A stretch of 64,000 bases of DNA, from the sequence record OP557969.1. One strand, written 5' to 3'. The notes beneath the pieces are model-generated. The model saw only the letters and a list, made by a program, of their open reading frames with translations, did not search any database and was not told the DNA's origin. Of this stretch, positions 1 through 64,000 are shown piece after piece (positions within the stretch are counted from its first letter, which is position 1; each line of letters begins with the position of its first letter). The position numbers and the translations under genes were made by a program. This stretch comes from Escherichia phage ph0011.

Positions 1-18
1 TTTGACCAAACATTTACG

Positions 19-552
19 TTGTACCATGATTCTGGTAAAGTTGAGATTATTGAAAATCTATTACAGTACATTGCAGATCATGATGGTGTTGAACGTTTCC
101 ATAGTAAGATGAAATTCGATTTAGCTGAATTCAACAAAAAGAATCGTGAAACTTTTTGGAAGAACCGATTCTATTATGAAATGTTTCCAGAAAGGTTTGT
201 TGGTTATTATCTTTGTACTGAGAAAGGTTTATTAGTATCTCCAGATTTACTTATGGGTGAATACATGGTTCTCTATAATGAGTACTGGAAAAATAAACGT
301 AACGCTCGTGACATTGAGTGGAGACATAAGCGTTCGTACATGTACAAACACAACCACTCCCGATACAAACGTCCTAAGACTCAACAAGAGCGTCGTATGG
401 CGTGTGCAGTACTGAAGGACGAGGGGGAACCTGAAATACGTGGAAGACGTAAGATGCGTTCATTACCATCGTATTGGAACGATATCAGAACAAGACATAG
501 TACCGGATGGAAATACAGTACTAAGCGTAAAAAACAATACAAAGGGGGCTAA
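19..552 (+). CDS. hypothetical protein with strongly basic (K/R-rich) C-terminal tail; frame is open back to position 1, so the true N-terminus may lie upstream of the window
   Basis: ORF track; part of co-directional gene array; no recognisable catalytic motif. Confidence 0.4.
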   Translation: MYHDSGKVEIIENLLQYIADHDGVERFHSKMKFDLAEFNKKNRETFWKNRFYYEMFPERFVGYYLCTEKGLLVSPDLLMGEYMVLYNEYWKNKRNARDIEWRHKRSYMYKHNHSRYKRPKTQQERRMACAVLKDEGEPEIRGRRKMRSLPSYWNDIRTRHSTGWKYSTKRKKQYKGG

Positions 553-579
553 TGCTCCCTATTTTATAGGTTAAACGTT

Positions 580-909
580 ATGAGCAAAATTAATGTTGAT
601 GTAGATATTGGTTATATTGAAATTGAACCGTGTAGTATTGATACAATGATTGACACTCTTAGTAAGTACCGTGCAGAGTACAGGGGGCATATTAGTATTT
701 CACCAGACGGTGGTTACGGTGGATTCCATGGATACAATGTGATTTGGTCCAGAGAAGAAACAGACGAAGAATATAATACACGAATTGAAGCTGAATCTAA
801 AAGACGTGAAGAAATTGAACGTCAAGAAATGAAACACTTAATGAACAAGAAATCATTAAGTACCGAAGAGAAATCTAAACTGCTAAAATACATCAAGGAT
901 TACATGTAA
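580..909 (+). CDS. hypothetical protein
   Basis: ATG-initiated ORF, tight spacing to neighbours; stop overlaps next start (TAATG). Confidence 0.45.
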   Translation: MSKINVDVDIGYIEIEPCSIDTMIDTLSKYRAEYRGHISISPDGGYGGFHGYNVIWSREETDEEYNTRIEAESKRREEIERQEMKHLMNKKSLSTEEKSKLLKYIKDYM

Positions 910-1559
910 TGAAAAATGTAACACAAGAAAAGATTTTATACCTTGCAAAATATAATGGTGGTTTCAATATCATTAGCCGTGAGTACCATGGTAATTTGGC
1001 TAAGTTGATTGACAGTTTGTTAGAATTTGATTTCATTAAATGGGAAACTAATGAACTTTGGTACGAATATGCTGGACAGCAATGGGAAAGTGACTACGAA
1101 CATGCAATTCATACGTATACAATTACTAAAAGTGGTGAAGTATGTTTAGCTATCATGCGTTGTGCATATACTTACAAACATCACAAAGGTGAAGAAAAGC
1201 ATATTCGCAGAAACGAAGAATTACTTCACCTAATGGGTGAAGCTGGTATTACAATGCATGACTTGTTCAATGAACCAAGATGGACTAGAACTCTTACTAA
1301 AGCTGAATATAAATCATTACGATACATTGATGAACAAAGCAACACCCCAGATGAAATTGATGATGTTAGTGATGATGAACTAAGCCTAAAAAATGTATTT
1401 GAAAGTACCAGCACTGAAAGTATTACTGATATTTCAGTACAGATGGCACTAAAAGCAATGGAACTTTTCAAGACACAATATGAAGGACACAGTGCTGAAG
1501 AAGTAGAGCGTGAGTTCATTACACGTGTACAGATTGCATTGTTCCAATCGAAAAAGTAG
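909..1559 (+). CDS. hypothetical protein
   Basis: ATG overlapping upstream stop; 216 codons, no recognisable motif. Confidence 0.45.
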   Translation: MKNVTQEKILYLAKYNGGFNIISREYHGNLAKLIDSLLEFDFIKWETNELWYEYAGQQWESDYEHAIHTYTITKSGEVCLAIMRCAYTYKHHKGEEKHIRRNEELLHLMGEAGITMHDLFNEPRWTRTLTKAEYKSLRYIDEQSNTPDEIDDVSDDELSLKNVFESTSTESITDISVQMALKAMELFKTQYEGHSAEEVEREFITRVQIALFQSKK

Positions 1560-1667
1560 GATGATATGAAATTTTTACTTGTACTAATCGCAGTTCTTAT
1601 GGTATTATCTTGTTTAGTTAGTAATGGTAAACCATCAATTGAGAACTTATGAATAGGTGATTAAATT

Positions 1668-1901
1668 ATGAAATTTATTTCTATAGCAATTATTTCAGCA
1701 CTCATGATGTTAGTAACAGGATGTGCACCTAAAGTTGATGAGATGGATGCTGAAATCATCCGTCAAGGTTTAACAAAACTAAATCACCAAGGAACACTAT
1801 ACGCATGTCATACTATGCGTCATGGGCAAGATCTTAATCTCATGTGCAGGAAGATTGTGAACCGCAAACGTCTTAATACTGTTCCGAAGGATGCACAATG
1901 A
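1668..1901 (+). CDS. putative small lipoprotein
   Basis: N-terminal hydrophobic signal ending in lipobox-like LVTGC (MKFISIAIISALMMLVTGC). Confidence 0.5.
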   Translation: MKFISIAIISALMMLVTGCAPKVDEMDAEIIRQGLTKLNHQGTLYACHTMRHGQDLNLMCRKIVNRKRLNTVPKDAQ

Positions 1902-2068
1902 AAGAAATAATTGGCTACAAATGTAAAAATTGTGGCAAAGATCAGGGTAAGCATTCAGTACAAGGAATGGCTTGTCCAAATCCAGGGCGTGGTAATTTCA
2001 GAGGATTCAGTACTGAAAAGTCTTATGAACCTGATTATTCAAAACCAGTGATGGGCTATAAGTTATGA
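1898..2068 (+). CDS. small Cys-rich zinc-ribbon-like protein (56 aa), not in ORF track
   Basis: ATG overlaps upstream stop (ATGA) and its stop overlaps next start (ATGA); contains CKNCGK ... MACPNPGRG Cys pairs. Confidence 0.45.
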   Translation: MKEIIGYKCKNCGKDQGKHSVQGMACPNPGRGNFRGFSTEKSYEPDYSKPVMGYKL

Positions 2069-2427
2069 GTGATTATGTAGCATTTCTTCATCGATATGGT
2101 GAAGCTAAAGAAAAACATATTATTCGTATGCCAGTATATGGTGAAAAAGACTGGTACAAAAGCACTATCAGTGTAGGTGCATTTCGTAACCGTGAATCTG
2201 AATTCTTTCTTGGTAAGCAACATGAACGACCTGTTCTTTGTTCACTGTGGCGTTTAGATGAATGGGATAGTGAAAATTCCAGAACGGCTGAATCAATGAT
2301 GGTAGTTGTTGGTATTGCGAACTATCAGCACCCATATGACATGTTGCCTACATTTGAACATGCTTCTTTGTTTGACTTTTACAAAGCAGTAGGGTATGAT
2401 TATAAAAAGAAGCGTTACATTAAATAA
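2065..2427 (+). CDS. hypothetical protein
   Basis: ORF track; ATGA overlap with upstream small ORF. Confidence 0.45.
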   Translation: MSDYVAFLHRYGEAKEKHIIRMPVYGEKDWYKSTISVGAFRNRESEFFLGKQHERPVLCSLWRLDEWDSENSRTAESMMVVVGIANYQHPYDMLPTFEHASLFDFYKAVGYDYKKKRYIK

Positions 2428-2453
2428 CAGCACCTTTTAAATTGGAGAAAATC

Positions 2454-3068
2454 ATGACTACATCTGAAAAGTACTGGTGGATTATGGGCCATCCTAAATT
2501 CATCAACGGAGATATGGTTCCCCCAAGGATTGATATCGAACCACATGATGTGTGTCCAATCACAAACCGCATTGAATCATTTAAAGCTCTGAATACAAAG
2601 ACACAATTTTGGGTAGAATTCATCTCACCTATGTACGTTGAGCAAGATGATGAATGGGTACAAGCACATGATTATGAGTTAGATTGCGGTGGTGATACTT
2701 ATGATGAGGCAATTGATGCACTATACAAAAATGTACTAAACACTTATGGTGATTACACCCAACAAGAAGCAGACGATACGTTTAATAAGATCCATGCAGC
2801 CATTTCTACATCATCAATTTACAATTCTGCAAAAACAGTTTGGGAAGAACGTCACGGGTGGAGTTCATCTGTAATTGATGCAGAAGCCAAAGAAACAATT
2901 CTCGAAGACATAAAAAATATAAAAAGTACAATAGAAGCCTTGCGTGAATTTATAAAGTCTTGTACAATAGAACAACAGAAAGAGGCAAAGATGCATTTGG
3001 AGAGTGAAGAATGTAAACTTTGGGTTCTAGAGAAATCTATTGAAAAGGGTATAGACTTAGACTTATGA
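2454..3068 (+). CDS. hypothetical protein (start moved to first ATG after GGAG)
   Basis: ORF track frame; ttggagaaaatcATG gives GGAG-7nt-ATG. Confidence 0.45.
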   Translation: MTTSEKYWWIMGHPKFINGDMVPPRIDIEPHDVCPITNRIESFKALNTKTQFWVEFISPMYVEQDDEWVQAHDYELDCGGDTYDEAIDALYKNVLNTYGDYTQQEADDTFNKIHAAISTSSIYNSAKTVWEERHGWSSSVIDAEAKETILEDIKNIKSTIEALREFIKSCTIEQQKEAKMHLESEECKLWVLEKSIEKGIDLDL

Positions 3069-3433
3069 ATCGTAAACTTGAGAAACTAATTGAAGAACTA
3101 CGCCGGATGCCACCCATCGAGCAAGTGGGGAGTTACAAACGTTATCGTGTGATTGCTCGTGCACTAGATAAGAAAGGTCGTGTATTGGCAACACGTACTA
3201 ATTCTTACACACATACTCACCCAGTACAGAAAGGTTTTGCAATCCGTGCTGGAAGACCACAAGGTGAGTTTCTTCATGCTGAAATTTCATGTTTATTAGC
3301 TTCACGTGCTGAAGTTCATACTTTGTTGATTGCACGGATAAGTAAAGATGGTATTCCAGTTCCAGCCAAGCCTTGTGAGATTTGTACGTTGGCAATTATG
3401 GAATATGGGGTCAAAGAAATTATTCACACATGA
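3065..3433 (+). CDS. cytidine/deoxycytidylate deaminase-like zinc-binding protein
   Basis: HAE ... PCEIC motif pair (H-x-E and PCxxC zinc ligands of the CDA fold) about 33 residues apart. Confidence 0.45.
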   Translation: MNRKLEKLIEELRRMPPIEQVGSYKRYRVIARALDKKGRVLATRTNSYTHTHPVQKGFAIRAGRPQGEFLHAEISCLLASRAEVHTLLIARISKDGIPVPAKPCEICTLAIMEYGVKEIIHT

Positions 3434-3654
3434 AAAAAATTGAACGCTACAAAAACCATACAGTTGTGACTGAAGATGATATATTTTATTATTATATTTT
3501 CAGACCCACACACTGTTTACAAATAACGACATTTGAGAATGATAATTTCAAAGATGTCAACTTCCATATAACAGATTTAGCTAAATATTCCAGAACTGAA
3601 CACTTTAGTAATCTAGTATTTGTGTACTGTATTCCAAACTCAAATAATAAGTAG
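3430..3654 (+). CDS. hypothetical protein (start moved to ATG overlapping upstream stop)
   Basis: ATGA overlap at 3430-3433; in frame with ORF-track ORF 3382..3654. Confidence 0.4.
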   Translation: MKKIERYKNHTVVTEDDIFYYYIFRPTHCLQITTFENDNFKDVNFHITDLAKYSRTEHFSNLVFVYCIPNSNNK

Positions 3655-3663
3655 GAGATCAAA

Positions 3664-4023
3664 ATGGCTAAAACAATTTCTTTAAAAAATGAAAAGGTAG
3701 GACAACGAAAAGATGGTTTCTATGGTTTTTCTTGGACTACATTATTTTTTGGACCTTTCCCTGCATTGTTTCGTGGTGACTTTATTACGTTCATCGGTGC
3801 ATTTGTAATTTACTTCATCCTCAACGCAGTGTCTTTTTGGATTGTGGGTACAATTGCAATGGTCGTGTGGGCGTTTATTTACAATAAGTACTACACGGTG
3901 AATCTCATCAAGAATGGGTATAAATTCAATGGTACACATGAAGAAAATGCTGAAGCTGCAATGGCTTTGCAAATTGATTTGAATAAAAACAACACAGTTG
4001 ATAAAAATAAAGATCCTGAGTAA
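3664..4023 (+). CDS. predicted integral membrane protein
   Basis: two long hydrophobic stretches (FFGPFPALF..., FVIYFILNAVSFWIVGTIAMVVWAFIY); SD-like AGGAGA upstream. Confidence 0.5.
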   Translation: MAKTISLKNEKVGQRKDGFYGFSWTTLFFGPFPALFRGDFITFIGAFVIYFILNAVSFWIVGTIAMVVWAFIYNKYYTVNLIKNGYKFNGTHEENAEAAMALQIDLNKNNTVDKNKDPE

Positions 4024-4242
4024 ATGGAAAAATATGATATAATTTACGATTATTACGGTAAGGCTTATATGAAGTGTGGACGTTATGTTGAACTCTCTAA
4101 TAGAGAATCAATAGATCCCCACACTCTTATAACAATTCATAACTCGTACTATAAAAAAGTTACAATAGCTAATTTCGCTACCTACGTAAATAATCCGTTA
4201 TTTCCTTACATTATTCAGTACTACTGTCGAGTTATAAAATAA
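4024..4242 (+). CDS. hypothetical protein
   Basis: ORF track; immediately follows upstream stop. Confidence 0.4.
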   Translation: MEKYDIIYDYYGKAYMKCGRYVELSNRESIDPHTLITIHNSYYKKVTIANFATYVNNPLFPYIIQYYCRVIK

Positions 4243-4253
4243 GGTAAAAAGAC

Positions 4254-4664
4254 ATGTTAGCCGATGATTTTATGTCTCTAAGTACCAAAATATTTGATAT
4301 ATTAGGGGATGAAATAGATTTTCATCTAAATGATACAACTATACCATTCGAAGATGGTGGTTATTTTTTCGCAATTGGTTATAAGTACAATGTTGATTTT
4401 TCAATTCCGGTTCCTGATGGAAGTGATTATGCAGAATCAACATATTTTGAATTTCAGTTCAGTGGGCATACTGAGCGTTTACTAACATATAGACGTAAAG
4501 GAAATTTCAGTAGGCCAGAGATCATATTAATGGATTTTGAAAAACGCATAGAACTTGCAAAGAATAATCCATTTATTAGTACTTACGCGTTAAACCAACT
4601 TATTGAACTATTTGATGGCTATCCAGACAGAATACGAGGGTCGTTACGTATAAATGCAGAATGA
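4254..4664 (+). CDS. hypothetical protein
   Basis: ORF track; ATG start. Confidence 0.45.
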   Translation: MLADDFMSLSTKIFDILGDEIDFHLNDTTIPFEDGGYFFAIGYKYNVDFSIPVPDGSDYAESTYFEFQFSGHTERLLTYRRKGNFSRPEIILMDFEKRIELAKNNPFISTYALNQLIELFDGYPDRIRGSLRINAE

Positions 4665-4839
4665 AATCTTTAAAAAAGAATACGATGGTGAAAGCCTTTA
4701 TGATATTCAGAGAGATGTTCATGAAGCCTTTGATTCAAAATTTAACCCATTAGCTGAACAAATCCCACAAGATGAATTTGGTTTTCAGGAAGGCACTTTC
4801 ACAGTGACTATTACATGGAGTCCAGATGAGACTAGCTAA
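4654..4839 (+). CDS. hypothetical protein
   Basis: ORF track; start overlaps upstream gene end. Confidence 0.35.
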   Translation: MQNEIFKKEYDGESLYDIQRDVHEAFDSKFNPLAEQIPQDEFGFQEGTFTVTITWSPDETS

Positions 4840-4944
4840 ACTTGTCATAGGGTGTAGTGCAATTGCTGCATATATGATTTTTTCACCTCCAACCAATGTA
4901 TTACTGCTAATTTGGGCGGTTGTTATATTAGCAGTACTTTAAAG

Positions 4945-4975
4945 CACCCCATAGTGGGTGTTTTTCTTTTTTTGT
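4945..4975 (+). terminator. putative intrinsic terminator
   Basis: short GC stem (gcaccc/gggtg) followed by long T-run tttttcttttttt. Confidence 0.45.
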
Positions 4976-5106
4976 ACAAATAAAAAGCAATGTCTCAATT
5001 CCTTGATATAGGTCAAGAGAAATAACCAGCTATTACGCTATAATGCTTTCTGTTGTTGTTAAATAACTTCACCCCCAGATGATTTCAAAAATACAAGGAG
5101 TGTACT

Positions 5107-6912
5107 GTGCAATTGAATAAATTATACACGGACGTAACGAATTTTCTAAACCAGAGTAATACTGATCTTACAAATGAAAACGCAAATAAAGATGCCAAAT
5201 GTGTAAATACACACAGAGATTTACTTGCTGGTATCTTATCTAAACATTATTCACAAGATGTTATTCCAAAGGATCTAATGCAGTGGCACAATGATGGATA
5301 TGGTCACATTCATGATTTGGACTACTATATTAGTCCATTAACAAACTGTTGTTTGGTTAATTATCCAGATATGCTTAAACATGGGTTTACTATCGGGTGT
5401 GCTAAAATCGAAGAACCAAAGAGTTTTAGTGTAGCATGTACGGTGCTAACACAGATTGTACAAGCTGTTGCAAGTTCCCAATATGGTGGTCAATCGTTGG
5501 CTCACATTGATGTCGGATTGGAACCTTATGTACAAAAGTCTTGGGAAAAGTTATTAGAAAAACAAAAGAAATATAATCTAAGCGATGATTTTATTGAAGA
5601 AGAATTACGAAAAGAAGTATATGATGGGTGTCAAACATTACTATATCAGACCAATTCAATGATTAGCACTAATGGACAAGCTGCATTCATTTCTCTTAGT
5701 TTAGGACTTAATACTTCCAAATTTGGAAAATTAATCACTGAACAGTACTTGAAAGTTCACGAGAATGGTTTAGGTAAAGATAAGATTACACCAGTGTTTC
5801 CTAAAGTTATTTTCTTTCTACAAGATGGTATTAACATGAATGTCAATGATAGTAATTATGATCTTAAACAGTTAGCTATGCGTTGTGCATCAAAAAGAAT
5901 CTATCCAGATTTTGTTTCAGTACCATTAAATCATAAAGTGACGGGAAGTAGTAGCACTGCGGTAACACCGATGGGCTGTCGTTCATTCTTAGGAAAATGG
6001 GAAGATTCAAATGGAAATGAACAATACAACGGTCGCTTCAATTTAGGTGTAGTTTCTATCAATTTACCACTAATTGCTCTTGAAAGTGCCTCAGATGGAG
6101 AGTTTTTTGATAAAATAGACGAGCATATGAATATTGCATATCGTGCTCAGATGAACCGCGTAGAGCGTTTAAAAGGTACAAAAGCGAAACAGAATCCAAT
6201 TTTGTTTATGGAAGGTGCATTAACACGTTTAAGTGCAGAAGAAACTATTGACAAGCTATTTTACAATGGTTATGCTAGTATTAGTATTGGTTATGTTGGA
6301 CTTGTTGAATGTTCGGAAATCCTCACTGGTTCTATCAGTAAGGAGTTTTGTATGTCAGTACTGAATTATATGAAAGTAAAATGCGATGAGTTCAAAAAAG
6401 AAAGTAATATTGCTTTTAGTCTATATGGAACTCCAGCAGAGTCGCTTTGTTATAAATTTGCACGTTGCATTGAAGCAAAATATCCTTCAGTTCTCAAACG
6501 AGATTTCATTACAAATTCATTCCATCAACCAGTATGGGTTGAAAGTTCCGCTTTTGAAAAGTGGGATTATGAGGAAAACTTTGCGTATCTAAGCAATGGT
6601 GGGAATATTAGCTATGTTGAAACACCAAACCTGGCTAATAATATACAAGCACTTGAAACATTGATCAATTATGCATATGATAAAATTCCATATTTTGGAA
6701 TTAATCAGAAAGTAGATAAGTGTTTTGAATGTAATTTTGAGGGAGAATTTAGTGTAGATAAAAATGGTTTTCATTGCCCTGTATGTAATAACAGAAATGA
6801 GCGAACAATGTCTGTTATACGTAGGGTATCTGGATATCTTAGTGCACCAAATAGTCGCCCGTTTAATAAAGGTAAACAAGCTGAAGTAATTCAGCGTATA
6901 CAGCATATGTAA
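5107..6912 (+). CDS. nrdD: anaerobic ribonucleoside-triphosphate reductase (class III RNR), GTG start
   Basis: N-terminus and C-terminal Cys-pair zinc ribbon plus glycyl-radical motif [12 protein letters not shown] match NrdD family as recalled from T4 NrdD; AAGGAG 7 nt upstream of GTG. Confidence 0.93.
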
Positions 6913-6923
6913 GGAGATATATT

Positions 6924-7286
6924 ATGTCAATTCAAGGTAAACAAGTAATGTCAGGTGAGCACATCGGAACCATCATGCTGGTGGATAATGATATTGCACG
7001 TATTATTGTATCTAAAACATTTTCAGAAAATGATGAAGTACTTTTGAGTACTTTTGACGGCGAAGAACTTCGTGACGTTCAGGTTAAACATGAACCTGGT
7101 ATTGAAGGTGGTCAGCATTTGAATGTAAATGTTCTATCTAAAGAACAACTCATTGATGCACAAAATAACCCTGAAAAGTATCCACAGCTTACTATTCGTG
7201 TTAGTGGTTATGCAGTACGTTTCAATTCACTAACAAAAGAACAACAAGATGATGTAATTTCTCGTACATTCACAAAAGAACTATGA
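6924..7286 (+). CDS. grcA: autonomous glycyl radical cofactor (GrcA/YfiD-like spare-part protein)
   Basis: C-terminal [10 protein letters not shown] ... [35 protein letters not shown] is near-identical in pattern to E. coli GrcA/PflB C-terminus; AAGGAGA SD. Confidence 0.85.
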
Positions 7287-7612
7287 TGGATTTAAAACCA
7301 ATTGTAGTGAACAAATACAAAGAACCGTATGATGTGTACATTGGTCGTGGGTCTAAATGGGGTAACCCATTTACCCATATCAATGATAAACAGACAAAAG
7401 CCGAATTCATTGTTGCTACAAGGGAAGAATCAATTGAAAAATTCCGAGAATACATTATTGACCGTATTTCTAATGGCGAAATTAAAATTGATGATTTACT
7501 TGAATTAGCAGGTAAACGTCTTGGATGTTTCTGCAAACCAAAATCATGTCACGGCGATGTTCTTGTTGAAATAGTGAGTGCAATATTAGATGAATTACCA
7601 GACGATAATTAA
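7283..7612 (+). CDS. DUF4326-like protein
   Basis: [12 protein letters not shown] ... [13 protein letters not shown] motif set; ATGA overlap with grcA. Confidence 0.6.
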
Positions 7613-8069
7613 AGATGACCTTATTAATGGTGAGGGGGTGAGGTGCTCCCTTTTTGTTAGTGGGTGTAGCCATTGTTGTGCCAAATGCTTCAACGAAAAG
7701 GCATGGGATTATAGAAGTGGCCAAGAGTTCAGTACTGAAACAATTGATATAATTTTAGCTGAACTCAGTAAACCGTACATTAGTGGGTTATCACTACTTG
7801 GTGGAGATCCACTAATGAAAAAGAACATCGAAACAATTTTAGAACTATGTAAAATTGTAAAAGATACTTATCCAAATAAAACTATTTGGTGCTGGAGTGG
7901 GTATACTTTAGAAGAGATTATGGATAATCATGCATCTCCAATACTGGAGTACATAGATGTATTGGTTGATGGTAAATTCATAGAAGCAGAAAAGAATTTA
8001 GAATTACCATTTAGAGGCTCTAATAATCAACGTATTCTTCGCAAAGGCGTAGATTATGCATTATCTTGA
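7590..8069 (+). CDS. nrdG: anaerobic ribonucleotide reductase activating protein (radical SAM)
   Basis: N-terminal Cys cluster GCSHCCAKCFN typical of NrdG-type activases; position adjacent to nrdD. Confidence 0.85.
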   Translation: MNYQTIIKDDLINGEGVRCSLFVSGCSHCCAKCFNEKAWDYRSGQEFSTETIDIILAELSKPYISGLSLLGGDPLMKKNIETILELCKIVKDTYPNKTIWCWSGYTLEEIMDNHASPILEYIDVLVDGKFIEAEKNLELPFRGSNNQRILRKGVDYALS

Positions 8070-8096
8070 TATTACAGAAATGTGGAAATATATGAA

Positions 8097-8121
8097 GAAG
8101 CACCCTTTGGGTGCTTTTTTT
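8097..8121 (+). terminator. intrinsic terminator
   Basis: gcaccc-ttt-gggtgc hairpin followed by 7 T. Confidence 0.7.
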
Positions 8122-8128
8122 ATAATAT

Positions 8129-8136
8129 TATAAATA
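8129..8136 (+). promoter_or_regulatory. T4-type late promoter motif TATAAATA
   Basis: exact TATAAATA about 30 nt upstream of the 8168 start. Confidence 0.55.
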
Positions 8137-8167
8137 CACTATGAATATCTAGATAGAAGGGATATAT

Positions 8168-10867
8168 ATGGCAAATAAAATATATGGTGGTATTGATGTT
8201 ACACACAATGTCACAGTAAAAGGTAAGAGAAGTGCTCAGAGCATCAATGATGACGTATTTGATGAAAACGGCAATCTCACAATAGATGCATATACACAAA
8301 ATGATATGTTAGAAATGGTTGGTATGTTACCAATTTCTCGTTATGGTACACAAAACTATCTACCTGCTGGGGTTAATGGTACAACAGTTGGTTCTTCAGA
8401 AAATATTAATTCCAGAAATACAAAATTATTTTTGGAAGATGATAACACTTTAGTAATGTTACGTCCAGGTACTAATGGTAGTACTCAAGGTGTTTATTAT
8501 AGTTATATGACCCAAGCAGTAGGTACAACAAATACAAGTCGTATGGTTAATACTACTCGTGCATATAAACCCAATTACTTTGGTGCAGCATACGCAGTTT
8601 ATTTGTACCCAAGTAGTAATGATATTACTTGCGGTTTAGTGAGAATGGAGAATACCGATGGTACATATGTTGATAAAGTTTTTGTGTCAGATAATAATGG
8701 TACATTGAATGATGCAATGCACACTGGTATTATTCTATCAGATCATACAGCAGTACAACCTTTTGGTGCAATACAATTTGTTATTCGTGCAGAAGATGGT
8801 GCATTATATTTTTTTAGTTTAGACACACCAAATAATACTCTTAAAATATCCGTTACTAAAGTTACTTTTAGTCCAAGTAATAACCCAGGTGGTGGTACTT
8901 ATAGTATTACTAGAATTACTGGTTGGACTACAAGAACTTTTTATAATGCAATGATAGCTGATGAGAACATTGTTCCTACGATGAAAATAAATTCAACAAA
9001 TACCAATGATACTCCATACGTTTTAATTCCAAGCGGTATTATTGGGTTTGGTGTTTATATGACAGATCCAGATTTATATGTTGCACAGAGATCAGGTACA
9101 TCTACATTCAAATTTAGATTATGTGGTGATATGTGGATGAGTAATGGTAGATATGACATACGACCACAACATAGTTTTAGTATGACTTTTGATGTTGCAA
9201 CGAAGCAATGTGCACTCGATAATATGACAACGACTACACCAGTTGCTGTTTATGACAATGGTTCTAGCATGAATGCAACTGGACCTTGCTTGACAACTGA
9301 CCCATTTTATCTTCATGCAGGTGCACGTAATATTTTCAGTAATTATTGCTATATTCCATCAACAGGGGATGCGTTTTGTTCATTTTCACCAAACCTAGCA
9401 GAACCATTGAATTTATCATATGCAAAATACCCACCAAAATCTTTATTTGATTTGATGGATGTTAGAAGTGTGTCAGCAACTAATTTTATTAATGGTGTAG
9501 TAACACCAAGATTTGGTTCAGCAGTTGGGTCATACCAAGTAGGTGTAGAGTTATTACCAAATAACAGTACTAAACAATATTCAAGACGTTCTGGTGATGG
9601 TCGTTTTTTTCCATCCTATGCTGTTCATAAATCTACACCAAACTTTACATTCAAGTCGTTGAATTATGGTACAGTACCTGGTTATGAACCAACACCTGAC
9701 AGAAATTTCATAACCACACCAGAATCACGCATTTTTATAAGTTCAATATCTGGTTCAAACGTCACTACTAATGGTGGTGTTTTGGTTGCTGACATTAGAA
9801 CATCAACACCAATTAGTTTTGATTATAAAGGTAATGTACTGAATAATGGTACAATCAGTATGTCTCAAGATATAATGAATGCTATTAGGAATTCAGAATT
9901 TGCTAAAGTTGCTGGTTCTTGGGATATATCCCCAGCATCAGTAAAAACATTATCAGTTTTCGTTCCACAACAAACTGATATTCCTGTTTTCGCGGTTCTT
10001 GCTGCAACAACTAATTCCAGAGGACTATATATTCGTATGATTGAATTAGGTGTTAATACAAGAACAGGAGATATTACAACGTGGGCATTTAAACGTTTAG
10101 TACATGAAAGTGTTCAAGCTCTGGATTACAAAACTGATGCCGGATATTATCTTGATAGTGGAAGTATTGGTATTACTATATATGATGCTGGTTCTTTTTA
10201 CTTCATTGGTGGTGGTATTCCAGGTTTCTTTCCTACAGTTGGTAATACAGCTTCACCTTTTTTTCGTGCTACTGTAGATAAAGCAAGTAAGCAATTTAAT
10301 AATTTCCATATAGCTGGTAATCGACCTATCTATGCATTAGACGGTCAACCATTTGCTTTACCTGGTATTGGATTTGGTATTCTTCAAAGTATAGATCTTC
10401 AAAACAAAACTATTTTTAGAAAGTATGGAACTACATTAGAAGATTATAATGCATGGACTGATAAAGGAGATCCATTCATTTGCGTTGTTTCACAAGACGT
10501 TGCTCAAGGTTTTATTATATACTTCACTGAAGAGACACCAGTACTGATATCAGGTAAGCACTATACATTACCAATATCAAATATTGATTTAACAAAAGTG
10601 AAAGCAAATCCTGCGAATACTACATTTTATGTGTATATTAAATTAGTGCAGGGTATTGCAAAGTATCATATATCAACAACTGAATTAGCTGAAACTCAGT
10701 CAATATTCTGGATTGGTACAGTGAAAACTAATGATTTACAAATAACCGAAATTAATATCGTTAAACGTTCTCGTTTAGATCTGTTTGGTGCATCCTATGA
10801 CGCTGCCGGAAGTTCATTCCCAGTTAGTTCTGGTTTCCCTTCAGGTTCTGGTAATGTGAATTGGTAA
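8168..10867 (+). CDS. large putative tail fibre / receptor-binding structural protein (paralogue A)
   Basis: 899 aa, S/T/G/N-rich; late promoter upstream; N-terminal LPISRYG motif and conserved ~90-aa C-terminal module shared with 10878 and 11479 ORFs. Confidence 0.5.
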   Translation: MANKIYGGIDVTHNVTVKGKRSAQSINDDVFDENGNLTIDAYTQNDMLEMVGMLPISRYGTQNYLPAGVNGTTVGSSENINSRNTKLFLEDDNTLVMLRPGTNGSTQGVYYSYMTQAVGTTNTSRMVNTTRAYKPNYFGAAYAVYLYPSSNDITCGLVRMENTDGTYVDKVFVSDNNGTLNDAMHTGIILSDHTAVQPFGAIQFVIRAEDGALYFFSLDTPNNTLKISVTKVTFSPSNNPGGGTYSITRITGWTTRTFYNAMIADENIVPTMKINSTNTNDTPYVLIPSGIIGFGVYMTDPDLYVAQRSGTSTFKFRLCGDMWMSNGRYDIRPQHSFSMTFDVATKQCALDNMTTTTPVAVYDNGSSMNATGPCLTTDPFYLHAGARNIFSNYCYIPSTGDAFCSFSPNLAEPLNLSYAKYPPKSLFDLMDVRSVSATNFINGVVTPRFGSAVGSYQVGVELLPNNSTKQYSRRSGDGRFFPSYAVHKSTPNFTFKSLNYGTVPGYEPTPDRNFITTPESRIFISSISGSNVTTNGGVLVADIRTSTPISFDYKGNVLNNGTISMSQDIMNAIRNSEFAKVAGSWDISPASVKTLSVFVPQQTDIPVFAVLAATTNSRGLYIRMIELGVNTRTGDITTWAFKRLVHESVQALDYKTDAGYYLDSGSIGITIYDAGSFYFIGGGIPGFFPTVGNTASPFFRATVDKASKQFNNFHIAGNRPIYALDGQPFALPGIGFGILQSIDLQNKTIFRKYGTTLEDYNAWTDKGDPFICVVSQDVAQGFIIYFTEETPVLISGKHYTLPISNIDLTKVKANPANTTFYVYIKLVQGIAKYHISTTELAETQSIFWIGTVKTNDLQITEINIVKRSRLDLFGASYDAAGSSFPVSSGFPSGSGNVNW

Positions 10868-10877
10868 TGGAGAGAAT

Positions 10878-11468
10878 ATGTCTTATAAATTTAGAGCAGA
10901 TGTGGAAGCTTATGCTTCCGTTAAATCACAAGGAAAAAATACTGGGACCACGATAACTGTTCGTTCTGGTAATGTGTATCAAGCTGATGCAAATGGGAAT
11001 ATTGATATACCAGTCATGAGTACAGATGATGTGAATTACATTACCAGTTCGTTTCCGTTATCACAATTTGGACCACTTTACAGTGATGAACCATTAGGTA
11101 TTACTTCTGCGGGTTTCAATTTAACTTTCAGCAAAGAATTACCGTTATTCATGGCGGGAGCGGCGTATACCCTCCCAGCAAAAACAATAACAGATCCTGG
11201 TGTTTCTGGTACTAATATTGAAACACATTATGTATATGTTATATTAGATGTTGGGGTAGCTGACTACCTCATTTCTAAAACTCAACGACCTGAAAGTAGT
11301 GTTAATATGTACATCGGAAAACTAACAGTTTTCCCAGATGGCATTACAGGGGTCAGTATAAATAAAGTGTCAAGATTTGACAACTTCAGAGTAAGTTCTA
11401 CAAAAATTGGTTCAGCTATCCCTATCAGTTCTGGTTCACCAGATGTGAATGGTATGATAGAATGGTAA
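10878..11468 (+). CDS. small protein carrying the fibre C-terminal module
   Basis: C-terminal ~90 aa (YIGKLTV ... VSRFDNF ... GSAIPISSGSP) aligns with C-termini of both flanking ~900-aa proteins. Confidence 0.5.
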   Translation: MSYKFRADVEAYASVKSQGKNTGTTITVRSGNVYQADANGNIDIPVMSTDDVNYITSSFPLSQFGPLYSDEPLGITSAGFNLTFSKELPLFMAGAAYTLPAKTITDPGVSGTNIETHYVYVILDVGVADYLISKTQRPESSVNMYIGKLTVFPDGITGVSINKVSRFDNFRVSSTKIGSAIPISSGSPDVNGMIEW

Positions 11469-11478
11469 AGGAATATAT

Positions 11479-14220
11479 ATGGCTTCTAGACGAATTATAG
11501 GAAACGCAGATATACTAGGGAATTTAAAAATTAATGGAAAGTATGCATTACGTTCCCTTAATGGTGTTCCTGCTGACTCTGCTGGTAAAATCACTTATCA
11601 ATATTATGACAAAGCGGAAGTAAATCAGATATTTGATATGCTTCCAGTTTCAAGGGTAGGTGATCAAGATTACCTACCAATGAGTATTAACGGTACTTTT
11701 GAAGGTGCTTCTTCCTTTTCATTTGCAAAAATAATGCAACCTTGTATCATTGAAAATGATGGAACTGGTGTAATTTTACGTGCAGGTACAAATGGAAGTT
11801 CTTATGGTTACTATTATACTTATATTAAAAATATAAGAGATATAGAAACACTAACTCAAGATAATATAATTACAACCAATACGATGTATAGACCGTCTGT
11901 GCTACCAAGTACTGATTACATTTATGAATTTTATGGGTCAAATGCATATGAATTACTATTTTGGGAATCAACTGATAGAACATCATATTACCTTACATTA
12001 ACAAATGAAACATTGAATGAATCAGCACACAAGCATTGCAGAATTCCAAAAACAGCAATAACAAATAAACCAATATATGCACACATCGTAAATGATTCAG
12101 TTTATATATGGTGTATGGATTCAAGTGTATTTAGTAGTGTTCGCGGGTGTGCATTTATTATATACACAGTACCTTTAACTGCATTTAATACTGGTTCAGT
12201 TTCTACCGTAACACAGATTGGTGGTTATTCAGGAAGAACTATAAGAGATGCAACATATACTGCATCTAATAATATTCGCGTTTATGATAGCTATTCTATT
12301 TTAGGTTCAGGTGGTGATGCACTAATAGTATATGATAATGGTATTTCCAGAATAGATTATTGGGAAAATAACGTATTTAATACCCAAGCAGTTCTTAGCC
12401 CAGATGGTACAAAAATAAGAGTTGCGATCTATCCAGGATTCCGTGTTTTCACTGAAACAAAAACATCTAGTGTATATGCACTTGGTATTAGCTTTACATA
12501 TGATATCAGTACTAAAACAATGACACTTGACGGTTCTGAACGTGGTCCAATCAGAGTATCAGCTAATACATCAACTGGTAGTATAACAGTAAGAAACCCG
12601 TTTTCAATCAATATGGAAAACTTTACAGGGTTTTATGACGGTGCACTTGGCAACTATGGTTCAATCTGTCAAACTTCTGATGGTTTTGTTTTCACCACCA
12701 AAGCAAGATGGACATCCACACCAACATATGCAGTACAAACATACAAAGTTTCTGGTACACCTTATGATAGTTGGGTCGCTAAAACACGTACTGCTAGTAA
12801 TTTAAAACGTGTCGAAGTAATGCCAGTTTATGGTTCCCCTGTCGGTGAAAACTTAATAGGTGTTCGTTTCGTAGATAAACGTAAGATACTTGTTGCATGT
12901 TCTGGCACTGCTGATGGAATTTCTTATGGTTATGATAGTACAGTTTTTACTGAAATAGGTGAGAATCCGACTTATGTTTATAAAAACTTGGAACAAAATA
13001 CCACAATGAATGGTTTTGCACCATCAAGTAATAGACACTATTTAAGTACTGATTACAAATATGCAGGTATGATAACATTGGTTGATGCAAATGGAAATGT
13101 CAGCACTTATGGTTCTTCGTTAATAGAAGACATCGATAAACCAGCGTATGGAAAATTCGACCCAGTTACAATGGACTTCGACAGTAATAGATATGAAATT
13201 TCAGGAACAACATTATCAAGTATAGGTGATAATGCAATCGCTAAAGCTGGATTGTCTGGAATAACTGATCATAAAACTGTTTTTTATTATGTACCTGATA
13301 CTACATATTCTAAATCGATTGCAGTCACTTCTGCATTAAACGGTACTACCAATGTGTGTTATATTATTTTTTCCGAAATATCATGTAGTGCAGTTGGTAC
13401 AAGTGGTACTATAATTTTACGTGATATTAATGTTGATACAGCAAGATATACATCAATGACGAATACATTCCAAATTTCACCAAATGAAATGGTCAAACGT
13501 TGGGCTGGTATGACGGTTTCTAAGTTTAGTGGTTTTAACTACTTAGGTGTGAACATTTTATATGGCATTGATACCCCAGGTTGGACTCGTTATCCTAACA
13601 TGATTGCTAAAGTGAAAAATGGTATTATTTCAAGTCAACGATATATGGAAACAACTTATATTTCAAACGCACAATTTGATATAGGTACAATTCCAGGGAT
13701 TGGGTTTGGATATTACCAAATGAACAAAAACGATTATCAAACTAAATCAGTTTTTGCTGTATGTGGTACTACTGAAGCAGATATGGATAAACTAATATCT
13801 GGTAATGAAACGATATCACAGTACTTAGTTATTGCTTCACAGGACGTGGCACAAGGGTTTCATGTATACTTTTCACAAGAAGTACCAGTTTTCTTGGGTG
13901 GAAAGTTTGCAAAGATACCACCGACTATGATAGACTTATCTACTATAAGTACTACACCAGAGAATTCAACATTCTACATATATGCGGTGATGGATAGAGA
14001 TACATCCACAGCATCGTATCAGATATCACTACATCAATTATCAGAAACTATGACATCAACATACATTGGTAAGATAGTAACTAATAATAATGGTATTGCA
14101 TCAATCGAGTCTGAAAAAGTTTCCAGATTCTTGCTATACCGTCCAAGTACCTACAATCGTGGTTCTGCGATCCCAGCAAGTTCTGGTGTTCCGTCAGGAA
14201 CAGGTACACGTTGGAATTAA
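11479..14220 (+). CDS. large putative tail fibre / receptor-binding structural protein (paralogue B)
   Basis: 913 aa; N-terminal MLPVSRVGDQDYLP and C-terminal GSAIPASSGVPSG module shared with 8168 ORF. Confidence 0.5.
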   Translation: MASRRIIGNADILGNLKINGKYALRSLNGVPADSAGKITYQYYDKAEVNQIFDMLPVSRVGDQDYLPMSINGTFEGASSFSFAKIMQPCIIENDGTGVILRAGTNGSSYGYYYTYIKNIRDIETLTQDNIITTNTMYRPSVLPSTDYIYEFYGSNAYELLFWESTDRTSYYLTLTNETLNESAHKHCRIPKTAITNKPIYAHIVNDSVYIWCMDSSVFSSVRGCAFIIYTVPLTAFNTGSVSTVTQIGGYSGRTIRDATYTASNNIRVYDSYSILGSGGDALIVYDNGISRIDYWENNVFNTQAVLSPDGTKIRVAIYPGFRVFTETKTSSVYALGISFTYDISTKTMTLDGSERGPIRVSANTSTGSITVRNPFSINMENFTGFYDGALGNYGSICQTSDGFVFTTKARWTSTPTYAVQTYKVSGTPYDSWVAKTRTASNLKRVEVMPVYGSPVGENLIGVRFVDKRKILVACSGTADGISYGYDSTVFTEIGENPTYVYKNLEQNTTMNGFAPSSNRHYLSTDYKYAGMITLVDANGNVSTYGSSLIEDIDKPAYGKFDPVTMDFDSNRYEISGTTLSSIGDNAIAKAGLSGITDHKTVFYYVPDTTYSKSIAVTSALNGTTNVCYIIFSEISCSAVGTSGTIILRDINVDTARYTSMTNTFQISPNEMVKRWAGMTVSKFSGFNYLGVNILYGIDTPGWTRYPNMIAKVKNGIISSQRYMETTYISNAQFDIGTIPGIGFGYYQMNKNDYQTKSVFAVCGTTEADMDKLISGNETISQYLVIASQDVAQGFHVYFSQEVPVFLGGKFAKIPPTMIDLSTISTTPENSTFYIYAVMDRDTSTASYQISLHQLSETMTSTYIGKIVTNNNGIASIESEKVSRFLLYRPSTYNRGSAIPASSGVPSGTGTRWN

Positions 14221-14224
14221 TTTT

Positions 14225-14255
14225 AAAGCTCGTCTATTGACGGGCTTTTCTTTTG
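14225..14255 (+). terminator. intrinsic terminator
   Basis: aaagctcgtc/gacgggcttt hairpin (one G-U pair) followed by T-rich run. Confidence 0.6.
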
Positions 14256-14288
14256 TGTGTATAATACAAAGAAATATAGGAGGAAATT

Positions 14289-14855
14289 ATGGTCAAATCA
14301 TTACTACCACCACCAAAACGACATAAAATTAAAGAAATGAAAGAACAACGTACATTAAAGATGTACAACAATTTAGTTAATTTACTTTGCAAAAGTCCAT
14401 CACTCAAAGAAATATTCACCACAGATGATGATCGTAATGCACTTATTGAGATGAAGTATATGCTCAGTAAAATGTCCTTTTACAAATTTGTCAAAGAATA
14501 CTCAACTGAACCATTCAGTCCTCGTTGGCGAGTCAAACCAAGAGAGTATTTTTTCGGTGGTTCATATACTGATATCATTCAAGATACGGTGATAGGCGTA
14601 GAGTTCGAGATTGATTATGAGCCTAATGGTGTGGAAAACTGGCAGATTGACAAACATTTACCAAGTGAAGATGAAATTTATGTTTATGCAAGAAAACAGT
14701 CAACTTTCAGTTCAAAAATTGCTCTTAATAATTTAGATTCATTTATTATTTTCTATACATTTGTCGGTGTAGATAAAATGGCAACTAAACTCAATGAATT
14801 ATCATTGCAACAAAAACAGATTAATGCATACAAAGACATTACAGATTTATACTAA
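14289..14855 (+). CDS. hypothetical protein, paralogue family member 1
   Basis: AGGAGG SD; shares motif TTDDDRNALIEMKYMLSK with next two genes. Confidence 0.55.
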   Translation: MVKSLLPPPKRHKIKEMKEQRTLKMYNNLVNLLCKSPSLKEIFTTDDDRNALIEMKYMLSKMSFYKFVKEYSTEPFSPRWRVKPREYFFGGSYTDIIQDTVIGVEFEIDYEPNGVENWQIDKHLPSEDEIYVYARKQSTFSSKIALNNLDSFIIFYTFVGVDKMATKLNELSLQQKQINAYKDITDLY

Positions 14856-14867
14856 TGAGGATTGGAT

Positions 14868-15383
14868 ATGTTTTTTGGACAGTTTAAAAAACCTGACAGT
14901 ACTTTAATTTGGCATGAAATCATCTTTAAAATTATATCTAAAAGCTACTCACTAAAAGATATTATCAAAACAGATCATGATCGACGTGTTCTGTTAGAAG
15001 CAAAATATAAATTGAGCAAACACCCGTTACTTTCTTTAATCATTGATTACGTTAATGATTATGAATCCAGTCGTTGGAAGTGGGAAGACGGAGGTTTATT
15101 TCGTGGAAAAACATTCTACGGTGCAGAACGATATGTATTCAGTGATACAGCAAATGGTGTTAAGTTTGCTATTAGAAACTTTAACTCCAAAGAAAATGAT
15201 TATCTTGAAAGTGGAGTTAAGGTGTATATAGATAATAATAACAATGTACTTACATATGACGAATCACTAATTATGTTACAAATAATGCGTGGAGTTGAAA
15301 GTGTAAGACACAATCTTACTAAGTTGAAAATCCAGCAAAATGATATACATAATAGACAGAAAATTAAGGGTTTATATAAATGA
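14868..15383 (+). CDS. hypothetical protein, paralogue family member 2
   Basis: GAGGA-7nt-ATG; motif KTDHDRRVLLEAKYKLSK. Confidence 0.5.
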   Translation: MFFGQFKKPDSTLIWHEIIFKIISKSYSLKDIIKTDHDRRVLLEAKYKLSKHPLLSLIIDYVNDYESSRWKWEDGGLFRGKTFYGAERYVFSDTANGVKFAIRNFNSKENDYLESGVKVYIDNNNNVLTYDESLIMLQIMRGVESVRHNLTKLKIQQNDIHNRQKIKGLYK

Positions 15384-15889
15384 TTTCATTTTTCAAAAAG
15401 AAAGAAAAAGTTGATGAAACTGGATTAGAATCGTTTCTATGGACTCTTATCATTAAAAAAAGTCCATTAATGAAAGAATATGCTATCAATGATGCTAATA
15501 GAAAAACTATCATTGAATACAAATACGAATTATCAAAATGTGATCCAATAGTTTATCACTTTGCGAAGTACTGTTCTAAAAATTTATCGGATATCACGAT
15601 TGAACACGAGTCAGTACCAATGAGTTTTCCTTATGGTGATTGGGTAAATACTTTTGATATTTTCGATGGGTCTAATGGATTCCGTTTCTTTTACTCGTCA
15701 AATAAAGCAAATGTTCGTATTAAAACTGAGATAGGTTGGGCACAGCATAGCACAAATAAAGAAGATTATAATTTACTAGCTGACGTATACCGAAGTGTGA
15801 AGAATTCAAAGGATATTGATGAAAGAATTAAAAAGCAAAATCGTATTTCTTTATCACTTGAAACATACAAGTCAAAGTATGGTGGTTAA
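15380..15889 (+). CDS. hypothetical protein, paralogue family member 3
   Basis: ATGA overlap; motif INDANRKTIIEYKYELSK. Confidence 0.5.
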   Translation: MISFFKKKEKVDETGLESFLWTLIIKKSPLMKEYAINDANRKTIIEYKYELSKCDPIVYHFAKYCSKNLSDITIEHESVPMSFPYGDWVNTFDIFDGSNGFRFFYSSNKANVRIKTEIGWAQHSTNKEDYNLLADVYRSVKNSKDIDERIKKQNRISLSLETYKSKYGG

Positions 15890-15891
15890 CT

Positions 15892-16293
15892 ATGACTACA
15901 GTTGATGATATCTATAGTACTATACGCAATATGAGCACAGATAGAAAAGTATTTGGTGATAAAGAAAAATCTAAGTGTTATGGTATTGATTCTTTTGATA
16001 TAATTTCGTATGAGTACAATACGAATGGAAATAGTTCACTGAATATTGTCTGCCCTCGTGACCCAGAAAATAATTTTATGTATGTTGAAATTAATAATGA
16101 TGGAATGTTTTTTACAAAAGTTTTTAAAGGTGGAATTAATTACGAAACAATTGAATGTATGAATGAAGAAACTTTCTTTCAAGAAGATACAATTATCAAT
16201 TTAGGTTTTAGTTTTGATGATTATAAAACATTAGAACATGACTTTAATCGTTATTATAACGGTTTCTTAAAGGAGTTAACAATTTATCTATGA
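15892..16293 (+). CDS. hypothetical protein
   Basis: ORF track; tight spacing. Confidence 0.45.
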   Translation: MTTVDDIYSTIRNMSTDRKVFGDKEKSKCYGIDSFDIISYEYNTNGNSSLNIVCPRDPENNFMYVEINNDGMFFTKVFKGGINYETIECMNEETFFQEDTIINLGFSFDDYKTLEHDFNRYYNGFLKELTIYL

Positions 16294-17522
16294 ATAACCA
16301 ATATGTTGAACAAACAATAGTGAAACACTTGGCTGGGTCACAAGCCTACGGAACCAGTACACCTGAAAGTGATACTGATTATCGTGGTATTTTTCTTGCT
16401 AATAAAGAATTTATTCTTACGCCATTCTATAAGGTTAAAGAAGTAGCTGATAAAAATGAAGAAGATACCAAATTCTATGAGTTAAATCAGTATTTAAAAT
16501 TATACACTGATGCTAACCCTAATATTCTGGAATCACTATGGGTTGAACCAGAACACATTGTAGAAAGTACTGAGATTTATGACTATCTTCGTTCATTTAA
16601 CCAAAAACTTCTTAGTTCCAAGATTGCATTTTCATACACTGGATATGCATATAATCAAATTAAACGTATGACAAATCACCACGGTTGGATGGATAAAGAG
16701 CGTATTGCTGAAAAACGTTTAAATGAGATTTTAGAAGAACACCCAGTCGATGAGGTTCTTGTGTGGATGTATGATTCATTCCCACAATATCTTGTTGACC
16801 GTTTAGATACATCCAAATTACATCCATTTAATGCTAAAAAGATTGATTTTGAAAAATACATGCGTGATACGTCATTGCAGTTAGTTTCGAAAAATCCATT
16901 AAAGCAATATCATTTTGTAAGATTAGTGCATAACTACACTACTGATAAAATTCTAGATCGTGATTTCAATTTATTGAATTTTAACAATGGGTATGAACTA
17001 ATTCATTACGGAGAAAACATTTTTGCGATTATTAAAAATCCAAATGAAAGTACAATCAACGGTGATGGTTCATTGCGACATTTTTCAAAAGAGCGTAGTA
17101 CTGAAGAGTTGAAAACCAAACCAGAACTAATTGTCAAATTTAACGAAAAAGAATATCAGGAAAATAGTGAGAATAGAAAAAGTTATCATAAATGGAAAGA
17201 AAATCGTAATGCCAAACGTGCTATTTTAGAATCACTACACGGCTATGATTGCAAAAGTGCAATGCATACCATTAGACTATTGAATAGTGCAGAAGATGCA
17301 TTACAAAGTGGGATTATTCAAGTTAAACGCCCAGATGCACAGATGTTGATGGATATTCGTAATGGTAAATGGAAGTATGAAGAAGTTTTAGAATATTTCG
17401 ATGATAAAGTAAAATATATCCGTGATGTTCTATATAAGAAATCAGAACTTCCAAAAAAACCAGATATTAAATTAGCATCGAAAATTATCATTGATATCCG
17501 AGAGATGCAATGGTATAAGTAA
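16290..17522 (+). CDS. Pol-beta superfamily nucleotidyltransferase
   Basis: N-terminal hAGSQAYGTSTPESDTDYRGIF = G[SG]x9-13DhD nucleotidyltransferase signature; ATGA overlap. Confidence 0.6.
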   Translation: MNNQYVEQTIVKHLAGSQAYGTSTPESDTDYRGIFLANKEFILTPFYKVKEVADKNEEDTKFYELNQYLKLYTDANPNILESLWVEPEHIVESTEIYDYLRSFNQKLLSSKIAFSYTGYAYNQIKRMTNHHGWMDKERIAEKRLNEILEEHPVDEVLVWMYDSFPQYLVDRLDTSKLHPFNAKKIDFEKYMRDTSLQLVSKNPLKQYHFVRLVHNYTTDKILDRDFNLLNFNNGYELIHYGENIFAIIKNPNESTINGDGSLRHFSKERSTEELKTKPELIVKFNEKEYQENSENRKSYHKWKENRNAKRAILESLHGYDCKSAMHTIRLLNSAEDALQSGIIQVKRPDAQMLMDIRNGKWKYEEVLEYFDDKVKYIRDVLYKKSELPKKPDIKLASKIIIDIREMQWYK

Positions 17523-17616
17523 TATATGGGTGTAATAGTTATAAAAAATTCCATTACACACCAAATCACTTCAGTGATTTATATCTTGACATTGAAAAAA
17601 ATAATTATGTATAGTT

Positions 17617-17647
17617 AGAGAACTTCATATGGAGTTCTCTTTTTTTA
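17617..17647 (+). terminator. intrinsic terminator
   Basis: 10-bp stem agagaacttc/ggagttctct, 4-nt loop, 7 T. Confidence 0.75.
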
Positions 17648-17660
17648 TAAGGGTGATTAA

Positions 17661-18062
17661 ATGTTAAATGAACGTATTAAAAATGCACTATATGTATTGA
17701 ACCAAGAAGTTAATTCTATTAATAAAAGTACTGAGCGATATAAAGTATTACATGAAATTAGACAAGAATTGGAATCTATTAATAAGGGAAAATGGGTTCT
17801 TGAACGCGAACGAACTATTGTTGAAAAAGCAATTGCAAAATTCATCTCTGAACGTTATGGTAAAATTTCAGAGGAAGATGTACTAATGAACTTACATCTT
17901 TCACAAACGGAAGTGATGGAGAAATTTCATTTTGATTCATTAGACTGGTTGGAAATGATCATGGAATTGGAAGAAGAATTCAATGTAGAAGTAGATTTAT
18001 ATTATGAAAAACAAGAAACCAAACTATATGAACTAGCAGAACATATTAAACTAATGATGTAA
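17661..18062 (+). CDS. acyl-carrier-protein-like protein with N-terminal extension
   Basis: C-terminal FDSLDWLEMIMELEEEFNVEV matches ACP phosphopantetheine-attachment region (DSLD ... ALEEEF). Confidence 0.55.
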   Translation: MLNERIKNALYVLNQEVNSINKSTERYKVLHEIRQELESINKGKWVLERERTIVEKAIAKFISERYGKISEEDVLMNLHLSQTEVMEKFHFDSLDWLEMIMELEEEFNVEVDLYYEKQETKLYELAEHIKLMM

Positions 18063-18115
18063 ACATATACCATTATATACTCTAAATAATATCATCAACT
18101 ACAGGAGATGATATT

Positions 18116-18490
18116 ATGAGTGTACTAGAAATTATTGTTTCAAAAATTTTAATTCCATATTGGAAGCCGATTTCTTTTGCGTTATTACTCGGTGGTGCGG
18201 CATTATCAGGTTGGAAAGCTAATACTTATTATACTGGTTATCAGCAAAGTATCGAGCAACAAATAGCCAAACAGGTTGATGTCGCACTTGATAAAATGCA
18301 ACAGGAAAATGCAAAAAATTACATTGAAACAAAAAAAATCATGGAAGATAATGCTAAAGTTATTGAAACGAAAGTTCCTTATATAGTAGAACGCAAAGTT
18401 TATAAGAATGTGTGTTTAGATGAAGATGGCGTGAAAATTCTAAATGATCTAAAACAAAATTCACAAGCAATGAGGAATAAGTTAAAATGA
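18116..18490 (+). CDS. putative i-spanin (Rz-like)
   Basis: single N-terminal TM (ISFALLLGGAALSGW) followed by charged coiled-coil-like region; followed by overlapping lipoprotein gene. Confidence 0.5.
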   Translation: MSVLEIIVSKILIPYWKPISFALLLGGAALSGWKANTYYTGYQQSIEQQIAKQVDVALDKMQQENAKNYIETKKIMEDNAKVIETKVPYIVERKVYKNVCLDEDGVKILNDLKQNSQAMRNKLK

Positions 18491-18795
18491 AAAAAATATT
18501 AGTCCCAATGATTTCTTTTTTAATTATAAGTGGTTGTGCTGAACAAGCAAAACTACAATCACCTGCACCTATTAAACAAGAAATTCTATTAGAAAGATGT
18601 GATGATGATACACCTCTGCCACAAAAAATCATGATTGACAATAATGGTTTTAAAGGTTATGATGGTGCAGAAATTCTTAAAGTACTTACTCGTTGGGATG
18701 CAATCTATAATGAGTGTGCTTTAAAACATGATGCCTTGATTAAAACTATTCGCGATTTACAAGGCAAAGATATTAAAATTAATATCAAGGAATAA
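18487..18795 (+). CDS. putative o-spanin (Rz1-like lipoprotein)
   Basis: signal peptide with lipobox IISGC; start overlaps i-spanin stop. Confidence 0.5.
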   Translation: MKKILVPMISFLIISGCAEQAKLQSPAPIKQEILLERCDDDTPLPQKIMIDNNGFKGYDGAEILKVLTRWDAIYNECALKHDALIKTIRDLQGKDIKINIKE

Positions 18796-18796
18796 A

Positions 18797-19414
18797 ATGA
18801 ACAAATATCATGTTTACTATAAGACTAATTTATCACTACTGGAAAAATTAAACCATAAAAGTACTAAGATTAAACACTACACATTAAATGGAATTACTTT
18901 TAAGTATTTTCCACAAAAAGTTCTTACATTTATTAAGAATCCAAAATGCATAGCATGTGGTATTGAAGCAACAGAAGTACGTATTGAACGTACATTTAGT
19001 TCTGACCCAATTTTCGGTAAACCACATTTAAATCTATATGCAGTATGTGGTCTTTATGAAGTTTTAATGACAGTTGACCATAATAATCTAGCATCAAAAG
19101 GTGGTCCAGATTTAGAGTCGAACTTTAATACTATGTGCTCCAGATGCAATCAACTACGTTCAAATAAAACTGAATCAGTTGATGAGTTTCTTGTGAAAGT
19201 TAAAGGTCGTAATCTTCTACAAGAACATATGAATAATTTCTTTAATGTGCAAAATGGACAAAAGAAAAATAGTATTGATAAATCAAAACTACTAGAAGAA
19301 CGTAGATTACAACAAGAATTATGGGAAACTGATCATTTATGGCATGTTCGAGAATTTGGTCGCCATATGAAAGCGTTAAAAAAAGAACAAAAGAAATTGA
19401 ACAATCACAATTAA
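18797..19414 (+). CDS. HNH-family endonuclease (free-standing, homing-endonuclease-like)
   Basis: CIACG ... VDHNNLASKGG ... CSRCNQLRSNK resembles His-Me finger HNH motif with Cys zinc ligands. Confidence 0.55.
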   Translation: MNKYHVYYKTNLSLLEKLNHKSTKIKHYTLNGITFKYFPQKVLTFIKNPKCIACGIEATEVRIERTFSSDPIFGKPHLNLYAVCGLYEVLMTVDHNNLASKGGPDLESNFNTMCSRCNQLRSNKTESVDEFLVKVKGRNLLQEHMNNFFNVQNGQKKNSIDKSKLLEERRLQQELWETDHLWHVREFGRHMKALKKEQKKLNNHN

Positions 19415-19425
19415 TATGCTATGAT

Positions 19426-19456
19426 AGGGACTTGAGAAATCGAGTCCCTATTTTTT
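19426..19456 (+). terminator. intrinsic terminator
   Basis: agggact/agtccct stem, 10-nt loop, 6 T. Confidence 0.65.
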
Positions 19457-19467
19457 GGAGAAAATAA

Positions 19468-19824
19468 ATGAAATCGAAAATCTTTTTACCACAATTAATG
19501 TGGCATCTGGCAGAGTTAGATGAAGATGATGAATACACTGACTATGGTACATGGGATGACAGTACTGAAACTTTCAAACCAGATATGAAATACAAAATCA
19601 TTTGCAACGAAAGTAAAGGGCACAGAAGGTGGACTGAAGAATTTGATCTCGTATTTCTTGACATGAGTACAAACAAGTTTTATCATTGTACATATGAACG
19701 AGGTTTAACAGAAGACAGACCAGTACAACCATTCAGTAATGAAACTGATGGTGTTAAGTGCAATGAAGTTTCTGTTATAAGAGAAGAAATTATCACTTAT
19801 CGAACTTTGTGGAAATATTTGTAA
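19468..19824 (+). CDS. hypothetical protein
   Basis: ORF track; ATG with GGAG upstream. Confidence 0.45.
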   Translation: MKSKIFLPQLMWHLAELDEDDEYTDYGTWDDSTETFKPDMKYKIICNESKGHRRWTEEFDLVFLDMSTNKFYHCTYERGLTEDRPVQPFSNETDGVKCNEVSVIREEIITYRTLWKYL

Positions 19825-19825
19825 A

Positions 19826-20224
19826 ATGCTTAAAGAATTAGATTTTTCAAACTTAGAAATTATCAGTGCTGTTAAAAACATCTCCGACATGGGAGATGAG
19901 AAATCAGTGCTTGTTACTATTACTTTTGTAAAAGAAGAAGATAGTTATAGTCATTTGACTGGTATTGAAGAACTAATTCATAAAACCAATCTTGAAAATA
20001 ATGGTAAACTCATCAAACTTCAGGCATCCTATATCCAAAAAACATCAAATTTTATAGACATAAATAATATAGTCAAGGTGGTATATAATCATCCTGACCA
20101 CAAATATAGGAATACATCAAGAAATGAAAATATTGCGAAAGATACTAACATCATAGAAGATGTTGACTTTATCAATACTATTTTTGATCGTTGCTCTATT
20201 GATTTGAAAAAAGTATACATGTAA
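19826..20224 (+). CDS. hypothetical protein
   Basis: ORF track. Confidence 0.45.
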   Translation: MLKELDFSNLEIISAVKNISDMGDEKSVLVTITFVKEEDSYSHLTGIEELIHKTNLENNGKLIKLQASYIQKTSNFIDINNIVKVVYNHPDHKYRNTSRNENIAKDTNIIEDVDFINTIFDRCSIDLKKVYM

Positions 20225-20259
20225 TGGGACAATAATTGAACCTGTGATATAATGTATAT

Positions 20260-20782
20260 TGTAAAATGACAACGGACATTGTAAAAAATGGACACTGAAA
20301 ACCTAATTCACTTGAAAATGTAAAGGATAGATGAGCTTTACCGTTGTAGCGAACAGCAGAAGAAACCCGTTAGAGTACTGGCATTCAAACAAACACGATG
20401 TAAGACCACGAATCACGGCGACACGGCTGTATAAAGAACTCCGATAAGCATACAGAGAGTTCCTAGATAGATGTATAAGGTTCGCACCTTACCAGATTTG
20501 CTAAGGGAGTTTAAGAATGGCGAACGCAATTTTTACAAGAAAGTTGCGTCCAAAATTTGAGAACAAGTACTACTTTGATCGAATAGAGTTAGTACTGAGT
20601 GCTGTTGATGAAAAGACCAGCGACCGTTGCATATGACTGCGATAGAGAGAAACCGAGCAACCCGCTTTCGCTCTCTAAATCTTTGGTACGAGAAAGATCC
20701 GTCCAAAATTTGAGAAATTCGCAATTCGATAATATCCGATGCCATCAGCGTCAAGAAGAGACTTAATTGTCTCTTTTTTATT
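20260..20782 (+). ncRNA. candidate structured non-coding RNA region (no + strand ORF, GC-richer than flanks)
   Basis: about 600 nt without + strand ORF of 60 codons or more in an otherwise gene-dense array; TGaTATAAT -10-like element at 20245-20253; nested stems (gttcgc/gcgaac, cctta/taagg, agagag/ctctct); 17-nt direct repeat cgtccaaaatttgagaa at 20547 and 20700; ends at terminator 20755..20782. Confidence 0.3.
20755..20782 (+). terminator. intrinsic terminator
   Basis: aagagac/gtctctt stem, loop ttaatt, T-run. Confidence 0.65.
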
Positions 20783-20919
20783 ACTTTCATTCCCCTGTGG
20801 GGGATGAAATAGTCCTCAACAAATCCCGTCAAGTTATTAAAATACATTATCATTATTCAGAAGTAACAAGTTTACGAAGTAAACGAAGTGACTTCTTGGG
20901 TTGCGAGAGAACGAAGTGA

Positions 20920-21348
20920 ATGAGTAACACAACGAAAATATATAATAAATCTGAATTAACACAATTGTTATTCAAAGAATATTTTGAGTTTCAGATAAAA
21001 GACGAACATCAATTACCACAACAATACTTGAAAAGAATTAAAGATACGTCAGTAATTACTAAAGAAACTAATTTTTATAATAGTATTTTGGATTTCGTTA
21101 AATCAGTTCATACGACAAGACCTATTGTAGTTTTGTTTTTTGATAAATCTATCCCTTTAGTAGTTCCCGAAAATGTATTTTTTATCTCAGAAACTGATTT
21201 AAATAACCAAAGTACTATAAGTAGATTAAGAAATTGCTTACTTGTAGTATGTGATTCTTATTTGTATAATAACAGAATACTATGGGATAGAAGCAAACGC
21301 AATGCAATTTCGGAAATGAACCCTGAACTTACATTTATTATTAACTAA
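20920..21348 (+). CDS. hypothetical protein
   Basis: ORF track; ATG. Confidence 0.45.
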   Translation: MSNTTKIYNKSELTQLLFKEYFEFQIKDEHQLPQQYLKRIKDTSVITKETNFYNSILDFVKSVHTTRPIVVLFFDKSIPLVVPENVFFISETDLNNQSTISRLRNCLLVVCDSYLYNNRILWDRSKRNAISEMNPELTFIIN

Positions 21349-21354
21349 ATACCA

Positions 21355-21362
21355 TATAAATA
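21355..21362 (+). promoter_or_regulatory. T4-type late promoter motif TATAAATA
   Basis: exact TATAAATA about 20 nt upstream of 21381 start, followed by AAGGAGAGA SD. Confidence 0.55.
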
Positions 21363-21380
21363 ACTCTAAGGAGAGATTTT

Positions 21381-21821
21381 ATGGAAAATATTGAAAATTT
21401 GAGACATGTTATGGATTTTATCATTGATACTGAAGAAGATAGTGCTTATGATGAAATCCTACTAACTTTTATTGAAAATAGTTTGTTTTTAAGTTCTGCT
21501 GCACATAACTGGCATTTACAAAGCCGATTCTATACTAAGCATCTTCAACTGGATGAACTATACAAAGAGTTACCTGAGTATGTTGATGCATTTGTAGAGG
21601 GTATTATGAACACACGCGGTGCATTACAGGTAGGAACTGGTAACAGTTATCGTTTTACCCCTATCGAAGATTGTGTACCAATTCTTGAAGAATATGCGAG
21701 TCAATGTAAAGCCATTCATGCTATGCTTGAGGAAGCTGAAGACTATGGCAGTACTAACACATTAGAAGATATTATTAGTTTTGTAGACGGTGTGCTTTAC
21801 AAACTTAAAGTTTTACAATAA
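21381..21821 (+). CDS. Dps/ferritin-like four-helix-bundle protein (tentative)
   Basis: AHNWHLQSRFYTKHLQLDELYKELPEYVDAFVEGIMNTRG resembles the Dps helix pair (HWNMRG..F..H..LD ... AER) as recalled. Confidence 0.4.
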   Translation: MENIENLRHVMDFIIDTEEDSAYDEILLTFIENSLFLSSAAHNWHLQSRFYTKHLQLDELYKELPEYVDAFVEGIMNTRGALQVGTGNSYRFTPIEDCVPILEEYASQCKAIHAMLEEAEDYGSTNTLEDIISFVDGVLYKLKVLQ

Positions 21822-21827
21822 AATATA

Positions 21828-21858
21828 TGGAGAGTCATTATGACTCTCCATTTCTTTT
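21828..21858 (+). terminator. intrinsic terminator
   Basis: tggagagtca/tgactctcca 10-bp stem, 3-nt loop, T-rich tail. Confidence 0.65.
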
Positions 21859-21869
21859 GGAGGATATAT

Positions 21870-22223
21870 ATGAGTGATTACCGAGTAACATCTGGACTAA
21901 TGGCCCGACTTATTGAAGCAGTTCCTAAAGAGGATTATGAAGCTATTTCAGATCGTCTTTTTGACGCAGATTCTAAACTCCATATTACATATGATGGTAC
22001 ATTAATTTACAGTACTGATATTGATATTCCTAGCTATGAATTTGAGATTTCTTTTGGTAGCAAACTAAGTACTGAAGAATTCGCTCGAAAATGTGAGCGT
22101 GAAGGGCTGTGTATTGATATCAGTTCAGTTCAGCCATACACGTCACTGTGGTATGATGGTGCTGATAGTCCAATGTCTACTACAACTTTACAGGATTTTC
22201 TAAATGCAAATAAAAAAGATTAA
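21870..22223 (+). CDS. hypothetical protein (start moved downstream of terminator to GGAGGA-ATG)
   Basis: ORF-track ORF 21840 begins inside the terminator hairpin; ATG at 21870 has SD. Confidence 0.45.
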   Translation: MSDYRVTSGLMARLIEAVPKEDYEAISDRLFDADSKLHITYDGTLIYSTDIDIPSYEFEISFGSKLSTEEFARKCEREGLCIDISSVQPYTSLWYDGADSPMSTTTLQDFLNANKKD

Positions 22224-22596
22224 ATTCCACCAGCATTGTTCTATACATGAATGTGATGATTGTGGTATGAACATGAGTGACATTTATACAGTTTCCTGTA
22301 AAGGATTCAAATTCACACACGGTGAACCTGCTTATTGTTATGGGACAGAAGAAGGTGATATCGAAGTAGTACTGAAAGAATTGTTCCAGTACTTGCAAAG
22401 TGCTGGTTATGATGTTACAATGCCCACATATTACGAAGATGATTATGACTCACATGTAGAAGAAAATACATATTATAATCAATTTGTTCATGGTAATGGA
22501 TTTATCACATACCTTCATGAGAATGGTATTGAGGTAAAAACTAAGTACACAAGTGATGATTACGAAAGTGATGACTCTATGGAGATTGAAGATTGA
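22204..22596 (+). CDS. hypothetical acidic protein (start uncertain)
   Basis: ORF track; several candidate ATGs. Confidence 0.35.
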   Translation: MQIKKIKFHQHCSIHECDDCGMNMSDIYTVSCKGFKFTHGEPAYCYGTEEGDIEVVLKELFQYLQSAGYDVTMPTYYEDDYDSHVEENTYYNQFVHGNGFITYLHENGIEVKTKYTSDDYESDDSMEIED

Positions 22597-23177
22597 AAGC
22601 AAAAGACCTAGCAGCACTGTTGATGCAGAATCCTGAAATGGAAGTTTATCATGAGCATATGCATATTGATGATATGTATGAAGCGTACTATTCACCAGAA
22701 AATGTATCTGGTATTGAAATCACACCAAGTGGTGTATTCATCAGTACTGAACGTATTGATTACAATTCCCAGCAAGAAATCAAAACTCCACATAAAAAAC
22801 CTCGCATTGGTGCTATTGAACTTGTATTTCAACAGGATCGTCTGGTTGAGTACAACGAAGACGATGGTTCTACTCGAACTGATGTTGAGAATGTTGTTTT
22901 TCGTTTTTATAATGCATATGAAGACCCAACAACAGGTGAAGATTTCTTCCGTGAACTATTAAATGATGGGGAAGTTTATGGTGAAGATGGAACTGTGTTT
23001 GTATTGGACCCTAATTATGATCCAGATCACAACACATGGCAATTCTATACACCACAAGATGTAATGGAGGTTAAAGTACTTACTGACATTGACGATATGT
23101 GGAATCCAGTATATACTTCGATGACATTTGACGAAGCAAAGAAATACTTCGTTTCTAAACTAAACATTAAACAATAG
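22593..23177 (+). CDS. hypothetical protein (TTG start per ORF track, uncertain)
   Basis: ORF track; TTGA overlap with upstream stop. Confidence 0.4.
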   Translation: MKAKDLAALLMQNPEMEVYHEHMHIDDMYEAYYSPENVSGIEITPSGVFISTERIDYNSQQEIKTPHKKPRIGAIELVFQQDRLVEYNEDDGSTRTDVENVVFRFYNAYEDPTTGEDFFRELLNDGEVYGEDGTVFVLDPNYDPDHNTWQFYTPQDVMEVKVLTDIDDMWNPVYTSMTFDEAKKYFVSKLNIKQ

Positions 23178-23191
23178 GGATTCTCGAATTT

Positions 23192-23473
23192 ATGAAAATT
23201 GTTGCAAGTGCATGGATGAAACAATCAGATGGTACAAGTGCTTTTGAAGAGTATGGTTTTGTTGAAAGTGTAGAAGAATTAAATCGTTTCAAAAGTGAAA
23301 ATGATGATGATGTATTTGATATTGTATTCACCTATCACCATATTCCAAATGATACCGATTATGAACATTATTATTACAATCCTGACCTATTGGAAATTCT
23401 AGTGTGCGACAATCAACATGAAATTGATGAAAACACTGCTCTACTAATGTTGAGCACTGTGTCTCCGGTATAA
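23192..23473 (+). CDS. hypothetical protein
   Basis: ORF track. Confidence 0.4.
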   Translation: MKIVASAWMKQSDGTSAFEEYGFVESVEELNRFKSENDDDVFDIVFTYHHIPNDTDYEHYYYNPDLLEILVCDNQHEIDENTALLMLSTVSPV

Positions 23474-23481
23474 GGAGTTAT

Positions 23482-23961
23482 ATGTATAACCTTACAATTA
23501 TCCGCGAACCAAATGAATATGATGGTGATACGACATATGGTGAAGTTTTGGTATTTCAAAGTGCTGAACAAAGTGAAATTGAACGTGAATTAAAAGATTA
23601 TTTACGTGAACATTTATATCTATACCGTACTGATGCAAATTGTCATTATGGTGATATAATGTTTATTGTAACACACAATGGTGTAGTAATTGAATATGTG
23701 AATATGACAAATGCTATGGATTTTCTTAATTACACTGATACTTCTACACCATTGGATAATTATTTCAGTACTGTTTTTGATGAATTACGTAAGAACGTTT
23801 CTAGAAATGATAGATTCTGCACTAATGTTGGATTATTAGAATCAAATACAAGAAAGAATCTTTCTAAAAAGTATGATGAAGAACGTAAGAAAAATTTGGA
23901 AATTAAACATTTGCATGAGTTAATGAAGAAATATCCCAACGAGGTCAAATATGGCTCTTAG
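23482..23961 (+). CDS. hypothetical protein
   Basis: ORF track; GGAG upstream. Confidence 0.45.
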   Translation: MYNLTIIREPNEYDGDTTYGEVLVFQSAEQSEIERELKDYLREHLYLYRTDANCHYGDIMFIVTHNGVVIEYVNMTNAMDFLNYTDTSTPLDNYFSTVFDELRKNVSRNDRFCTNVGLLESNTRKNLSKKYDEERKKNLEIKHLHELMKKYPNEVKYGS

Positions 23962-24289
23962 AGGACAAACTCAATATAAGTGTATTGAAGAAATAAGAAA
24001 GAAAGACGGAACACTTTTTGACAGGAAATTAAAACAAGAATATAAAGACCTAAGAGATGTTATACGAAATGAAAGTTTCGGTGGGAAGCGTAGACAGAAG
24101 ATTTATGAATTTCTGAAGAATGGTTTAGAAATTCAAGTCAATGGACTTCATTGTGTACAAACTAAAAACGATCCAGATATTTTACGTCTTTTAAAAGAGG
24201 GTAAAATAGAAATGTTCAATACCCCAATTTCATCCTATGGTAATAGATTAAAATGTAAGCACACATACTTAAGGATTAAAAATGGGTAA
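23951..24289 (+). CDS. hypothetical basic protein
   Basis: ORF track; GAGG upstream. Confidence 0.4.
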   Translation: MALRGQTQYKCIEEIRKKDGTLFDRKLKQEYKDLRDVIRNESFGGKRRQKIYEFLKNGLEIQVNGLHCVQTKNDPDILRLLKEGKIEMFNTPISSYGNRLKCKHTYLRIKNG

Positions 24290-24866
24290 ATTAGTATATT
24301 ACTATGGTAGTATGTCTAGTGGTAAAAGTACTCATCTTTTGCAAAAAGCATATAACCATAAGAAAAATGGAATGAAGGTAATTTACTTAACCAGTGCACT
24401 TGATGATCGTTATGGAACTGGAAAGATTACTTCAAGGATTGGCATCGAAGCTGAGGCTGAAGTAATTCCAAAAAATGACATTAGTGTTCTTCTTAAAGTT
24501 AAAGAAACTCTCAATAATGATGTTGACATTAACAGTATCTATGTTGATGAATGTCAATTTTTAAACAGGGAACAGATTGACCATTTAGCTGATATCGCAG
24601 ATAATTATGGTGTTGATGTTTCTTGTTATGGAATCCGAACAGATTTTGAATCCAACCTATTTGAAGGTTCACAAAGACTGTTTGAAATAGCTGATGACAT
24701 ACACGAACTTAAGAACGTGTGTGAGAATAAGAAGTGTGGTAAAGAAGCTACCATGAATGCTCGTATAGTTGAAAGTACGGAGAAAGTGTTTATTGGTGGT
24801 GACGAATCATATAAAAGCCTATGCAGAAAATGTTACAAAGACTATATGAGGAATAAAAATGGTTGA
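24282..24866 (+). CDS. tk: thymidine kinase
   Basis: P-loop YYGSMSSGKST near N-terminus and C-terminal Cys zinc ribbon (CENKKCGK ... CRKCY) typical of type II thymidine kinases. Confidence 0.9.
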   Translation: MGKLVYYYGSMSSGKSTHLLQKAYNHKKNGMKVIYLTSALDDRYGTGKITSRIGIEAEAEVIPKNDISVLLKVKETLNNDVDINSIYVDECQFLNREQIDHLADIADNYGVDVSCYGIRTDFESNLFEGSQRLFEIADDIHELKNVCENKKCGKEATMNARIVESTEKVFIGGDESYKSLCRKCYKDYMRNKNG

Positions 24867-25080
24867 TACATTATTGAAACGCGTTTTGAATAACGTACTA
24901 TATGGATTAAAAAAAGCAACAAATCTTATTTTTAGTTCAGTAGAAATGATTATTACAGTGCTGGTATTTTCACTTGTGCTACATTTTGTACCATTCTGGT
25001 TAGTTTTCATTGCACTCATTATTACACTTGGTGTACATGTTTATAATGTTTACTTAGAATTAATGAAAGATGGTGATTAA
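24859..25080 (+). CDS. small membrane protein with two TM helices (holin/pinholin candidate)
   Basis: 73 aa, two hydrophobic helices (IITVLVFSLVLHFVPFWLVFIALIITLGV). Confidence 0.4.
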   Translation: MVDTLLKRVLNNVLYGLKKATNLIFSSVEMIITVLVFSLVLHFVPFWLVFIALIITLGVHVYNVYLELMKDGD

Positions 25081-25089
25081 ATTTAGTTA

Positions 25090-25117
25090 GACCTCACTAT
25101 GTGGGGTCTTTTTTTAA
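25090..25117 (+). terminator. intrinsic terminator
   Basis: gacctca/tggggtc stem (one G-U), loop ctatg, 9 T. Confidence 0.7.
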
Positions 25118-25127
25118 GGTAAATGAT

Positions 25128-25571
25128 ATGCATATTGAGGTAGAGACATTCAAACGTTTTATCGACATTTGTCGTCATACGAGTCTTGTATATTTGGGTC
25201 CAGGTGCAAACTTCAGAACATTATCTTCAATTTTAGGATATACTGAGCCATCATGTATATATTATGATGGTAATATGATTCATCTCACTGATGGTGATTT
25301 TAATGTTCAGTACATTTCCCAATGTGATATGTATGTGTTTAATACACCAGAATATAATATTATTATTGAAGAACGTACTAAAGATAATTACCCAACCAAA
25401 TATGTAAGTTGGGATAGAACAGACTGTGTATATGCTACTGGACCAGTACAGAAACCTATGAATTATCCTACTATTCATTTGAATTTTATCCATGATGAAA
25501 TAAAAGATTACTGTAACAGTATTTCTGATTCAGAAACAAAATACTTTCCTATTATATTTTTTAAGGTTTGA
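25128..25571 (+). CDS. hypothetical protein (start moved to first ATG after terminator)
   Basis: ORF-track GTG start lies inside the terminator stem. Confidence 0.4.
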   Translation: MHIEVETFKRFIDICRHTSLVYLGPGANFRTLSSILGYTEPSCIYYDGNMIHLTDGDFNVQYISQCDMYVFNTPEYNIIIEERTKDNYPTKYVSWDRTDCVYATGPVQKPMNYPTIHLNFIHDEIKDYCNSISDSETKYFPIIFFKV

Positions 25572-25573
25572 TT

Positions 25574-25963
25574 ATGAGATGGCGTAAACGACACGTAAAA
25601 AGATTTGATAAAATAATCAAAAAGTATTTCTCGCACAAGATAGATCCAATGGTCCTTCAGATAAGGAATAGTATCTTTGACCGACGTTACCCACAGTGTT
25701 TAGAATCATTAGGTCGTAAGCGTTCCAAGAATGAATATCAGGTATATCGTTATGATTTATCAGAATTCTTTTTGAATACTCGTGTATCTGTTCCAATCCG
25801 AGTGTACTCAAGGGTAAAACGAAGTAGAATTCAAGATATCACGTATGGTTATCTTATGCTTGAAATTAGCGAACTCAATGAAAAAATGGGTAGAAATTTC
25901 AGTACTTTATGCCTAGAAAACCATGATACGATCAAAAGAATAATAGAAGAGATGGGAAAGTAG
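25574..25963 (+). CDS. hypothetical basic protein
   Basis: ATG 2 nt after upstream stop; ORF-track frame. Confidence 0.4.
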   Translation: MRWRKRHVKRFDKIIKKYFSHKIDPMVLQIRNSIFDRRYPQCLESLGRKRSKNEYQVYRYDLSEFFLNTRVSVPIRVYSRVKRSRIQDITYGYLMLEISELNEKMGRNFSTLCLENHDTIKRIIEEMGK

Positions 25964-25992
25964 GATTTTTAGTGCTATAATTGGAGATGTGT

Positions 25993-26337
25993 ATGAAATA
26001 TATTGATAAAGGTACAGTTGAGACGCAGTACTGGAATATTCATATGGCTGGTGATATCCAAACAGCAAGGGAGTACACAAGAAAATTTGCATTCAATCAT
26101 GGTTTTTGTGTACAATTGACCCCATGTGAATACATCTATACTGGTGGTCTTGAAAGTGGAATATGTGCTCGTATTATTCAGTACCCACGCTTCCCAAAAG
26201 AAGAAGTATATCTCAACAGAGATGTATTAAACTATGCTAAGGGTTTAGCTGAAGAGATGTGTCAAAAGAGTTTTACTATTGAGCGAAACAATGATACAAT
26301 CTATTATGAAAGCGATGAACCTTTACACAAGAAATAA
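25993..26337 (+). CDS. hypothetical protein
   Basis: ORF-track frame; GGAG-7nt-ATG. Confidence 0.4.
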   Translation: MKYIDKGTVETQYWNIHMAGDIQTAREYTRKFAFNHGFCVQLTPCEYIYTGGLESGICARIIQYPRFPKEEVYLNRDVLNYAKGLAEEMCQKSFTIERNNDTIYYESDEPLHKK

Positions 26338-26348
26338 AAGGAAAATAT

Positions 26349-26480
26349 ATGAATGGACTAAAGAAGTTTGGTAAAGATTTTCTAAAATGTATACGTTATA
26401 CATATGATGCAAATCCAGAAATGACTGCTATTGTAGGTGTGTTTATTGCACTCGTTGTATTAAGTTTTATTATGGTGTAA
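26349..26480 (+). CDS. small membrane peptide (43 aa) with C-terminal TM helix, not in ORF track
   Basis: ATG at 26349, hydrophobic C-terminus AIVGVFIALVVLSFIMV; fills an otherwise unexplained gap. Confidence 0.35.
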   Translation: MNGLKKFGKDFLKCIRYTYDANPEMTAIVGVFIALVVLSFIMV

Positions 26481-26484
26481 AAAT

Positions 26485-26688
26485 ATGATTGAAATTAATG
26501 CTGATATATATTGTAGTGCTTTTCCAAATTACTTCATTTATGCATTAAGTACATTTGGTGAAACTGAAGGTGAAACGTTTGTTCTAGTAGACAATACTAC
26601 ATGGTATAAAACAAGTAATAAAATTCCCGAAGATGTATTAAAAACATACACTCGTATTGAAAATAAGAATCTGTACGTGAATTTATAG
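26485..26688 (+). CDS. hypothetical protein
   Basis: ORF track. Confidence 0.4.
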   Translation: MIEINADIYCSAFPNYFIYALSTFGETEGETFVLVDNTTWYKTSNKIPEDVLKTYTRIENKNLYVNL

Positions 26689-26696
26689 GTAATAAT

Positions 26697-27107
26697 ATGA
26701 TTGAAATGGAAGGAACTCTGGTGTATGATCCAGATCGTGGCACTATGAAAAAGAAGAAGGACTTCTGGTTAGTACTACAACTTCCGTTACAGTTGGCTAG
26801 ATACTATCAGTACTTCATTCGAACTGACTTACATATTGACATTAAAGACCCACAATGGGGGGCACATGTCAGTATCGTTCGTGGTGAAGTGCCACCAAAT
26901 CCAGAGTACTGGAAAAAGTACGATGGTAAAAAAATAAAAATACGATTTAACCCTGATATTGTCCAAGTCAAAGATAAAAAGAATCCAGGTTCGTTCTTCA
27001 TTATTGAGTTTGATGATGAATTTATTGGGAATATTCGAAAAGAATTAGGATTACATTCTAAGTATTTACGATACCACATCACTGTAGGAAGAACGTACTA
27101 CGATTAG
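26697..27107 (+). CDS. hypothetical protein
   Basis: ORF track. Confidence 0.45.
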   Translation: MIEMEGTLVYDPDRGTMKKKKDFWLVLQLPLQLARYYQYFIRTDLHIDIKDPQWGAHVSIVRGEVPPNPEYWKKYDGKKIKIRFNPDIVQVKDKKNPGSFFIIEFDDEFIGNIRKELGLHSKYLRYHITVGRTYYD

Positions 27108-27125
27108 TTTTGTAGTAAATATTTC

Positions 27126-27153
27126 TTGACATAAAACAAAAACATGCTATAAT
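27126..27153 (+). promoter_or_regulatory. sigma70-type promoter TTGACA-16nt-TATAAT with TGn extended -10
   Basis: perfect hexamers TTGACA (27126) and TATAAT (27148) with 16-nt spacer, upstream of lysozyme gene. Confidence 0.6.
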
Positions 27154-27270
27154 ACTTAAACATTTGAAAAGAACGTTTTTGTACTGTAGAAAGTCCGATG
27201 AGGCTTTTGCAAAATGGCCTCTTTGCCATCTTTGTGATTGCCCATCTTAACAATCAACAAAGGAGGCGTT

Positions 27271-28197
27271 TTGAAACAAGCGAAAAAAGCACTGAAAACT
27301 AAAATTGCCGTAGGCGTATTAGTTTCATCAGCCCTATTCGCTGCTATTGGATTTTATGGTTTTTCACGACATGATCATGCACCATCATTAGACGAAAGTC
27401 AGGTGCATAATTTGAAACCACAGTTGACTCAAATTCAAAAGCAGGAACTACCACAGGTATCAGTACCGAAAACAGTTCCAAGCAGCGAGAAACATTATAC
27501 GGTTCAACCTGGTGATAGTTATTATTCTATTGCTAAAAAGTTTAAACCTAAAAATGTACAACTTGAAGAGTATGTTATTTTGTTGAAAAATATCAATTTA
27601 AATGCTACACTTCATACTTCTCAGGGTATCTTTATCCCAACAAAAGAGGATTTGAAGAACATATTATTACCAGATGTGACTGTTCTGTTTGATTACACTG
27701 ATCCAGAAATTATCAATCACATTAAAGAAGCTGAAGGTTCAATAGAATACCAGTCCAAGAATAAACGACGTTTACTGGGTGGTCAGGTTGGTGTTTCATA
27801 TCGTAATTCTAAATTTTATCCATACCGTGATGTAAAAGGTAACTATACGATTGGGTACGGTCACTACCTTGGTAAGAATGCTTCTGATGCAAGTAAGTAC
27901 CGTAACGGAATTACCAAATCACAAGCACATAAACTTTTATTGGATGACATGGAACGAATTAATAATGATTTAATTTTATTATTGAAGAAGCGAAATGCGA
28001 CAAACCTTACGGTCGAACAACAACGAATTTTATTTGAGATGGCATTTACTCTAGGAGTTGACAAGTTAAACACTTTCAATAAACTATGGAAAAGCGTTGA
28101 AAATCAAAATTACAACAAGTTCAAAAAAGAAATTAAGAATTCTCTATGGTATCGTCAAGTAGGAAACCGTGCAGAATTGTTGTTAAGCTCACTCTAA
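27271..28197 (+). CDS. peptidoglycan hydrolase: N-terminal signal-anchor/TM + LysM + T4-lysozyme-family (GH24) domain; likely TTG start
   Basis: AGGAGG 4 nt before TTG 27271 (ORF track uses TTG 27238); Gly/Ala-rich TM IAVGVLVSSALFAAIGFYGF; LysM YTVQPGDSYYSIAKKF; lysozyme motifs NYTIGYGHYLG and SLWYRQVGNRAELL. Confidence 0.8.
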   Translation: MKQAKKALKTKIAVGVLVSSALFAAIGFYGFSRHDHAPSLDESQVHNLKPQLTQIQKQELPQVSVPKTVPSSEKHYTVQPGDSYYSIAKKFKPKNVQLEEYVILLKNINLNATLHTSQGIFIPTKEDLKNILLPDVTVLFDYTDPEIINHIKEAEGSIEYQSKNKRRLLGGQVGVSYRNSKFYPYRDVKGNYTIGYGHYLGKNASDASKYRNGITKSQAHKLLLDDMERINNDLILLLKKRNATNLTVEQQRILFEMAFTLGVDKLNTFNKLWKSVENQNYNKFKKEIKNSLWYRQVGNRAELLLSSL

Positions 28198-28213
28198 AAA
28201 AGGTAGGTAAATT

Positions 28214-28546
28214 ATGCTAAATCTAAACATTCAAGGCAACATTGATATCACTCCAGCAATCCAAGATGCTATTTACAATGAAGCAAAAAGTCTGGATAAG
28301 TACCGTACTTCTTCAGTACTAGACATTGGTGTTCATGTTAAGAAAGAGCATAAAACTCAATATGCTGTAACTTTAACTGCTGGTAGTAAATCAGTGACTG
28401 CTGATGATGCTGATTTGTATAAAGCAATTGTTGAATCTTTTGATAAGATGGAAACTGTATTCAGTAAAGACAAAAGCATTAAATTGCACCGCCGAAACCA
28501 CCCAGAACATCCAGTTCTTGATGATTTGACAGAAAACGAAGAGTAA
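28214..28546 (+). CDS. hpf: ribosome hibernation promoting factor / RaiA (YfiA)-like protein
   Basis: MLNLNIQGNIDITPAIQDAIYNEAKSLDKY ... LYKAIVESFDKMETVF follows the HPF/YfiA pattern (MQLNITG.N.EIT.AL ... LEQY ... MYAAIDGLIDKL) as recalled. Confidence 0.65.
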   Translation: MLNLNIQGNIDITPAIQDAIYNEAKSLDKYRTSSVLDIGVHVKKEHKTQYAVTLTAGSKSVTADDADLYKAIVESFDKMETVFSKDKSIKLHRRNHPEHPVLDDLTENEE

Positions 28547-28556
28547 TATATACTAA

Positions 28557-28586
28557 AGGGACAGAATTAATCTGTCCCTTTTCTTA
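28557..28586 (+). terminator. intrinsic terminator
   Basis: agggacag/ctgtccct 8-bp stem, 7-nt loop, T-rich tail. Confidence 0.7.
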
Positions 28587-28599
28587 TGGAGTTTTAATT

Positions 28600-28995
28600 A
28601 TGAATTGTTCCTGGATGGAAATTGTAAAATCTCTAATATCAACACATGATATGGACTTACCTGAACACCTAGTTATTAATAGATGGTTCTATCCATATCC
28701 AGATAACCGTTGTGTTGGAATTGGATTTTTTATTAATGAAAAATCTCAATATATTGTATTAATTGAAGATTATACAAAAACCAATATTGCGTTCTCAATT
28801 GAGTTGAATGTAGATCACATAAAATACTACACCAATAAAATGGATGAAGACGATGGTGATGTTATAATTCCAGCAGAAATAGACGAAGCTTCATTTTTTC
28901 AGTTATCATTAATTCATAATGTATCTGATATTACTTATGATAATGTGAAAGACCTTTTTATATTGTACAATAAACTGTATAATTACTTTATATGA
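28600..28995 (+). CDS. hypothetical protein
   Basis: ORF track. Confidence 0.45.
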   Translation: MNCSWMEIVKSLISTHDMDLPEHLVINRWFYPYPDNRCVGIGFFINEKSQYIVLIEDYTKTNIAFSIELNVDHIKYYTNKMDEDDGDVIIPAEIDEASFFQLSLIHNVSDITYDNVKDLFILYNKLYNYFI

Positions 28996-29379
28996 TTGAG
29001 GTGTAAGTTGAGAAATACATTAATTAAAGTTAATTTATCACATTTCGACCCATATCAGAAATATGAAGAAAGTCGAAGATATAATATTAATGAATATTTC
29101 ACAATATATTTCAATAGAACATATAGCATGATCATCATTACTATTTGTAATCATATAAAAATTTGTATAACAAAAGACACAATAACTTTATACATTCAAG
29201 GCAAAGAAACTGATATTCCAACAGATTTGGATGAAGATGGATATGCTCAAGACGAATTCTTGAGAGATCACTTGTTGATTGAGTACAGCACTTATGCATT
29301 GATTAATTTCTACAAAGTAAATTACATTAAGTGGTTGTCTGGTGAATGTGATGATGGTATAATAGAGTATAATATATAA
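28996..29379 (+). CDS. hypothetical protein (TTG start per ORF track; uncertain)
   Basis: ORF track. Confidence 0.3.
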   Translation: MRCKLRNTLIKVNLSHFDPYQKYEESRRYNINEYFTIYFNRTYSMIIITICNHIKICITKDTITLYIQGKETDIPTDLDEDGYAQDEFLRDHLLIEYSTYALINFYKVNYIKWLSGECDDGIIEYNI

Positions 29380-29403
29380 TATATAATGAATACAATTATG
29401 CTT

Positions 29404-29511
29404 GAAGAAGATTAGGGTGTTTATTAACAAGAAATCGACGTGAACAAAGAACCAAAATACAAGCCTAATGGCTTCTGGGAACGTCTCTTTGATTGGCTGA
29501 TGGGGGAGTGA
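29404..29511 (+). repeat. direct repeat copy A (about 110 nt) of a micro-ORF element; this copy carries in-frame TAG and TAA
   Basis: gaagaagattAgggtgttt ... ggcttctgggaacgtct ... tgattggctgatgggggagtga; aligns with copy B at 30536..30643. Confidence 0.7.
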
Positions 29512-29696
29512 TGGAATATACAATATGTGCTATTATTTGTATCTTAGCTTTAATCTGTGGTGTTGGTGTGATGGTTTATTGTGATGTAGAACCCAGTACT
29601 GAAGTAGGTACAACCATCACATTTAAACCTGGTGTTAAAATTAATGATACCTATTGCTACAATCCAAACACAAACCGCTATGAGATTTGTTTATGA
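29511..29696 (+). CDS. small Cys-rich membrane protein (start moved to ATG overlapping repeat-A stop, TGATG)
   Basis: MEYTICAIICILALICGVGVMVYC hydrophobic N-terminus. Confidence 0.4.
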   Translation: MEYTICAIICILALICGVGVMVYCDVEPSTEVGTTITFKPGVKINDTYCYNPNTNRYEICL

Positions 29697-30100
29697 GAAC
29701 ATTCAACATTGTTCATATAATTGAACCGATTGCAGAACATATGAAAAACATAAGTAATAACGAGTCAGGTTTTTACTTCAATTTAGATAAACTTCATCGT
29801 TATACCAATGTATCTAGTTTTAATCGTGCTAAGAGACTTTATATCCGTATACACAACCTATGGTACAGTGATGATACGTTGATGATAGATATCACTGTTG
29901 ATGAAGACATAAAATTAAGATATATTGACGATTTTAAATCAGATGATATTCGTTCTGGTTCATTACCAATTGATGCTTCATATGAAGAATATCTGCAATA
30001 TCAGTTCATTGATGACACATTTGGCTTTGACTTTGAACTATATAATAGTATAATGAACGTATACCATATATATGAAAGGCATTTGAATGGACATTCGTAA
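29693..30100 (+). CDS. hypothetical protein, paralogue X1
   Basis: ATGA overlap; C-terminal YEEYLQYQFIDDTFGFDFELYNSIMNVYHIYERHL resembles next gene. Confidence 0.45.
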   Translation: MRTFNIVHIIEPIAEHMKNISNNESGFYFNLDKLHRYTNVSSFNRAKRLYIRIHNLWYSDDTLMIDITVDEDIKLRYIDDFKSDDIRSGSLPIDASYEEYLQYQFIDDTFGFDFELYNSIMNVYHIYERHLNGHS

Positions 30101-30509
30101 AATACCAAATTTCAACAGCACATTAAGGTTCTTTTCTGAACATGAAATCAGTACTGAAAGACGTGGTTTAGTTACATATAATCAACATCGTGTTATGTAC
30201 ACTAATAATTTTCAGGGTACTGTACGAATAAAATTTCGTAATGCGTTAGAAGAGAATGATGAATTGTTAATTTTACTAAGAAAAAGTAAGATTGAATTGA
30301 CATACGCAACTCACCATATTGAAAGTGAGTTGATGTGGCACACCCTATCAAAAAAAGAAGGTTCATTACCAGTTGTTGATAATGGTCCTGAAACACTTGA
30401 TCAGTACATGTTCATTGATGATACATTTAGTATTGACTATCCATCATTTCAGTGTATACTAGATATACATGCAAAATATTACGACCGTCTACGTGATAGA
30501 TTAATTTAA
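30087..30509 (+). CDS. hypothetical protein, paralogue X2
   Basis: C-terminal LDQYMFIDDTFSIDYPSFQCILDIHAKYYDRL parallels X1. Confidence 0.45.
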   Translation: MDIRKIPNFNSTLRFFSEHEISTERRGLVTYNQHRVMYTNNFQGTVRIKFRNALEENDELLILLRKSKIELTYATHHIESELMWHTLSKKEGSLPVVDNGPETLDQYMFIDDTFSIDYPSFQCILDIHAKYYDRLRDRLI

Positions 30510-30520
30510 TTGGAGGCATT

Positions 30521-30643
30521 GTGATTACAGTGTTAGAAGAAGATTGGGGTGTTTCCGAGCAAGGAACAGATGAATATGAATATCCAGAATATCAGCCAAA
30601 AGGCTTCTGGGAACGTCTACGTGATTGGTTGATGGGGGAATAA
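30521..30643 (+). CDS. candidate 40-aa micro-ORF (GTG start) ending ...KGFWERLRDWLMGE
   Basis: intact ORF only in copy B; GGAGG 4 nt upstream of GTG; stop 1 nt before cca ATG. Confidence 0.3.
   Translation: MITVLEEDWGVSEQGTDEYEYPEYQPKGFWERLRDWLMGE
30536..30643 (+). repeat. direct repeat copy B of the micro-ORF element
   Basis: shares 5' 20-nt and 3' ~45-nt blocks with copy A. Confidence 0.7.
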
Positions 30644-30644
30644 T

Positions 30645-31757
30645 ATGAAAAAGTATTTGGTTGGAGGTTATACGAGAGATCGTTTAATGGGCATCCGTGC
30701 AAAAGACAAAGATTATGTCATTGTTGGTGCAACTGAATCCGATATTAAGTACTTGCAAAGTATTGGTTATAAGCAAGTAGGCAAGGACTTCCCTGTGTAC
30801 TTGAGTCCAGAGGGTAATGAACACGCATTGGCTCGTACCGAGCGTAAGACTGGTACTGGATATGGTGGTTTCGAAGTGAATACAAAAGGTGTGACACTAG
30901 AACAAGATCTATATCGTCGTGATCTCACAATCAATAGTATTGCTTATGATCCAGTACTCCAGATTCACATCGACCCTTATGGTGGGAAAGCTGATATCAA
31001 GAACAAAGTACTTCGTCATGTATCAGAACACTTTAAAGAAGATCCATTGCGTGTTCTACGTTTGGCCCGTTTCGCTACACGTTATTCAGACTTTTCTATC
31101 CATGAAAGTACAGAGGAACTTGCTATTAGTATGGTCAATAGTGGTGAATTAGATCATCTTGTCCCAGACCGTGTTTTTGTTGAATTTGAAAAAGCACTTT
31201 CTGAAGAAAAACCATCTAAATTCCTCAAAACCCTAAGTAAATTTGGTTATTATGAGAAAGTTTTCAAAACATCTCTAACTAAAAAGAATTTAGACATAAT
31301 TGATTATATTTCTGATAACTGCACGGATGTATATAAACCATATTTCTTGTGGGCAGTACTTCTTGAAAATGAAGAAGTAGATAATAATTCTGTTCTAAAT
31401 GGTGCTATTAAAGTACCAGTAAAGTATGTAAAATTTAGTAATTACATCAAACGTTTTTCTGATGATATCAAAACCTTCCGAAAAAAGACCCCAGATGAAA
31501 TGGGTAATATTTTAATGGAAATGAATATCAAAAACAACGGAGGTGAAGGATTCCTTTATAAAGTATTGGAGTATTTCATTTTACGAAAAGAAATCGATTT
31601 AGAACATGAAGACCTGATTGTTAAAGTATATGACAGATATACTGATGTAGTATTACCTGATATTCAGCAACTGGTGAAAGACGGTGAACTTGAAACATCA
31701 GAAATTCGTGATTTTGTTTGTGGGCTACGTTACGAAGCAATTAAACAATTATTCTAA
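30645..31757 (+). CDS. cca: tRNA nucleotidyltransferase (CCA-adding enzyme / poly(A) polymerase family)
   Basis: MKKYLVGGYTRDRLMG ... GYKQVGKDFPVYL ... ALARTERK ... RRDLTINSIAYD matches class II nucleotidyltransferase head domain as recalled from E. coli Cca. Confidence 0.85.
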   Translation: MKKYLVGGYTRDRLMGIRAKDKDYVIVGATESDIKYLQSIGYKQVGKDFPVYLSPEGNEHALARTERKTGTGYGGFEVNTKGVTLEQDLYRRDLTINSIAYDPVLQIHIDPYGGKADIKNKVLRHVSEHFKEDPLRVLRLARFATRYSDFSIHESTEELAISMVNSGELDHLVPDRVFVEFEKALSEEKPSKFLKTLSKFGYYEKVFKTSLTKKNLDIIDYISDNCTDVYKPYFLWAVLLENEEVDNNSVLNGAIKVPVKYVKFSNYIKRFSDDIKTFRKKTPDEMGNILMEMNIKNNGGEGFLYKVLEYFILRKEIDLEHEDLIVKVYDRYTDVVLPDIQQLVKDGELETSEIRDFVCGLRYEAIKQLF

Positions 31758-31867
31758 AAAAATCGGGACAAAAAACCAATAACTGATATAATTATTAGTA
31801 TCTGAACATCGATTGATGACAAAGAGATAAGATATGCGTTATAGTTGTGGAATAATATTTTATCGTG

Positions 31868-32266
31868 ATGGGCAGATACTTATCGGGCATACAACACGGA
31901 CAGAATCATTGGGATTTACCTAAAGGGAAAGCTGAGGGTAATGAAACATTTAAAGAAGCTGCTGTCCGTGAGTGCTACGAAGAGACAGGATACGAAATTG
32001 ATGAAGATGATCTTTTGTTTCTTGGTGATGTTTCCTATAGAAAGGGAAAAAGGCTAGTACTTTTCTTTTATACTGCCAAAGACAAACCTGTACCTGAAGA
32101 ATTAGTTTGTAAAAGTACTTACACTAACAGATACGGTAAGAGTCATCCAGAATTGGATAAGTTCATGTACATTGATGTACGAGAATGTCAAAAGTATTTG
32201 ACTGAACGAATGTGTAACAGTATTATTAAAGCTGTTAAAGCTTTTCAAAGAAATAGAAGGAAATAA
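31868..32266 (+). CDS. Nudix hydrolase (apparent +1 frameshift relative to a 29-codon upstream ORF that encodes the expected N-terminal beta strands)
   Basis: Nudix box GKAEGNETFKEAAVRECYEETGY (Gx5Ex7REUxEExGU); WDLPKG upstream; N-terminal segment MRYSCGIIFYRDGQILIGHTT is in frame 31834..31923. Confidence 0.7.
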   Translation: MGRYLSGIQHGQNHWDLPKGKAEGNETFKEAAVRECYEETGYEIDEDDLLFLGDVSYRKGKRLVLFFYTAKDKPVPEELVCKSTYTNRYGKSHPELDKFMYIDVRECQKYLTERMCNSIIKAVKAFQRNRRK

Positions 32267-32267
32267 C

Positions 32268-32516
32268 ATGAAAGTTAAAATTTATGGTCGAAAGACTGGT
32301 TGTAAATTTTGCGATACAGCTAAAGCTGTGTGTGAACAAAATAATTTTGATATGGAGTTCATTGATATTGTTGCTGAAGGGATTGATGGTGCTAAACTAT
32401 CAGAAATTTGTGGTGAACCTGTGCGTCAAGTTCCACAGATTTTCGTGAATGATGTTTATGTACCTGGTGGTTGTACTGGATTTATCAACGGACTCAAAGA
32501 AGGTCATTGGAAATAA
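32268..32516 (+). CDS. nrdC: glutaredoxin/thioredoxin-like small redox protein (T4 NrdC-like)
   Basis: 82 aa with CKFC redox motif near N-terminus; position next to nucleotide-metabolism genes. Confidence 0.6.
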   Translation: MKVKIYGRKTGCKFCDTAKAVCEQNNFDMEFIDIVAEGIDGAKLSEICGEPVRQVPQIFVNDVYVPGGCTGFINGLKEGHWK

Positions 32517-32758
32517 TGGATATTGAAAAGGTATCATCTCGTGCAAAACATCTAGCTGATACATTGGGAGTTGAGTTTAAAATTCCTGATATTACAATAG
32601 CTAAAGAAAAAGCCCAGAAGAAAATCAATAAGATGAAAGAATATCTATCTAAACAGGAACAATATGATTCTGCTGTAGAATTTATTATACAATCTTTTAG
32701 TAAAGATGATATTAAAGCATTCATCCAATATGTGAAGGTTTCTGATAACCCTAAATAA
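32516..32758 (+). CDS. hypothetical protein (start at ATG overlapping nrdC stop, TAATG)
   Basis: in frame with ORF-track ORF 32471..32758. Confidence 0.45.
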   Translation: MDIEKVSSRAKHLADTLGVEFKIPDITIAKEKAQKKINKMKEYLSKQEQYDSAVEFIIQSFSKDDIKAFIQYVKVSDNPK

Positions 32759-32803
32759 TCATGAAGAACAAAAGTTCTTCATAACAATTTGGGAGATACT
32801 ATT

Positions 32804-33046
32804 ATGCTCAGTTTTCGTGAACAATTAGCAAAAGGTCAATTTCAGGCTAAAGCTCAAACTAACATTCCAAAAAAATCTGCTTTTTTGGGAACAATTACGG
32901 AAGATGGATATTGTGATTATGATGCACCAGAGGACTCATGGTACATCACAAAAGACACAAAACGCAGTAATAGACTTCACAAAAGTACAATAGCTAGAAA
33001 GCATCGAAAAGAATTGAAAAAAATCCGTTTCGGTGAAGAAGAATAA
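32804..33046 (+). CDS. hypothetical basic protein (start moved to ATG after GGGAGA)
   Basis: ORF-track frame. Confidence 0.4.
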   Translation: MLSFREQLAKGQFQAKAQTNIPKKSAFLGTITEDGYCDYDAPEDSWYITKDTKRSNRLHKSTIARKHRKELKKIRFGEEE

Positions 33047-33055
33047 TTTAAAATA

Positions 33056-33085
33056 AGGACTCTGACTATAGAGTCCTTTCTTTTC
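33056..33085 (+). terminator. intrinsic terminator
   Basis: aggactct/agagtcct 8-bp stem, T-rich tail. Confidence 0.7.
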
Positions 33086-33095
33086 GGAGAACATA

Positions 33096-33572
33096 ATGAT
33101 TCATGAACACAGAGGTAATCTGTTTGAATTATTCAGTACTGTAACAGATGATAATTCAGCATTACATATAATTGCTCATGGTTGTAACGCACAAGGTAAA
33201 ATGGGTTCAGGTTTTGCAAAAGAACTAAGAAATCGCTATCCAATGGCATATGATGATTATAAAGCATATGAAAAGGAAATGGGATTTCTAAGAACTGGGC
33301 AAATTTCATATTCTTTGGTAAGCAATGATTTGATTATTGCAAATTGTATTACGCAACAGTACTATGGCAATGATGGTAAAAAATATGTAAGTTATGATGC
33401 AGTTGACGATGTTTTTAAACAACTCAATTACTTATGTAATGTTGAACGAAGTATTCATGTGCACTTTCCGAAAATTGGAGCCGATTTGGGTGGTGGTAAC
33501 TGGAACGTTATCAAAGAAATCATTGATCATCGTTTGGTTAATGCAGAAAAACATTTATATATTCTAAAATAA
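33096..33572 (+). CDS. macro-domain (ADP-ribose-binding/processing) protein
   Basis: IIAHGCNAQGKMGSGFA ... FPKIGADLGGGNW pattern typical of macro/Appr-1-p processing domains. Confidence 0.55.
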   Translation: MIHEHRGNLFELFSTVTDDNSALHIIAHGCNAQGKMGSGFAKELRNRYPMAYDDYKAYEKEMGFLRTGQISYSLVSNDLIIANCITQQYYGNDGKKYVSYDAVDDVFKQLNYLCNVERSIHVHFPKIGADLGGGNWNVIKEIIDHRLVNAEKHLYILK

Positions 33573-33590
33573 AAAAAGGACTTGACAAAA

Positions 33591-33899
33591 ATGACTATGA
33601 CCGTTAAACTACTAAACATCAATAACATTGGCCCAGTACTAGCCGTTCTACAAACTGATTCCGCTGAAGCTGTTGTAGTCAACTACCCAGCACAACTCGG
33701 AACTGACGAAAATGGTGAAATCATTCTTCGTGATTATCTAGAGTTTGTCAGTATGGAGAAAAATGTTATTTTTTATAAATCCAACATTATTAGTGTTAGT
33801 GATGCAAATCCTGCATTGGTTGATGCTTATGTTGATGCTATTAAAGCAATCGAAGACACACCAAAAGTTTTCGTACCAGAGAATAAAATCATTGTATAA
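33591..33899 (+). CDS. hypothetical protein
   Basis: ATG in frame with ORF-track TTG start. Confidence 0.4.
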   Translation: MTMTVKLLNINNIGPVLAVLQTDSAEAVVVNYPAQLGTDENGEIILRDYLEFVSMEKNVIFYKSNIISVSDANPALVDAYVDAIKAIEDTPKVFVPENKIIV

Positions 33900-33911
33900 T
33901 AGAGGTATAAA

Positions 33912-34289
33912 ATGGCTGCTAATGACGTTAAAGTAAAAACTATTCAAGCTATCGTAGTACTGAAAGATTCAACTCCATCTCCAAAAGAATTGGTAATGGC
34001 TGGAATGACAATGCTTCATCAATACAATCCTGAATCACCAAATTATGTTCAAGAATACGAAGCAAAGCAGTTTAAAGTACATTGGCAGTCATGGATTAAA
34101 GATAATGAAATGGAGCAGGTCGTCTATGCTGCTGATGACATTTTTGAATTAGAACAAATTGAATATCTGGCAGGTCAACAATCAGTTCCATTGAGTATTT
34201 TTGGTAATGGTGAGGAAGTTTTAGTTCTAGGTCCATTCACTGCCGATGTAATTACACACTTACTAAGTAATTGTGAAAAAATTGGCTAA
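33912..34289 (+). CDS. hypothetical protein
   Basis: ORF track; SD-like GAGG upstream. Confidence 0.45.
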   Translation: MAANDVKVKTIQAIVVLKDSTPSPKELVMAGMTMLHQYNPESPNYVQEYEAKQFKVHWQSWIKDNEMEQVVYAADDIFELEQIEYLAGQQSVPLSIFGNGEEVLVLGPFTADVITHLLSNCEKIG

Positions 34290-34550
34290 ATGCTTAAAAT
34301 TATCAGGATACCGAAACAATACATTGATGTTAAATAATATAAAGTATTGGGTTGACCCATACTTTAATAATTCATTGTTAATGTACAGAGATAAAAGTCG
34401 AGATTTATACGGAATATATGTTACGCAGTTAATATATGCTATAGATTCAGAACATTTTACTCCGTTGGTATACCTGTACTGTCTTTATAATTCCAAATAA
34501 CTATTAGCACCTCTAAATAATGTATATAAACATTAATGAGGTGCTTTTTT

Positions 34551-35342
34551 ATGTCTTACGATTATATGGGTGGAAACCCAGATGCTCCTAACTTTGACCA
34601 TCGTGAAAAACTGAAAGATGTTATCACTCAAATGTTGGGTGCAGGGGCTGTTGAGGTAGAAATTACTGATGGTCAATTAGAAATTGCAATTGATAATGCT
34701 GTATCAAATTACAGAGCGTGGAGTTCTGCTTCTAAAGAAGAAGCATTTTTAAATATGAAATTCTATGATTCACAATCTGTATATATGCTCCCAACTGAAG
34801 TTGAAATAGTTAAAAAGATTTACCGCTATGGTAATGGTTATTTAAGTTCTGGGTCAGGTAACAGCGTAGACCCATTCTCATTGGCATTCACAAATACATA
34901 TCTATTGACTTCGGCTAGGAATGCAGGTGGATATGATTTAACAACTTATGATTTCAGTTTTCAATTTCAAGAATTGGTTGGTCGTATGTTTGGACGTGAA
35001 ATTATATTCCAATTTAACCCAATGACTAAGAAACTTATTATTGACCGTGATATTCGCGGTACAGAAGAAGTTCTACTACATGTGTATCATAATATTCCAG
35101 AACCATTATTGTTCCAACGTCAGCAAAGCTACCCGTGGCTTCGTGATTGGGCATTGTCTGAAGCAATGATTATGCTTGGTCGTAACCGTGCTAAGTTTGC
35201 TAGTTTGCCTGGACCACAAGGGACATTTTCAATGGATGGTGATACATTAAGAAATGAAGGTATCCAATTACAAGAACAACTAAAAGAACAGTTGAAGCGA
35301 TATAAAGATGGTGGAGAACCACTTGGAATGATTATCGGGTAA
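34551..35342 (+). CDS. hypothetical protein (start moved to ATG after GAGGTG; upstream hairpin)
   Basis: ORF-track frame 34536..35342; gcacctc ... gaggtgc hairpin plus T-run sits just 5' of start. Confidence 0.45.
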   Translation: MSYDYMGGNPDAPNFDHREKLKDVITQMLGAGAVEVEITDGQLEIAIDNAVSNYRAWSSASKEEAFLNMKFYDSQSVYMLPTEVEIVKKIYRYGNGYLSSGSGNSVDPFSLAFTNTYLLTSARNAGGYDLTTYDFSFQFQELVGRMFGREIIFQFNPMTKKLIIDRDIRGTEEVLLHVYHNIPEPLLFQRQQSYPWLRDWALSEAMIMLGRNRAKFASLPGPQGTFSMDGDTLRNEGIQLQEQLKEQLKRYKDGGEPLGMIIG

Positions 35343-35368
35343 ATTTTAAACATCAAAAAGAGTACTAT

Positions 35369-37363
35369 ATGAATAATGAAGAATTGAAAAAACTTTTGTT
35401 GTCAAAACATATTAATTCATGGGTACATTTATACAAAGGGGACTCTCATGTGAGGGATCTCCTTTCTATTTTTGGAATAGAACCAAAAACTGATTTCGAA
35501 ATATATAAAATTCTATATATGTTCATGAATGATATATCAACAATCCCAACTGCATATTGCGGAAAAAAAGCAAGATATAAAAATTTTCAAAAAGGATTTT
35601 ATAAATTTTGCGATGATTATATTATTAATAAAAAAAATACATGTAATGTATGTCATGAAATGTATTATAAAAATCGAACAAATAAAACAAAATCAACATT
35701 AATGGGTATGTATGGTGTATCTAATGTGTCCCAGATCCAAGAAGTAAAGAAAAAGAAAGAAAAAACTAACATGGAGCGTTATGGTGTTTCTACTAATTTA
35801 CAAACATCAGAATCTAAAGAGAAAATCAAACAAACTAATATAGAGCGTTATGGATGTGAATATCCAAACCAAAACCCTGAAATATTTAATAAAGTAAAAG
35901 AGACAAATTTAAAAAAATATGGTGTTGAATTCCAAAGTAAAAGAAATGAAGTAAAAGAGAAAGCAAAAAATACAAATATCTTAAAATACGGTACTGAGTA
36001 CTCTTTATCATCACCGACGATTCGTGAAAAAATCAATAAAACAAATCTTGAACGATATGGTGGTAACCCACTATCAAATAAAATTATCCAAGATAAAATA
36101 AAAAATACCAATATATTGAAGTATAATTCATTTTATCCAATGAGCAATTTGGATGTTCAGAAAAAAGTTCATAATACAAATGTGGAAAGATATGGTGTAA
36201 AACACCCATCCCAGAATAATTCTATTATTGAAAAAATGAAAGAAACCACAAAAAATAGATATGGGGCTGAACACTACTCACAAACTGATGAGTATAAAGA
36301 GAAAATGTCACTTGCTCATCTAGACGAAAGATATACTATAATTGTTGAAAATATTGATAAAAACTATATTCCATTATTTGAAAACACAGACCTGATGATG
36401 AAAGTTAACACCGATGAATACCCATTTTGGTGTGAATATTGTGATGATTTGTTTTATAGTAAGTACAAAAATCATAAAGTGAAATGTAAGTGTCAGAAAA
36501 ATAATGGTCATTCCTTGAAAGAGAAAGAGTTAGTTGATTATATAAAATCATTAATACCAAATATGGAAATTATAGAAAATGACCGTTCAGTACTGAAACC
36601 TAAAGAGTTGGATGTGTATATTCCAGAACTTAAACTAGCTATTGAATTTAATGGTGTTTATTGGCATAATGATGAAAATATCAATTCTACTAAACATCAA
36701 GATAAGGTATTAGATTGCTTAAAACATGGTGTAAATCTTATTCACATTTATGAAGATGAATGGGATAACCCATTAACCAATAAAATTATCAAGGAACGTT
36801 TAAAGAATAAACTTCTAGCGTCTAATAGAATTTATGCTAGAAAATGTACTGTTAGAAACATAGACAAACAAGTAAGTAATAAGTTTGTGAAATCACATCA
36901 TATCCAAGGTGTTGCACAAGCAAGTATACACATTGGGCTTTACTATGGGTGCGATTTAGTTGCTGTTATGACCTTTGGTAAATCAAGGTTTGATAAAAAC
37001 TATGAATATGAATTAATCAGATACTGTTCATCTGGTACAGTTGTTGGTGGTGCATCAAAATTACTAAAATATTTCGAAACCGTATATAATCCACAATCAT
37101 TGTTGACATATGCTGATATGGATTGGAGTAATGGTAATCTTTACACGGTTCTTGGTTTTGAGTTAGATAGCTATACAGAACCTGGATATTTTTATTATGA
37201 CCCACAAACGCACGAGAGAATTTCACGTCAAAAATGTCAAAAACATAAATTGATTAAGAAAGGTCACGATATCAACTTAACCGAGAGACAAATTTGCTGT
37301 GATGTATTGGGATATTATAAGATTTACAACTCTGGTAATATAAAATACACAAAAAAATATTAA
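35369..37363 (+). CDS. multidomain protein: N-terminal region, eight tandem ~25-aa repeats with (E/K)(R/K)YG core, PD-(D/E)xK (Vsr/DUF559-like) endonuclease motif, C-terminal domain of unknown function
   Basis: repeats NMERYGVSTNLQ / NIERYGCEYPNQ / LKKYGVEFQS / ILKYGTEYSL / LERYGGNPLS / ILKYNSFYPM / VERYGVKHPS / NRYGAEHYS; ELDVYIPELKLAIEFNGVYWH nuclease-like motif. Confidence 0.5.
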   Translation: MNNEELKKLLLSKHINSWVHLYKGDSHVRDLLSIFGIEPKTDFEIYKILYMFMNDISTIPTAYCGKKARYKNFQKGFYKFCDDYIINKKNTCNVCHEMYYKNRTNKTKSTLMGMYGVSNVSQIQEVKKKKEKTNMERYGVSTNLQTSESKEKIKQTNIERYGCEYPNQNPEIFNKVKETNLKKYGVEFQSKRNEVKEKAKNTNILKYGTEYSLSSPTIREKINKTNLERYGGNPLSNKIIQDKIKNTNILKYNSFYPMSNLDVQKKVHNTNVERYGVKHPSQNNSIIEKMKETTKNRYGAEHYSQTDEYKEKMSLAHLDERYTIIVENIDKNYIPLFENTDLMMKVNTDEYPFWCEYCDDLFYSKYKNHKVKCKCQKNNGHSLKEKELVDYIKSLIPNMEIIENDRSVLKPKELDVYIPELKLAIEFNGVYWHNDENINSTKHQDKVLDCLKHGVNLIHIYEDEWDNPLTNKIIKERLKNKLLASNRIYARKCTVRNIDKQVSNKFVKSHHIQGVAQASIHIGLYYGCDLVAVMTFGKSRFDKNYEYELIRYCSSGTVVGGASKLLKYFETVYNPQSLLTYADMDWSNGNLYTVLGFELDSYTEPGYFYYDPQTHERISRQKCQKHKLIKKGHDINLTERQICCDVLGYYKIYNSGNIKYTKKY

Positions 37364-37370
37364 TAAAATA

Positions 37371-37397
37371 GACTCCATTTTTTTGGGGTCTTTTTTC
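37371..37397 (+). terminator. intrinsic terminator
   Basis: gactcc/ggggtc stem with G-U pair, T-rich loop and tail. Confidence 0.5.
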
Positions 37398-37445
37398 ATA
37401 TGTGGTGATATAATGTTTATTACATTAACGTAAAGGAATAATCCT

Positions 37446-37712
37446 ATGAATACTGAGAAGGTAATGTACAATCGATATCGTTGTGGTAGACCAACCCTAG
37501 ATTATGAATCTACTGAAAATTTCTGGAGATTTATCAAAGATTCAATTGTTGATGTTATCGGTAGAGATCGAGTAAATGCATGGGCTAGTATATATCGTGA
37601 CAATAATGGTGAAACATTTTTCATCACATATGTTTCTGTGTATGACGAAAACGAGATGATTGTGGATTTACTTGAATGTTTAGTAGGGAAAGATTTAATA
37701 GAAATTGTATAA
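37446..37712 (+). CDS. hypothetical protein
   Basis: ORF track; TGgTGATATAAT -10-like element upstream at 37409. Confidence 0.45.
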   Translation: MNTEKVMYNRYRCGRPTLDYESTENFWRFIKDSIVDVIGRDRVNAWASIYRDNNGETFFITYVSVYDENEMIVDLLECLVGKDLIEIV

Positions 37713-37730
37713 AATACATGGAGTAGTATA

Positions 37731-38357
37731 ATGGGAAGACACATAATTGCAATCAATGGAACTATTGGAAGCGGGAAAGATACTTTTGCTAAAACATTCA
37801 TTGAAAATGGATATACAAAAATGTCATTTGCGACCAATCTAAAAGATTCGGTTGCTTCTATTTTTGGTTGGGATCGTGAAATGCTCGAAGGAACTACCAA
37901 GGAAAGTCGAAAGATTCGTGAAGAGCCAGATCAGTACTGGTGTAAAAAGATGGGACGTGATGATGTTTCACCTCGTTGGGTACTACAAAATTACGGAACT
38001 AATATTTTACGTAAGTATTTTCATAATGATATCTGGGTATTTAGTTTAGAAAAAACAATGCAAGAAATTGATGGAAATATTATCATTACTGATTGTCGTT
38101 TCCCAAATGAATTAAAAATGATTAGATCACAAAACGGAACTATTATTGAAGTACGTCGTGTACTTCCACATTGGTATGGTCTAGCGGCATCATATAATAA
38201 AAGAAATATTTCTATTAAACCAGTAGAACTTGAAACAGTCCATGAATCTGAATGGGCTTGGATTGGAATAAATTATCCTGATATTATTGTACATAATAAT
38301 GGTACACTAGAAGACTTACAGAAAAAAGCATTGGAGATTATTTACTCTAATATGTAA
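37731..38357 (+). CDS. deoxynucleoside monophosphate kinase (T4 gp1-like)
   Basis: P-loop INGTIGSGKDT; overall pattern (R ... G ... HESE ... NNGTLEDL) parallels T4 gene 1 product as recalled. Confidence 0.6.
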   Translation: MGRHIIAINGTIGSGKDTFAKTFIENGYTKMSFATNLKDSVASIFGWDREMLEGTTKESRKIREEPDQYWCKKMGRDDVSPRWVLQNYGTNILRKYFHNDIWVFSLEKTMQEIDGNIIITDCRFPNELKMIRSQNGTIIEVRRVLPHWYGLAASYNKRNISIKPVELETVHESEWAWIGINYPDIIVHNNGTLEDLQKKALEIIYSNM

Positions 38358-38413
38358 AATATAAACAATAAAGACTGGTCATTTAAATCCTTCAATAAAT
38401 AAGACTATACGAA

Positions 38414-38421
38414 TATAAATT
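38414..38421 (+). promoter_or_regulatory. late-promoter-like motif TATAAATT
   Basis: 7/8 match to TATAAATA, about 30 nt upstream of sheath gene start. Confidence 0.4.
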
Positions 38422-38453
38422 TCGAACAACCAATTATTTTTGGAGGATTTAAT

Positions 38454-41117
38454 ATGGCAGGAGATCTACTCTCACCTGGCGTGTCTATCTCAGTAACTGA
38501 TAACAGTATGAGTACTGCTGCTGCTCCTGGCACAGTACCACTATTTGTAATTGCTACTGCTGAAGACAAACTTGTCCCTGGCAGCAACGCAATTGCCACT
38601 GGGACTACTAAAGCAAATGCAGGTAAATTGCAGCTTTTGACATCACAAAAAAGTTCACTTGATACCTACGGTACACCAATTTTCCAAACGAATAACGGAT
38701 CTGTTGTACAAGGAGATGAACTAAACGAATATGGTCTACATGCAGTATATTCATACCTAGGAATTACCAATCGTGCATATGTAATTCGTGCTGATATCGA
38801 CCTAGCACAACTTGCACCACGTGCTGAAGCTCCAACTGGTCCAGTATCTAATGGTACTTTGTGGTTTGACGCTGCACAATCGCAAGTTGAAGCATATGTA
38901 GCTAAAAAAGATAGTCCAAGTAGTTTTTATGATTGGCAACTTAAGCCAGTAACTTTTGTTAGTGCAGAAGAAGTTGATGATGTAAGCCTAGTAGGTTTAA
39001 ATGTTGATGATTTAGTTCTACGTTATAAGCCAAGTAATGGTCAGATGTTAATGTATAAGCGTACTGCTTCCGGTTTGGTTCAAATGGAAACCTACTTATC
39101 CCCAATTAACAAAGTTCCAGTAGGTCCAACAGTAGAAAAAGGTAACATTTGGATTCGTGATGGATATACACAAAACGGTTCTAACTATTTTGGTACTCGT
39201 TTTGTTATTAAACGTTATGCCTCGTTAACTCAAGTTTGGAATGTTGTACCAACATACACAGGTAATTCATTTCAAGAAATCGAAGCGAAAAGTGGAGTAC
39301 TAAACAATAGTTATATCGCATCTCGTTTTGATGAAGATAGTAAGAGTTTCTCTTTCTATATCCAAAGTGCTAAACTATCAACTATTAGTGCACCAGCGTT
39401 GCCATTAGGTGAAACTATCATTGAACAAGCTGGTGATGATAGTTACATGACATTTACTTACTTGAATAAGTCAGTGAAAGTACTAGCAGTACCGAATGGT
39501 GGTGTTATTAATACACAAACTATCATCAATAATCTGAATTCTAATGCTGAAGTGATTAACGATGGTTTCAAATTCAAACGCGAATCAAATGGTAGTTTAG
39601 TTGTTTCTAATATTAAAGGATATAGTTTCAAAATCACACAAAGTGGTGATGACATTTTTGCAGAAGACGAACTACAAAAACTAACTGTAAACAGCAACAA
39701 CTACTCTCAAATTAATATTAAAAACTTTCGTGTTAGTGAATCCGTGCCGCGTAATATCGCAAAAGATGGAACTTTGTGGTATGATTTCGGGAACTCAGAT
39801 AATCTAACTGTCACTCTATATGTGGCTGATGTGGCAAATGACAAATGGGAACTTGTACAAGATGAAAACAAATATGTACAAGTTGATGAACCAGCAGCAG
39901 ACCGTACAATTTGGGTATGCCCACTATCACAAGGTGTTGATGGTTATGAATTCTATCGCAATGTTGATGGCGAGTGGGTTAAGCTTGATAACACTGATCA
40001 AAGCACCCTAAATGGTATGGTTTTCCACGATTTTAATATTCCATCCACTGTTCCAGCAGCAGCATTATATCAAAATGGTATGTTGGCTGTTGATTTAGGC
40101 AACACTGAAGGTGTTGTTAAAAAAATGGTTAATGGTCAATGGGAAGTTGTTAGTGGTGTAAGTATTGATGGTGCTGGCTTGTTTGGTCGTGCTGCACAAC
40201 GCAAACTAGTTGTTGAAGCTTTGGCTGCTGTCATTGTAGGCAATGATGAAATTCGTTCTGAATTTATTGATTTTAACCTAATTTGTGTACCTGGGTATGT
40301 CGAAACACTATCTGATTGTGTAACACTAAACACTGATCGTAAAGAAACTGCATTTATTGTTACCGATGTACCAGCACGTTTAGATCCAACTGGAAACGGT
40401 AGTGCCGTACAGAAATGGGCAACCAATGCAAATAATGCACCAACTAATGGTCCAGTGGGTAGAACAACTGCATATGATTATGCTGCTCAGTATATGGGTT
40501 GGTGTTTAAGTACCAATGTTGACGGGATGGAAGTTGCTGTACCTGGAAGTACAATTGCGATGCGTACATATGCATACAGTGATAGTGTAAGTTATGTATG
40601 GTATCCACCTGCTGGTACAACTCGTGGTGTTGTAACTAATGCTGCAAGTACTGGTTTTATTAATAGTGAAGGTGAATATCAACCAGTCGTATACAATCAA
40701 GGTCAACGTGATGTTATGTATACTAATAACATTAACCCAATTGCGATGCGTCCTAATCGTGGATTGTTGGTATATGGTGATAAAACACTATCTGCTAACC
40801 AAACTTCCGCTTTAAGCCGTGTTAACGTAGCTCGTTTGGTTGTTTATATTCGTCGCCAACTAGAAATTATTTCTGAACCATTCCTATTCCGTTTGAATAC
40901 ACCAAGTACTCGTCAGGAATTCAGTGGTGTTGTGAATAGTTTCCTAGCTGAAATTGTACAACAACAAGGTCTATATAACTTTGCTGTAGTTTGTGATGAA
41001 AGCAACAATACTTCTGAACGTATTGATCGTAATGAACTATGGATGGATATTGCAATCCAACCAACTAAGTCTATCAACTTCATTTATGTACCAATTCGTA
41101 TTGAGAAGACTCAATAA
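38454..41117 (+). CDS. tail sheath protein (long form, 887 aa)
   Basis: N-terminal LLSPGV and C-terminal block LLVYGDKTLSANQTSALSRVNVARLVVYIRRQLEIISEPFLF ... NFAVVCDESNN match contractile-sheath family conservation; GGAGGA SD. Confidence 0.75.
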   Translation: MAGDLLSPGVSISVTDNSMSTAAAPGTVPLFVIATAEDKLVPGSNAIATGTTKANAGKLQLLTSQKSSLDTYGTPIFQTNNGSVVQGDELNEYGLHAVYSYLGITNRAYVIRADIDLAQLAPRAEAPTGPVSNGTLWFDAAQSQVEAYVAKKDSPSSFYDWQLKPVTFVSAEEVDDVSLVGLNVDDLVLRYKPSNGQMLMYKRTASGLVQMETYLSPINKVPVGPTVEKGNIWIRDGYTQNGSNYFGTRFVIKRYASLTQVWNVVPTYTGNSFQEIEAKSGVLNNSYIASRFDEDSKSFSFYIQSAKLSTISAPALPLGETIIEQAGDDSYMTFTYLNKSVKVLAVPNGGVINTQTIINNLNSNAEVINDGFKFKRESNGSLVVSNIKGYSFKITQSGDDIFAEDELQKLTVNSNNYSQINIKNFRVSESVPRNIAKDGTLWYDFGNSDNLTVTLYVADVANDKWELVQDENKYVQVDEPAADRTIWVCPLSQGVDGYEFYRNVDGEWVKLDNTDQSTLNGMVFHDFNIPSTVPAAALYQNGMLAVDLGNTEGVVKKMVNGQWEVVSGVSIDGAGLFGRAAQRKLVVEALAAVIVGNDEIRSEFIDFNLICVPGYVETLSDCVTLNTDRKETAFIVTDVPARLDPTGNGSAVQKWATNANNAPTNGPVGRTTAYDYAAQYMGWCLSTNVDGMEVAVPGSTIAMRTYAYSDSVSYVWYPPAGTTRGVVTNAASTGFINSEGEYQPVVYNQGQRDVMYTNNINPIAMRPNRGLLVYGDKTLSANQTSALSRVNVARLVVYIRRQLEIISEPFLFRLNTPSTRQEFSGVVNSFLAEIVQQQGLYNFAVVCDESNNTSERIDRNELWMDIAIQPTKSINFIYVPIRIEKTQ

Positions 41118-41123
41118 AACATT

Positions 41124-41150
41124 AAGGGAACCTTTTGGTTCCCTTTTTTA
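41124..41150 (+). terminator. intrinsic terminator
   Basis: aagggaacc/ggttccctt perfect stem, loop tttt, 6 T. Confidence 0.8.
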
Positions 41151-41506
41151 TTGGTTAAAATTAAATACGTTATATTATCAATTTAGTGATTTGGATATAT
41201 TATGGAAGAAATACTTAAAAAAACATTACAGGATGTAAGTAATACAGTAAGGACACAAGAAGAATCATTGAAAATCTTAAAAGAATTTTTGAATAATCTA
41301 GAACATTGTCGGTATTATTCGTGGATATACTGTGTACACAAATGGTAAATGGTCTATTGGTATAAATTATATAGATTATAACCAAAATAAAAAATACTTG
41401 TATTGTGTTAATATAGATTGGTTCCCTTATTGATGACATACTTCAATAAAAGTATTATTAATAGATAAATAATATAAAGATGTCATTCCATAATAGGAGA
41501 ATATAA

Positions 41507-42193
41507 ATGGCTACAATGCTTGATCGATATGGCGTGCCGCTGGCGGGTGGTGGTCGTATCTCTATGAAACAACCGAAAGCAAAATATAAATTTCGTGTCA
41601 TTTTCTTTGGTTTCGGAACTAATGATGATGGTAATATGATTACACTAGACACTAATACAGTAGGGGCAGTATCTGTATCACATGAAAACGTTACTGTTCA
41701 TAGTTACAACAGTTCTGCACATTATAAAGGTAAGTACACATGGGATACCATTGAAATTGCTTTCCGTGATTCTGTTGGTAACGCATCAGCAAAAGCATTA
41801 TATAACCAAATGCGTAAAGAATTTAACTACTACAGCCAAGAATCCCGTATGACTGATTCACAATTTAAATTCGAAATGTGGATTCAGGAACTGGATGGTT
41901 CGAATAGTGAAAATACTTCTAACCTTTTTGAAGGTACGTTGAGTACTTGGGTATGCCAAGGTTGCTTTATTGAATCAAGCAACTTTGGTGATTGGGATTA
42001 TTCATCTAGTGATGCTCAAGTTATTTCAATGACAGTACAACCTGATGGCTGTGCTAAATTGGGTCCAAACGGTGAAGCATTTGGTGATGAAGTTAGTGGT
42101 TTCGGTAATCCTTCTACTGCTACATCTATTTCTGGTGCACAAACCAATATCAGTAGCACTACACTACCTGATAGTAATTTCTATGAAAAATAA
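41507..42193 (+). CDS. tail tube protein (gp19-like), paralogue 1
   Basis: pattern W.TIEIAFRDSVGNASAKAL ... DWDYSSSDAQVISMTVQPD parallels T4 gp19 (W.VTVMNDEAHDARQKF ... LDWDSNNEIQTFEVTL); AGGAGA SD. Confidence 0.65.
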   Translation: MATMLDRYGVPLAGGGRISMKQPKAKYKFRVIFFGFGTNDDGNMITLDTNTVGAVSVSHENVTVHSYNSSAHYKGKYTWDTIEIAFRDSVGNASAKALYNQMRKEFNYYSQESRMTDSQFKFEMWIQELDGSNSENTSNLFEGTLSTWVCQGCFIESSNFGDWDYSSSDAQVISMTVQPDGCAKLGPNGEAFGDEVSGFGNPSTATSISGAQTNISSTTLPDSNFYEK

Positions 42194-42212
42194 TTTCATT
42201 TAAACTTAATAT

Positions 42213-42241
42213 AGCCTCGAATCATTTCGGGGCTTTTTTTA
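42213..42241 (+). terminator. intrinsic terminator between tube paralogues
   Basis: agcctcgaa/ttcggggct stem (one G-U), loop tcat, 7 T. Confidence 0.7.
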
Positions 42242-42285
42242 TGCTAAATAAAGTATAATACCTTAAAAAATATAAAGAGGTTGCT

Positions 42286-43062
42286 ATGGCAAATAACATG
42301 ATTAATAAATATGGGGTTCCTTTACCATCAGGGCGTAATAGATCTATGCTTCAACCAAAAGCAAAATACAAGTTTCGTGTTATTGTATATAATTTTGGAA
42401 CTGAAATAAATGAACGAGATCACATCGCACTAGATGTTGATAAAATTGACAGACCTACTGTTACATTTAGCACACATAAACTATATCAATTTACAACCAA
42501 TACATCATATATTGGAAGTCATGATTGGGAGCCAATTACTTTATCTATACGTGATTCTGTTGGTAACGCATCAGCAAAAGCATTATCAAGACAATTACAA
42601 AAACAACTAGACTTTCAACGAAGAATAACTCAAAGAAGGAATCATGACTATGGTTCATATAAATTCGGATTAGTTATACAAATGCTTAGTGGTCGCAATG
42701 CTGATGATACCTTGGATAATTTAGGAAGAGATACTTTAGTTGATGCATCTACCGCTGCAACAAATAATTCTGGTCTTGTCAATGCAGTTGACCAATTTAT
42801 TGGTGGTTCATCATATAATAGTGCAGGTGTAATGGAATACTTTGTTTTAACTGGATGTGTTATTCAAAACATATCATACGATTCTCTGGATTATAGTTCA
42901 AGTTCACCAGTTGAAATGGTTGTAACTATAAAACCAGATAATTGTATACAATTTGATAACATTGAAGAAATGTATAGTACCAGAATAAATTCACTTTTAC
43001 CTGAAAATGTCAATCAAGGGTTAGATATCATTGATCGTGTTTTTGGTAATGTTGGATTTTAA
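42286..43062 (+). CDS. tail tube protein (gp19-like), paralogue 2
   Basis: N-terminus KYGVPLPSGRNRSMLQPKAKYKFRVI and ITLSIRDSVGNASAKAL shared with 41507 ORF. Confidence 0.65.
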   Translation: MANNMINKYGVPLPSGRNRSMLQPKAKYKFRVIVYNFGTEINERDHIALDVDKIDRPTVTFSTHKLYQFTTNTSYIGSHDWEPITLSIRDSVGNASAKALSRQLQKQLDFQRRITQRRNHDYGSYKFGLVIQMLSGRNADDTLDNLGRDTLVDASTAATNNSGLVNAVDQFIGGSSYNSAGVMEYFVLTGCVIQNISYDSLDYSSSSPVEMVVTIKPDNCIQFDNIEEMYSTRINSLLPENVNQGLDIIDRVFGNVGF

Positions 43063-43073
43063 GGAGGTGATGG

Positions 43074-44168
43074 ATGAGTGATTTTTTTGATTCATTTGTT
43101 AGTACTGGAACTGGTATAGTAGATGGAGTTATTGATAATATAAACATAGTAAATGATCCAGCATTCAAGAACTATAATGCGGCCCAGCGTGTTTTTGGAA
43201 CAGCAGGTGAAATGGGGTTCTCATTTTATAACTTACCAAAATTTAAAAATAGTTTTATAATAGAATTTGTATTAACTCCTTTCGCAAAGAACTTTATTAA
43301 AACACAATTACCAGATACACATACTGGCTTTGATGTTAATAATGTATCGTGTTTTGTGAAAGATGTGACGTTACCAAGCTTTTCATTCAATATTGAAACA
43401 GTAAATCAATATAACAAAAAGCGATTAGTTACTGGGGATATAGTTTATAAACCAAGTACTGTGGTTTTTTATGATACTGTAGATGGGGCTGGATACTTAC
43501 TACTGGATGCATATAGAAAGTTTTATTATGGGGATTTTTTTGATAAAAATCCACAATCATACAGAAATGATGTATTAAGTACACCTGACAACTTTAATGG
43601 ACTAGGTGGTAACTGGGGTCGTTCTGTTATGAATAATGGTAATTATGATAATCAGTACTTTTTCAAATCCATTAATATATATGAGATTGATAATGAGACA
43701 TATACTGTACATAATATGATAAATGTATTCATTGAAGATGTACAATTGGAAACAAAATCCATGGAAAGTGAAGCAGAACCTTCTATGATTACATTAACCA
43801 TGAGATATGAAGCATGTAACAACTTTGGTCCTGATGGGTATTTGAGCATTAGTGTTCCGTCGATGGAGATTGCTCATTTGATTACGAACACAGAAGGACT
43901 TGGTGTTAGTGGGTTTTTTAAATTTTTTGGTGAGTTAGATGATAAAACTGCCGGAATCACAACTGTTGGTAAAATTATCCGAGCAGGTACGGCAACTAGT
44001 GATATAATAAGCAGTGTTGATGATATATTGCGTGGGGATACTACACCTGATACAATTCGAAACATAGGTGCTGCTGTAACTAGGGGTTCTGATGCGATTG
44101 GATTTGGTAGTGTTGTGTCGGATGCAAGTTCTAAATTTGGACTTGGTAATATACTAGGAGATTTCTAA
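43074..44168 (+). CDS. hypothetical structural protein (possible tube-associated)
   Basis: GGAGG SD; follows tube genes; no firm motif. Confidence 0.4.
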   Translation: MSDFFDSFVSTGTGIVDGVIDNINIVNDPAFKNYNAAQRVFGTAGEMGFSFYNLPKFKNSFIIEFVLTPFAKNFIKTQLPDTHTGFDVNNVSCFVKDVTLPSFSFNIETVNQYNKKRLVTGDIVYKPSTVVFYDTVDGAGYLLLDAYRKFYYGDFFDKNPQSYRNDVLSTPDNFNGLGGNWGRSVMNNGNYDNQYFFKSINIYEIDNETYTVHNMINVFIEDVQLETKSMESEAEPSMITLTMRYEACNNFGPDGYLSISVPSMEIAHLITNTEGLGVSGFFKFFGELDDKTAGITTVGKIIRAGTATSDIISSVDDILRGDTTPDTIRNIGAAVTRGSDAIGFGSVVSDASSKFGLGNILGDF

Positions 44169-44229
44169 TAGCAGGATACTGTAATGTTTAGAATTAAATA
44201 TTGTTAAATGTATAAATTAAAAGGCATAA

Positions 44230-45240
<1,011 letters not shown>

Positions 45241-45268
45241 CTAAAACGTCTATTAATGGAGTTATTAA

Positions 45269-45805
45269 ATGAACAAGCTACAAAAAATTCTAACAGAAAA
45301 TAAACCTGTGTATGAATATCGTGTCAAATTTGCATTTGAGCCGAGTGCTGAACAATTGAGTAAAGTTACACAACGACTAGTAGATCGATATGATGCATTT
45401 GAAGTAGGTGCGTTGAAGAAAACAATTTTTATGGAAAAACCACTAGATTTTTACGAACTCGATTGTGGTGAAATCTGGATGTTTGATTTTAAATGCAATC
45501 GTGGTGTTCAGTCTAATGTACTGATGTATGAAATTGGAAACCTTCTGTCTGTTACTGAAGCACTTATTCGTGTTCGTAATAAAGATGAGCCTCGTCAAAT
45601 CGAAATGACAGATTTGGAAGATGATATTGATTTTGATGTTATTGATGAACCTATTATCGGTGTTGATTTTGGTAAACCTGAAGATAGTACTGATTTGGCT
45701 GGACAACAACGTGCTGATACAGCAGTTTCTGATGCCATTAAAGCTGTTAAAAAAGAAAATAAATACTCTCAATATATGAGTGCTGGTTTTAGTAAAAAGG
45801 ATTAA
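45269..45805 (+). CDS. hypothetical protein
   Basis: ORF track. Confidence 0.45.
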   Translation: MNKLQKILTENKPVYEYRVKFAFEPSAEQLSKVTQRLVDRYDAFEVGALKKTIFMEKPLDFYELDCGEIWMFDFKCNRGVQSNVLMYEIGNLLSVTEALIRVRNKDEPRQIEMTDLEDDIDFDVIDEPIIGVDFGKPEDSTDLAGQQRADTAVSDAIKAVKKENKYSQYMSAGFSKKD

Positions 45806-45808
45806 GAC

Positions 45809-46351
45809 ATGAGTATACTTAATGAAATGTTGGACTATGAAGATAATGAGTTAAATGAAGCTCGACCATATAGTCGTTCACAGAGTGCTATTGATAGTGC
45901 AAAAGGTAAAGTAAAAGGTTTTTTTGGTAGTGGGCAGATTGAACAAGGTGCACAAGAGGTTGGTGCTGAAGCGAACCGTTTGTGGGCAGAGTTTAAACGT
46001 TATGTTGGTCGAAAATATGGCAAAGCACAACCATCTGTTCCTTACGCTGATGTTGCACAGTTTTTTAAAGGGAACAATCTTGATATTAAATACTTGGGTA
46101 ATAATCCACGTCGTTCTTTTACACCAAAAGATGTAGGTACTGCTTTATTAAACGCTGCTCGTGATCTAATGAATGACTATCGTGACCAACAAGGCGAGGA
46201 AGAACGTTCTGAACCACAACAGTCACAGCGTACTGCACCTGAGCAACCAGCACAACAAGAACAACCAAAAGCACAAGGTTCCAGTATCCCTGATGCTCTA
46301 CAAAAATTAAGTCCAGAGCAACGCGACCAACTGTTACGTATGCTTTCTTAA
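45809..46351 (+). CDS. hypothetical protein with Q/E/P-rich C-terminus
   Basis: ORF track. Confidence 0.45.
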   Translation: MSILNEMLDYEDNELNEARPYSRSQSAIDSAKGKVKGFFGSGQIEQGAQEVGAEANRLWAEFKRYVGRKYGKAQPSVPYADVAQFFKGNNLDIKYLGNNPRRSFTPKDVGTALLNAARDLMNDYRDQQGEEERSEPQQSQRTAPEQPAQQEQPKAQGSSIPDALQKLSPEQRDQLLRMLS

Positions 46352-46364
46352 GGAGAACCATCAC

Positions 46365-47864
46365 ATGGATAATTTTTTCAGTACTGAAACTACCACCGTT
46401 CCTAATGGATATGTATATACGTCCCATACTGGTGCAAAATATGTATTTCTAGAAGGATTTTGGTTCAATGATAGTAATATGTTAATGGTAGACCCTAGAA
46501 AATACCCATCCATGTACGCAAGTGCTTGTCAGCAAATTGTCGAGCATAATCTGGCTTCAAATGAATATAAGATTGGTAAAAAATATATTATTGAAGGCAA
46601 AGAGTGTACATTTATTGGAGAAAACCGATTTGAATCAAAAGATGGTATTCTACTAACTGAAAGTGAAATCATCACTGAGTTAATGGCAGACGACCATCGC
46701 GTATATAATGTGTCTAAAGAAACACTCCAAAAAGAATGGAATGACTTAAAATTCTATATTCTTCCCCCATATGCTGATGATATTTCTATTCCAGCAGGTA
46801 TGGAAGTTGGTGGATTTAAATATGTTCCTAAAAAACATCGTTTTGTTGATATTAAATCGGGTCATCCGGTTGATCCAGTAATGACCCGTAAACTGTCAGA
46901 TGAAGGTATGCGTATTGCCCGTCAGTTAGCATCAAAAAATAAACTAATTCCAATCAAATCTACATTAGTTCAAGGTAATTCTCGATGTGAATGGAATGGT
47001 AAAGATTTTTGTGACAACGATGGTAATGTGGTAATCCCAGAGCAAAATGCACATACAATCATTAATGCGTATCAGAAATTTGTTAAAAACCACCCTGAAG
47101 ACTTCCCAACTCTAACTGGGGAACACGAACATAGTGAACAACGATTCGGTTCAGGTGAAAAACCAGAACAACGAGGTAAACCGACAGCTTTTGCAACAAA
47201 AGAATCAATCAATGAAGCTGATGAAGAAATTGAAGATTTTGAAAGCATTACGGTCCCTGATGGTTATCGAATGACTTCTTCTAAAGGAAAAACCTATACG
47301 AAGAAGAACAACATGTGGTATGATATTGAAACGAAAAAACGACTCAATACTAGTGCATCTAAAAGTGTTGAACTAGCAGCCCAGCGTGACATTTTCCGTC
47401 ATAACAATTCAGGGGCAATGAAAATCGGCACAAAAGTTAAATCCAAACAAGGAAAAGAATATTCTTATGTTGGTGGTGATAGATTTATTAGTGCCGATGG
47501 GAAGTTTATTCCAAAAGCAACCGCAGAGAAATTACTGGCTAAGTATGATGAAGAGAAAGCAGTTCAAGATGATGTGAAACCGGAAGATTCTAGTACTGAA
47601 CAACTTCATCAAAAAGAAGAACCAAAAACCAAACCAGAAAACATTTCTGAACCTGAGCCAGAAAAGGAATCTGAAACTGATAACATTGCTGGTGATGATG
47701 TACAATCATTGGCTTCTAAAATCAAAGAGTCTCCTTATGCTAAAAAAATCACAGTACTGTTAACTCGTGGTGATGAGGTTTCTCTACTTGCTGCTGACAT
47801 TTTACTTTCAGGTAAAAAGGATGAAACAGTGCAAATTTTAAAATCATTAAATAATAATGATTGA
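46365..47864 (+). CDS. hypothetical protein with internal duplicated module
   Basis: TVPNGYVYTSHTGAKY ... KIGKKYIIEGKECTFIGENRF repeated as TVPDGYRMTSSKGKTY ... KIGTKVKSKQGKEYSYVGGDRF. Confidence 0.5.
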   Translation: MDNFFSTETTTVPNGYVYTSHTGAKYVFLEGFWFNDSNMLMVDPRKYPSMYASACQQIVEHNLASNEYKIGKKYIIEGKECTFIGENRFESKDGILLTESEIITELMADDHRVYNVSKETLQKEWNDLKFYILPPYADDISIPAGMEVGGFKYVPKKHRFVDIKSGHPVDPVMTRKLSDEGMRIARQLASKNKLIPIKSTLVQGNSRCEWNGKDFCDNDGNVVIPEQNAHTIINAYQKFVKNHPEDFPTLTGEHEHSEQRFGSGEKPEQRGKPTAFATKESINEADEEIEDFESITVPDGYRMTSSKGKTYTKKNNMWYDIETKKRLNTSASKSVELAAQRDIFRHNNSGAMKIGTKVKSKQGKEYSYVGGDRFISADGKFIPKATAEKLLAKYDEEKAVQDDVKPEDSSTEQLHQKEEPKTKPENISEPEPEKESETDNIAGDDVQSLASKIKESPYAKKITVLLTRGDEVSLLAADILLSGKKDETVQILKSLNNND

Positions 47865-47886
47865 TAACTAAAAGGATTTATTTAAA

Positions 47887-48840
47887 ATGACAAAAAAAAT
47901 TAATGAAGCACAAGTTAAAATCGATATCGCAGGTTTAGAATCTGATGATTTGGAAACACTATCACGTATGCTGGCTCTTGCTGGGCAAGCAGAACACAAA
48001 GACCCAGTTGTTGCTCAAGTTCCTTCGATGGGGGCAATTTCACCATCAATTCCACCTATTGCACCACTAGACATTGATTCAATTGGAGCGGATGAAGAAA
48101 TCAGTGATATGGAAACTTCAATTGAAGATCCACTAGCATCGGCAGTTGATGAACTTTCCTCAGATGTTGCTGATTTTGGTGCTGAAGGTGATGAAGTTAG
48201 TATGGATGCTGAATTTTCAGAACCAGATGCTGAAGAAGATTTATCACTAGACTTGAGTGGTCAACCACAACTTGAATCCGTTGAAGATGACGATGAGGAA
48301 GAAGAAATTATTGAAGAAGAATTTGATTTTAGTCGTATGCTATCACTTGCTGGTATCAACGAAGAAGATGAGGATTTTTCAGTAGAGGACGAACCTTCTG
48401 ATAATAAAGAACAATTTCTTCCAGACCTAAGCATCGTTGAAGATGAGGAACCATCAAACAATACTGATTATGGTCCATATAGCTCAGAAGCTGATGCGGT
48501 ACGTGACGGCGAACTAAAAACTAATGGTGTTGAAGGTGATAATTTTGTTGTAATTGTGAAAGGAAACCAATTTTATTGGAGACGTGTTGTAGATGAAGAC
48601 ATTGACAATCGTCCAGAACCTGAGTATTATGACAATGAAGGAAATGAACATCGTGTTCACAAATTTGAACCAAAAGCACCAGGTACTGCACTAGGTGATA
48701 ACCCACTAAATGTTAATGAAAGTGAAGATGATGATTCACCAGAAGGTAACATTGATCTTGAAGATGATTCTGATGAAAAAGTAGAAGATATTTTTGAAAG
48801 TCTCCAAGAAAAATATAAGAAATTTTTAGGAGATATTTAA
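47887..48840 (+). CDS. highly acidic D/E-rich protein (scaffold-like or DNA-mimic-like; function unknown)
   Basis: long runs of D/E (DDDEEEEIIEEEFDF, EDEDFSVEDEPSD). Confidence 0.5.
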   Translation: MTKKINEAQVKIDIAGLESDDLETLSRMLALAGQAEHKDPVVAQVPSMGAISPSIPPIAPLDIDSIGADEEISDMETSIEDPLASAVDELSSDVADFGAEGDEVSMDAEFSEPDAEEDLSLDLSGQPQLESVEDDDEEEEIIEEEFDFSRMLSLAGINEEDEDFSVEDEPSDNKEQFLPDLSIVEDEEPSNNTDYGPYSSEADAVRDGELKTNGVEGDNFVVIVKGNQFYWRRVVDEDIDNRPEPEYYDNEGNEHRVHKFEPKAPGTALGDNPLNVNESEDDDSPEGNIDLEDDSDEKVEDIFESLQEKYKKFLGDI

Positions 48841-48841
48841 T

Positions 48842-49237
48842 ATGACATACAATTATCGTGAACTTGTTGAAGCATTGGATGAAATTACAGGTCGAGATGA
48901 AGATGAAAGTTTTTCAGTTCAAGTCGAATCTGATGTAGTAGCAGTTGATATTCTTAAGGATATCACTAAATGCCTCATTGACGTTGTTGATAATATTAAA
49001 TCTGGTGAAGATCAAAAAGAAATTGTCGAAAAACTACAAAAAGCACGTGACATTTTGTCTGACATGAGATATGATGATGAAAGTACTGAAGTTGCTGATG
49101 AAGAAGTTCTGGAAGCAATTGCTGGTTGTTTTGGAACCGAAGGTATGGGTCCAACAATTGACCAAGATGGAGTCCAGCACTATAACGAACCAGGTGCACC
49201 AACATATGCAGCACGTCAAGGTTATGTTGGAGACTGA
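48842..49237 (+). CDS. hypothetical acidic protein
   Basis: ORF track; start 1 nt after upstream stop. Confidence 0.45.
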   Translation: MTYNYRELVEALDEITGRDEDESFSVQVESDVVAVDILKDITKCLIDVVDNIKSGEDQKEIVEKLQKARDILSDMRYDDESTEVADEEVLEAIAGCFGTEGMGPTIDQDGVQHYNEPGAPTYAARQGYVGD

Positions 49238-49240
49238 TAT

Positions 49241-49621
49241 ATGTTTCCTGAACCATCACATAACAGTACTGAATATCAAAATAGTGTACTTTCCAAAGTT
49301 AGGGAAGTACATGAATCTGATTCAGAAATAACCGACCGTATGCTTCTGATGTCAATTTTTGAAAATTTCAGAACTGGCGGTGGTTTGCGTCTTAGCAAGT
49401 TTGGGTATGGAATTTGTAAAGAAAATAATCTATACGAATTTACAAAAATCCCCTTGAAAAGAGAATTTAAAAGTTCTATAATGTTTACATCACTTGATAG
49501 AATATGTACTTCACCTTACTATGTAGAAGGGCCGTATATATATCTTTCTGATGCAATGATAATAGCTGAATTAACATTGTGTTGTGATGATTTTAAGCAA
49601 TTGTTTTCTATACATATGTAA
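49241..49621 (+). CDS. hypothetical protein
   Basis: ORF track. Confidence 0.45.
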   Translation: MFPEPSHNSTEYQNSVLSKVREVHESDSEITDRMLLMSIFENFRTGGGLRLSKFGYGICKENNLYEFTKIPLKREFKSSIMFTSLDRICTSPYYVEGPYIYLSDAMIIAELTLCCDDFKQLFSIHM

Positions 49622-49634
49622 TAAAAAATAATTG

Positions 49635-49881
49635 TTGACAAGTTGAAAATGATGTGATATAATAAACATCACAATGAAAGTTTTCAAGTTTCACATGATG
49701 TGAGATTGAAAAAAAGAAAAAATAGTTGACGAGTTGAAATGATGTGATATAATGTTCACATCAAGACAACAAAGAGATTTACCTTTTAAACACACGGATG
49801 ATTCATGAAGTAACAAAGGAACTGATAAGTTAAAATATTTTAACACAGTTCCTTTACTTTTGCACACGGATTGGCTATAAT
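49635..49881 (+). promoter_or_regulatory. tandem promoter/leader region: P1 TTGACA-17-TATAAT (49635/49658), P2 TTGACG-16-TATAAT (49726/49748), P3 -10 TATAAT (49876); inverted repeats overlap the -10 elements
   Basis: consensus hexamers with TGa extended -10; GATGTGA/TCACATC inverted repeat flanks P2 -10; CACACGGAT repeated at 49792 and 49863. Confidence 0.6.
49815..49862 (+). terminator. leader hairpin/attenuator candidate between P2 and P3
   Basis: 10-bp stem aaaggaactg/cagttccttt with 21-nt loop, then acttttg. Confidence 0.4.
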
Positions 49882-49922
49882 AGAAACCTAAACGATTTTA
49901 TCCAACAAAAGGAAATATATAC

Positions 49923-51248
49923 ATGACTACTCAAAACGATATCCTGAACGTTAAACTGACTCCAAAGAAAGCTAAAGAAGCAATGGCACTAGCTGACATG
50001 ATTCAAGATAGCCTGATGATTTGGGGTAGCCCAGGTATCGGTAAGTCTGCAATCGCTCGTCAATATGCTGATGAAAATTATCCACTGCGTAAAGACAACG
50101 AAGCCAAAATTGAGTTAATGAAACAACAAATTGAAGCTGACCCAGAGAATGCTGAACAGCTACGTCGTGAACTAGCTGCATTTGAAGCAAAACTGATCGA
50201 CCAAGATACAAACTTTATCGATTTCCGTTTGTCTCAGATTGAACCAAGTGACCTTCGTGGTATTCCAGTTCCAGAGAAACTTTTCCGTAAAACTGATGGT
50301 TCTCTCCTAAAAGAATCTGAGCTTGCTGAAGCAAAAGATTATGTAGCTGAAACAGCAGTAGTATGGGCAGCACCTAAAGTACTGAAATTACCAGATGATT
50401 GGAAAGGTGTTATTCTGTTTGACGAAATTAACTCTGCAATGCCAATTGTTCAGGCAGCGTCTTATCAGCTAATTCTCGACCGTTGTGTTGGTGAGATGAA
50501 GCTACCGAAAACTGCCCTGATTCTTGCAGCAGGTAACCGTGAAACTGATGGCGGTGTGACGTTCTCACTGGCTACACCACTACGTGACCGTATGACACAC
50601 ATTGAGATGATTCCTTATCATCAAGATTGGATCAACGATTATGCAATTGGTAAACGTTTGAACCCAGCAACTGTTGCGTTCATCAACAACACAGGTTCTA
50701 AGTACTTTAACACTCTTAGCCCACAAGATCCTTCTCACAGCGGTGGTACATCTCCGCGTTCATGGGAAGCAGTAGCACGCTACGAAGATCTGAAGAAAAC
50801 TAAGACGATTGATAAAGAAGTATTCCGTGCAATGATTGCGGGTCGTGTAGGTGAAGGTGTTGCAACTGAATACATTGAGTACGTTGATAACGTTGCAAAA
50901 CTCCCAGATACCATGTCTATTCTGTCTGGTGAAATCAAAGATATCGATGCGTCTCTTGATATTTCTGCTAACTACTTTATCACACTGAACTTGGTTTATA
51001 AAATTATTGACCTGTACAATGAGAAGCAAGAACAACGTCTACCAGTGGAAGAATGGGGTAAATTGTGCAACAACTTCATCACCTTCCTAGACCATAACTT
51101 CTCTGCAACTCAAGCAGAATTGGCAGTGCTGGCAATCCGTACCATTACACTACATAAGGTTTTGATTTCCATTAAAGATGTACCAGCGTTTAAAGATTTT
51201 ATCGCTAAGTACTCTGAACTAGTTCGTAAAGCACGCTCTCTTGGGTAA
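49923..51248 (+). CDS. MoxR-type AAA+ ATPase (CobS-like)
   Basis: Walker A GSPGIGKS, Walker B ILFDEINSA, overall MoxR/CobS-like layout. Confidence 0.75.
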   Translation: MTTQNDILNVKLTPKKAKEAMALADMIQDSLMIWGSPGIGKSAIARQYADENYPLRKDNEAKIELMKQQIEADPENAEQLRRELAAFEAKLIDQDTNFIDFRLSQIEPSDLRGIPVPEKLFRKTDGSLLKESELAEAKDYVAETAVVWAAPKVLKLPDDWKGVILFDEINSAMPIVQAASYQLILDRCVGEMKLPKTALILAAGNRETDGGVTFSLATPLRDRMTHIEMIPYHQDWINDYAIGKRLNPATVAFINNTGSKYFNTLSPQDPSHSGGTSPRSWEAVARYEDLKKTKTIDKEVFRAMIAGRVGEGVATEYIEYVDNVAKLPDTMSILSGEIKDIDASLDISANYFITLNLVYKIIDLYNEKQEQRLPVEEWGKLCNNFITFLDHNFSATQAELAVLAIRTITLHKVLISIKDVPAFKDFIAKYSELVRKARSLG

Positions 51249-51270
51249 TTAACAAAGAGTTGTTGACAAG

Positions 51271-51298
51271 AAGGATACCTAATGGTATCCTTCTTTTA
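51271..51298 (+). terminator. intrinsic terminator
   Basis: aaggatacc/ggtatcctt 9-bp stem, T-rich tail. Confidence 0.7.
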
Positions 51299-51322
51299 TC
51301 TTAACTAAACGAGGAAATATAC

Positions 51323-52747
51323 ATGTCCGATAACAAAACTACATCTGTGTTCAATGAAGTATCCCCAGAACTTCAGAAAGAATGTCAAGACCGTCTAGTT
51401 CTGGCTCGTACATCTTTGATGTTGACTGCACCATTCTTCGGTGTATTGGCTTCGCGTTTGCGTCCAGTTCCAAATAACACATGGTGTCGTACTTTGGCAG
51501 TTGATGGTAAACATTTATTTTACAATGTAGAATTTGTAATGGGTGTTCAAGATCCAGCAAAAAAGAAAGCATATGAAGAGGCTATTCGCGAAAAGCACCC
51601 AGAAGTTACTGAAGAACAATTAAAAGAAATGACTGAAGGTCTGACAGATGAAAACATTATTGCAGTAATTTGTCATGAAATCTTGCACTGTGCATACGAT
51701 CACTTCCTTCGTCGTGGTATGCGTGATCCACAGCGTTATAACCGTGCAGCAGATTATGCGATTAACCAAATCATCGTTCGTGAGAAAATTGGTAAAATCC
51801 AAAGCTCATGGTTGTATGATAAAAAATATGAAGGAATGACTGCTGAAGAGATTTATAATCTTCTTGAAGAAGAAGAGCAACAGCAAGATGGTGAAGGTGA
51901 AGGTACACCACAAAGTGGCAGCGGTGAAGGTGAAGGCAAAGATCGCGGGACATTTGGTGATATCAAGGATGGTAAGGGTAAACCAAAAGGTACTACAATT
52001 GACCAACATGACGTTCCACAAGAAGGTCAAGAAGGTGGTTCTAGTGAACAACAAAAACGTGATTATATGGATGATTTTAAAACAGCAATGATGAATGCTG
52101 CTCGTGCTGGTGGTACACCAGCAGAAATCGCTCGTATGATTAATAACTTCAAAGAACCAAAGATTGATTGGCGTTCTAAGCTTCAACGCACTCTTCGTAG
52201 TTGGTTGAAGTCTGATGCAACTTATCAAAATCCAGCACGTCGTTCATGGGGTGCAGGTTTTGGTTCTAATGGTTCATTTTATGGTAATCCAATTTATCCA
52301 GGGATGAAACCAGATGATGATATTGATATTGCGATTGCTCTGGATGCTTCTGGATCTATTTCCGAAGACATGCTTCGTGATTTCATTAGTGAAGTTCTTG
52401 GTATCACTAAACAATTTAAACAGTTTAAGATTCGTATCATGACATTTGATACTGAAGTTTATACTGTCAAGGATTACAAAACTGGTGAAGAACGTAAGAT
52501 TCTGGAATATCCAGTAAAAGGTGGTGGCGGTACTGATTTTGAAGCAGTGTGGGTTCACATGAAGAATGACAATTATAAGCCTAAACAGCTTGTCATGTTT
52601 ACTGATGGTGAGCCATGGCAGTCATGGGGTGATCCAAACTATTGCAAAACATTGTTTGTGATTCACAGTAATCCAAATAAAGTTGCACCATTTGGTGAAA
52701 CAGTACACTACGAGTATGAAGCAGACAAAAAACGTCAACGTAGTTAA
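51323..52747 (+). CDS. VWA-domain protein with N-terminal HExxH metallopeptidase-like motif (CobT-like partner of MoxR ATPase)
   Basis: MIDAS motif ALDASGSIS and FTDGEP; HEILHCAYDH motif in N-terminal half. Confidence 0.7.
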   Translation: MSDNKTTSVFNEVSPELQKECQDRLVLARTSLMLTAPFFGVLASRLRPVPNNTWCRTLAVDGKHLFYNVEFVMGVQDPAKKKAYEEAIREKHPEVTEEQLKEMTEGLTDENIIAVICHEILHCAYDHFLRRGMRDPQRYNRAADYAINQIIVREKIGKIQSSWLYDKKYEGMTAEEIYNLLEEEEQQQDGEGEGTPQSGSGEGEGKDRGTFGDIKDGKGKPKGTTIDQHDVPQEGQEGGSSEQQKRDYMDDFKTAMMNAARAGGTPAEIARMINNFKEPKIDWRSKLQRTLRSWLKSDATYQNPARRSWGAGFGSNGSFYGNPIYPGMKPDDDIDIAIALDASGSISEDMLRDFISEVLGITKQFKQFKIRIMTFDTEVYTVKDYKTGEERKILEYPVKGGGGTDFEAVWVHMKNDNYKPKQLVMFTDGEPWQSWGDPNYCKTLFVIHSNPNKVAPFGETVHYEYEADKKRQRS

Positions 52748-52759
52748 GTACTAAATAAT

Positions 52760-52790
52760 GAGAACGGAATTTTCCGTTCTCTTCTTTTTA
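52760..52790 (+). terminator. intrinsic terminator
   Basis: gagaacgga/tccgttctc perfect stem, loop attt, T-run. Confidence 0.8.
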
Positions 52791-52857
52791 TAAGTGGGAT
52801 GACTTATAAAAATATGATATAATAGTTAATGTACAAATATACATGGAGAGTAATAAA

Positions 52858-53091
52858 ATGGAACAAGAAAACAATCAAATTCAACTAACCCTTCTGGACC
52901 TAATTAACGCTGCAAAAATCATGGAAGCTGCTGTTGCACGAAACACGTTTAAAGTAGAAGAGCTAGTTGATGTATCTCCAGTTGTCTCTAAGTTTGTTTC
53001 TTTTGCAAACGTAGCACTTGAAGATATCAAAGCACAAGAAGATGCAGCTAAAGCACAAGAAAGCGAAACTCAAGAAAATAAAGGAGAGTAA
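52858..53091 (+). CDS. hypothetical protein (start moved to ATG after GGAGAG)
   Basis: ORF-track frame 52843..53091. Confidence 0.4.
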   Translation: MEQENNQIQLTLLDLINAAKIMEAAVARNTFKVEELVDVSPVVSKFVSFANVALEDIKAQEDAAKAQESETQENKGE

Positions 53092-53093
53092 TT

Positions 53094-53750
53094 ATGGCAG
53101 CTATTCGTCATGTTGGTGTAATGCGTAATACAGGTTCTCGTGTTTTTGTTGTTTGGCGTTCACTACCAGATGATCCTGAACACTGCCTTATTGTTTATCG
53201 CGATTCACTTCCTGAAGCATATGTTCATGCAGTGACTGATATTGTGATGGGGCATGGTCAATCAAATATTGATTTATGGGAAGTGATGCATAAAATCGGT
53301 TATCTAGATGGTCGTAAAATGTTAGATGTTTTACATAACATGCAATATCTACGCCGTGTACGTACTTGTGATATCGATATGCACACTGGTGGTAATAATA
53401 AAATCTCACTTGATGTGCTTAATAAAGCATTGGATGAAAATCAAGCTAAAATTCAAGAAGATGGTAAAGTAAAAGACTTTAACCCATTTGACCCACAGGA
53501 AGCTGACACTAAAGTTGAAGAAGCTACTATTGTTGAAAAACTCATTTCTGATGCACAAAAATATGAAAAACTAGCTCAAGAATATTATGAGCGTGCATAC
53601 AATCTAGAGCCATCATTGCGTCCACAAGCACAAGTGGTTGAGCATAAAAAAGATAGCAAAACACTTTATCTGGAAATCCCAGAAGGTATTTCACAAACCA
53701 AGGCTATTGAGAAAGTAAAACAACTGTTTGCAGCACGAAAAGCAAAATAA
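53094..53750 (+). CDS. hypothetical protein
   Basis: ORF track. Confidence 0.45.
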   Translation: MAAIRHVGVMRNTGSRVFVVWRSLPDDPEHCLIVYRDSLPEAYVHAVTDIVMGHGQSNIDLWEVMHKIGYLDGRKMLDVLHNMQYLRRVRTCDIDMHTGGNNKISLDVLNKALDENQAKIQEDGKVKDFNPFDPQEADTKVEEATIVEKLISDAQKYEKLAQEYYERAYNLEPSLRPQAQVVEHKKDSKTLYLEIPEGISQTKAIEKVKQLFAARKAK

Positions 53751-53753
53751 ATT

Positions 53754-54347
53754 ATGACAAAGATTGAATTAGATGAAGCGATTAAAGGTTTATCTAATGT
53801 GTGTTTTAGTGGCGGGGCAGCAGGTGCTGACCGCCTTTTTTCTATCTATGCAAAAGATAATGGATTTGAAGTTGTTAATTTTTCATTTAAAGGTCATGAG
53901 CATAGTGTAGATGAAAATACTATATTAGAAATACCATCCAATATTCTATCTGATATTTCTATATTAAAGCAACTAAACATTGCATGTTACTCGTTGCAGA
54001 GAAAAGTACCAAAGCCTGGTTCTTATGTTTATAACTTACTTGCAAGGAATAGTTATCAAATACTTAATACAGAAAGAATATATTGTATTGCAAATATTAC
54101 ATCACCAACTAAGGTGAGTGGTGGTACTGCATGGGCAGTGCAGATGTACATGGATTCAGTTGAAAATCCTGAAATTTATTGTTATGATATGAATTCACGT
54201 TCTGTATTTTATTTTGACACAGTACTGAAAGAGTTTACTGAAACATTCTCAATACCAGAACCACACGGTAACTGGACTGGGATTGGTTCACGTAATGCTA
54301 CACAAAAACACATGGAACATTTTATTACATTTTTCAAGGAAGTATAA
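53754..54347 (+). CDS. Rossmann-like nucleotide-binding protein with GGxxGxD motif (SLOG/DprA/LOG-like; tentative)
   Basis: FSGGAAGADRLF near N-terminus resembles the glycine-rich loop of SLOG-superfamily domains. Confidence 0.35.
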   Translation: MTKIELDEAIKGLSNVCFSGGAAGADRLFSIYAKDNGFEVVNFSFKGHEHSVDENTILEIPSNILSDISILKQLNIACYSLQRKVPKPGSYVYNLLARNSYQILNTERIYCIANITSPTKVSGGTAWAVQMYMDSVENPEIYCYDMNSRSVFYFDTVLKEFTETFSIPEPHGNWTGIGSRNATQKHMEHFITFFKEV

Positions 54348-55987
54348 TGAAACAACTACAAGAACTATATCAAAAAATTCTAGATGAAGGCGTGGAAAGT
54401 GTTGACCGTACTGGTGTTGGTACAACCAAACTTATCGGTCAACAAATGCGTTTCGACCTTAACGATGGTTTTCCAGCAGTGACGACAAAACGTCTAGCAT
54501 GGAAAACAATGGTTGCTGAACTTTTATTTTTTATTAAAGGTATTCCAGACCGTCGAGTGATGCAGGAATTTTTACATGGTGAATTTAATGAAGATAAGAA
54601 CGATATTTGGAAAGGTAATTGTGTTGATATGAAAAATAAAAATCCATTAAAATTTAATGGATACAATTTAGGTAATATGTACCCAGTTTACTGGAGACGA
54701 ATGTATAAACCTGTTCCTAAAACAGTTAAAGTTAAACGTAAAAAAGACTTTGATTTTGAATATATTGAAAAATATAAATCATTTTATGATGATGTAGAAA
54801 TTGAAAAACATCATAAATCGGGTCAAACATTCATTGATATTAGGGGAGATGAGTTAGAATATCTTGGATTCAATGGACAGTATGAAAATAAACGACATTA
54901 TTTGAAATATAAGAACACGGGAACTATAATCAAACTCAATACATCTGAAATTGATATTAAACATAATAAACTTAATAGTGGTGAAGATTATTATAAAAAA
55001 AATTCAGTCGGTGGATATTTGGGTGCACCACGTGAAGTTCTTTCAAATGATCCATTGAACTCAAAAGTACAGAGCCTATGGTATAATATGCTTTCTCGTG
55101 TAAACACCTCTCCCAACTATAATAATATTAGTGTTAGCCCAAGGTGGTATAATTATTATAACTTCCTAACTGACATTCGTACTATACCACTGTTTTTTGA
55201 ATGGTTGGATGATCCAACATATTATGAATTAGATAAAGATTATTTTGGTTCATCTGTTTATTCAAGAAATACATGTACATTTTTACCCAAACATATCAAT
55301 CAAAAATTAATAAGAAAACGCAATGACTGTGCATTGGAAGTTGATGGAATACTTTATTATTCATTTACATGTTTTTATAAATCAATTTATGGTGGGAAAA
55401 CACAACCAAAAGATCCATTTACTTTTTTAGAAAATAACGGTCATACTTATATTATTCACGAAGAGACAGATGAATATGTATACCGTCCACAATTGTTTAT
55501 TGATCAATTAGAAACTGTTATTGAAAATATTAAACATGTCACCTTGAATGAAAATCATCCGGCTGGACGTAGATTGATTATGGATTCTTGGAATCCATCA
55601 TGGGAGGACGATTCAGTTCTGGGAATATGTCACCCATTTGTTCAATTCTTTGTAGTGAATGGAAAGCTGTCATGTGAGTTTTATATGCGTTCATCTGACA
55701 CATTTCTTGGATTACCACTGAATATATCATCATATGCATTATTGACGCACATGATTGCACAAATTACAGGTCTAGAAGTAGGAGAGCTAATTTACACTGC
55801 TGGTGATTGTCACATTTATAAAAATCACATTGAACAAGTAAAAGAACAACTACAACGAAAACCACGTGCATTACCTGAATTATGGATTGATCCTACTATT
55901 ACTGATATTGAAGATTTCACAATGGATTCTTTTAAATTGATTAATTACGATCCAATGCCAACAATTAAAGCACCGATGGCTGTATAA
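54347..55987 (+). CDS. td: thymidylate synthase (ThyA/Td) with about 260-aa in-frame internal insertion
   Basis: N-terminal DRTGVGT ... GFPAVTTKRLAWK and C-terminal CHPFVQFFV ... FLGLPLNISSYALLTHMIA ... IKAPMAV match ThyA/T4 Td; 546 aa versus about 265-290 aa for ordinary ThyA. Confidence 0.88.
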   Translation: MKQLQELYQKILDEGVESVDRTGVGTTKLIGQQMRFDLNDGFPAVTTKRLAWKTMVAELLFFIKGIPDRRVMQEFLHGEFNEDKNDIWKGNCVDMKNKNPLKFNGYNLGNMYPVYWRRMYKPVPKTVKVKRKKDFDFEYIEKYKSFYDDVEIEKHHKSGQTFIDIRGDELEYLGFNGQYENKRHYLKYKNTGTIIKLNTSEIDIKHNKLNSGEDYYKKNSVGGYLGAPREVLSNDPLNSKVQSLWYNMLSRVNTSPNYNNISVSPRWYNYYNFLTDIRTIPLFFEWLDDPTYYELDKDYFGSSVYSRNTCTFLPKHINQKLIRKRNDCALEVDGILYYSFTCFYKSIYGGKTQPKDPFTFLENNGHTYIIHEETDEYVYRPQLFIDQLETVIENIKHVTLNENHPAGRRLIMDSWNPSWEDDSVLGICHPFVQFFVVNGKLSCEFYMRSSDTFLGLPLNISSYALLTHMIAQITGLEVGELIYTAGDCHIYKNHIEQVKEQLQRKPRALPELWIDPTITDIEDFTMDSFKLINYDPMPTIKAPMAV

Positions 55988-55990
55988 ACG

Positions 55991-56020
55991 AAAAGGGAGA
56001 ACATATGTTCTCCCTTTTTT
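55991..56020. terminator. bidirectional intrinsic terminator at the convergence point
   Basis: aaaa-gggagaaca-ta-tgttctccc-tttttt: perfect palindromic stem flanked by A-run and T-run. Confidence 0.8.
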
Positions 56021-56021
56021 A

Positions 56022-58313
56022 TTATCTAATTGTTACCAATGTTCTTCCGTCGAAACGTACATCAGGAGTTGAAGGTATACTAAACACCACGTTAGTGCCG
56101 TTAAACGTCACGCTATCGACCTCAACACGAGTATATACACCAGGGCTAATCTGTTCCTGTATCTCTGCTGTAACGATGTTTGAGGCTGTTACTGTAAGGG
56201 TGTATGAATCACCACTTAATACCCATGATGAAATAGTAAATGCGTCTGTCCTAACTGAACCTGAACCAATAGGAACCCATTGCCCTTTTACCTTTTGCAT
56301 AGAGGTTCGTTCGGATGTAGAGTATGCAATCATACCATCGACACCCACTGAGTTATCAATGCTTGCTAGTACTGGCAACTGAATACCATATCTATTAAAA
56401 CGTGTACGGATAGTTCCATTATCATAGATACTTACATCAGCATAATTACCCATAGAAAGTTTCAAATCCGCTCCATCCAATGTCATTGAACTTTGATTTG
56501 TATTACTTTCTAGTGTGAGTACACCGTTAGCTAATAAATTGATATTTTTAAATTTATTACTATTTCCTTTAAAAGTTGTATTAGCATTAAAAGTACTTGC
56601 ACCGTTAACTACAATAGTATTTTCTGCTGTGTCGCCTAATATGGTATTACCATTCAAAGTGGTTTCACCATCTACTACAATATTGGATTCGAAAGTACTA
56701 TTACCATTTACTACAAGATTGGATTTAAAAGTTCCATCACCATCTACGTCTACAGTAGAATGGAAAGTACTCTTACCATTAACCACAATAGTATTTTCTG
56801 CGGTATCACCCAATATGGTATTACTATGAACAGTCAAATTACCACTGGTGGTAACATTACTAGCTAGTGTATCACCATTCAATGTACTTGTTCCATCTAC
56901 TACAATATTGGATTTGAAAGTACTTTTACCATTAACCACAATAGTATTTTCTGGGGTTTCACCCAATGTTGTATTACCATGAACATTCAAATTACCACTA
57001 GCAGTAATATTACTAGCTAATGTATCACCAACCAATGTACTAGTACCATCTACTACAATATTACCATGAAAAGCACTTTCACCATTTTTGAATTCAACTT
57101 GTTCTTTATTCATTGAACTAAATGAAATGATATTACTACTTGCACTTATTCCAACATTAGTATTAGTTGGATTATCGAATCTCAGAACTGGCGTTGACGC
57201 AGGTGATGATGTTGATTGATATAATGTCAATGTCGAATTGGTAATTCTAATACGTTCAGTTCCAGAAGTACTGAATCCAATAGCATCATCAGCAGGATGA
57301 AAAATACCAGTATTCGTGTCTGACCATTTTTCAGGGTCATTACCTGGGTTGCTTACTGGGTCGTATGGGCTATTGTTAAATGCAATTGCTGGTGCGGTAG
57401 CACTACCATAGGTCACACCAAATCTACCACCTCCTACTGTACCATCGTCGTACATGGAATCACCAGTCCTACGTAAGCATTCAATTACAACGTTGTCGAT
57501 TGATGTTTGAACGGTTCCTGCATTCGTTCTAAATGGACGATTATTTGCAATCATGATAGTATTATCATATAATACTGAAGCTGCTGAAATACTAGTTCTT
57601 GATTGACGAAGGCGAATGTTTTTATCTTCAGTGATAATGATCCAATCACCATCTGATAGTGCTGTTTGGTTCATTGGTACACCGGATGCAAACGGTTTAG
57701 TTAAATCTTCATCAGTTGCTAAGTTTACTAGCCCACTATGACCAGTACTGGGAATGGCGGTAGATACAATTCTCGCAAAAGCATATGTTACGAGTTTAGC
57801 ACCAGAAATATTTGGATTAGAATCAACATAATATAAAATTTCTACCCAATCACCCTGACCAGTTGGGTTAGTTGGAGTGAATGTCACTGTACTTGTTGTT
57901 GGTTTATTAGCTTCAAAGTGTGCTTGTGCTGCATCTATAATACCACGTACAACATAATAATCACCACTAAGTGATGCTGTAGGTGCAGGTAGTGGACTTT
58001 GTGCCAAAGGTGGGTCTATATCATCAGGGATTGGATTATACGTACCAACAAATTGTAAACCACTAGTTACTGAATCTGGTAACTGTGATGTAAGAAGTTT
58101 GCCGTTAGCATCTAAGTTTGCAAAACGTCTATATGCCATCGAGCCATCTTCAAAATCCAGAACACCCTCGAATGATTTCCATTCTTTATTGTATCTAATC
58201 ATCCCTGATCTTATTACGTCAGCGGTTTCTTTTGATGGTGCTTTTGGTAACTCTAAAAAAGATTTACTATCAATAATTACACCACCATCACCTCTAATTC
58301 GATTTATACTCAT
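56022..58313 (-). CDS. putative tail fibre / tailspike-like protein with tandem ~37-aa beta-rich repeats
   Basis: 763 aa; repeats NTIVVNGKSTF.SNIVVDGTSTL.GDTLASN.T.SGNL.VH.NT.LGDTAENTIVVNG; GAGGA SD before ATG at 58313. Confidence 0.55.
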   Translation of the reverse strand: MSINRIRGDGGVIIDSKSFLELPKAPSKETADVIRSGMIRYNKEWKSFEGVLDFEDGSMAYRRFANLDANGKLLTSQLPDSVTSGLQFVGTYNPIPDDIDPPLAQSPLPAPTASLSGDYYVVRGIIDAAQAHFEANKPTTSTVTFTPTNPTGQGDWVEILYYVDSNPNISGAKLVTYAFARIVSTAIPSTGHSGLVNLATDEDLTKPFASGVPMNQTALSDGDWIIITEDKNIRLRQSRTSISAASVLYDNTIMIANNRPFRTNAGTVQTSIDNVVIECLRRTGDSMYDDGTVGGGRFGVTYGSATAPAIAFNNSPYDPVSNPGNDPEKWSDTNTGIFHPADDAIGFSTSGTERIRITNSTLTLYQSTSSPASTPVLRFDNPTNTNVGISASSNIISFSSMNKEQVEFKNGESAFHGNIVVDGTSTLVGDTLASNITASGNLNVHGNTTLGETPENTIVVNGKSTFKSNIVVDGTSTLNGDTLASNVTTSGNLTVHSNTILGDTAENTIVVNGKSTFHSTVDVDGDGTFKSNLVVNGNSTFESNIVVDGETTLNGNTILGDTAENTIVVNGASTFNANTTFKGNSNKFKNINLLANGVLTLESNTNQSSMTLDGADLKLSMGNYADVSIYDNGTIRTRFNRYGIQLPVLASIDNSVGVDGMIAYSTSERTSMQKVKGQWVPIGSGSVRTDAFTISSWVLSGDSYTLTVTASNIVTAEIQEQISPGVYTRVEVDSVTFNGTNVVFSIPSTPDVRFDGRTLVTIR
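56560..57060 (-). repeat. tandem in-frame nucleotide repeats (about 111-nt units) inside fibre gene
   Basis: recurring blocks accacaatagtattttctg ... atggtattac visible on + strand text. Confidence 0.55.
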
Positions 58314-58361
58314 TTAAATATTTCCTCAGAATAGATTATATATGATGTATTTATTTTAGAT

Positions 58362-58393
58362 AAAAGAAAAGGCCAAGTATAGACCTGGCCTTT
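58362..58393 (-). terminator. intrinsic terminator (- strand) after 58400..59179 gene
   Basis: aaaggcca/tggccttt stem; T-rich tail on - strand. Confidence 0.55.
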
Positions 58394-58399
58394 AAAAAA

Positions 58400-59179
58400 T
58401 TATTTATTACGTTCAGGTATCTGAATACCTTCATATACCCATTTAGCAGCTTGTTGTGCTTTATAAATTGCATCTGGGTCAGAATCATCAACTGCATCAA
58501 TCGCTGCACATTGCTCTTCACATTCAGAAAATAGTTTTTCTACCATTGCGGATACTTCAGTATATAGTTGTGTCATTTCTTCTGAGGTAAGTTTTACAAT
58601 AGCATCATCCAGTATGATAGTGACATTTTCAGCACCCGACACTACTTGTGTATAATAATTAAGTAGCATTTGACGACCTGCAAGATCGGTATTGTAGCGA
58701 TGACCTTTGAATTCATAACCTGAATTAACACGAAATGCTCTCTCAGATAATGTTCTTTCTTTTAAATCTGTTTTTACATCAGCAATGGGTACATCAACAA
58801 AATTATAAGTTTTAAGTACTGTTAATGCTTTATATTCATCAGTTGCATCTTCCAAAAATTCCACCACTGGTTGCTTTTCATCTTTCAAACGAACATATTC
58901 CAATTGTTGGCCTTTTGAATTCACATTACCGACATTTTTATATTCTAACCACCAAAAACCTTCTTCTTTTCTCACTACATCATTCGGCTCTACTGGTGAA
59001 CCATCAACACTGGAAATTCCGTACAGAGTTCTAATATCACTATAAAGATAACGATAAGTCTGAGTATCATCGGGAGTTGCACCTGGACGTTCTTTAAGAC
59101 CTTTAACACCAATTGGATTAGTAATAATATTACCCAATTCATAATTTTCTTTTGAATCACCTTTCACATATGTGAACAT
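58400..59179 (-). CDS. hypothetical protein between two fibre genes (possible fibre assembly/accessory protein)
   Basis: 259-codon ORF; GAGGTAG SD; position between fibre genes. Confidence 0.5.
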   Translation of the reverse strand: MFTYVKGDSKENYELGNIITNPIGVKGLKERPGATPDDTQTYRYLYSDIRTLYGISSVDGSPVEPNDVVRKEEGFWWLEYKNVGNVNSKGQQLEYVRLKDEKQPVVEFLEDATDEYKALTVLKTYNFVDVPIADVKTDLKERTLSERAFRVNSGYEFKGHRYNTDLAGRQMLLNYYTQVVSGAENVTIILDDAIVKLTSEEMTQLYTEVSAMVEKLFSECEEQCAAIDAVDDSDPDAIYKAQQAAKWVYEGIQIPERNK

Positions 59180-59241
59180 ATAACTACCTCATTTGTTATG
59201 ATGGTGTCACCAAGTATAGGTGACACCTTTTATTATAATTA

Positions 59242-62200
59242 TTAAGCGGTACGTTGAGCAATAAACATATCTGCTACTGAACTTACACCATCGTAAATTA
59301 CCTGATAGATAGTTACAGAGTTTGCAGTTTTATTTAGAGTCCCATCAACAACAGCATATGTACCATCAGTAGTAAAGTTTCTATTACCAGTTGCATCTTG
59401 TTTAACATAAATGTATACTGATGATGCTTTTCCACCACCGATTAGACCAGTGATTGGTGCTAGAGTAGTATCTTGATCAAGAGTGATGAAGTATACGTTG
59501 CTAGTACCGTCAGGGGTCCAAGTACCATTCGGTGCAATAACAGAGGAAGTTACTTTACTTGGAATAACATCATACTTTTTGGTAGTTACGGTTGTAGTGG
59601 CGAGTTCTGCGTTGGTTGTAGTTAACTTACCAGTAACAGTTACTTCTTTATCAAACACCGCATTTTCTTTGAAAGTTGGTGTTGAATTAACAGTTAGTGT
59701 GTCAGTATTAGTATTACCTAAAACCACACTACCACTTGCTGTCATCAAACCAGAAACAGTTAGTGTACCACCAATAGTTGCATTACCAGTTACTGATGCA
59801 CTAGCAAGTGTAGCTGCACCAGATGTAGTTATTGTTGTAACAGATGCTGCCTCTAGTGTGGTTGCACCAGTTGCGGTAAGTTTACCATCAACTACTAGAT
59901 CACCAGTTACGGATGCACCACCGGACATTGTTACTGCCCCACCGAATGAACCAGTTGTAATTACTTCAAGTGTGTTACCTTTTAGTAATTCAGTTGCTGT
60001 GATACTTGTACCAGCGGTAATGCTTGTACCCGCAGAAACAGTATTAGTTGCAGTTAAGGACTTCACAGCTACATCAGAGTTAGCTTGGTTAAGTTTAGCA
60101 TTTAGAGTACCTGTTACTGTGAAGTCACCGTTGTTAACAACATTACCATTGATAGTTAGATTGTTATTTTGTGAACCGACATCACCAATTGTTGCTGATT
60201 TAGAAATTAACTCAGCACCAGCGGTAATGTTGCCAGCAGCACTGATATTGTTTGCTGCAACAACTGCATAAGGTTCAATTGTTTGACCACTAACATCAAT
60301 ATCTGCGTTAATACCACCATCAACACGCAAAGAACCAGCAATATATGTATTAGGGAAAATCTGAACAGTTTCAGTGTGTTCACCGACCTGTGTACCAACA
60401 ATAACATTAGATCCAGTTTTCACTGCACCAGAAGTTGTTAGAGAACCTACTGTTGCTTTGCCAGTAACACCTAGTGTACCGCCAACAGTTGCATTATTAG
60501 TTACTGCCAATGCTGTTCCTTCACCATTCAGTGTAATTGATGGAGCAGTTGCTTTACCAGTTACATCTAGTGTACCACCAACAGTTGCATTACCATCTGA
60601 ATGTATTGTTGTTGCAACAGAAAGACTGTTTGCAATTACATCCGCACCAGTCAAATCCAATGCACCTGGTGTTAATGTACCAGTAATGTTAACATTATTA
60701 CCAAAGGTTGCTGCACCAGTTACATCTAGTGTAGTGCTAAATGTACCAGAAGTTGCAGAGATTGCACCAGATTCAAGTGAACCAACAGTGGTTTTTCCAG
60801 TTACACCCAGTGTACCACCAACTGTTCCATTTGTTGTAACTTCTAGTGTTCCAGTACTTAGATCTTTTGCTGTCACTTTACCAGATGCGTTAACAGTTGT
60901 TGTTGTAACACCACCACTTAGGGTGCTTGTCCCAGTAACACTGAGTGTTTTTGCTGCACTAACGCTGTTTACAGTAAGATCAGCACCTGATAGGTCTAAA
61001 CCACCTTCAGGAATAAAATTACCCTTAACTGTTAGTTGTTGAACAGTACTGTCACCAGTTACATCTAGTGTAGAAGCAGTCAAACCACCATTCATACTTG
61101 CTGCACCAGTAACATCTAGTGTAGTTGTTACAGTTGCACTGTTTAGTGTGGAGCTACCGGAAATATTAGCACTAGGTGCAGTAATAGATCCTTTTACAAC
61201 TTGTACATCACCCGCAACAACATCAATACCACCAGCATTAACTGTTAGTTTTTCAGCAGTATTCAACGTACTTGAAATTGTTGTTGCACCAGTTAAGGTT
61301 GTAGTTCCAGCTACACTTATGTTTCCAGAGATAGATGGATTACCTGTAATGTCACCAGTAGTGAGAACCAATTCAGTACCTACAGTAGTAGAACCAGTAC
61401 TTTCTAGTGTTACACCAACGATGTTTGCAGAACTTAGGTTAATAGTACCATCAACAGTTAAGTTACCGTGAACGGTCGCATCACCAAGTGAATTTAATGT
61501 TTTCACTGAAACATCAGTTTTACTAAGGTCAATTACACCCGCAGTAAGTGTTCCAGATACTGCCAAATTACCAGTTATTGCTGTATTTTTAGTAATAGAT
61601 ACTGTTTCTGATGCTGACGTAATGGAGCCAGCAGTAAGTGCCCCACCAATGGTTGCATTGTTAGTTACGGTTAACGCTGTTTCTTCACCAGATAGTGTTA
61701 AAGAAATACCATTCATTTCACCAGTAATATTTGCCGATGCCGCAGAAATATCACCAGCAACTACCGCATTTGTTGCGTTTAGGGTTGTTGTGGTAATTTC
61801 AGTACTTTTCACTTTAGGTAGTGCGTTGATACCATCTTTACTATTAACTGTAATAATACCAGAACTTGTTAGAGATTTAACAGAAACATCTGCACCACTT
61901 AAGTTAACTGTACCAGAAACAACTAGATCGCCACCAATATTAGCTCCTTCTGTTGTAGTGATTGATTTTGCATTAACTTCAGTGTTACTCAAATCAATTG
62001 CACCAGGTGATACAGTTCCAGAAACTGTGAGATTACCAGTAACTGTAGTATCATTAGAAATAGATACGCCATCATCATTGCTAATTGTTGGGGTTTCAAT
62101 TGTAACAGCTTTAACTTTACCAGAAGAAGTCATGTCAGCAACAGTAGATGCACCAGTGACCTTTAGATTAGTAATATTTGCAGTAGTTGAGCCAAGTGTA

Positions 62201-64000
62201 GTAATCGTACCATCAGTACTTTCTAGTTTAGGAAGAACACTAGCAATAGAAGATTCGTTACTAACAATTGCACCAGTACTAGTTAAAGATTTGACAGTAA
62301 CATCAGCCGTAGTAAGATCTACTGTACCATTAACAGTTAGGTTACCACCAATAGTTGCACCAGCAGTAGTAGTAATGGATTTAGCATTAACATCAGTTGT
62401 TGCTAGATCGATAGAACCTGGAATAACTGCACCAGTAACGGTTAGGTCACCAGTTACATTTGTATTATTGGAAATAGTGACACCACTTGCATTTGAAATG
62501 GTTGGGGTAACCAACGATGCAGTTGTAGTTTCACCAGTTACAGTTAAAGTTGACCCAACTAGAACAGATGAGCTTGAGTAAATTGTACCCAAATTAGCAG
62601 ATCCGGTAACAGTTATATCATCAGCATTAACAGTAGTTGTCGTTATGGTAGTACTATTAAGTACTGGAAGTACGTTAGCATTAACAAGATCATTACTTTT
62701 AACAATACCAGAAGTAGTTAATGATTTAACATTAAGGTTGGCTGCTGATAAATCAAAAGAGCCTTGAACTACTAAATCACCACCAATAGTTGCACCAGCA
62801 GTAGTAGTGATTGATTTAGCATTAATATCGGTAGTGCTCAAGTCTAGAGAACCAACAGTTAAGCTACCAGTAATATCAACATTTTCGGTGAAGTTAGTAT
62901 CACCACTAATAGTTGGTGCAGTAAGATTTGTTGCACTAATATTAGTACCGTTAATTGTTTGCCCACTTACAGTTCCACTCGCAGTGATAGTAGGAGCCGT
63001 TACTTCAGTAGATGCACTAATTGTTGGTGCAGATACAGAAGTTGTACCAGTAATAGTACCAGAACTTACTGAACCAGCGGATAATGCACCAGAAAGAGTT
63101 GCAGTTGTACCAGCAATATCACCAGTAACAGTTAGTTTAGCACCCACGGTAGTGTTACCAGTACTTTCAAGTGTTGCACCTTTAATATTTGCTGCCGCGA
63201 CAACAGAATTAGGTGTTAGATCTTGACCACTAACATCAACAGTTAGTCCAGTTACTGTTCCAGTAAATTCAACATCATTAAGAATTGCCTTACCACCAAC
63301 TGTAAGGTATGGTGTACTTGGGTCTTGAGTATCGTTACCAGTGATAGTTAGATAATCTAGTTTGTTTAGGCCGTTACCAGTAATACCATAAGAAGATAGT
63401 GATGCATTACCAAAGGTAGCAGTTTTAAGTACTTTCAATGTTGCTGGGGAAACCAACTCAGATTGAACTTCATTAGGTAAAATAACGGTTGGACGTTTAT
63501 CTTGTGCGGTATACGCAAAACCTAGTTTCACAGCAGAATCTTGTGAATTTTGACCTAAACTAATAGCTTTAAAAGAAGCAGTACCGTTTAAACCAGTAAT
63601 ATTAGATCCTAGTGTAACACCACCAACTAAAGAAGACGCACCCTTTATATTTAAAGTGTTTGCATCAATATCATCAAGTTGGAAATCACCACCAAATGTA
63701 CCGGAAACATTAATATTATTAAAATTAGCAGTACCAGTACTTTCAATATCTGGAATGGTTGCTGTTCCAGTAACCTCAAAATCAGCAACTTTAGTTTTAC
63801 CTTTTGTCACTTCTAGAAGTGGGGTGTCAGGTGATTGTGTATCGTTACCAGAAACGGTTAGATAATCTAGTTTGTTTAGACCATTACCAGTAATACCATA
63901 AGAAGACAATGATGCATTACCAAAAGTAGCAGAAGTTAAAACTGTCAATTTAGCAGGTGACATTAATTCAGATTGAATTTCATTTTGTAGAATTACTGTT
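59242..64000 (-). CDS. giant repetitive fibre/adhesin-like protein, 5'-partial (N-terminus beyond window end)
   Basis: more than 1580 codons, T/G/S/V-rich; frame stays open past 63963 with residues matching an internal repeat (NEVQSELVSPATLKVL...). Confidence 0.6.
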   Translation of the reverse strand, partial: TVILQNEIQSELMSPAKLTVLTSATFGNASLSSYGITGNGLNKLDYLTVSGNDTQSPDTPLLEVTKGKTKVADFEVTGTATIPDIESTGTANFNNINVSGTFGGDFQLDDIDANTLNIKGASSLVGGVTLGSNITGLNGTASFKAISLGQNSQDSAVKLGFAYTAQDKRPTVILPNEVQSELVSPATLKVLKTATFGNASLSSYGITGNGLNKLDYLTITGNDTQDPSTPYLTVGGKAILNDVEFTGTVTGLTVDVSGQDLTPNSVVAAANIKGATLESTGNTTVGAKLTVTGDIAGTTATLSGALSAGSVSSGTITGTTSVSAPTISASTEVTAPTITASGTVSGQTINGTNISATNLTAPTISGDTNFTENVDITGSLTVGSLDLSTTDINAKSITTTAGATIGGDLVVQGSFDLSAANLNVKSLTTSGIVKSNDLVNANVLPVLNSTTITTTTVNADDITVTGSANLGTIYSSSSVLVGSTLTVTGETTTASLVTPTISNASGVTISNNTNVTGDLTVTGAVIPGSIDLATTDVNAKSITTTAGATIGGNLTVNGTVDLTTADVTVKSLTSTGAIVSNESSIASVLPKLESTDGTITTLGSTTANITNLKVTGASTVADMTSSGKVKAVTIETPTISNDDGVSISNDTTVTGNLTVSGTVSPGAIDLSNTEVNAKSITTTEGANIGGDLVVSGTVNLSGADVSVKSLTSSGIITVNSKDGINALPKVKSTEITTTTLNATNAVVAGDISAASANITGEMNGISLTLSGEETALTVTNNATIGGALTAGSITSASETVSITKNTAITGNLAVSGTLTAGVIDLSKTDVSVKTLNSLGDATVHGNLTVDGTINLSSANIVGVTLESTGSTTVGTELVLTTGDITGNPSISGNISVAGTTTLTGATTISSTLNTAEKLTVNAGGIDVVAGDVQVVKGSITAPSANISGSSTLNSATVTTTLDVTGAASMNGGLTASTLDVTGDSTVQQLTVKGNFIPEGGLDLSGADLTVNSVSAAKTLSVTGTSTLSGGVTTTTVNASGKVTAKDLSTGTLEVTTNGTVGGTLGVTGKTTVGSLESGAISATSGTFSTTLDVTGAATFGNNVNITGTLTPGALDLTGADVIANSLSVATTIHSDGNATVGGTLDVTGKATAPSITLNGEGTALAVTNNATVGGTLGVTGKATVGSLTTSGAVKTGSNVIVGTQVGEHTETVQIFPNTYIAGSLRVDGGINADIDVSGQTIEPYAVVAANNISAAGNITAGAELISKSATIGDVGSQNNNLTINGNVVNNGDFTVTGTLNAKLNQANSDVAVKSLTATNTVSAGTSITAGTSITATELLKGNTLEVITTGSFGGAVTMSGGASVTGDLVVDGKLTATGATTLEAASVTTITTSGAATLASASVTGNATIGGTLTVSGLMTASGSVVLGNTNTDTLTVNSTPTFKENAVFDKEVTVTGKLTTTNAELATTTVTTKKYDVIPSKVTSSVIAPNGTWTPDGTSNVYFITLDQDTTLAPITGLIGGGKASSVYIYVKQDATGNRNFTTDGTYAVVDGTLNKTANSVTIYQVIYDGVSSVADMFIAQRTA
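63329..63990 (-). repeat. two ~150-nt near-identical direct repeats about 510 nt apart inside giant fibre gene
   Basis: gtatcgttaccag ... gttagataatctagtttgtttag ... ttaccagtaataccataagaaga ... tgatgcattaccaaa at about 63329 and about 63839. Confidence 0.7.

What the first reader, a model, noticed from the sequence alone, without database searches (positions are those of the whole stretch)
27238..28197. Lysozyme with signal-anchor and LysM, probable TTG start, and dispersed lysis genes
The T4-lysozyme-family catalytic domain is preceded by a LysM motif and a Gly/Ala-rich N-terminal TM segment of the SAR (signal-anchor-release) type. The only SD-backed start is a TTG (27271) 4 nt after AGGAGG. 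The spanin-like pair is 9 kb upstream (18116..18795) and no obvious holin is adjacent; candidate small TM proteins are at 24859 and 26349. This implies a pinholin-type lysis pathway with scattered components.
Basis: partly seen in the sequence, partly recalled or inferred. Interest (0 to 1): 0.4.

Follow-up and report, generated by a model that had tools for sequence, protein, structure and literature searches.

The report
Membrane-anchored LysM lysozyme of jumbo phage
This gene encodes an exported, membrane-tethered cell-wall-cutting enzyme (a T4-type lysozyme with a LysM wall-binding module) that RaK2/121Q-type giant phages of enterobacteria most likely use to burst their host; the same architecture and role were already proposed for close relatives in 2017, so the gene is ordinary, although its conserved non-ATG start and conserved mRNA leader point to tight control that nobody has explained.

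Summary
TTG 27271..28197 encodes 308 aa: an N-terminal hydrophobic helix, a roughly 45-aa disordered linker, a LysM-like fold and a T4-type lysozyme domain with invariant Glu155/Asp187/Thr193. AGGAGG lies 4 nt before the TTG.

The window is an Asteriusvirus-like jumbo coliphage. The gene is the ortholog of 121Q gp532, CBB_187, GAP32 gp180 and RaK2 ORF029. Buttimer et al. 2017 already predicted this family to be a signal-arrest-type endolysin and annotated a TTG start. The finding is therefore already known.

The spanin pair at 18116..18795 is real and carries a late-type promoter motif.

"SAR plus pinholin" is not shown:
- The anchor is about 125 residues from the catalytic domain.
- Most homologs carry an AAA motif that could be a signal-peptidase site.
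- No holin family matches any small membrane protein in the window.
- The gene has a consensus host sigma-70 promoter rather than the late motif.

Support for an endolysin role:
- It is the only GH24 paralog absent from the virion proteomes.
- In another phage contig a homolog directly follows homologous spanins.

New side observations:
- The start codon is non-ATG in nearly all lineages.
- A single-copy, structured 5' leader is conserved and has no Rfam match.
- The gene forms a conserved operon with a ribosome hibernation factor.

The parts
27126..27153 (+). Consensus host-type (sigma-70) promoter: TTGACA, 16 nt, TGcTATAAT (extended -10).
   Evidence: It is a 12/12 match with TG. Only two such sites occur in the 64-kb window, both intergenic. 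Weakened versions are conserved in other Asteriusviruses (TTGTAA/TTGATA with TGCTATACT). Comparable sites occur in RaK2 (TTGACA-17-TAAAAT) and in the L188 lineage (TTGACA-17-TATAAT).
27160..27270 (+). 5' leader of the lysozyme mRNA (about 110 nt), single copy per genome.
   Evidence: The leader is 99.1% identical to 121Q/PBECO4-type phages, whose protein is only ~79% identical, and occurs at one place per record. It has no Rfam match. The fold z-score is -2.4.
27186..27196 (+). Invariant leader core GTAGAAAGTCC.
   Evidence: The core is identical, apart from one substitution in L110, in Asterius-, Eneladus-, GAP32-, CBB- and Munch-type leaders. The shorter AGTCCA is kept in RaK2, L189 and L119. 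The motif is unique in the window.
27200..27221 (+). Leader hairpin H2: GAGGCUUUU, GCAA loop, AAUGGCCUC.
   Evidence: Predicted by RNAfold. In relatives 92% of cells are paired, against 38-60% for slid controls, and two pairs show compensatory changes (C-G/A-U and A-U/G-C). RaK2 has GUGGC/GCCAC.
27225..27267 (+). Leader hairpin H3, which encloses the Shine-Dalgarno sequence: 27225-27240 pairs with 27251-27267.
   Evidence: Present in the MFE of the window and UE-S1 leaders. Eneladus-type leaders form an unrelated-sequence helix, CCUUAUUACGCA with UGUGUAAUAAGG, that also buries the SD. The predicted cost of opening it here is only 2.4 kcal/mol.
27261..27266 (+). Shine-Dalgarno AGGAGG, 4 nt before the start codon.
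   Evidence: Read directly from the sequence. AAGGAGG or GGAG is conserved in all orthologs.
27271..28197 (+). CDS of 308 aa with a TTG start: TM-LysM-GH24 lysozyme, ortholog of 121Q gp532, CBB_187 and RaK2 ORF029.
   Evidence: The start codon is TTG or GTG in 18 of 19 lineages read, and ATG only in the RaK2 annotation.
27304..27363 (+). N-terminal hydrophobic segment (residues 12-31, IAVGVLVSSALFAAIGFYGF), preceded by a +5 charged N-tail. It is a signal anchor, a SAR-like domain or a signal peptide.
27493..27633 (+). LysM-like peptidoglycan-binding module (residues 75-121).
   Evidence: Partial Pfam LysM match. Beta-alpha-alpha-beta fold with pLDDT above 90. RefSeq names the orthologs 'LysM peptidoglycan-binding domain-containing protein'.
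27703..28188 (+). GH24 (T4-type) lysozyme domain (residues 145-306). Catalytic residues: E155 (27733-27735), D187 (27829-27831), T193 (27847-27849). There are 31 residues between Glu and Asp.
28214..28546 (+). HPF/RaiA-type ribosome-associated protein, 16 nt downstream of the lysozyme gene and probably co-transcribed with it.
   Evidence: Pfam Ribosomal_S30AE, E 2.5e-10. The synteny is conserved in Asterius-, Eneladus-, Kaldavass- and L189-type phages.
28555..28581 (.). Terminator-like hairpin that closes the lysozyme-HPF unit.
   Evidence: Found by the terminator scan. Annotated as a terminator in UE-S1 and G17.
18116..18490 (+). i-spanin: N-terminal TM segment followed by a coiled-coil region.
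   Evidence: phrog_1152 'Rz-like spanin', E 1.2e-26. Sequence. Homologous to the i-spanin next to a TM-LysM-GH24 gene in L120/L196 (blastp 1e-10).
18487..18795 (+). o-spanin: lipoprotein with lipobox LIISGC. Its start overlaps the i-spanin stop by 4 nt.
   Evidence: Homologous to the L120 o-spanin (blastp 1e-15).
18080..18090 (+). Late-type promoter-like motif CTCTAAATAAT upstream of the spanin pair.
   Evidence: The identical 11-mer lies upstream of the neck gene at 34511. TAAATAA lies 21-67 nt upstream of the neck, sheath and tube genes. It resembles the ATAAATA late motif reported for CBB and GAP32.
26349..26480 (+). 43-aa tail-anchored membrane protein. It is a candidate lysis accessory protein whose function is unknown.
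   Evidence: A conserved NP motif followed by a C-terminal TMD, placed 2-3 genes upstream of the lysozyme in all lineages read. Matches phrog_37784, of unknown function.
24859..25080 (+). 73-aa protein with two adjacent hydrophobic helices, overlapping the end of the thymidine kinase gene. There is no evidence that it is a holin.
   Evidence: phrog_22328, unknown function. It has an acidic C-terminus.

Best explanation
The gene encodes a Sec-exported GH24 muramidase. Its single N-terminal hydrophobic helix tethers it, at least initially, to the periplasmic face of the inner membrane. A roughly 45-residue flexible linker lets a compact LysM-plus-lysozyme unit reach the peptidoglycan.

It is the non-virion member of three GH24 paralogs in RaK2/121Q-type jumbo phages. 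It most likely acts as the phage's endolysin, and the separately encoded, late-promoter-driven i-/o-spanin pair then disrupts the outer membrane.

Its expression differs from a typical late lysis gene. It sits in a two-gene unit with an HPF/RaiA homolog behind a consensus host sigma-70 promoter. Translation is probably kept low by a conserved TTG/GTG start and by a conserved structured leader that can bury the Shine-Dalgarno sequence.

Shown here: the domain anatomy, the catalytic residues, the start codon and its conservation, the promoter and leader sequences, the spanins, and the protein's absence from published virion proteomes. Inferred: export and topology, the role in lysis, and what the leader does. 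Whether activation needs a holin, membrane depolarisation (SAR-type release) or only gradual accumulation is not known.
For: - Architecture and catalytic triad.
- Export signal: a +5 N-tail followed by about 20 hydrophobic residues.
- Non-virion status. phAPEC6 gp293c is the ortholog and was not detected by MS, while the hub gp241 was. CBB_187 is not among the CBB structural proteins. Eneladusvirus virions contain the 96-kDa hub and the 18-kDa T4L-like paralog but no ~35-kDa lysozyme.
- Toxicity of CBB_187 on induction in E. coli, reported as data not shown.
- Link to lysis. In IMG/VR contig 3300033072_000363 a 35%-identical TM-LysM-GH24 gene directly follows spanins homologous to those of this window.
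- Relatives with the same Glu-Asp insertion carry other export signals.
- The spanins carry a late-type motif.
- Promoter.
- Non-ATG start conserved.
- Leader conservation and structure.
- The family is restricted to phages: 70 jumbo-phage records, 81 protein clusters, and no full-length homolog in 185,579 genomes.
Against: - No experiment on any member shows muralytic activity, export or a lysis phenotype.
- The only enzyme of these phages tested so far is the 162-aa paralog LysUE1, which is muralytic in vitro and which its authors treat as the phage lysin.
- The sigma-70 promoter, the lack of the late motif and co-transcription with HPF suggest early or continuous transcription, which is unusual for an endolysin.
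- The predicted occlusion of the translation start is modest in this phage: a 2.4 kcal/mol opening cost and rank 3 of 82 genes. The tail sheath gene scores lower still.
- No holin was found.
Confidence: 0.6

Rival explanations
1. One reading: this is a classical SAR (signal-arrest-release) endolysin. It accumulates inactive in the membrane and is released and activated when a pinholin, possibly the product of 24859 or 26349, depolarises the membrane.
For:
- The same proposal was made for CBB_187.
- The 43-aa membrane protein at 26349 is conserved and syntenic near the lysozyme gene across the clade.
- Sharanji-infected cells bulge before lysis.
Against: - The anchor lies about 125 residues from the catalytic Glu, behind a disordered linker and the LysM module. 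The known SAR mechanisms, in which the SAR helix cages or completes the catalytic domain, cannot apply.
- A ~45-aa linker should let the tethered enzyme reach the wall. This is my inference from periplasm dimensions recalled from memory.
- TM hydrophobicity is not conserved as SAR-like across the family (range -3.0 to +2.8, median 0.24).
- Neither small ORF matches a holin family, and 24859 has an acidic C-terminus.
- The promoter is host-type, not late.
Confidence: 0.2
2. The protein is not the main endolysin. It is an early or continuously made periplasmic wall-remodelling enzyme, for example one that loosens the sacculus in cells that enlarge or filament during a long jumbo-phage infection, or one that acts in phage-phage competition. 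The final lysis would then use another enzyme.
For: - The consensus sigma-70 promoter and the absence of the late motif.
- The conserved operon with a ribosome hibernation factor, within a block of nucleotide- and tRNA-metabolism genes.
- The weak start codon and the leader imply deliberately low dosage.
- Filamentation and bulging of Sharanji-infected cells.
- A soluble, muralytic 162-aa paralog exists.
Against: - The 162-aa paralog sits between the gp25-like and hub genes, and its 18-kDa counterpart was detected in Eneladusvirus virions. It therefore looks structural, which leaves this gene as the only non-virion lysozyme.
- A homolog is adjacent to spanins in another phage.
- T4 gene e is also transcribed early but translationally masked (PMC3014915), so early transcription does not exclude a lysis role.
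Confidence: 0.2
3. The N-terminus is a cleavable Sec signal peptide. The mature enzyme would then be a soluble periplasmic LysM-lysozyme, comparable to secreted endolysins such as Lys44 of Oenococcus phage fOg44 (recalled from memory).
For: - 33 of 56 homologs have AAA, and 48 of 56 satisfy a simple -3/-1 rule, immediately before the conserved [IF]G[FL]xGF.
- The N-region is positively charged (median +3).
- The hydrophobic core before AAA is only 8-10 residues long in many homologs.
- A related GH24 protein in L130 has a typical signal-peptide-like N-terminus.
Against: - This ortholog has FAA, and Phe at -3 is disfavoured.
- The residues after the putative cleavage site (IGFYGF) are hydrophobic and conserved, as expected for a continuing TM helix.
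- No signal-peptide predictor was available here.
Confidence: 0.12
4. [quoted passage not shown]
For: - The second-best PHROG match is the baseplate-hub tail lysozyme family (E 4e-22).
- G17, Munch and SE_PL carry such labels.
Against: - The PHROG match covers only the shared GH24 domain; the hub itself is a separate 887-aa protein.
- The ortholog is absent from three virion proteomes.
- The gene lies outside the structural modules.
Confidence: 0.03

Closest known systems
CBB_187 / 121Q gp532 / GAP32 gp180 / RaK2 ORF029 (RaK2-like jumbo phage 'lysozyme', predicted endolysin; Buttimer et al. 2017, PMC5259590)
   Same: It is the same protein family and the same gene position. Identity is 54% to the CBB and GAP32 proteins, 78.5% to 121Q gp532 and 96% to UE-S1 UES1_480. 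The TM-LysM-GH24 order, the TTG start and the HPF neighbour are all shared.
   Different: Nothing essential differs. This ortholog has a somewhat more Gly/Ala/Ser-rich anchor and a consensus sigma-70 promoter that Eneladus-type phages lack at this position.
SAR endolysins (P1 Lyz, phage 21 R, phiKMV gp45)
   Same: Both have a GH24-type catalytic domain with an uncleaved-looking, weakly hydrophobic N-terminal TM segment, which allows holin-independent export.
   Different: - In the known cases the SAR helix abuts the catalytic domain and controls the active site. Here a ~45-aa disordered linker plus a LysM module intervene.
- There is no adjacent pinholin or holin.
- The promoter is host-type.
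- Release from the membrane is untested.
T4 gene e lysozyme and its translational control
   Same: The catalytic fold and the Glu/Asp/Thr triad are shared. The lysis genes are dispersed and the spanins lie elsewhere. T4 e mRNA made early has its ribosome-binding site sequestered in a hairpin (PMC3014915); here too the leader can bury the SD.
   Different: - T4 e is soluble, needs holin T, and starts with ATG.
- In T4 the block is relieved by late promoters located inside the hairpin. No late motif lies inside this leader.
- This enzyme has a 21-residue longer Glu-Asp segment.
Paralogs in the same phages: the 162-aa T4L-like lysozyme (LysUE1, CBB_239) and the 887-aa baseplate hub with a C-terminal lysozyme (UES1_535, phAPEC6 gp241)
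   Same: All belong to the same GH24 subfamily and share the insertion between the catalytic Glu and Asp.
   Different: The paralogs lack the TM segment and LysM, lie in the baseplate module about 63 kb away, and have been detected in virions: the hub in phAPEC6 and CBB, and both the hub and the 18-kDa form in Eneladusviruses. This protein has 10 extra residues in the insertion.
Modular endolysins of Gram-negative jumbo phages (phiKZ KZ144, EL188)
   Same: A wall-binding module lies N-terminal to the catalytic domain, which is unusual for phages of Gram-negative hosts (noted).
   Different: KZ144 and EL188 use a different binding domain and a transglycosylase, and they have no TM segment or export signal (plus my own knowledge).

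Membership tests
GH24 / T4-type phage lysozyme (Pfam PF00959) | Profile match above the curated threshold | tested here: met
   41 bits against a cutoff of 22.3, residues 184-298. A profile built from the family hits T4 lysozyme chains at E 2.6e-16.
GH24 / T4-type phage lysozyme (Pfam PF00959) | Catalytic Glu, Asp and Thr (T4L E11, D20, T26) present and conserved | tested here: met
   E155, D187 and T193 are invariant in 29 homologs and align with the T4L triad. The Glu-Asp spacing is 31 residues rather than 9.
GH24 / T4-type phage lysozyme (Pfam PF00959) | T4L-like two-lobed fold | tested here: met
   The AF2 domain 145-306 has pLDDT above 90. The top Foldseek hits are T4L, with TM-score 0.63 on the target.
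GH24 / T4-type phage lysozyme (Pfam PF00959) | Muramidase activity | not testable with these tools
   No assay has been done on any family member. Only the 162-aa paralog has been assayed.
LysM domain (PF01476) | Profile match and beta-alpha-alpha-beta fold | tested here: met
   The match is marginal and partial: 21.6 bits against 20.9, profile positions 1-17 of 43. The model shows E75-77, H84-91, H98-108 and E119-121 at pLDDT above 90. Two homologs carry precomputed PF01476 hits.
LysM domain (PF01476) | Binds peptidoglycan | not testable with these tools
   No data.
SAR endolysin | N-terminal TM domain of low hydrophobicity, rich in Gly/Ala/Ser/Thr | tested here: inconclusive
   This ortholog scores +1.15 kcal/mol with 47% GAST, which is SAR-like. 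The family median is 0.24, and some members reach -2 to -3, which is like stable anchors.
SAR endolysin | TM domain not cleaved by signal peptidase | tested here: inconclusive
   An AAA/xAA motif precedes the conserved IGFxGF in most homologs. This ortholog has FAA. No predictor or experiment was available.
SAR endolysin | SAR helix adjoins the catalytic domain and keeps the tethered enzyme inactive | tested here: not met
   About 125 residues separate the anchor from E155: a disordered linker at 25-72 and the LysM module at 75-121.
SAR endolysin | Sec-dependent export and release from the membrane on depolarisation | not testable with these tools
   Needs fractionation, with and without uncoupler, and SecA inhibition.
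SAR endolysin | Partnered with a pinholin or holin in a lysis cassette and expressed late | tested here: not met
   No holin family hit among the small TM ORFs of the window. The gene has a sigma-70 promoter and lacks the late motif. The neighbours are a 2H phosphoesterase and HPF.
Two-component spanin (Rz/Rz1-like), for 18116..18795 | i-spanin with an N-terminal TMD and a periplasmic coiled-coil region | tested here: met
   phrog_1152 'Rz-like spanin', E 1.2e-26. Sequence.
Two-component spanin (Rz/Rz1-like), for 18116..18795 | o-spanin that is a small lipoprotein with a lipobox, with its gene adjacent to or overlapping the i-spanin gene | tested here: met
   MKKILVPMISFLIISGC, with a 4-nt overlap with the i-spanin gene. 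Homologous to the overlapping o-spanin of L120.
Pinholin (S21-like), for ORF 24859 and ORF 26349 | About 70 aa, two TMDs of which the first is SAR-like, a charged basic C-terminus, adjacent to a SAR endolysin, holin family match | tested here: not met
   ORF 24859 has two contiguous, strongly hydrophobic helices and an acidic C-terminus, and lies 2.2 kb away behind tk. ORF 26349 has a single C-terminal TMD. Both match only PHROGs of unknown function.

The most novel reading that the evidence does not exclude
RaK2-like jumbo phages may time lysis without a conventional holin. A self-exporting, membrane-tethered LysM-lysozyme would be transcribed from a host-type promoter from early in infection. 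Its synthesis would be metered at the translational level by a conserved non-ATG start and by a previously undescribed, clade-specific leader RNA.

The leader contains an invariant GUAGAAAGUCC core flanked by covarying hairpins, with alternative pairings that expose or bury the Shine-Dalgarno sequence. It could respond to a phage or host factor, so it would be a new riboregulator acting as the lysis clock.
Probability: 0.15. Interest if true: 0.6.

Novelty: already known. Interest (0 to 1): 0.3.

Why it matters
The gene itself adds nothing new. Its architecture, TTG start and predicted signal-arrest endolysin role were published for orthologs in 2017.

What remains open, and is made sharper here, is how these 350-kb phages lyse their hosts. 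No holin is known, and three lysozyme paralogs exist, two of which appear to be virion parts. The candidate endolysin carries a host-type promoter, a conserved weak start codon and a conserved structured leader.

If the leader proves to be a functional switch, it would be a new phage riboregulator and a handle on lysis timing in jumbo phages. The enzyme is also a rare LysM-bearing lysin from a Gram-negative phage, of some interest for enzybiotic work.

Tried and rejected
- **Rfam.** The whole window at gathering thresholds and the leader at E<=10 gave no credible family.
- **Collection scan for the leader motif.** GTACN{0,3}TGTAGAAAGTCC returned 98 stretches. tblastn showed that only those from ~350-kb contigs sit next to the lysozyme gene. 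The rest are about the number expected by chance for 16 specified bases in a collection of that size (my estimate), so they were dropped.
- **T4 gene e scheme.** I looked for a late promoter inside the SD-sequestering hairpin. There is no TATAAATA or TAAATAA in the leader, so this was rejected as the relief mechanism.
- **Leader relay model.** I considered a uniform ON/OFF relay (helix A, H2, helix C, H3). It works in silico for Kaldavass but the logic differs in Munch, L110 and L114, and the energy gap is small in this window. It is not claimed.
- **Alignment-based folding.** RNAalifold on MAFFT alignments recovers only an invariant helix without covariation. H1 could not be put in register automatically.
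- **TIR accessibility.** As evidence of repression it is weak: rank 3 of 82, and the tail sheath gene scores lower.
- **Holin search.** PHROG and Pfam scans of every small TM ORF with an SD in the window gave nothing. The holin mentioned for fEgEco12 is not in the 44-kb stretch I read and was not located.
- **Bacterial or prophage homologs.** None have this architecture.
- **Transcriptomics.** None was found for any RaK2-like coliphage. PA5oct has RNA-seq data but no ortholog among its five wall-degrading proteins.
- **LysUE1.** The primer did not match the window, and the gene lies about 63 kb downstream, outside it.
Full report
**What the window is.** The window has 34% G+C. The 4 kb around the finding matches 35 jumbo phages of E. 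coli and Salmonella of the PBECO4/121Q type (genus Asteriusvirus) at 85-93% nucleotide identity. The finding's gene is the ortholog of UE-S1 UES1_480 (96% amino-acid identity), G17_00390, fEgEco12 g275, phAPEC6 gp293c and 121Q gp532.

- The mechanical ORF starts at TTG 27238.
- AGGAGG lies at 27261-27266, followed by CGTT and then TTG at 27271, in frame.
- There is no in-frame ATG before the hydrophobic segment. The 27238 TTG has no SD and has no counterpart in UE-S1.
- Five independent annotations use the 27271-equivalent start.
- Pfam finds Phage_lysozyme (41 bits) and a marginal, partial LysM match (21.6 bits against a 20.9 cutoff).
- An AlphaFold2 model built on 29 homologs gives a helix at 3-24, a low-confidence linker at 25-72, a beta-alpha-alpha-beta LysM-like unit at 75-121 and a helical domain at 145-306, both with pLDDT above 90.
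- The catalytic domain superposes on T4 lysozyme, and the family profile hits T4L chains at E 2.6e-16.
- Glu155, Asp187 and Thr193 are invariant and align with T4L E11/D20/T26.
- The Glu-Asp segment is 31 residues long. The insertion is shared with the two paralogs described below, and this protein has 10 extra residues in it.

**It is already in the literature.** Buttimer et al. 2017 (PMC5259590) described CBB_187, with homologs GAP32 gp180, 121Q gp532 and a RaK2 protein, as the predicted endolysin. They reported an N-terminal TM domain, a LysM-like domain and a C-terminal lysozyme, compared it to the 'signal arrest' lysins P1 Lyz and phiKMV gp45, and noted that induction in E. coli stops growth. 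Their supplement lists a TTG start.

**Three lysozyme paralogs, and which one is the endolysin.** Asteriusviruses carry two further GH24 genes, both about 63 kb downstream of this one in the baseplate module and outside the window. One is a 162-aa T4L-like gene and the other is an 887-aa hub with a C-terminal lysozyme.
- The 162-aa protein of UE-S1 (LysUE1) is muralytic in vitro with EDTA and was presented by its authors as the phage lysin (PMC12805682).
- In phAPEC6, the hub gp241 was found in virions by MS and gp293 was not. gp293c is the ortholog of this gene.
- CBB_187 is not in the CBB structural list.
- Eneladusvirus virions contain a 96.3-kDa and an 18.1-kDa 'lysozyme' but no ~35-kDa one (PMC7760394 Table S5).

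The TM-LysM form is therefore the only paralog with no evidence of being a virion part. That favours it as the endolysin and counts against the 'tail lysozyme' labels in some records.

**Link to lysis from another phage.** In IMG/VR contig 3300033072_000363, a 35%-identical TM-LysM-GH24 gene directly follows an overlapping i-/o-spanin pair. Those spanins are homologous to the two ORFs at 18116..18795 of this window (blastp 1e-10 and 1e-15). More distant GH24 relatives with the same insertion carry a signal-peptide-like N-terminus (L130) or a Gly/Ala/Ser-rich TM segment (L121). The full-length family occurs in 70 jumbo-phage records from nine host genera and in 81 protein clusters, all about 300-330 aa. 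It was not found in 185,579 bacterial and archaeal genomes.

**The spanins.** ORF 18116..18490 matches the 'Rz-like spanin' PHROG (E 1.2e-26). ORF 18487..18795 starts MKKILVPMISFLIISGC, which contains a lipobox. Thirty-three nucleotides upstream lies CTCTAAATAAT, and the same 11-mer precedes the neck gene. TAAATAA lies 21-67 nt upstream of the neck, sheath and tube genes. It resembles the ATAAATA late motif reported for CBB and GAP32. The spanins therefore look like late genes.

**Is it a SAR endolysin with a pinholin?**
- Across 80 homologs the value ranges from -3.0 to +2.8 with a median of 0.24, so SAR-like weakness is not a conserved property.
- 33 of 56 homologs have AAA, and 48 of 56 pass a simple -3/-1 rule, just before a conserved [IF]G[FL]xGF. 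A cleaved signal peptide therefore cannot be excluded, although this ortholog has the less favourable FAA.
- The anchor is about 125 residues from the catalytic Glu.
- A ~45-residue disordered linker should allow the tethered enzyme to reach the wall. This is an inference.
- None of the small membrane ORFs of the window matches a holin family.
- ORF 26349 (43 aa, tail-anchored, NP motif) is conserved 2-3 genes upstream of the lysozyme in every lineage read and is the better candidate accessory protein.
- ORF 24859 overlaps the end of tk and has an acidic C-terminus.

**Expression signals.** The gene has its own promoter, TTGACA-16-TGcTATAAT at 27126-27153. It is one of only two perfect sigma-70 sites with an extended -10 in the 64-kb window, and both are intergenic. 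Other Asteriusviruses keep a weaker version. RaK2 and the L188 lineage have their own sigma-70-like sites. Eneladus-type phages have no room for one, because the leader begins at the upstream gene's stop codon.

The late motif is absent here. The HPF/RaiA homolog follows 16 nt downstream and a terminator closes the unit. This pairing is conserved in distant relatives.

The start codon is TTG or GTG in 18 of 19 lineages read, and ATG only in the RaK2 annotation.

**The leader.**
- The ~110-nt leader is 99% identical to 121Q-type phages whose protein is 79% identical, and it is single copy.
- Its core GUAGAAAGUCC and the block GNCUUU(G)UGCAAA are invariant between genera whose proteins are about 54% identical.
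- A hairpin 5' of the core changes sequence completely between lineages while staying a hairpin, with UUCG, CUUG or GAAA loops.
- Hairpin H2 (window 27200-27221, GCAA loop) is 92% paired in ten relatives, against 38-60% for slid registers, with two compensatory pairs.
- A third helix (27225-27240 with 27251-27267) buries the SD. Eneladus-type leaders do the same with an unrelated sequence.
- There is no Rfam match.

The evidence for function is conservation. The energetic case is weak in this phage: 2.4 kcal/mol to open the SD and accessibility rank 3 of 82. The switching logic is not uniform across lineages.

T4 gene e offers a precedent for masking a lysozyme's ribosome-binding site in early transcripts (PMC3014915). 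The T4 relief mechanism, late promoters inside the hairpin, is not present here.

**Verdict.** The feature is real and correctly described. It is a known family with a published and still untested functional prediction. I rate 'exported, membrane-tethered endolysin acting with the late spanins' at about 0.6. The specific 'SAR plus pinholin' mechanism rates about 0.2. An early or accessory wall-remodelling role also rates about 0.2. The conserved weak start and leader RNA are the only parts that may be new.

Noticed in passing
window 27160-27270 (core 27186-27196; H2 27200-27221; H3 27225-27267): The lysozyme gene has a conserved, single-copy, structured 5' leader with an invariant GUAGAAAGUCC core, covarying flanking hairpins and an SD-burying helix. 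It has no Rfam family. It is 99% identical to 121Q-type phages although the protein is only 79% identical.
   Followed up: partly
window 27271; loci L001-L009, L108-L119, L188-L195: The start codon of this gene is non-ATG (TTG, sometimes GTG) in 18 of 19 lineages read, always behind a strong SD. This suggests selection for weak initiation of a toxic product.
   Followed up: yes
window 28214-28546: A phage-encoded HPF/RaiA (ribosome hibernation/S30AE) homolog lies immediately downstream of the lysozyme gene and is apparently co-transcribed with it. The pairing is conserved in distant RaK2-like genera. The reason for the linkage is unknown.
   Followed up: partly
window 26349-26480: A 43-aa tail-anchored membrane protein has a basic amphipathic N-terminus, an NP motif and a C-terminal TMD. 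It is conserved and syntenic 2-3 genes upstream of the lysozyme in all lineages (CBB_184, Kaldavass 'membrane protein'). Its PHROG has no known function.
   Followed up: partly
L196 (IMGVR_UViG_3300033072_000363), reverse-complement coordinates 3176-5152: A myovirus contig in which overlapping spanins homologous to those of this window are directly followed by a TM-LysM-GH24 homolog, forming a compact lysis cluster next to tail genes.
   Followed up: partly
window 49635-49663: The second perfect sigma-70 promoter with an extended -10 in the window lies in the intergenic region upstream of the 441-aa ATPase-like gene at 49923. A further 11/12 site lies at 49726-49753.
   Followed up: no
window 18083, 21357, 34514, 38396, 41466, 42245, 45234, 47848: TAAATAA (a T4-late-like motif) lies 21-67 nt upstream of the spanin, Dps-like, neck, sheath and tube genes. 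12 of its 17 plus-strand occurrences are within 90 nt upstream of a gene start.
   Followed up: partly
window 17661-18062 and 18797-19414: An acyl-carrier-protein-like ORF lies immediately upstream of the spanin pair and an HNH endonuclease lies immediately downstream. The ACP-spanin neighbourhood, and the presence of ACP in virions, were also noted for Eneladusviruses (PMC7760394).
   Followed up: no
window 26697-27107: The gene just upstream of the lysozyme promoter encodes a 2H-phosphoesterase-like protein (Pfam 2H-SAK, 24.4 bits, below the 27-bit cutoff). It is syntenic in L189. Some records mislabel it 'viral L protein'.
   Followed up: no
window 21381-21821: A DUF5856/Dps-like protein, annotated elsewhere as rI.-1-like or starvation-inducible DNA-binding protein, is preceded by an exact TATAAATA at 21355.
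   Followed up: no
L004 (UE-S1 300051-303239), outside the window: The experimentally muralytic 'LysUE1' (162 aa) sits between the gp25-like and hub genes. Its 18-kDa counterpart was detected in Eneladusvirus virions, so it may be a baseplate component rather than the endolysin its authors assumed.
   Followed up: partly

Follow-up and report, generated by a model that had tools for sequence, protein, structure and literature searches.

Profile matches and a predicted fold place the 110-aa protein encoded just downstream of a lysozyme gene in Escherichia phage ph0011 as a real homolog of HPF/RaiA (Ribosomal_S30AE) proteins, with the match lying at the level of fold and core motifs. Its architecture resembles that of RaiA, a core plus a conserved acidic tail without a dimerization domain, and we see about an even chance that it is a RaiA-like factor that binds idle host ribosomes, keeps them as protected monomeric 70S particles, and preserves a usable pool for the phage. 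The presence and annotation of the gene are already known and published. What may be new, in a modest way, is the syntenic lysozyme/HPF module shared across genera, the conserved RaiA-like acidic tail, and the lineage-specific loss of R83 and of basic residues in helix α1. The window, by which we mean the whole 64-kb stretch of DNA analyzed (record OP557969.1), matches 121Q/PBECO4-type jumbo coliphages in this region (~350 kb, genus Asteriusvirus), and its features are collected in Table 1.

The initial annotation had called the protein an HPF/RaiA homolog, suggested that a phage copy could modulate translation or ribosome availability in the host, and proposed a Pfam search as a check; the assignment to the family holds. 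Ribosomal_S30AE (PF02482) scores 41.4 bits, above its curated threshold (gathering score 23.7; E=2.5e-10), with protein residues 5–87 aligned to profile positions 2–84 of 88, so the claim does not fall for want of a significant HMM match, and the predicted fold and the annotations of orthologs agree with it. Among PDB sequences, phmmer retrieves Thermus HPF best (6gzx, E=3.5e-7) and hibernation factors exclusively (HPF, RaiA, pY) down to E ~0.2. In PHROGs the protein matches the unannotated phrog_34864 (208 bits) and has a weaker match to phrog_8990, "sigma 54 modulation protein/ribosomal protein S30EA." The AlphaFold2 model, for which 14 family members were used (mean pLDDT 77.5), predicts the secondary structure E2-8, H14-30, E36-46, E49-56, E59-65, H68-85, and HPF, RaiA, or pY chains make up all of its first 36 Foldseek matches in the PDB, the best being Listeria long HPF (8uu4, E=1.2e-7). 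Many of the PDB matches found by Foldseek come from ribosome complexes. The core motifs I-T-x-A-I/L (α1) and D-x-Y-x-A-I (start of α2) are present, and the family shows no variation at T13, A15, I16, D67, Y69, A71, and I72, which line up with E. coli HPF and RaiA. Dodecin was rejected as an assignment because its match is a subthreshold overlap with the same β-α-β region (Pfam 19.5 bits, below the cut-off of 22.5; NCBIfam 13 vs. 75).

Equivalog cut-offs in NCBIfam are missed for TIGR00741 yfiA (36.3 vs. 40.9 bits), for short HPF (NF007780, 22.5 vs. 125), and for RaiA (NF007654, 19.5 vs. 158), and we therefore regard the protein as a divergent family member that is the ortholog of neither host protein. 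Pairwise, the closest host protein is E. coli short HPF (27% identity, E=3e-7); identity to RaiA is 25%. RefSeq names the 121Q and PBECO4 orthologs "HPF/RaiA family ribosome-associated protein," as GenBank does the 99.1%-identical UE-S1 ortholog, and other records read "ribosome-associated inhibitor A" or "ribosome hibernation promoting factor." In the genome paper on Sharanji the gene is counted with the translation factors (PMC11895373). HPF genes were described from cultivated phages by Mizuno et al. 2019, with GAP32, a related jumbo phage, and rV5-like phages among them (PMC6375957). Our search of the literature for experiments on jumbo-phage HPFs found only that mention in a genome description and Mizuno et al. 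2019; the papers on UE-S1, phAPEC6, and fEgEco12 contain no discussion of the gene.

Table 1. Features of the lysozyme/HPF-like unit, in window coordinates
Feature	Coordinates	Strand	Remarks
Sigma-70-type promoter-like site	27126..27153	+	TTGACA-16 nt-TATAAT, extended -10 TG; 12/12 consensus positions
Structured 5' leader of lysozyme gene	27160..27270	+	Conserved across Asteriusvirus
LysM + T4-type lysozyme gene	27271..28197	+	308 aa, TTG start; upstream partner in unit
Shine-Dalgarno of HPF-like gene, AAGGTAGGT	28200..28208	+	Read directly, 6 nt before ATG
HPF/RaiA-family (Ribosomal_S30AE) gene	28214..28546	+	ATG start, 110 aa
Part of HPF-like gene before tail	28214..28498	+	AlphaFold2 pLDDT 74-90 over residues 1-90
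C-terminal tail, residues 96-110 (HPEHPVLDDLTENEE)	28499..28543	+	Predicted disordered, acidic tip
Intrinsic terminator closing unit	28555..28585	+	Hairpin + T-rich tract

Distribution and descent of the gene

Sequence comparison indicates an accessory gene of long standing that has been passed on vertically and kept under purifying selection across several genera, in a clade of ~350-kb jumbo phages of enterobacteria. Intact orthologs of 107–110 aa are found in >30 genomes; 11 records encode a protein 99.1% identical to the 110-aa query, and the 121Q and PBECO4 orthologs are ~82% identical. When the family profile was searched against a library of 1.84 billion representatives, the family's own cluster appeared as one representative, and the next relatives (49–67 bits, 103–116 aa; longest contigs among them 258–351 kb) correspond to Salmonella phages Munch, 7t3, and SE_PL and Klebsiella phage fENko-Kae01. 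One library match of 1605 aa (P0015) is a 29-fold tandem repeat in which summed weak matches inflate the score, and we discounted it as spurious. A copy that is 47% identical is present in Erwinia phage Hallingskeid, and g181 of Yersinia phage fHe-Yen9-04, annotated as hypothetical, is an S30AE protein (56.7 bits). The GAP32 protein was matched by predicted structure only, at 20% identity, and it was not recovered by tblastn with three family members as queries. Scanning IMG/VR with the jumbo-phage family profile yielded two loci only, 121Q and one 366-kb contig, which leaves the breadth of the family unchanged. These other jumbo-phage S30AE proteins (Munch, 7t3, SE_PL, fENko-Kae01, Hallingskeid, fHe-Yen9-04 g181, and GAP32) are of comparable length (104–115 aa) but share only 20–47% identity with ours, and they score 54–62 bits against the Pfam profile, whereas the Asteriusvirus score of 41 bits is the lowest among jumbo-phage versions. 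By sequence, the Asteriusvirus branch is the most derived of the jumbo-phage S30AE proteins compared.

Gene order is conserved along with the protein. A LysM-lysozyme is followed by the HPF-like gene, a terminator, a few small ORFs, a CCA-adding enzyme, and a NUDIX hydrolase, and this order is shared with Munch, Hallingskeid, and fHe-Yen9-04, where the gene likewise lies after the LysM-lysozyme and upstream of the CCA-adding enzyme, at 20–47% protein identity. In Munch one additional gene separates the lysozyme from the HPF-like gene. In RaK2 the HPF-like gene is absent from the syntenic site, and Salmonella SD-phages (P0014 among them) carry internally deleted or truncated copies, from which we conclude that the gene is dispensable in some relatives.

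Selection on the intact copies is evident from seven Asteriusvirus orthologs, with pairwise dN/dS of 0.12–0.27 at dS 0.5–1.8 and, for the closest pair (the window and UE-S1), 0.04 at dS 0.11. Core and tail have similar dN/dS (tail 0.14–0.24). GC content (0.354) and GC3 (0.25) equal those of neighboring phage genes, and the jumbo-phage gene was not acquired recently from E. coli. It is also extremely improbable that the gene is a decaying remnant or encodes a sigma-54-related regulator, a reading to which the truncated SD-phage copies and the names "putative sigma 54" and "putative sigma factor" on the records for 121Q, Ecwhy_1, UB, and A4 might lead. The names are truncations of "sigma 54 modulation protein," a historical name of the family, and the protein has no similarity to sigma factors; decay is at odds with the low dN/dS, the >30 genomes with intact orthologs, and the conserved Shine-Dalgarno and terminator. 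Purifying selection and the domain assignment together effectively refute both forms of this reading.

Expression of the lysozyme/HPF-like unit

The layout of the locus is as the initial annotation described it. The ORF begins with ATG on the plus strand, and its translation holds all the strings that had been quoted. Immediately upstream is indeed a lysozyme gene (Pfam Phage_lysozyme 40.9 bits, LysM 21.5 bits), with a gap of 16 nt between its stop (28197) and the ATG at 28214. A mechanical listing had started the lysozyme at an in-frame TTG at 27238, a start that we rejected because relatives are annotated from TTG 27271 and a GGAGG (27262–27266) precedes this position. The HPF-like gene does possess its own Shine-Dalgarno, kept as AAGGWAGGT at orthologous loci, and a terminator does follow it: an intrinsic hairpin in which GGGACAGA (28558–28565) pairs with TCTGTCCC (28571–28578) around the loop ATTAA, followed by TTTTCTT. 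Asteriusvirus, Hallingskeid, and Munch share the position of this hairpin with differing stem sequences, i.e., with compensatory changes, and the records for UE-S1 and Munch annotate this element as a terminator.

Upstream of the lysozyme gene is one of two perfect sigma-70 matches in the 64-kb window, where 0.17 would be expected; its -35 and TGCTATAAT/TGCTATACT elements are kept in Asteriusvirus relatives. The leader that follows (~110 nt) folds at -33.7 kcal/mol (z=-3.2). In its RNAalifold consensus GCCATCTTTGT pairs with ACAAAGGAGGC, with one compensatory pair, and this modeled pairing, for which covariation is minimal, would sequester the lysozyme Shine-Dalgarno. An Rfam scan of 26900–28800, leader included, returned nothing meaningful. 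The leader motif TGTAGAAAGTCC was considered as a recurring phage promoter and rejected, as it has 6 matches with <=2 mismatches vs. 5.6 expected by chance. We infer that the lysozyme and HPF-like genes form a two-gene unit transcribed by host RNA polymerase, and that the latter gene is translated from its own Shine-Dalgarno. The putative sigma-70 consensus promoter suggests early transcription by unmodified host RNA polymerase.

The timing of expression bears on whether the protein might be a translation shut-off factor, which would block initiation by protein Y-like binding, either for host shut-off or for closing translation at the end of infection. Its fold and the retained basic patch of α2 would suit such a role, and a lysozyme neighbor could mean late expression. 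However, the promoter suggests early rather than late transcription, a general blocker of the A/P site would inhibit phage translation too, and the tRNA repair/supply genes nearby (CCA-adding enzyme) argue for sustained translation. Late expression also finds no echo in phAPEC6, in which gp293, one of two predicted lysozymes and possibly not the ortholog of the neighbor here, was undetected in virions. We judge a shut-off role decidedly unlikely. The text on the phAPEC6 virion proteome reports no ribosome-related proteins.

Architecture and ribosome-contact surface

The protein consists of one S30AE domain and a 15-residue tail (110 aa in total) and is laid out like E. coli RaiA (YfiA, protein Y; 113 aa), with the same fold, a similar length, and a single domain that continues into a C-terminal extension past α2/a short helix, predicted to be disordered in the phage protein, without a dimerization domain. 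E. coli short HPF (YhbH, 95 aa), which acts with RMF, shares the fold but ends directly after α2 with no tail. Long HPF (Firmicutes, Thermus; ~185 aa) supplies through its N-terminal domain the best sequence and structure matches, but differs in having a C-terminal dimerization domain (~60 aa, after a linker) that drives 100S formation; the phage protein stops at residue 110 and matches no second Pfam domain. Nor did we find an RMF homolog by tblastn (E<=1) in 50,697 phage records, a search whose sensitivity is limited by the short query. Without a dimerization domain and with no phage RMF detected, 100S dimers are not expected from the phage protein alone.

The tail is predicted with pLDDT <50 at residues 99–110 and has a pI of 4.2. 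KSIKLHRRNHPxxPVxxDLTEDEE is kept within Asteriusvirus, and the acidic tip D-L-T-E-D/N-E-E is kept across genera (Hallingskeid DLTEDNE, Munch DLTESDE, fHe-Yen9-04 NDEEIEE) at 20–47% overall identity; metagenomic members P0016-P0019 and P0021 also have acidic tips. RaiA shares both the RR motif and the tip: in the phage protein RR is followed by 16 residues of which the last are DLTENEE, and in E. coli RaiA ARR is followed by 17 of which the last are EEVEEE. The RaiA tail is flexible and extends toward the RMF site, and it is believed to keep RMF from binding and so to prevent 100S formation (PMC10502375; bioRxiv 10.1101/2025.10.07.680626). An acidic C terminus was found in 17/45 short family members sampled and is thus a feature of family-wide architecture rather than a phage invention. 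Because the two proteins are not orthologs, the likeness of the tail to that of RaiA may be ancestral to the short forms or convergent. RaiA also differs from the phage protein in its gammaproteobacterial signatures (W/Y-Q-T, S-K-E-P) and in R17, R23, K26, and R83, all without equivalents in the latter.

Contact residues are partly kept and partly replaced. Our alignment to E. coli HPF, whose numbering we use here, comprised 14 proteins from Asteriusvirus, 7 from other jumbo phages, and 57 cellular-type relatives, the last chosen by similarity to the phage profile and carrying no annotation. D69, Y71, K29, K80, K87, and K89 are invariant in the Asteriusvirus family, the last three being conserved with short HPF. 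Conversely, R17 is replaced by H/Q/N, K23 by E, K26 by variable non-basic residues, R83 by T in 12/14 proteins, and K91 by I/V with a K at the following position. K80, R83, K87, and K91 are the conserved ribosome-contact basic residues of HPF and YfiA, and R83 has been named the essential arginine contacting m4C1402 (bioRxiv 10.1101/2025.10.07.680626). Helix α1, net negative in the phage family, has 1–2 K/R in Asteriusvirus, compared with a median of 4 in the 57 cellular-type relatives (2/57 have <=2). The other jumbo-phage proteins differ in keeping K26 and, in some, R17. The β2-β3 hairpin HVKKEHK (residues 41–47) is invariant and basic in Asteriusvirus, perhaps in compensation for the lost basic contact residues; the β2-β3 loop also contacts the ribosome in HPF structures (bioRxiv 10.1101/2025.10.07.680626). 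K80 and K87, as named contact residues, and the other invariant residues are consistent with ribosome binding. Core net charge was tried as a discriminator and rejected because E. coli HPF itself has -1.

A second S30AE lineage in large coliphages offers an experimental comparison. The rV5-like (Vequintavirinae) HPF, 105 aa and annotated RaiA or HPF, is an independent lineage, ~43% identical to E. coli HPF; its members fall among the 130 phage records matched by E. coli HPF, and neither it nor the jumbo-phage protein retrieves the other in searches. It keeps R83 and K26, and its tail is basic Gly/Lys, in contrast to the acidic tail of the jumbo-phage protein. When rV5 HPF, the only phage HPF with a published test, was expressed in E. 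coli it was absent from high-salt-washed 70S and 100S, and the 100S level was unchanged (PMC6375957).

The rV5 result and the lost basic residues lead us to take seriously, as a minority possibility, that the HPF fold has been exapted here, with canonical ribosome binding lost and the fold and acidic tail serving another partner, possibly a titrated host factor (RMF or a ribosome-targeting defense toxin) or a different RNA. Four to five of the usual rRNA-contact basic positions are gone, R83 included, α1 is net negative, the Pfam score is the lowest of the jumbo-phage versions (41 vs. 54–62 bits), and the new family-specific invariants (HVKKEHK and the acidic tip) are under purifying selection. 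Yet contact residues differ considerably among bona fide RaiA/HPF proteins (PMC13122176), the core net charge of E. coli HPF is, as noted, itself -1, and K80, K87, K89, and the β2-β3 loop remain invariant. Nor do searches suggest any alternative partner: PADLOC (defense/anti-defense) gave zero matches for the protein and five neighboring ORFs.

A proposed role at idle host ribosomes

The RaiA-like factor that we favor would, like RaiA/protein Y, occupy the 30S decoding region (A/P-site channel) in non-translating host ribosomes. It would make no 100S dimers itself; idle host ribosomes would instead be held as protected, monomeric 70S particles and/or the protein would compete with host HPF and RMF, and in slow-growing or stationary cells the phage would still be able to use the ribosome pool. 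We consider this the most likely effect because the protein combines a RaiA-like tail with the lack of a dimerization domain and no phage RMF was detected. Mizuno et al. 2019 raised the possibility that viral HPF competes with its host counterpart and keeps ribosomes from dimerizing (PMC6375957). Counting against the RaiA-like factor are the finding of rV5 HPF off ribosomes, the lost basic residues, the missed equivalog cut-offs, and the dispensability of the gene in relatives.

It is also conceivable, though unlikely, that the protein is a re-tuned RaiA-like anti-hibernation factor, binding weakly and reversibly while its tail keeps RMF off the 30S, so that 100S formation is prevented or reversed. 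Weak, reversible binding is suggested by the loss of basic residues from α1 and the replacement of R83 by T. If this were true, a slow phage of 350 kb would draw on the dormant ribosomes of stationary-phase gut E. coli, and the protein would become the first demonstrated viral antagonist of ribosome hibernation.

Ribosome hibernation governs bacterial survival under starvation and stress, and in nature the majority of bacteria are growing slowly or are not growing. Phage HPF genes are already documented, and the interest of this lineage is functional. It makes a good test case because it is conserved across jumbo-phage genera and combines a RaiA-like tail with an altered rRNA-contact surface, and the system is tractable: for the natural host, E. 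coli K-12-type strains, both structural methods for ribosomes and raiA, hpf, and rmf mutants are routine. Were a phage factor to lock, protect, or re-awaken host ribosomes, this would matter for the replication of large phages in slow-growing or non-growing cells and for phage therapy directed at dormant, tolerant populations.

Distribution and naming of the HPF-like gene

Among other jumbo phages, the Yersinia phage fHe-Yen9-04 carries its LysM-lysozyme gene directly followed by g181, which is annotated as "hypothetical protein" yet is an S30AE protein (Table). In RaK2, the syntenic site is occupied by an unrelated ORF, ORF030, and the HPF-like gene was therefore lost or replaced in this phage. 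Orthologues in the GenBank records of 121Q (gp533), Ecwhy_1, UB and A4 are called "putative sigma 54", "putative sigma" or "putative sigma factor". Such labels mislead, being shortened from "sigma 54 modulation protein", the family's historical name. We rejected one candidate relative, a 1605-aa protein (P0015) that reached 132 bits in the profile search of the representative library. It consists of ~29 tandem copies of a ~53-aa unit, and its score is only the sum of weak matches across these repeats, all against positions 45-81 of the profile. We regard it as a probable artefact of assembly or repeats, unrelated to HPF.

Features of the window and syntenic loci in related phages
Feature	Location	Strand	Remarks
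ORF with HNH endonuclease domain	18797-19414	+	
Thymidine kinase gene	24282-24866	+	
136-aa ORF	26697-27107	+	2H phosphoesterase family "2H-SAK", sub-threshold (24.4 bits vs 27)
Putative sigma-70 promoter and leader	27126-27270		perfect consensus, extended -10 element, then leader of ~110 nt
CCA-adding enzyme	30645-31757		
NUDIX hydrolase	31865-32266		
Weak macro-domain ORF	33096-33572		
Second putative sigma-70 promoter	49635-49663	+	perfect consensus
fHe-Yen9-04 g181	L012 (fHe-Yen9-04 locus) 3694-4041		S30AE protein, 56.7 bits
RaK2 ORF030	L011 (RaK2 locus) 4028-4480		150 aa, unrelated, at syntenic site of HPF-like gene

Start codon and leader of the LysM-lysozyme gene

A mechanical ORF list starts the LysM-lysozyme gene at TTG 27238, giving 319 aa; in relatives the annotated start is the TTG corresponding to 27271, for a product of 308 aa, and GGAGG lies 4 nt upstream of this codon. 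The leader upstream of the gene is conserved, contains the invariant TGTAGAAAGTCC and includes a hairpin, GAGGCU..GGCCUC. The lysozyme Shine-Dalgarno sequence is sequestered in the predicted leader structure (fold z = -3.2). We found no Rfam family for the leader and little covariation within it. The leader may exert translational control on the lysozyme.

Gene neighborhood and possible decay in Salmonella phages

The 2H-SAK-like ORF, together with the CCA-adding enzyme, the NUDIX hydrolase and the weak macro-domain ORF, suggests a neighborhood of RNA/tRNA repair and nucleotide metabolism. Upstream in Erwinia phage Hallingskeid, an RNA ligase occupies the equivalent position.

In the Salmonella phages SD-15_S21, SD-2_S15, SD-1_S14 and SD-6_S16, whose genomes measure 310-326 kb, the HPF-like gene is truncated or has an internal deletion; in one example the product is 74 aa and lacks residues ~22-58. 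Unless they are assembly artefacts, these copies indicate that the HPF-like gene is dispensable or decaying in the SD lineage.

Follow-up and report, generated by a model that had tools for sequence, protein, structure and literature searches.

In T4-type phages, PeSLs have been described as composites of a sigma-70-like promoter and a terminator stem-loop, which are present in many copies and between which recombination takes place (Arbiol et al. 2010, PMC2839356; Comeau et al. 2014, PMC4122927). A preliminary description of the locus treated here, which is located in a DNA stretch of 64 kb (the window), drew an analogy to these regulatory cassettes for two direct repeats seeming to bracket three genes. 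Like PeSLs, the repeats are short and are situated in a large myovirus, in a hyperplastic region rich in orphan genes where close relatives differ by indels. However, they are coding, exist in two copies instead of many dispersed ones, share neither a promoter nor a terminator stem-loop within the unit, and the indel breakpoints are located elsewhere, so that the analogy was not upheld. Cis-acting leader or arrest peptides like TnaC and SecM offer a second comparison, being also encoded by a short open reading frame for a conserved, Trp-containing peptide directly upstream of another gene. The third comparison is the small-protein family of phage 121Q gp538 (phrog_34272). It is highly probable that both direct repeats are copies of one small protein-coding gene of this family, and that the duplicate was obtained by recombination.

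By a repeat search of the window, positions 29399-29512 were aligned with 30531-30644 over 114 nt without gaps, with 85 of the 114 nt identical (75%). When each 114-mer was scanned on both strands of the window, the partner gave 85 matches, compared to a mean of 30 (sd 4.9) and a runner-up of 52-53 matches, so that the pair is far above chance. Alignment with MAFFT identified a first conserved block, GAAGAAGATT[A/G]GGGTGTTT, and a second one, GGCTTCTGGGAACGTCT...TGATTGG.TGATGGGGGA, while the longest perfect match between the copies is 17 nt. The two elements of about 110 nt with two shared blocks were thereby recovered as initially described. A search for extra copies had been proposed; exactly two are present in the window, both in the 114-mer scan and with the family HMM, and the genomes of relatives contain at most two, the duplicated CMSTMSU assembly excepted. 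A weaker similarity of 23 nt (83%) between the 3' end of the second paralogous gene described below (30483-30505) and positions 30611-30633 of the micro-ORF is on par with many chance pairs.

The downstream repeat, copy B (30521..30643; all genes are on the plus strand), is an intact reading frame of 40 codons from GTG at 30521 to TAA at 30643, coding for an acidic protein of 40 amino acids. It has its own ribosome-binding site, GGAGG, with the GTG start 4 nt beyond, and covers 40 of the 40 positions of the phrog_34272 profile (E 3.2e-31). Its amino acid identity to 121Q gp538, which occupies the same place upstream of cca, is 92.5%. The gene cca (30645..31757) codes for the CCA-adding tRNA nucleotidyltransferase (Pfam PolyA_pol, E 1.2e-17; PolyA_pol_RNAbd, E 1.6e-8), and its ATG at 30645 is separated by 1 nt from the stop of copy B, whose final codons ATG GGG GAA form a Shine-Dalgarno-like G-run for cca.

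The micro-ORF of this family codes for an acidic peptide of 40-41 amino acids, in which LEEDWGVS at the N-terminus is followed by an acidic linker that varies and, at the C-terminus, by an amphipathic helix, (F/L)WERLxDWL. As a whole, the acidic family spans 38-49 amino acids, and accounts for only 8 of the clusters in a set of 1.84 billion representative proteins. All family features are present in copy B, a full-length member: a length of about 38-49 codons, an N-terminal (L/I)EE(D/N)WGV and, at the C-terminus, an amphipathic helix with W-x-(D/E)-(K/R)-(L/I). An AlphaFold model of the micro-ORF product with a mean pLDDT of 61 contains, at low confidence, two short helices coinciding with the two motifs. 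No Pfam match was obtained for either micro-ORF, for the orphan gene or for the membrane protein. Proteins of 70 amino acids with "EENWDVSENGTD" from Epseptimavirus (T5-like) were considered as homologs and rejected (tblastn E = 9; 19.6 bits with the family HMM); they were not recovered at E <= 1e-3 in an exhaustive profile search. The amino acid sequence of copy B is subject to strong purifying selection: in comparisons of B orthologs and of the single-copy genes of the JNE01 type, dN/dS is 0.05-0.19 at dS values of 0.27-1.6, with the reservation that for the micro-ORF, here and below, only a few substitutions in about 40 codons enter the estimates. The repeats thus encode a conserved micro-ORF, as had been proposed.

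The arrangement of a gene block containing HPF, the micro-ORF, cca, NUDIX and glutaredoxin genes was identified in the window, in 121Q, in PBECO4, in a metagenome contig and in phages fENko-Kae01, 7t3 and XaC1. For fENko-Kae01, LC-MS/MS notes exist on neighbouring genes, and none on the micro-ORF. All relatives that were examined contain one or more intact copies, as a rule directly upstream of cca, and the micro-ORF adjoins cca also in jumbo phages of Klebsiella, Salmonella and Xanthomonas, with CCA enzymes that are only 55-58% identical.

The upstream repeat, copy A (29386..29511), is the pseudogene of a 41-codon gene of the same family, as seen from a codon alignment with five intact orthologs. 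Its frame, which is shared with copy B, starts with an ATG at 29386 and ends with TGA at 29511. This ATG was absent from the preliminary description. The frame is interrupted by TAG at 29413-29415 (codon 10, a conserved Trp position) and by TAA at 29425-29427 (codon 14), and since the first stop takes the place of the Trp codon in the N-terminal motif and the second that of codon 14, copy A is classified as a pseudogene; it belongs to the family by descent and differs from it in the two stops and in lacking a ribosome-binding site. Turkey3, Ecwhy_1, WPEC5, fEgEco12 and EC.P1 have an intact copy A, annotated as a coding sequence, with TTG and GAA at codons 10 and 14. Because copy A is intact in these relatives, the stops are, judged from the alignment, recent single-base changes, from TTG or TGG to TAG and from GAA to TAA. 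In principle, the nonsense codons in the window might be sequencing errors; however, they are two independent substitutions, and homopolymer indels are not involved.

Further signs of decay were identified. A comparison of the start contexts revealed that the Shine-Dalgarno sequence is gone from copy A in all two-copy genomes. In addition, a 7-nt tandem duplication, TATAATA (29368..29374), parts the stop of the preceding orphan gene from the ATG of copy A. Of the relatives with two copies, Turkey3 and WPEC5 were aligned over this junction; both are devoid of the duplication, and their stop and start overlap as TAATG. The remnant in the window still gives 54 bits with the family HMM built in this analysis, and the intact ortholog from Turkey3 matches phrog_34272 with E 3.5e-16. 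For the A copies compared to JNE01/Turkey5, dN/dS is 0.32-0.40; for copy A of the window compared to that of Turkey3 it is 0.91, a value based on few sites, with 4 nonsynonymous and 1 synonymous substitutions besides the stops. Copy A is thus probably redundant and decaying, and a pseudogene in this genome.

The membrane-protein gene following copy A (29511..29696) codes for a protein of 61 amino acids that is rich in Cys and has a hydrophobic segment at the N-terminus (phrog_4189, 121Q gp535 homolog), and its ATG overlaps the TGA of copy A as TGATG. It is followed by two genes of phrog_20693, homologs of 121Q gp536 (29693..30100) and gp537 (30087..30509), which are paralogous to each other (BLASTP E 3e-8). 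The gene content between the copies, a small Cys-rich membrane protein and two paralogs, was therefore described correctly at the outset, as were the interruption of copy A by TAG and TAA, the intact 40-codon frame of copy B abutting the cca start, and the tight spacing of both copies to the gene downstream. The published fEgEco12 paper contains no discussion of these genes.

The left anchor of the variable region is a conserved gene for an HPF/RaiA-type ribosome hibernation factor (28214..28546; Pfam Ribosomal_S30AE, E 2.5e-10), which is annotated as HPF in relatives. At 28526..28585, also on the plus strand, a sigma-70-like promoter match (TTGACA-17-TATACT) followed by a hairpin (GGGACAG-AATTAAT-CTGTCCC) and a T-run is kept in the aligned relatives; by its sequence, it is likely a terminator/promoter composite ahead of the gene block, located outside of the repeat and unrelated to it. 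The 121Q gp534 homolog (28600..28995; phrog_36582) belongs to the 121Q/PBECO4-type backbone up to about 28992. Next, an orphan gene for a protein of 123 amino acids (29008..29379) has a TTG start, as annotated in relatives, and a ribosome-binding site, GAGGTG. No Pfam or PHROG match was obtained for it. It is known from only 8 phage records, in every one of which the micro-ORF follows directly, and its dN/dS compared to JNE01 is 0.26-0.30.

A recombinant patch of about 0.58 kb of the JNE01/Turkey5 type was identified at 28994..29575 on the plus strand, within which 18 of the 20 informative sites are JNE01-like. It extends over the orphan gene and copy A into the membrane-protein gene, of which it includes the 5' third. 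Outside of the patch, the informative sites are PBECO4-like on both sides, including 91 of the 98 in the gp534 homolog, whose nucleotide identity is 97.5% to PBECO4 and 79% to JNE01. Identity to JNE01 is 93, 90 and 90% in the segments of the patch and 76-79% in the flanks. The crossovers were placed at about 28993, at the 3' end of the gp534 homolog, and at 29575-29603 inside the membrane-protein gene, which is chimeric, with a JNE01-like 5' part and a PBECO4-like 3' part.

Among the relatives, three architectures of the locus were identified. Phages of the JNE01 type contain a single micro-ORF upstream of the membrane-protein gene, and positions 29697-30635 are deleted. Phages of the 121Q/PBECO4 type are devoid of 29003-29504 and contain the micro-ORF downstream of the membrane-protein gene, with two further genes in between. 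Two copies are seen in a minority of genomes, namely 6 of about 35 records of the Asteriusvirus type. Homologous recombination of a JNE01/Turkey5-type with a 121Q/PBECO4-type genome would thus have united both versions of the micro-ORF in one genome, and the sequence pattern suggests a JNE01-type donor and a 121Q-type recipient backbone. On this reading, the repeat seems to bracket three genes because the recombinant inherited both versions of the gene. After recombination, the redundant copy A would have accumulated decay to become a pseudogene here, and the similarity remaining between the copies would reflect shared ancestry, past selection at the protein level and recent inactivation.

A vertical origin, in which the two-copy layout is ancestral, having arisen by tandem duplication of a gene together with the micro-ORF, and the 121Q and JNE01 types emerged by deletion without a lateral patch, is improbable. 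Both deletions would in that case sit at gene boundaries, and the genes for about 125-140 amino acids in front of the micro-ORFs have a weak C-terminal pattern in common (hhalign P about 1e-3), which would fit an old duplication of such a unit; in comparisons among the orphan, gp534 and gp536/537 families, hhalign gave probabilities of only 6-26%, always for the same C-terminal stretch. BLASTP detected no similarity that would make the orphan gene and copy A a diverged tandem duplicate of gp537 and copy B. However, neither the higher identity of the patch to JNE01 compared to its flanks nor the sharp switches of the informative sites from PBECO4 to JNE01 and back is predicted by vertical descent with deletions, and outgroup jumbo phages contain a single micro-ORF. 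It is still less probable, and indeed very doubtful, that the repeats serve as recombination substrates mobilising the three bracketed genes by PeSL-like shuffling or mini-circle excision. Direct repeats 1.1 kb apart might recombine in principle, and the locus is rich in indels, so that its recombinational polymorphism among relatives, as suggested before, was borne out. The suggested role of the repeats as cassette boundaries was not: the breakpoints lie outside of the repeat, the unit of the actual indel is the orphan gene plus copy A, and no relative was found to have gained or lost exactly the three bracketed genes. The predicted product of recombination between the copies, an orphan gene followed by a hybrid micro-ORF and cca, is absent from all 8 records with the orphan gene, the perfect match between the copies is short, only two copies exist in 64 kb, and the features of PeSLs are missing.

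For the repeats themselves, a DNA- or RNA-level function had been suggested from their nucleotide conservation despite the stops; they would then be a regulatory site, a structured RNA or a promoter cassette with an incidental coding frame. Identity of 75% does persist between the copies, at the 3' ends of which Shine-Dalgarno-like G-runs are used by the downstream genes. Such a function is not needed, since copy A is intact in relatives, its stops are recent, and the differences in the conserved blocks, between A and B and among orthologs, are mostly synonymous. The low dN/dS of the orthologs and the distant homologs from Klebsiella and Xanthomonas, in which amino acid motifs are conserved and nucleotides are not, also argue against it, and it is regarded as extremely improbable. 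On folding, neither copy was better than shuffles (z -0.20 and +0.66 on the plus strand, -0.74 and -0.72 on the minus strand), and no Rfam match was found in 28000-32000, so that an RNA-level function was rejected. A promoter/terminator cassette was rejected likewise: a sigma-70 scan identified no promoter-like site in register in both copies (27000-33500 contains 34 matches, compared to 34.4 expected from shuffles), no terminator-like site was found on the plus strand of either copy, and a custom hairpin scan of the window revealed no repeated hairpin family. A minus-strand terminator-like site in copy A (29474-29461; 5-bp stem, 5 T in a tail of 8) has no counterpart in copy B. Only slightly less remote is the chance that copy A is still functional here, by a peptide of 23 amino acids from GTG at 29440 or by read-through. 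The frame at 29440-29511 preserves the C-terminal helix NGFWERLFDWLMGE, and copy A of the window keeps a conserved Trp, while Leu is found in place of the two conserved Trp residues in the five relatives. Against this, the GTG is not preceded by a Shine-Dalgarno sequence, the peptide is devoid of the most conserved, N-terminal motif, the excess of nonsynonymous changes relative to Turkey3 does not fit a functional copy, and read-through would need suppression at two different stop codons. No tRNA genes were found in the window, and a suppressor tRNA or recoding was rejected. A cis-acting leader peptide that controls translation of cca by ribosome arrest or coupling is unlikely. The distance of 0-2 nt from the micro-ORF stop to the following start in coliphages and XaC1, the adjacency to cca retained across very divergent jumbo phages and the conserved, Trp-rich peptide are consistent with it. 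Unlike in TnaC- or SecM-like leaders, however, conservation peaks at the N-terminus and not beside the stop codon, and a cis position is not obligatory: the micro-ORF is separated from cca by the membrane-protein gene in JNE01/Turkey5 and by a 355-aa gene in A4, and is still intact and constrained. In Klebsiella and Salmonella phages, an 11-nt spacer and a separate Shine-Dalgarno sequence follow the micro-ORF.

The family protein might be a small, trans-acting binding peptide with a link to the phage tRNA/translation gene block, and the 3' codons of each copy would double as ribosome-binding site for the following gene. More specifically, a trans-acting partner or regulator of the CCA enzyme or the tRNA-repair block (HPF, cca, NUDIX, glutaredoxin and macro domain), or else a small anti-defence peptide, can be suggested with much reservation. 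If such a role were correct, it would be the reason why the micro-ORF has stayed beside cca in jumbo phages of Escherichia, Klebsiella, Salmonella and Xanthomonas, and the natural genomes in which the second of two copies decays would show that one dose is enough.

The locus is a case of ordinary phage mosaicism by homologous recombination, to which it corresponds in the sharp switches of the nearest relative, in the crossovers, which are situated at genes or inside them where the sequence is conserved, and in the redundant copy that gains missense, nonsense and RBS-loss mutations. The sole peculiarity is that both parental types had this small gene, each at a position of its own. The presence or absence of the bracketed cassette in relatives, put forward as a check, gave a divided answer, in that the locus is polymorphic and the exact three-gene cassette is not the unit which varies. 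For annotation, this means one intact gp538-family gene and one pseudogene, and not a repeat-bounded cassette or a regulatory element. The locus shows neatly and on a small scale how a duplicate arises when two phage lineages that differ in gene order recombine, and how it decays afterwards; beyond annotation, its significance is small. Since an acidic family of 38-49 amino acids is held directly upstream of cca in very divergent jumbo phages, it is a reasonable candidate for a functional study of small proteins.

Two segments of the window, 29399-29512 and 30531-30644, match at 85 of 114 positions without a gap, the longest perfect match being 17 nt. When either 114-mer was slid over both strands of the whole window, the background was 30 ± 4.9 matches and the next-best position reached 52-53, giving a copy number of exactly two, in agreement with the family HMM. 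Copy B is a 40-codon ORF (GTG 30521 to TAA 30643) preceded by GGAGG and separated by 1 nt from the ATG of cca, the gene for the CCA-adding enzyme. Copy A (ATG 29386 to TGA 29511) comprises 41 codons in the same frame, with in-frame TAG (29413-29415) and TAA (29425-29427), and its TGA overlaps the ATG of the following gene. Between the copies, genes were identified for a Cys-rich protein of 61 aa, hydrophobic in an N-terminal segment (phrog_4189; 29511-29696), and for two paralogs, P1 and P2 (phrog_20693; 29693-30100 and 30087-30509; BLASTP E 3e-8). Every feature of the preliminary description, from the repeats and ORFs to the genes in between, is present.

Both copies have their match in a single catalogued family of phage proteins, phrog_34272 (121Q gp538). 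Copy B, which matches the full 40-position profile with E 3.2e-31, is an ordinary member of this family; the intact form of copy A matches with E 3.5e-16. The two blocks described earlier correspond to the family's two conserved motifs, (L/I)EE(D/N)WGV(S/N) at the N-terminus and the amphipathic helix (F/L/S)W(E/Y/W)(R/D)(L/K)... at the C-terminus. Conservation is restricted to these motifs in the distant homologs, which come from Klebsiella phage fENko-Kae01, Salmonella phage 7t3, Xanthomonas phage XaC1 and metagenomes. Synonymous changes predominate overwhelmingly among B orthologs and the single-copy JNE01-type genes (dN/dS 0.05-0.19, dS up to about 1.6), so that it is the peptide that is under selection. 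Counted from the sequence, its net charge is about -8, which makes it strongly acidic; the structure prediction, of low confidence, places a short helix at each of the two motifs and a disordered linker between them. The family comprises four clusters at 90% identity, and eight representative clusters in a set of 1.84 billion proteins; all members that the searches identified come from jumbo phages or from metagenome-derived sequences. In T5-like phages (Escherichia phage Eps7, L012, 1402-1614), a 70-aa protein contains EENWDVSENGTD, which is similar to the family N-terminal motif EEDWGVSEQGTD, and scores 19.6 bits with the family HMM; it was absent from the results of the exhaustive profile search, so that its homology to the family is unproven.

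At the position of copy A, an intact 41-codon CDS (MNTIILEEDLGVYEQETDVNKEPEYKPNGFLERLFDWLMGE) is annotated in Turkey3, Ecwhy_1, WPEC5, fEgEco12 and EC.P1, each independently sequenced. Compared with these five relatives, both stops of the window are single-base changes (TTG to TAG and GAA to TAA). The four further substitutions are all nonsynonymous, and at the one synonymous site, GAA/GAG at codon 32, the relatives themselves are divided. In the single-copy gene of JNE01 (MNTIMLEEDWGVSEQGTDEYKEPEYKPKGFWERLFDWLMGE), no conserved residue has been lost and the ribosome-binding site, GGAG, is in place; upstream of copy A this site is gone in every two-copy genome (GTGGAGC to GTATAAT), and both conserved Trp are Leu in copy A of the five relatives. 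For the A copies compared with the JNE01-type gene, dN/dS is 0.32-0.40, several-fold over the family norm, and for window A compared with Turkey3 A it is 0.91, from few sites. In the window, in addition to the stops, a 7-nt duplication (29368-29374) disrupts the TAATG overlap with the upstream gene. Copy A in this genome is a pseudogene of phrog_34272 and has decayed as a redundant copy would be expected to.

The region matches 36 phage records and is about 90% identical in nucleotide sequence to Escherichia phage Turkey3 and related jumbo coliphages of 350-380 kb, the 121Q/PBECO4 group (Asteriusvirus). The local gene order is lysozyme, ribosome hibernation factor (HPF), gp534 homolog, a variable stretch, CCA-adding enzyme, NUDIX, glutaredoxin and macro-domain protein. 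When the architectures between gp534 and cca were compared, three main types were identified, in line with the recombination-polymorphic locus proposed earlier. In T1 (121Q, PBECO4 and most others), the order is membrane protein, P1, P2, micro-ORF, cca; in T3 (JNE01, Turkey5), it is orphan gene, micro-ORF, membrane protein, cca. T2, comprising the window and six records, contains orphan gene (123 aa, 29008-29379), micro-ORF A, membrane protein, P1, P2, micro-ORF B and cca. Nucleotide identity between window and JNE01 rises from 76-79% in HPF, gp534, the 3' part of the membrane-protein gene and cca to 90% both in copy A and in the 5' part of the membrane-protein gene, and to 93% in the orphan gene. 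Of the informative sites, which distinguish PBECO4 from JNE01, the window agrees with PBECO4 up to 28992 in gp534 (91/98), with JNE01 from 28994 to 29574 (18/20) and with PBECO4 again from 29601 on (29/36). The window is therefore a T1-type backbone with a T3-type patch of about 0.58 kb, for which these comparisons show a history different from that of its flanks; the crossovers map to the 3' end of gp534 and the inside of the membrane-protein gene. Transfer would have been from T3 type into T1 type. The same small gene lies on opposite sides of the membrane-protein gene in the two parental types, so that the recombinant would have inherited both versions, which would explain the "direct repeat" and the apparent bracketing of three genes.

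The preliminary description had instead seen a cassette bounded by the repeats. However, the segment missing from T1 genomes is 29003-29504, the orphan gene and copy A, not the three bracketed genes; the crossovers lie outside the repeats, and no A x B deletion product was found among the eight genomes with the orphan gene. A function of the repeats at the DNA or RNA level had also been suggested. On both strands, the folding of each copy is no better than that of shuffled sequence, no Rfam family was matched, and no promoter or + strand terminator consensus is common to both copies. Such an element is neither needed nor supported; the proposed micro-ORF is upheld. The PeSL cassettes of T4-type phages, to which the repeats had been likened, are composites of a strong sigma-70-like promoter and a terminator stem-loop, present in many copies in hyperplastic regions, where recombination between PeSLs leads to indels (PMC2839356, PMC4122927). 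None of these four features, promoter, stem-loop, many copies and repeat-to-repeat recombination indels, was found for the A/B repeat, and the analogy does not hold. The locus works like the usual modular evolution of phages, in which diverged relatives recombine homologously, and is a new but unremarkable instance of mosaic recombination.

A PeSL-type composition is resembled not by the A/B repeat but by a site between HPF and the gp534 homolog (28526-28585), where a sigma-70-like promoter match, TTGACA-17-TATACT (11/12), is directly followed by a perfect hairpin, GGGACAG-AATTAAT-CTGTCCC, and a T-run. This hairpin occurs once in the window and is kept in relatives, and a gp534 deletion in phage WPEC3 adjoins it. 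A second such composite was identified at about 17560-17650, with a promoter-like TTGACA-18-TATAGT at most 60 nt upstream of a terminator-like hairpin (17617-17640) unrelated in sequence to the one at 28558. More mosaic breakpoints lie at gene boundaries in 30521-32516: micro-ORF B is 99.2% identical to Turkey3 and the adjoining cca 85.7% (about 86% to every relative), and NUDIX is 95.5% identical to PBECO4 and 87.9% to Turkey3. In Salmonella phage SD-15_S21 (L005, 2308-2409), a further indel variant, the micro-ORF is preceded by a stub ORF of 33 aa (MFIDDTFSIDYPSF...DRLRDRLI), the C-terminal remnant after deletion of P1 and most of P2. The orphan gene, both phrog_20693 paralogs and the gp534 homolog (28600-30509) end in a similar (I/L)P..(D/E)..E...Q....I.Y stretch, and each of the three family pairs gave an hhalign alignment over one and the same C-terminal region, at low probability (6-26%); they may represent an old tandem array of remote paralogs. 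The UNVERIFIED record of Escherichia phage CMSTMSU (L010) contains many frameshifts in the region, a cca broken into several CDSs, a copy A fused to the membrane-protein gene through a missing G, and the locus twice, probably by assembly or sequencing error rather than biology.

The position of the micro-ORF directly upstream of cca is kept in phages with CCA enzymes only 55-58% identical to that of the window, and the gene content from HPF to the micro-ORF is free to vary and differs in each lineage. The block from HPF to micro-ORF, cca, NUDIX and glutaredoxin is syntenic in fENko-Kae01 (L011, 3001-3144), 7t3 (L016, 3001-3144) and XaC1 (L018, 3501-3641). In Escherichia phage A4 (L015, 3133-4200), the otherwise conserved adjacency is interrupted by a gene of 355 aa that lies exactly between micro-ORF and cca and has a treble-clef zinc finger (DUF4379, E 2e-7); it may be a mobile, homing-endonuclease-like insertion. 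Since the last micro-ORF codons repeatedly give a Shine-Dalgarno-like G-run for the following gene, and stop and start are 0-2 nt apart in coliphages and XaC1, the translational coupling suggested earlier is plausible. The ORF is intact and constrained even where other genes separate it from cca (JNE01, Turkey5, A4), and its peptide is most strongly conserved N-terminally, so that a small binding protein acting in trans seems likelier than a leader peptide acting in cis. The one lead to retain is that the pairing between this micro-protein and the CCA-adding enzyme of the phages is conserved.
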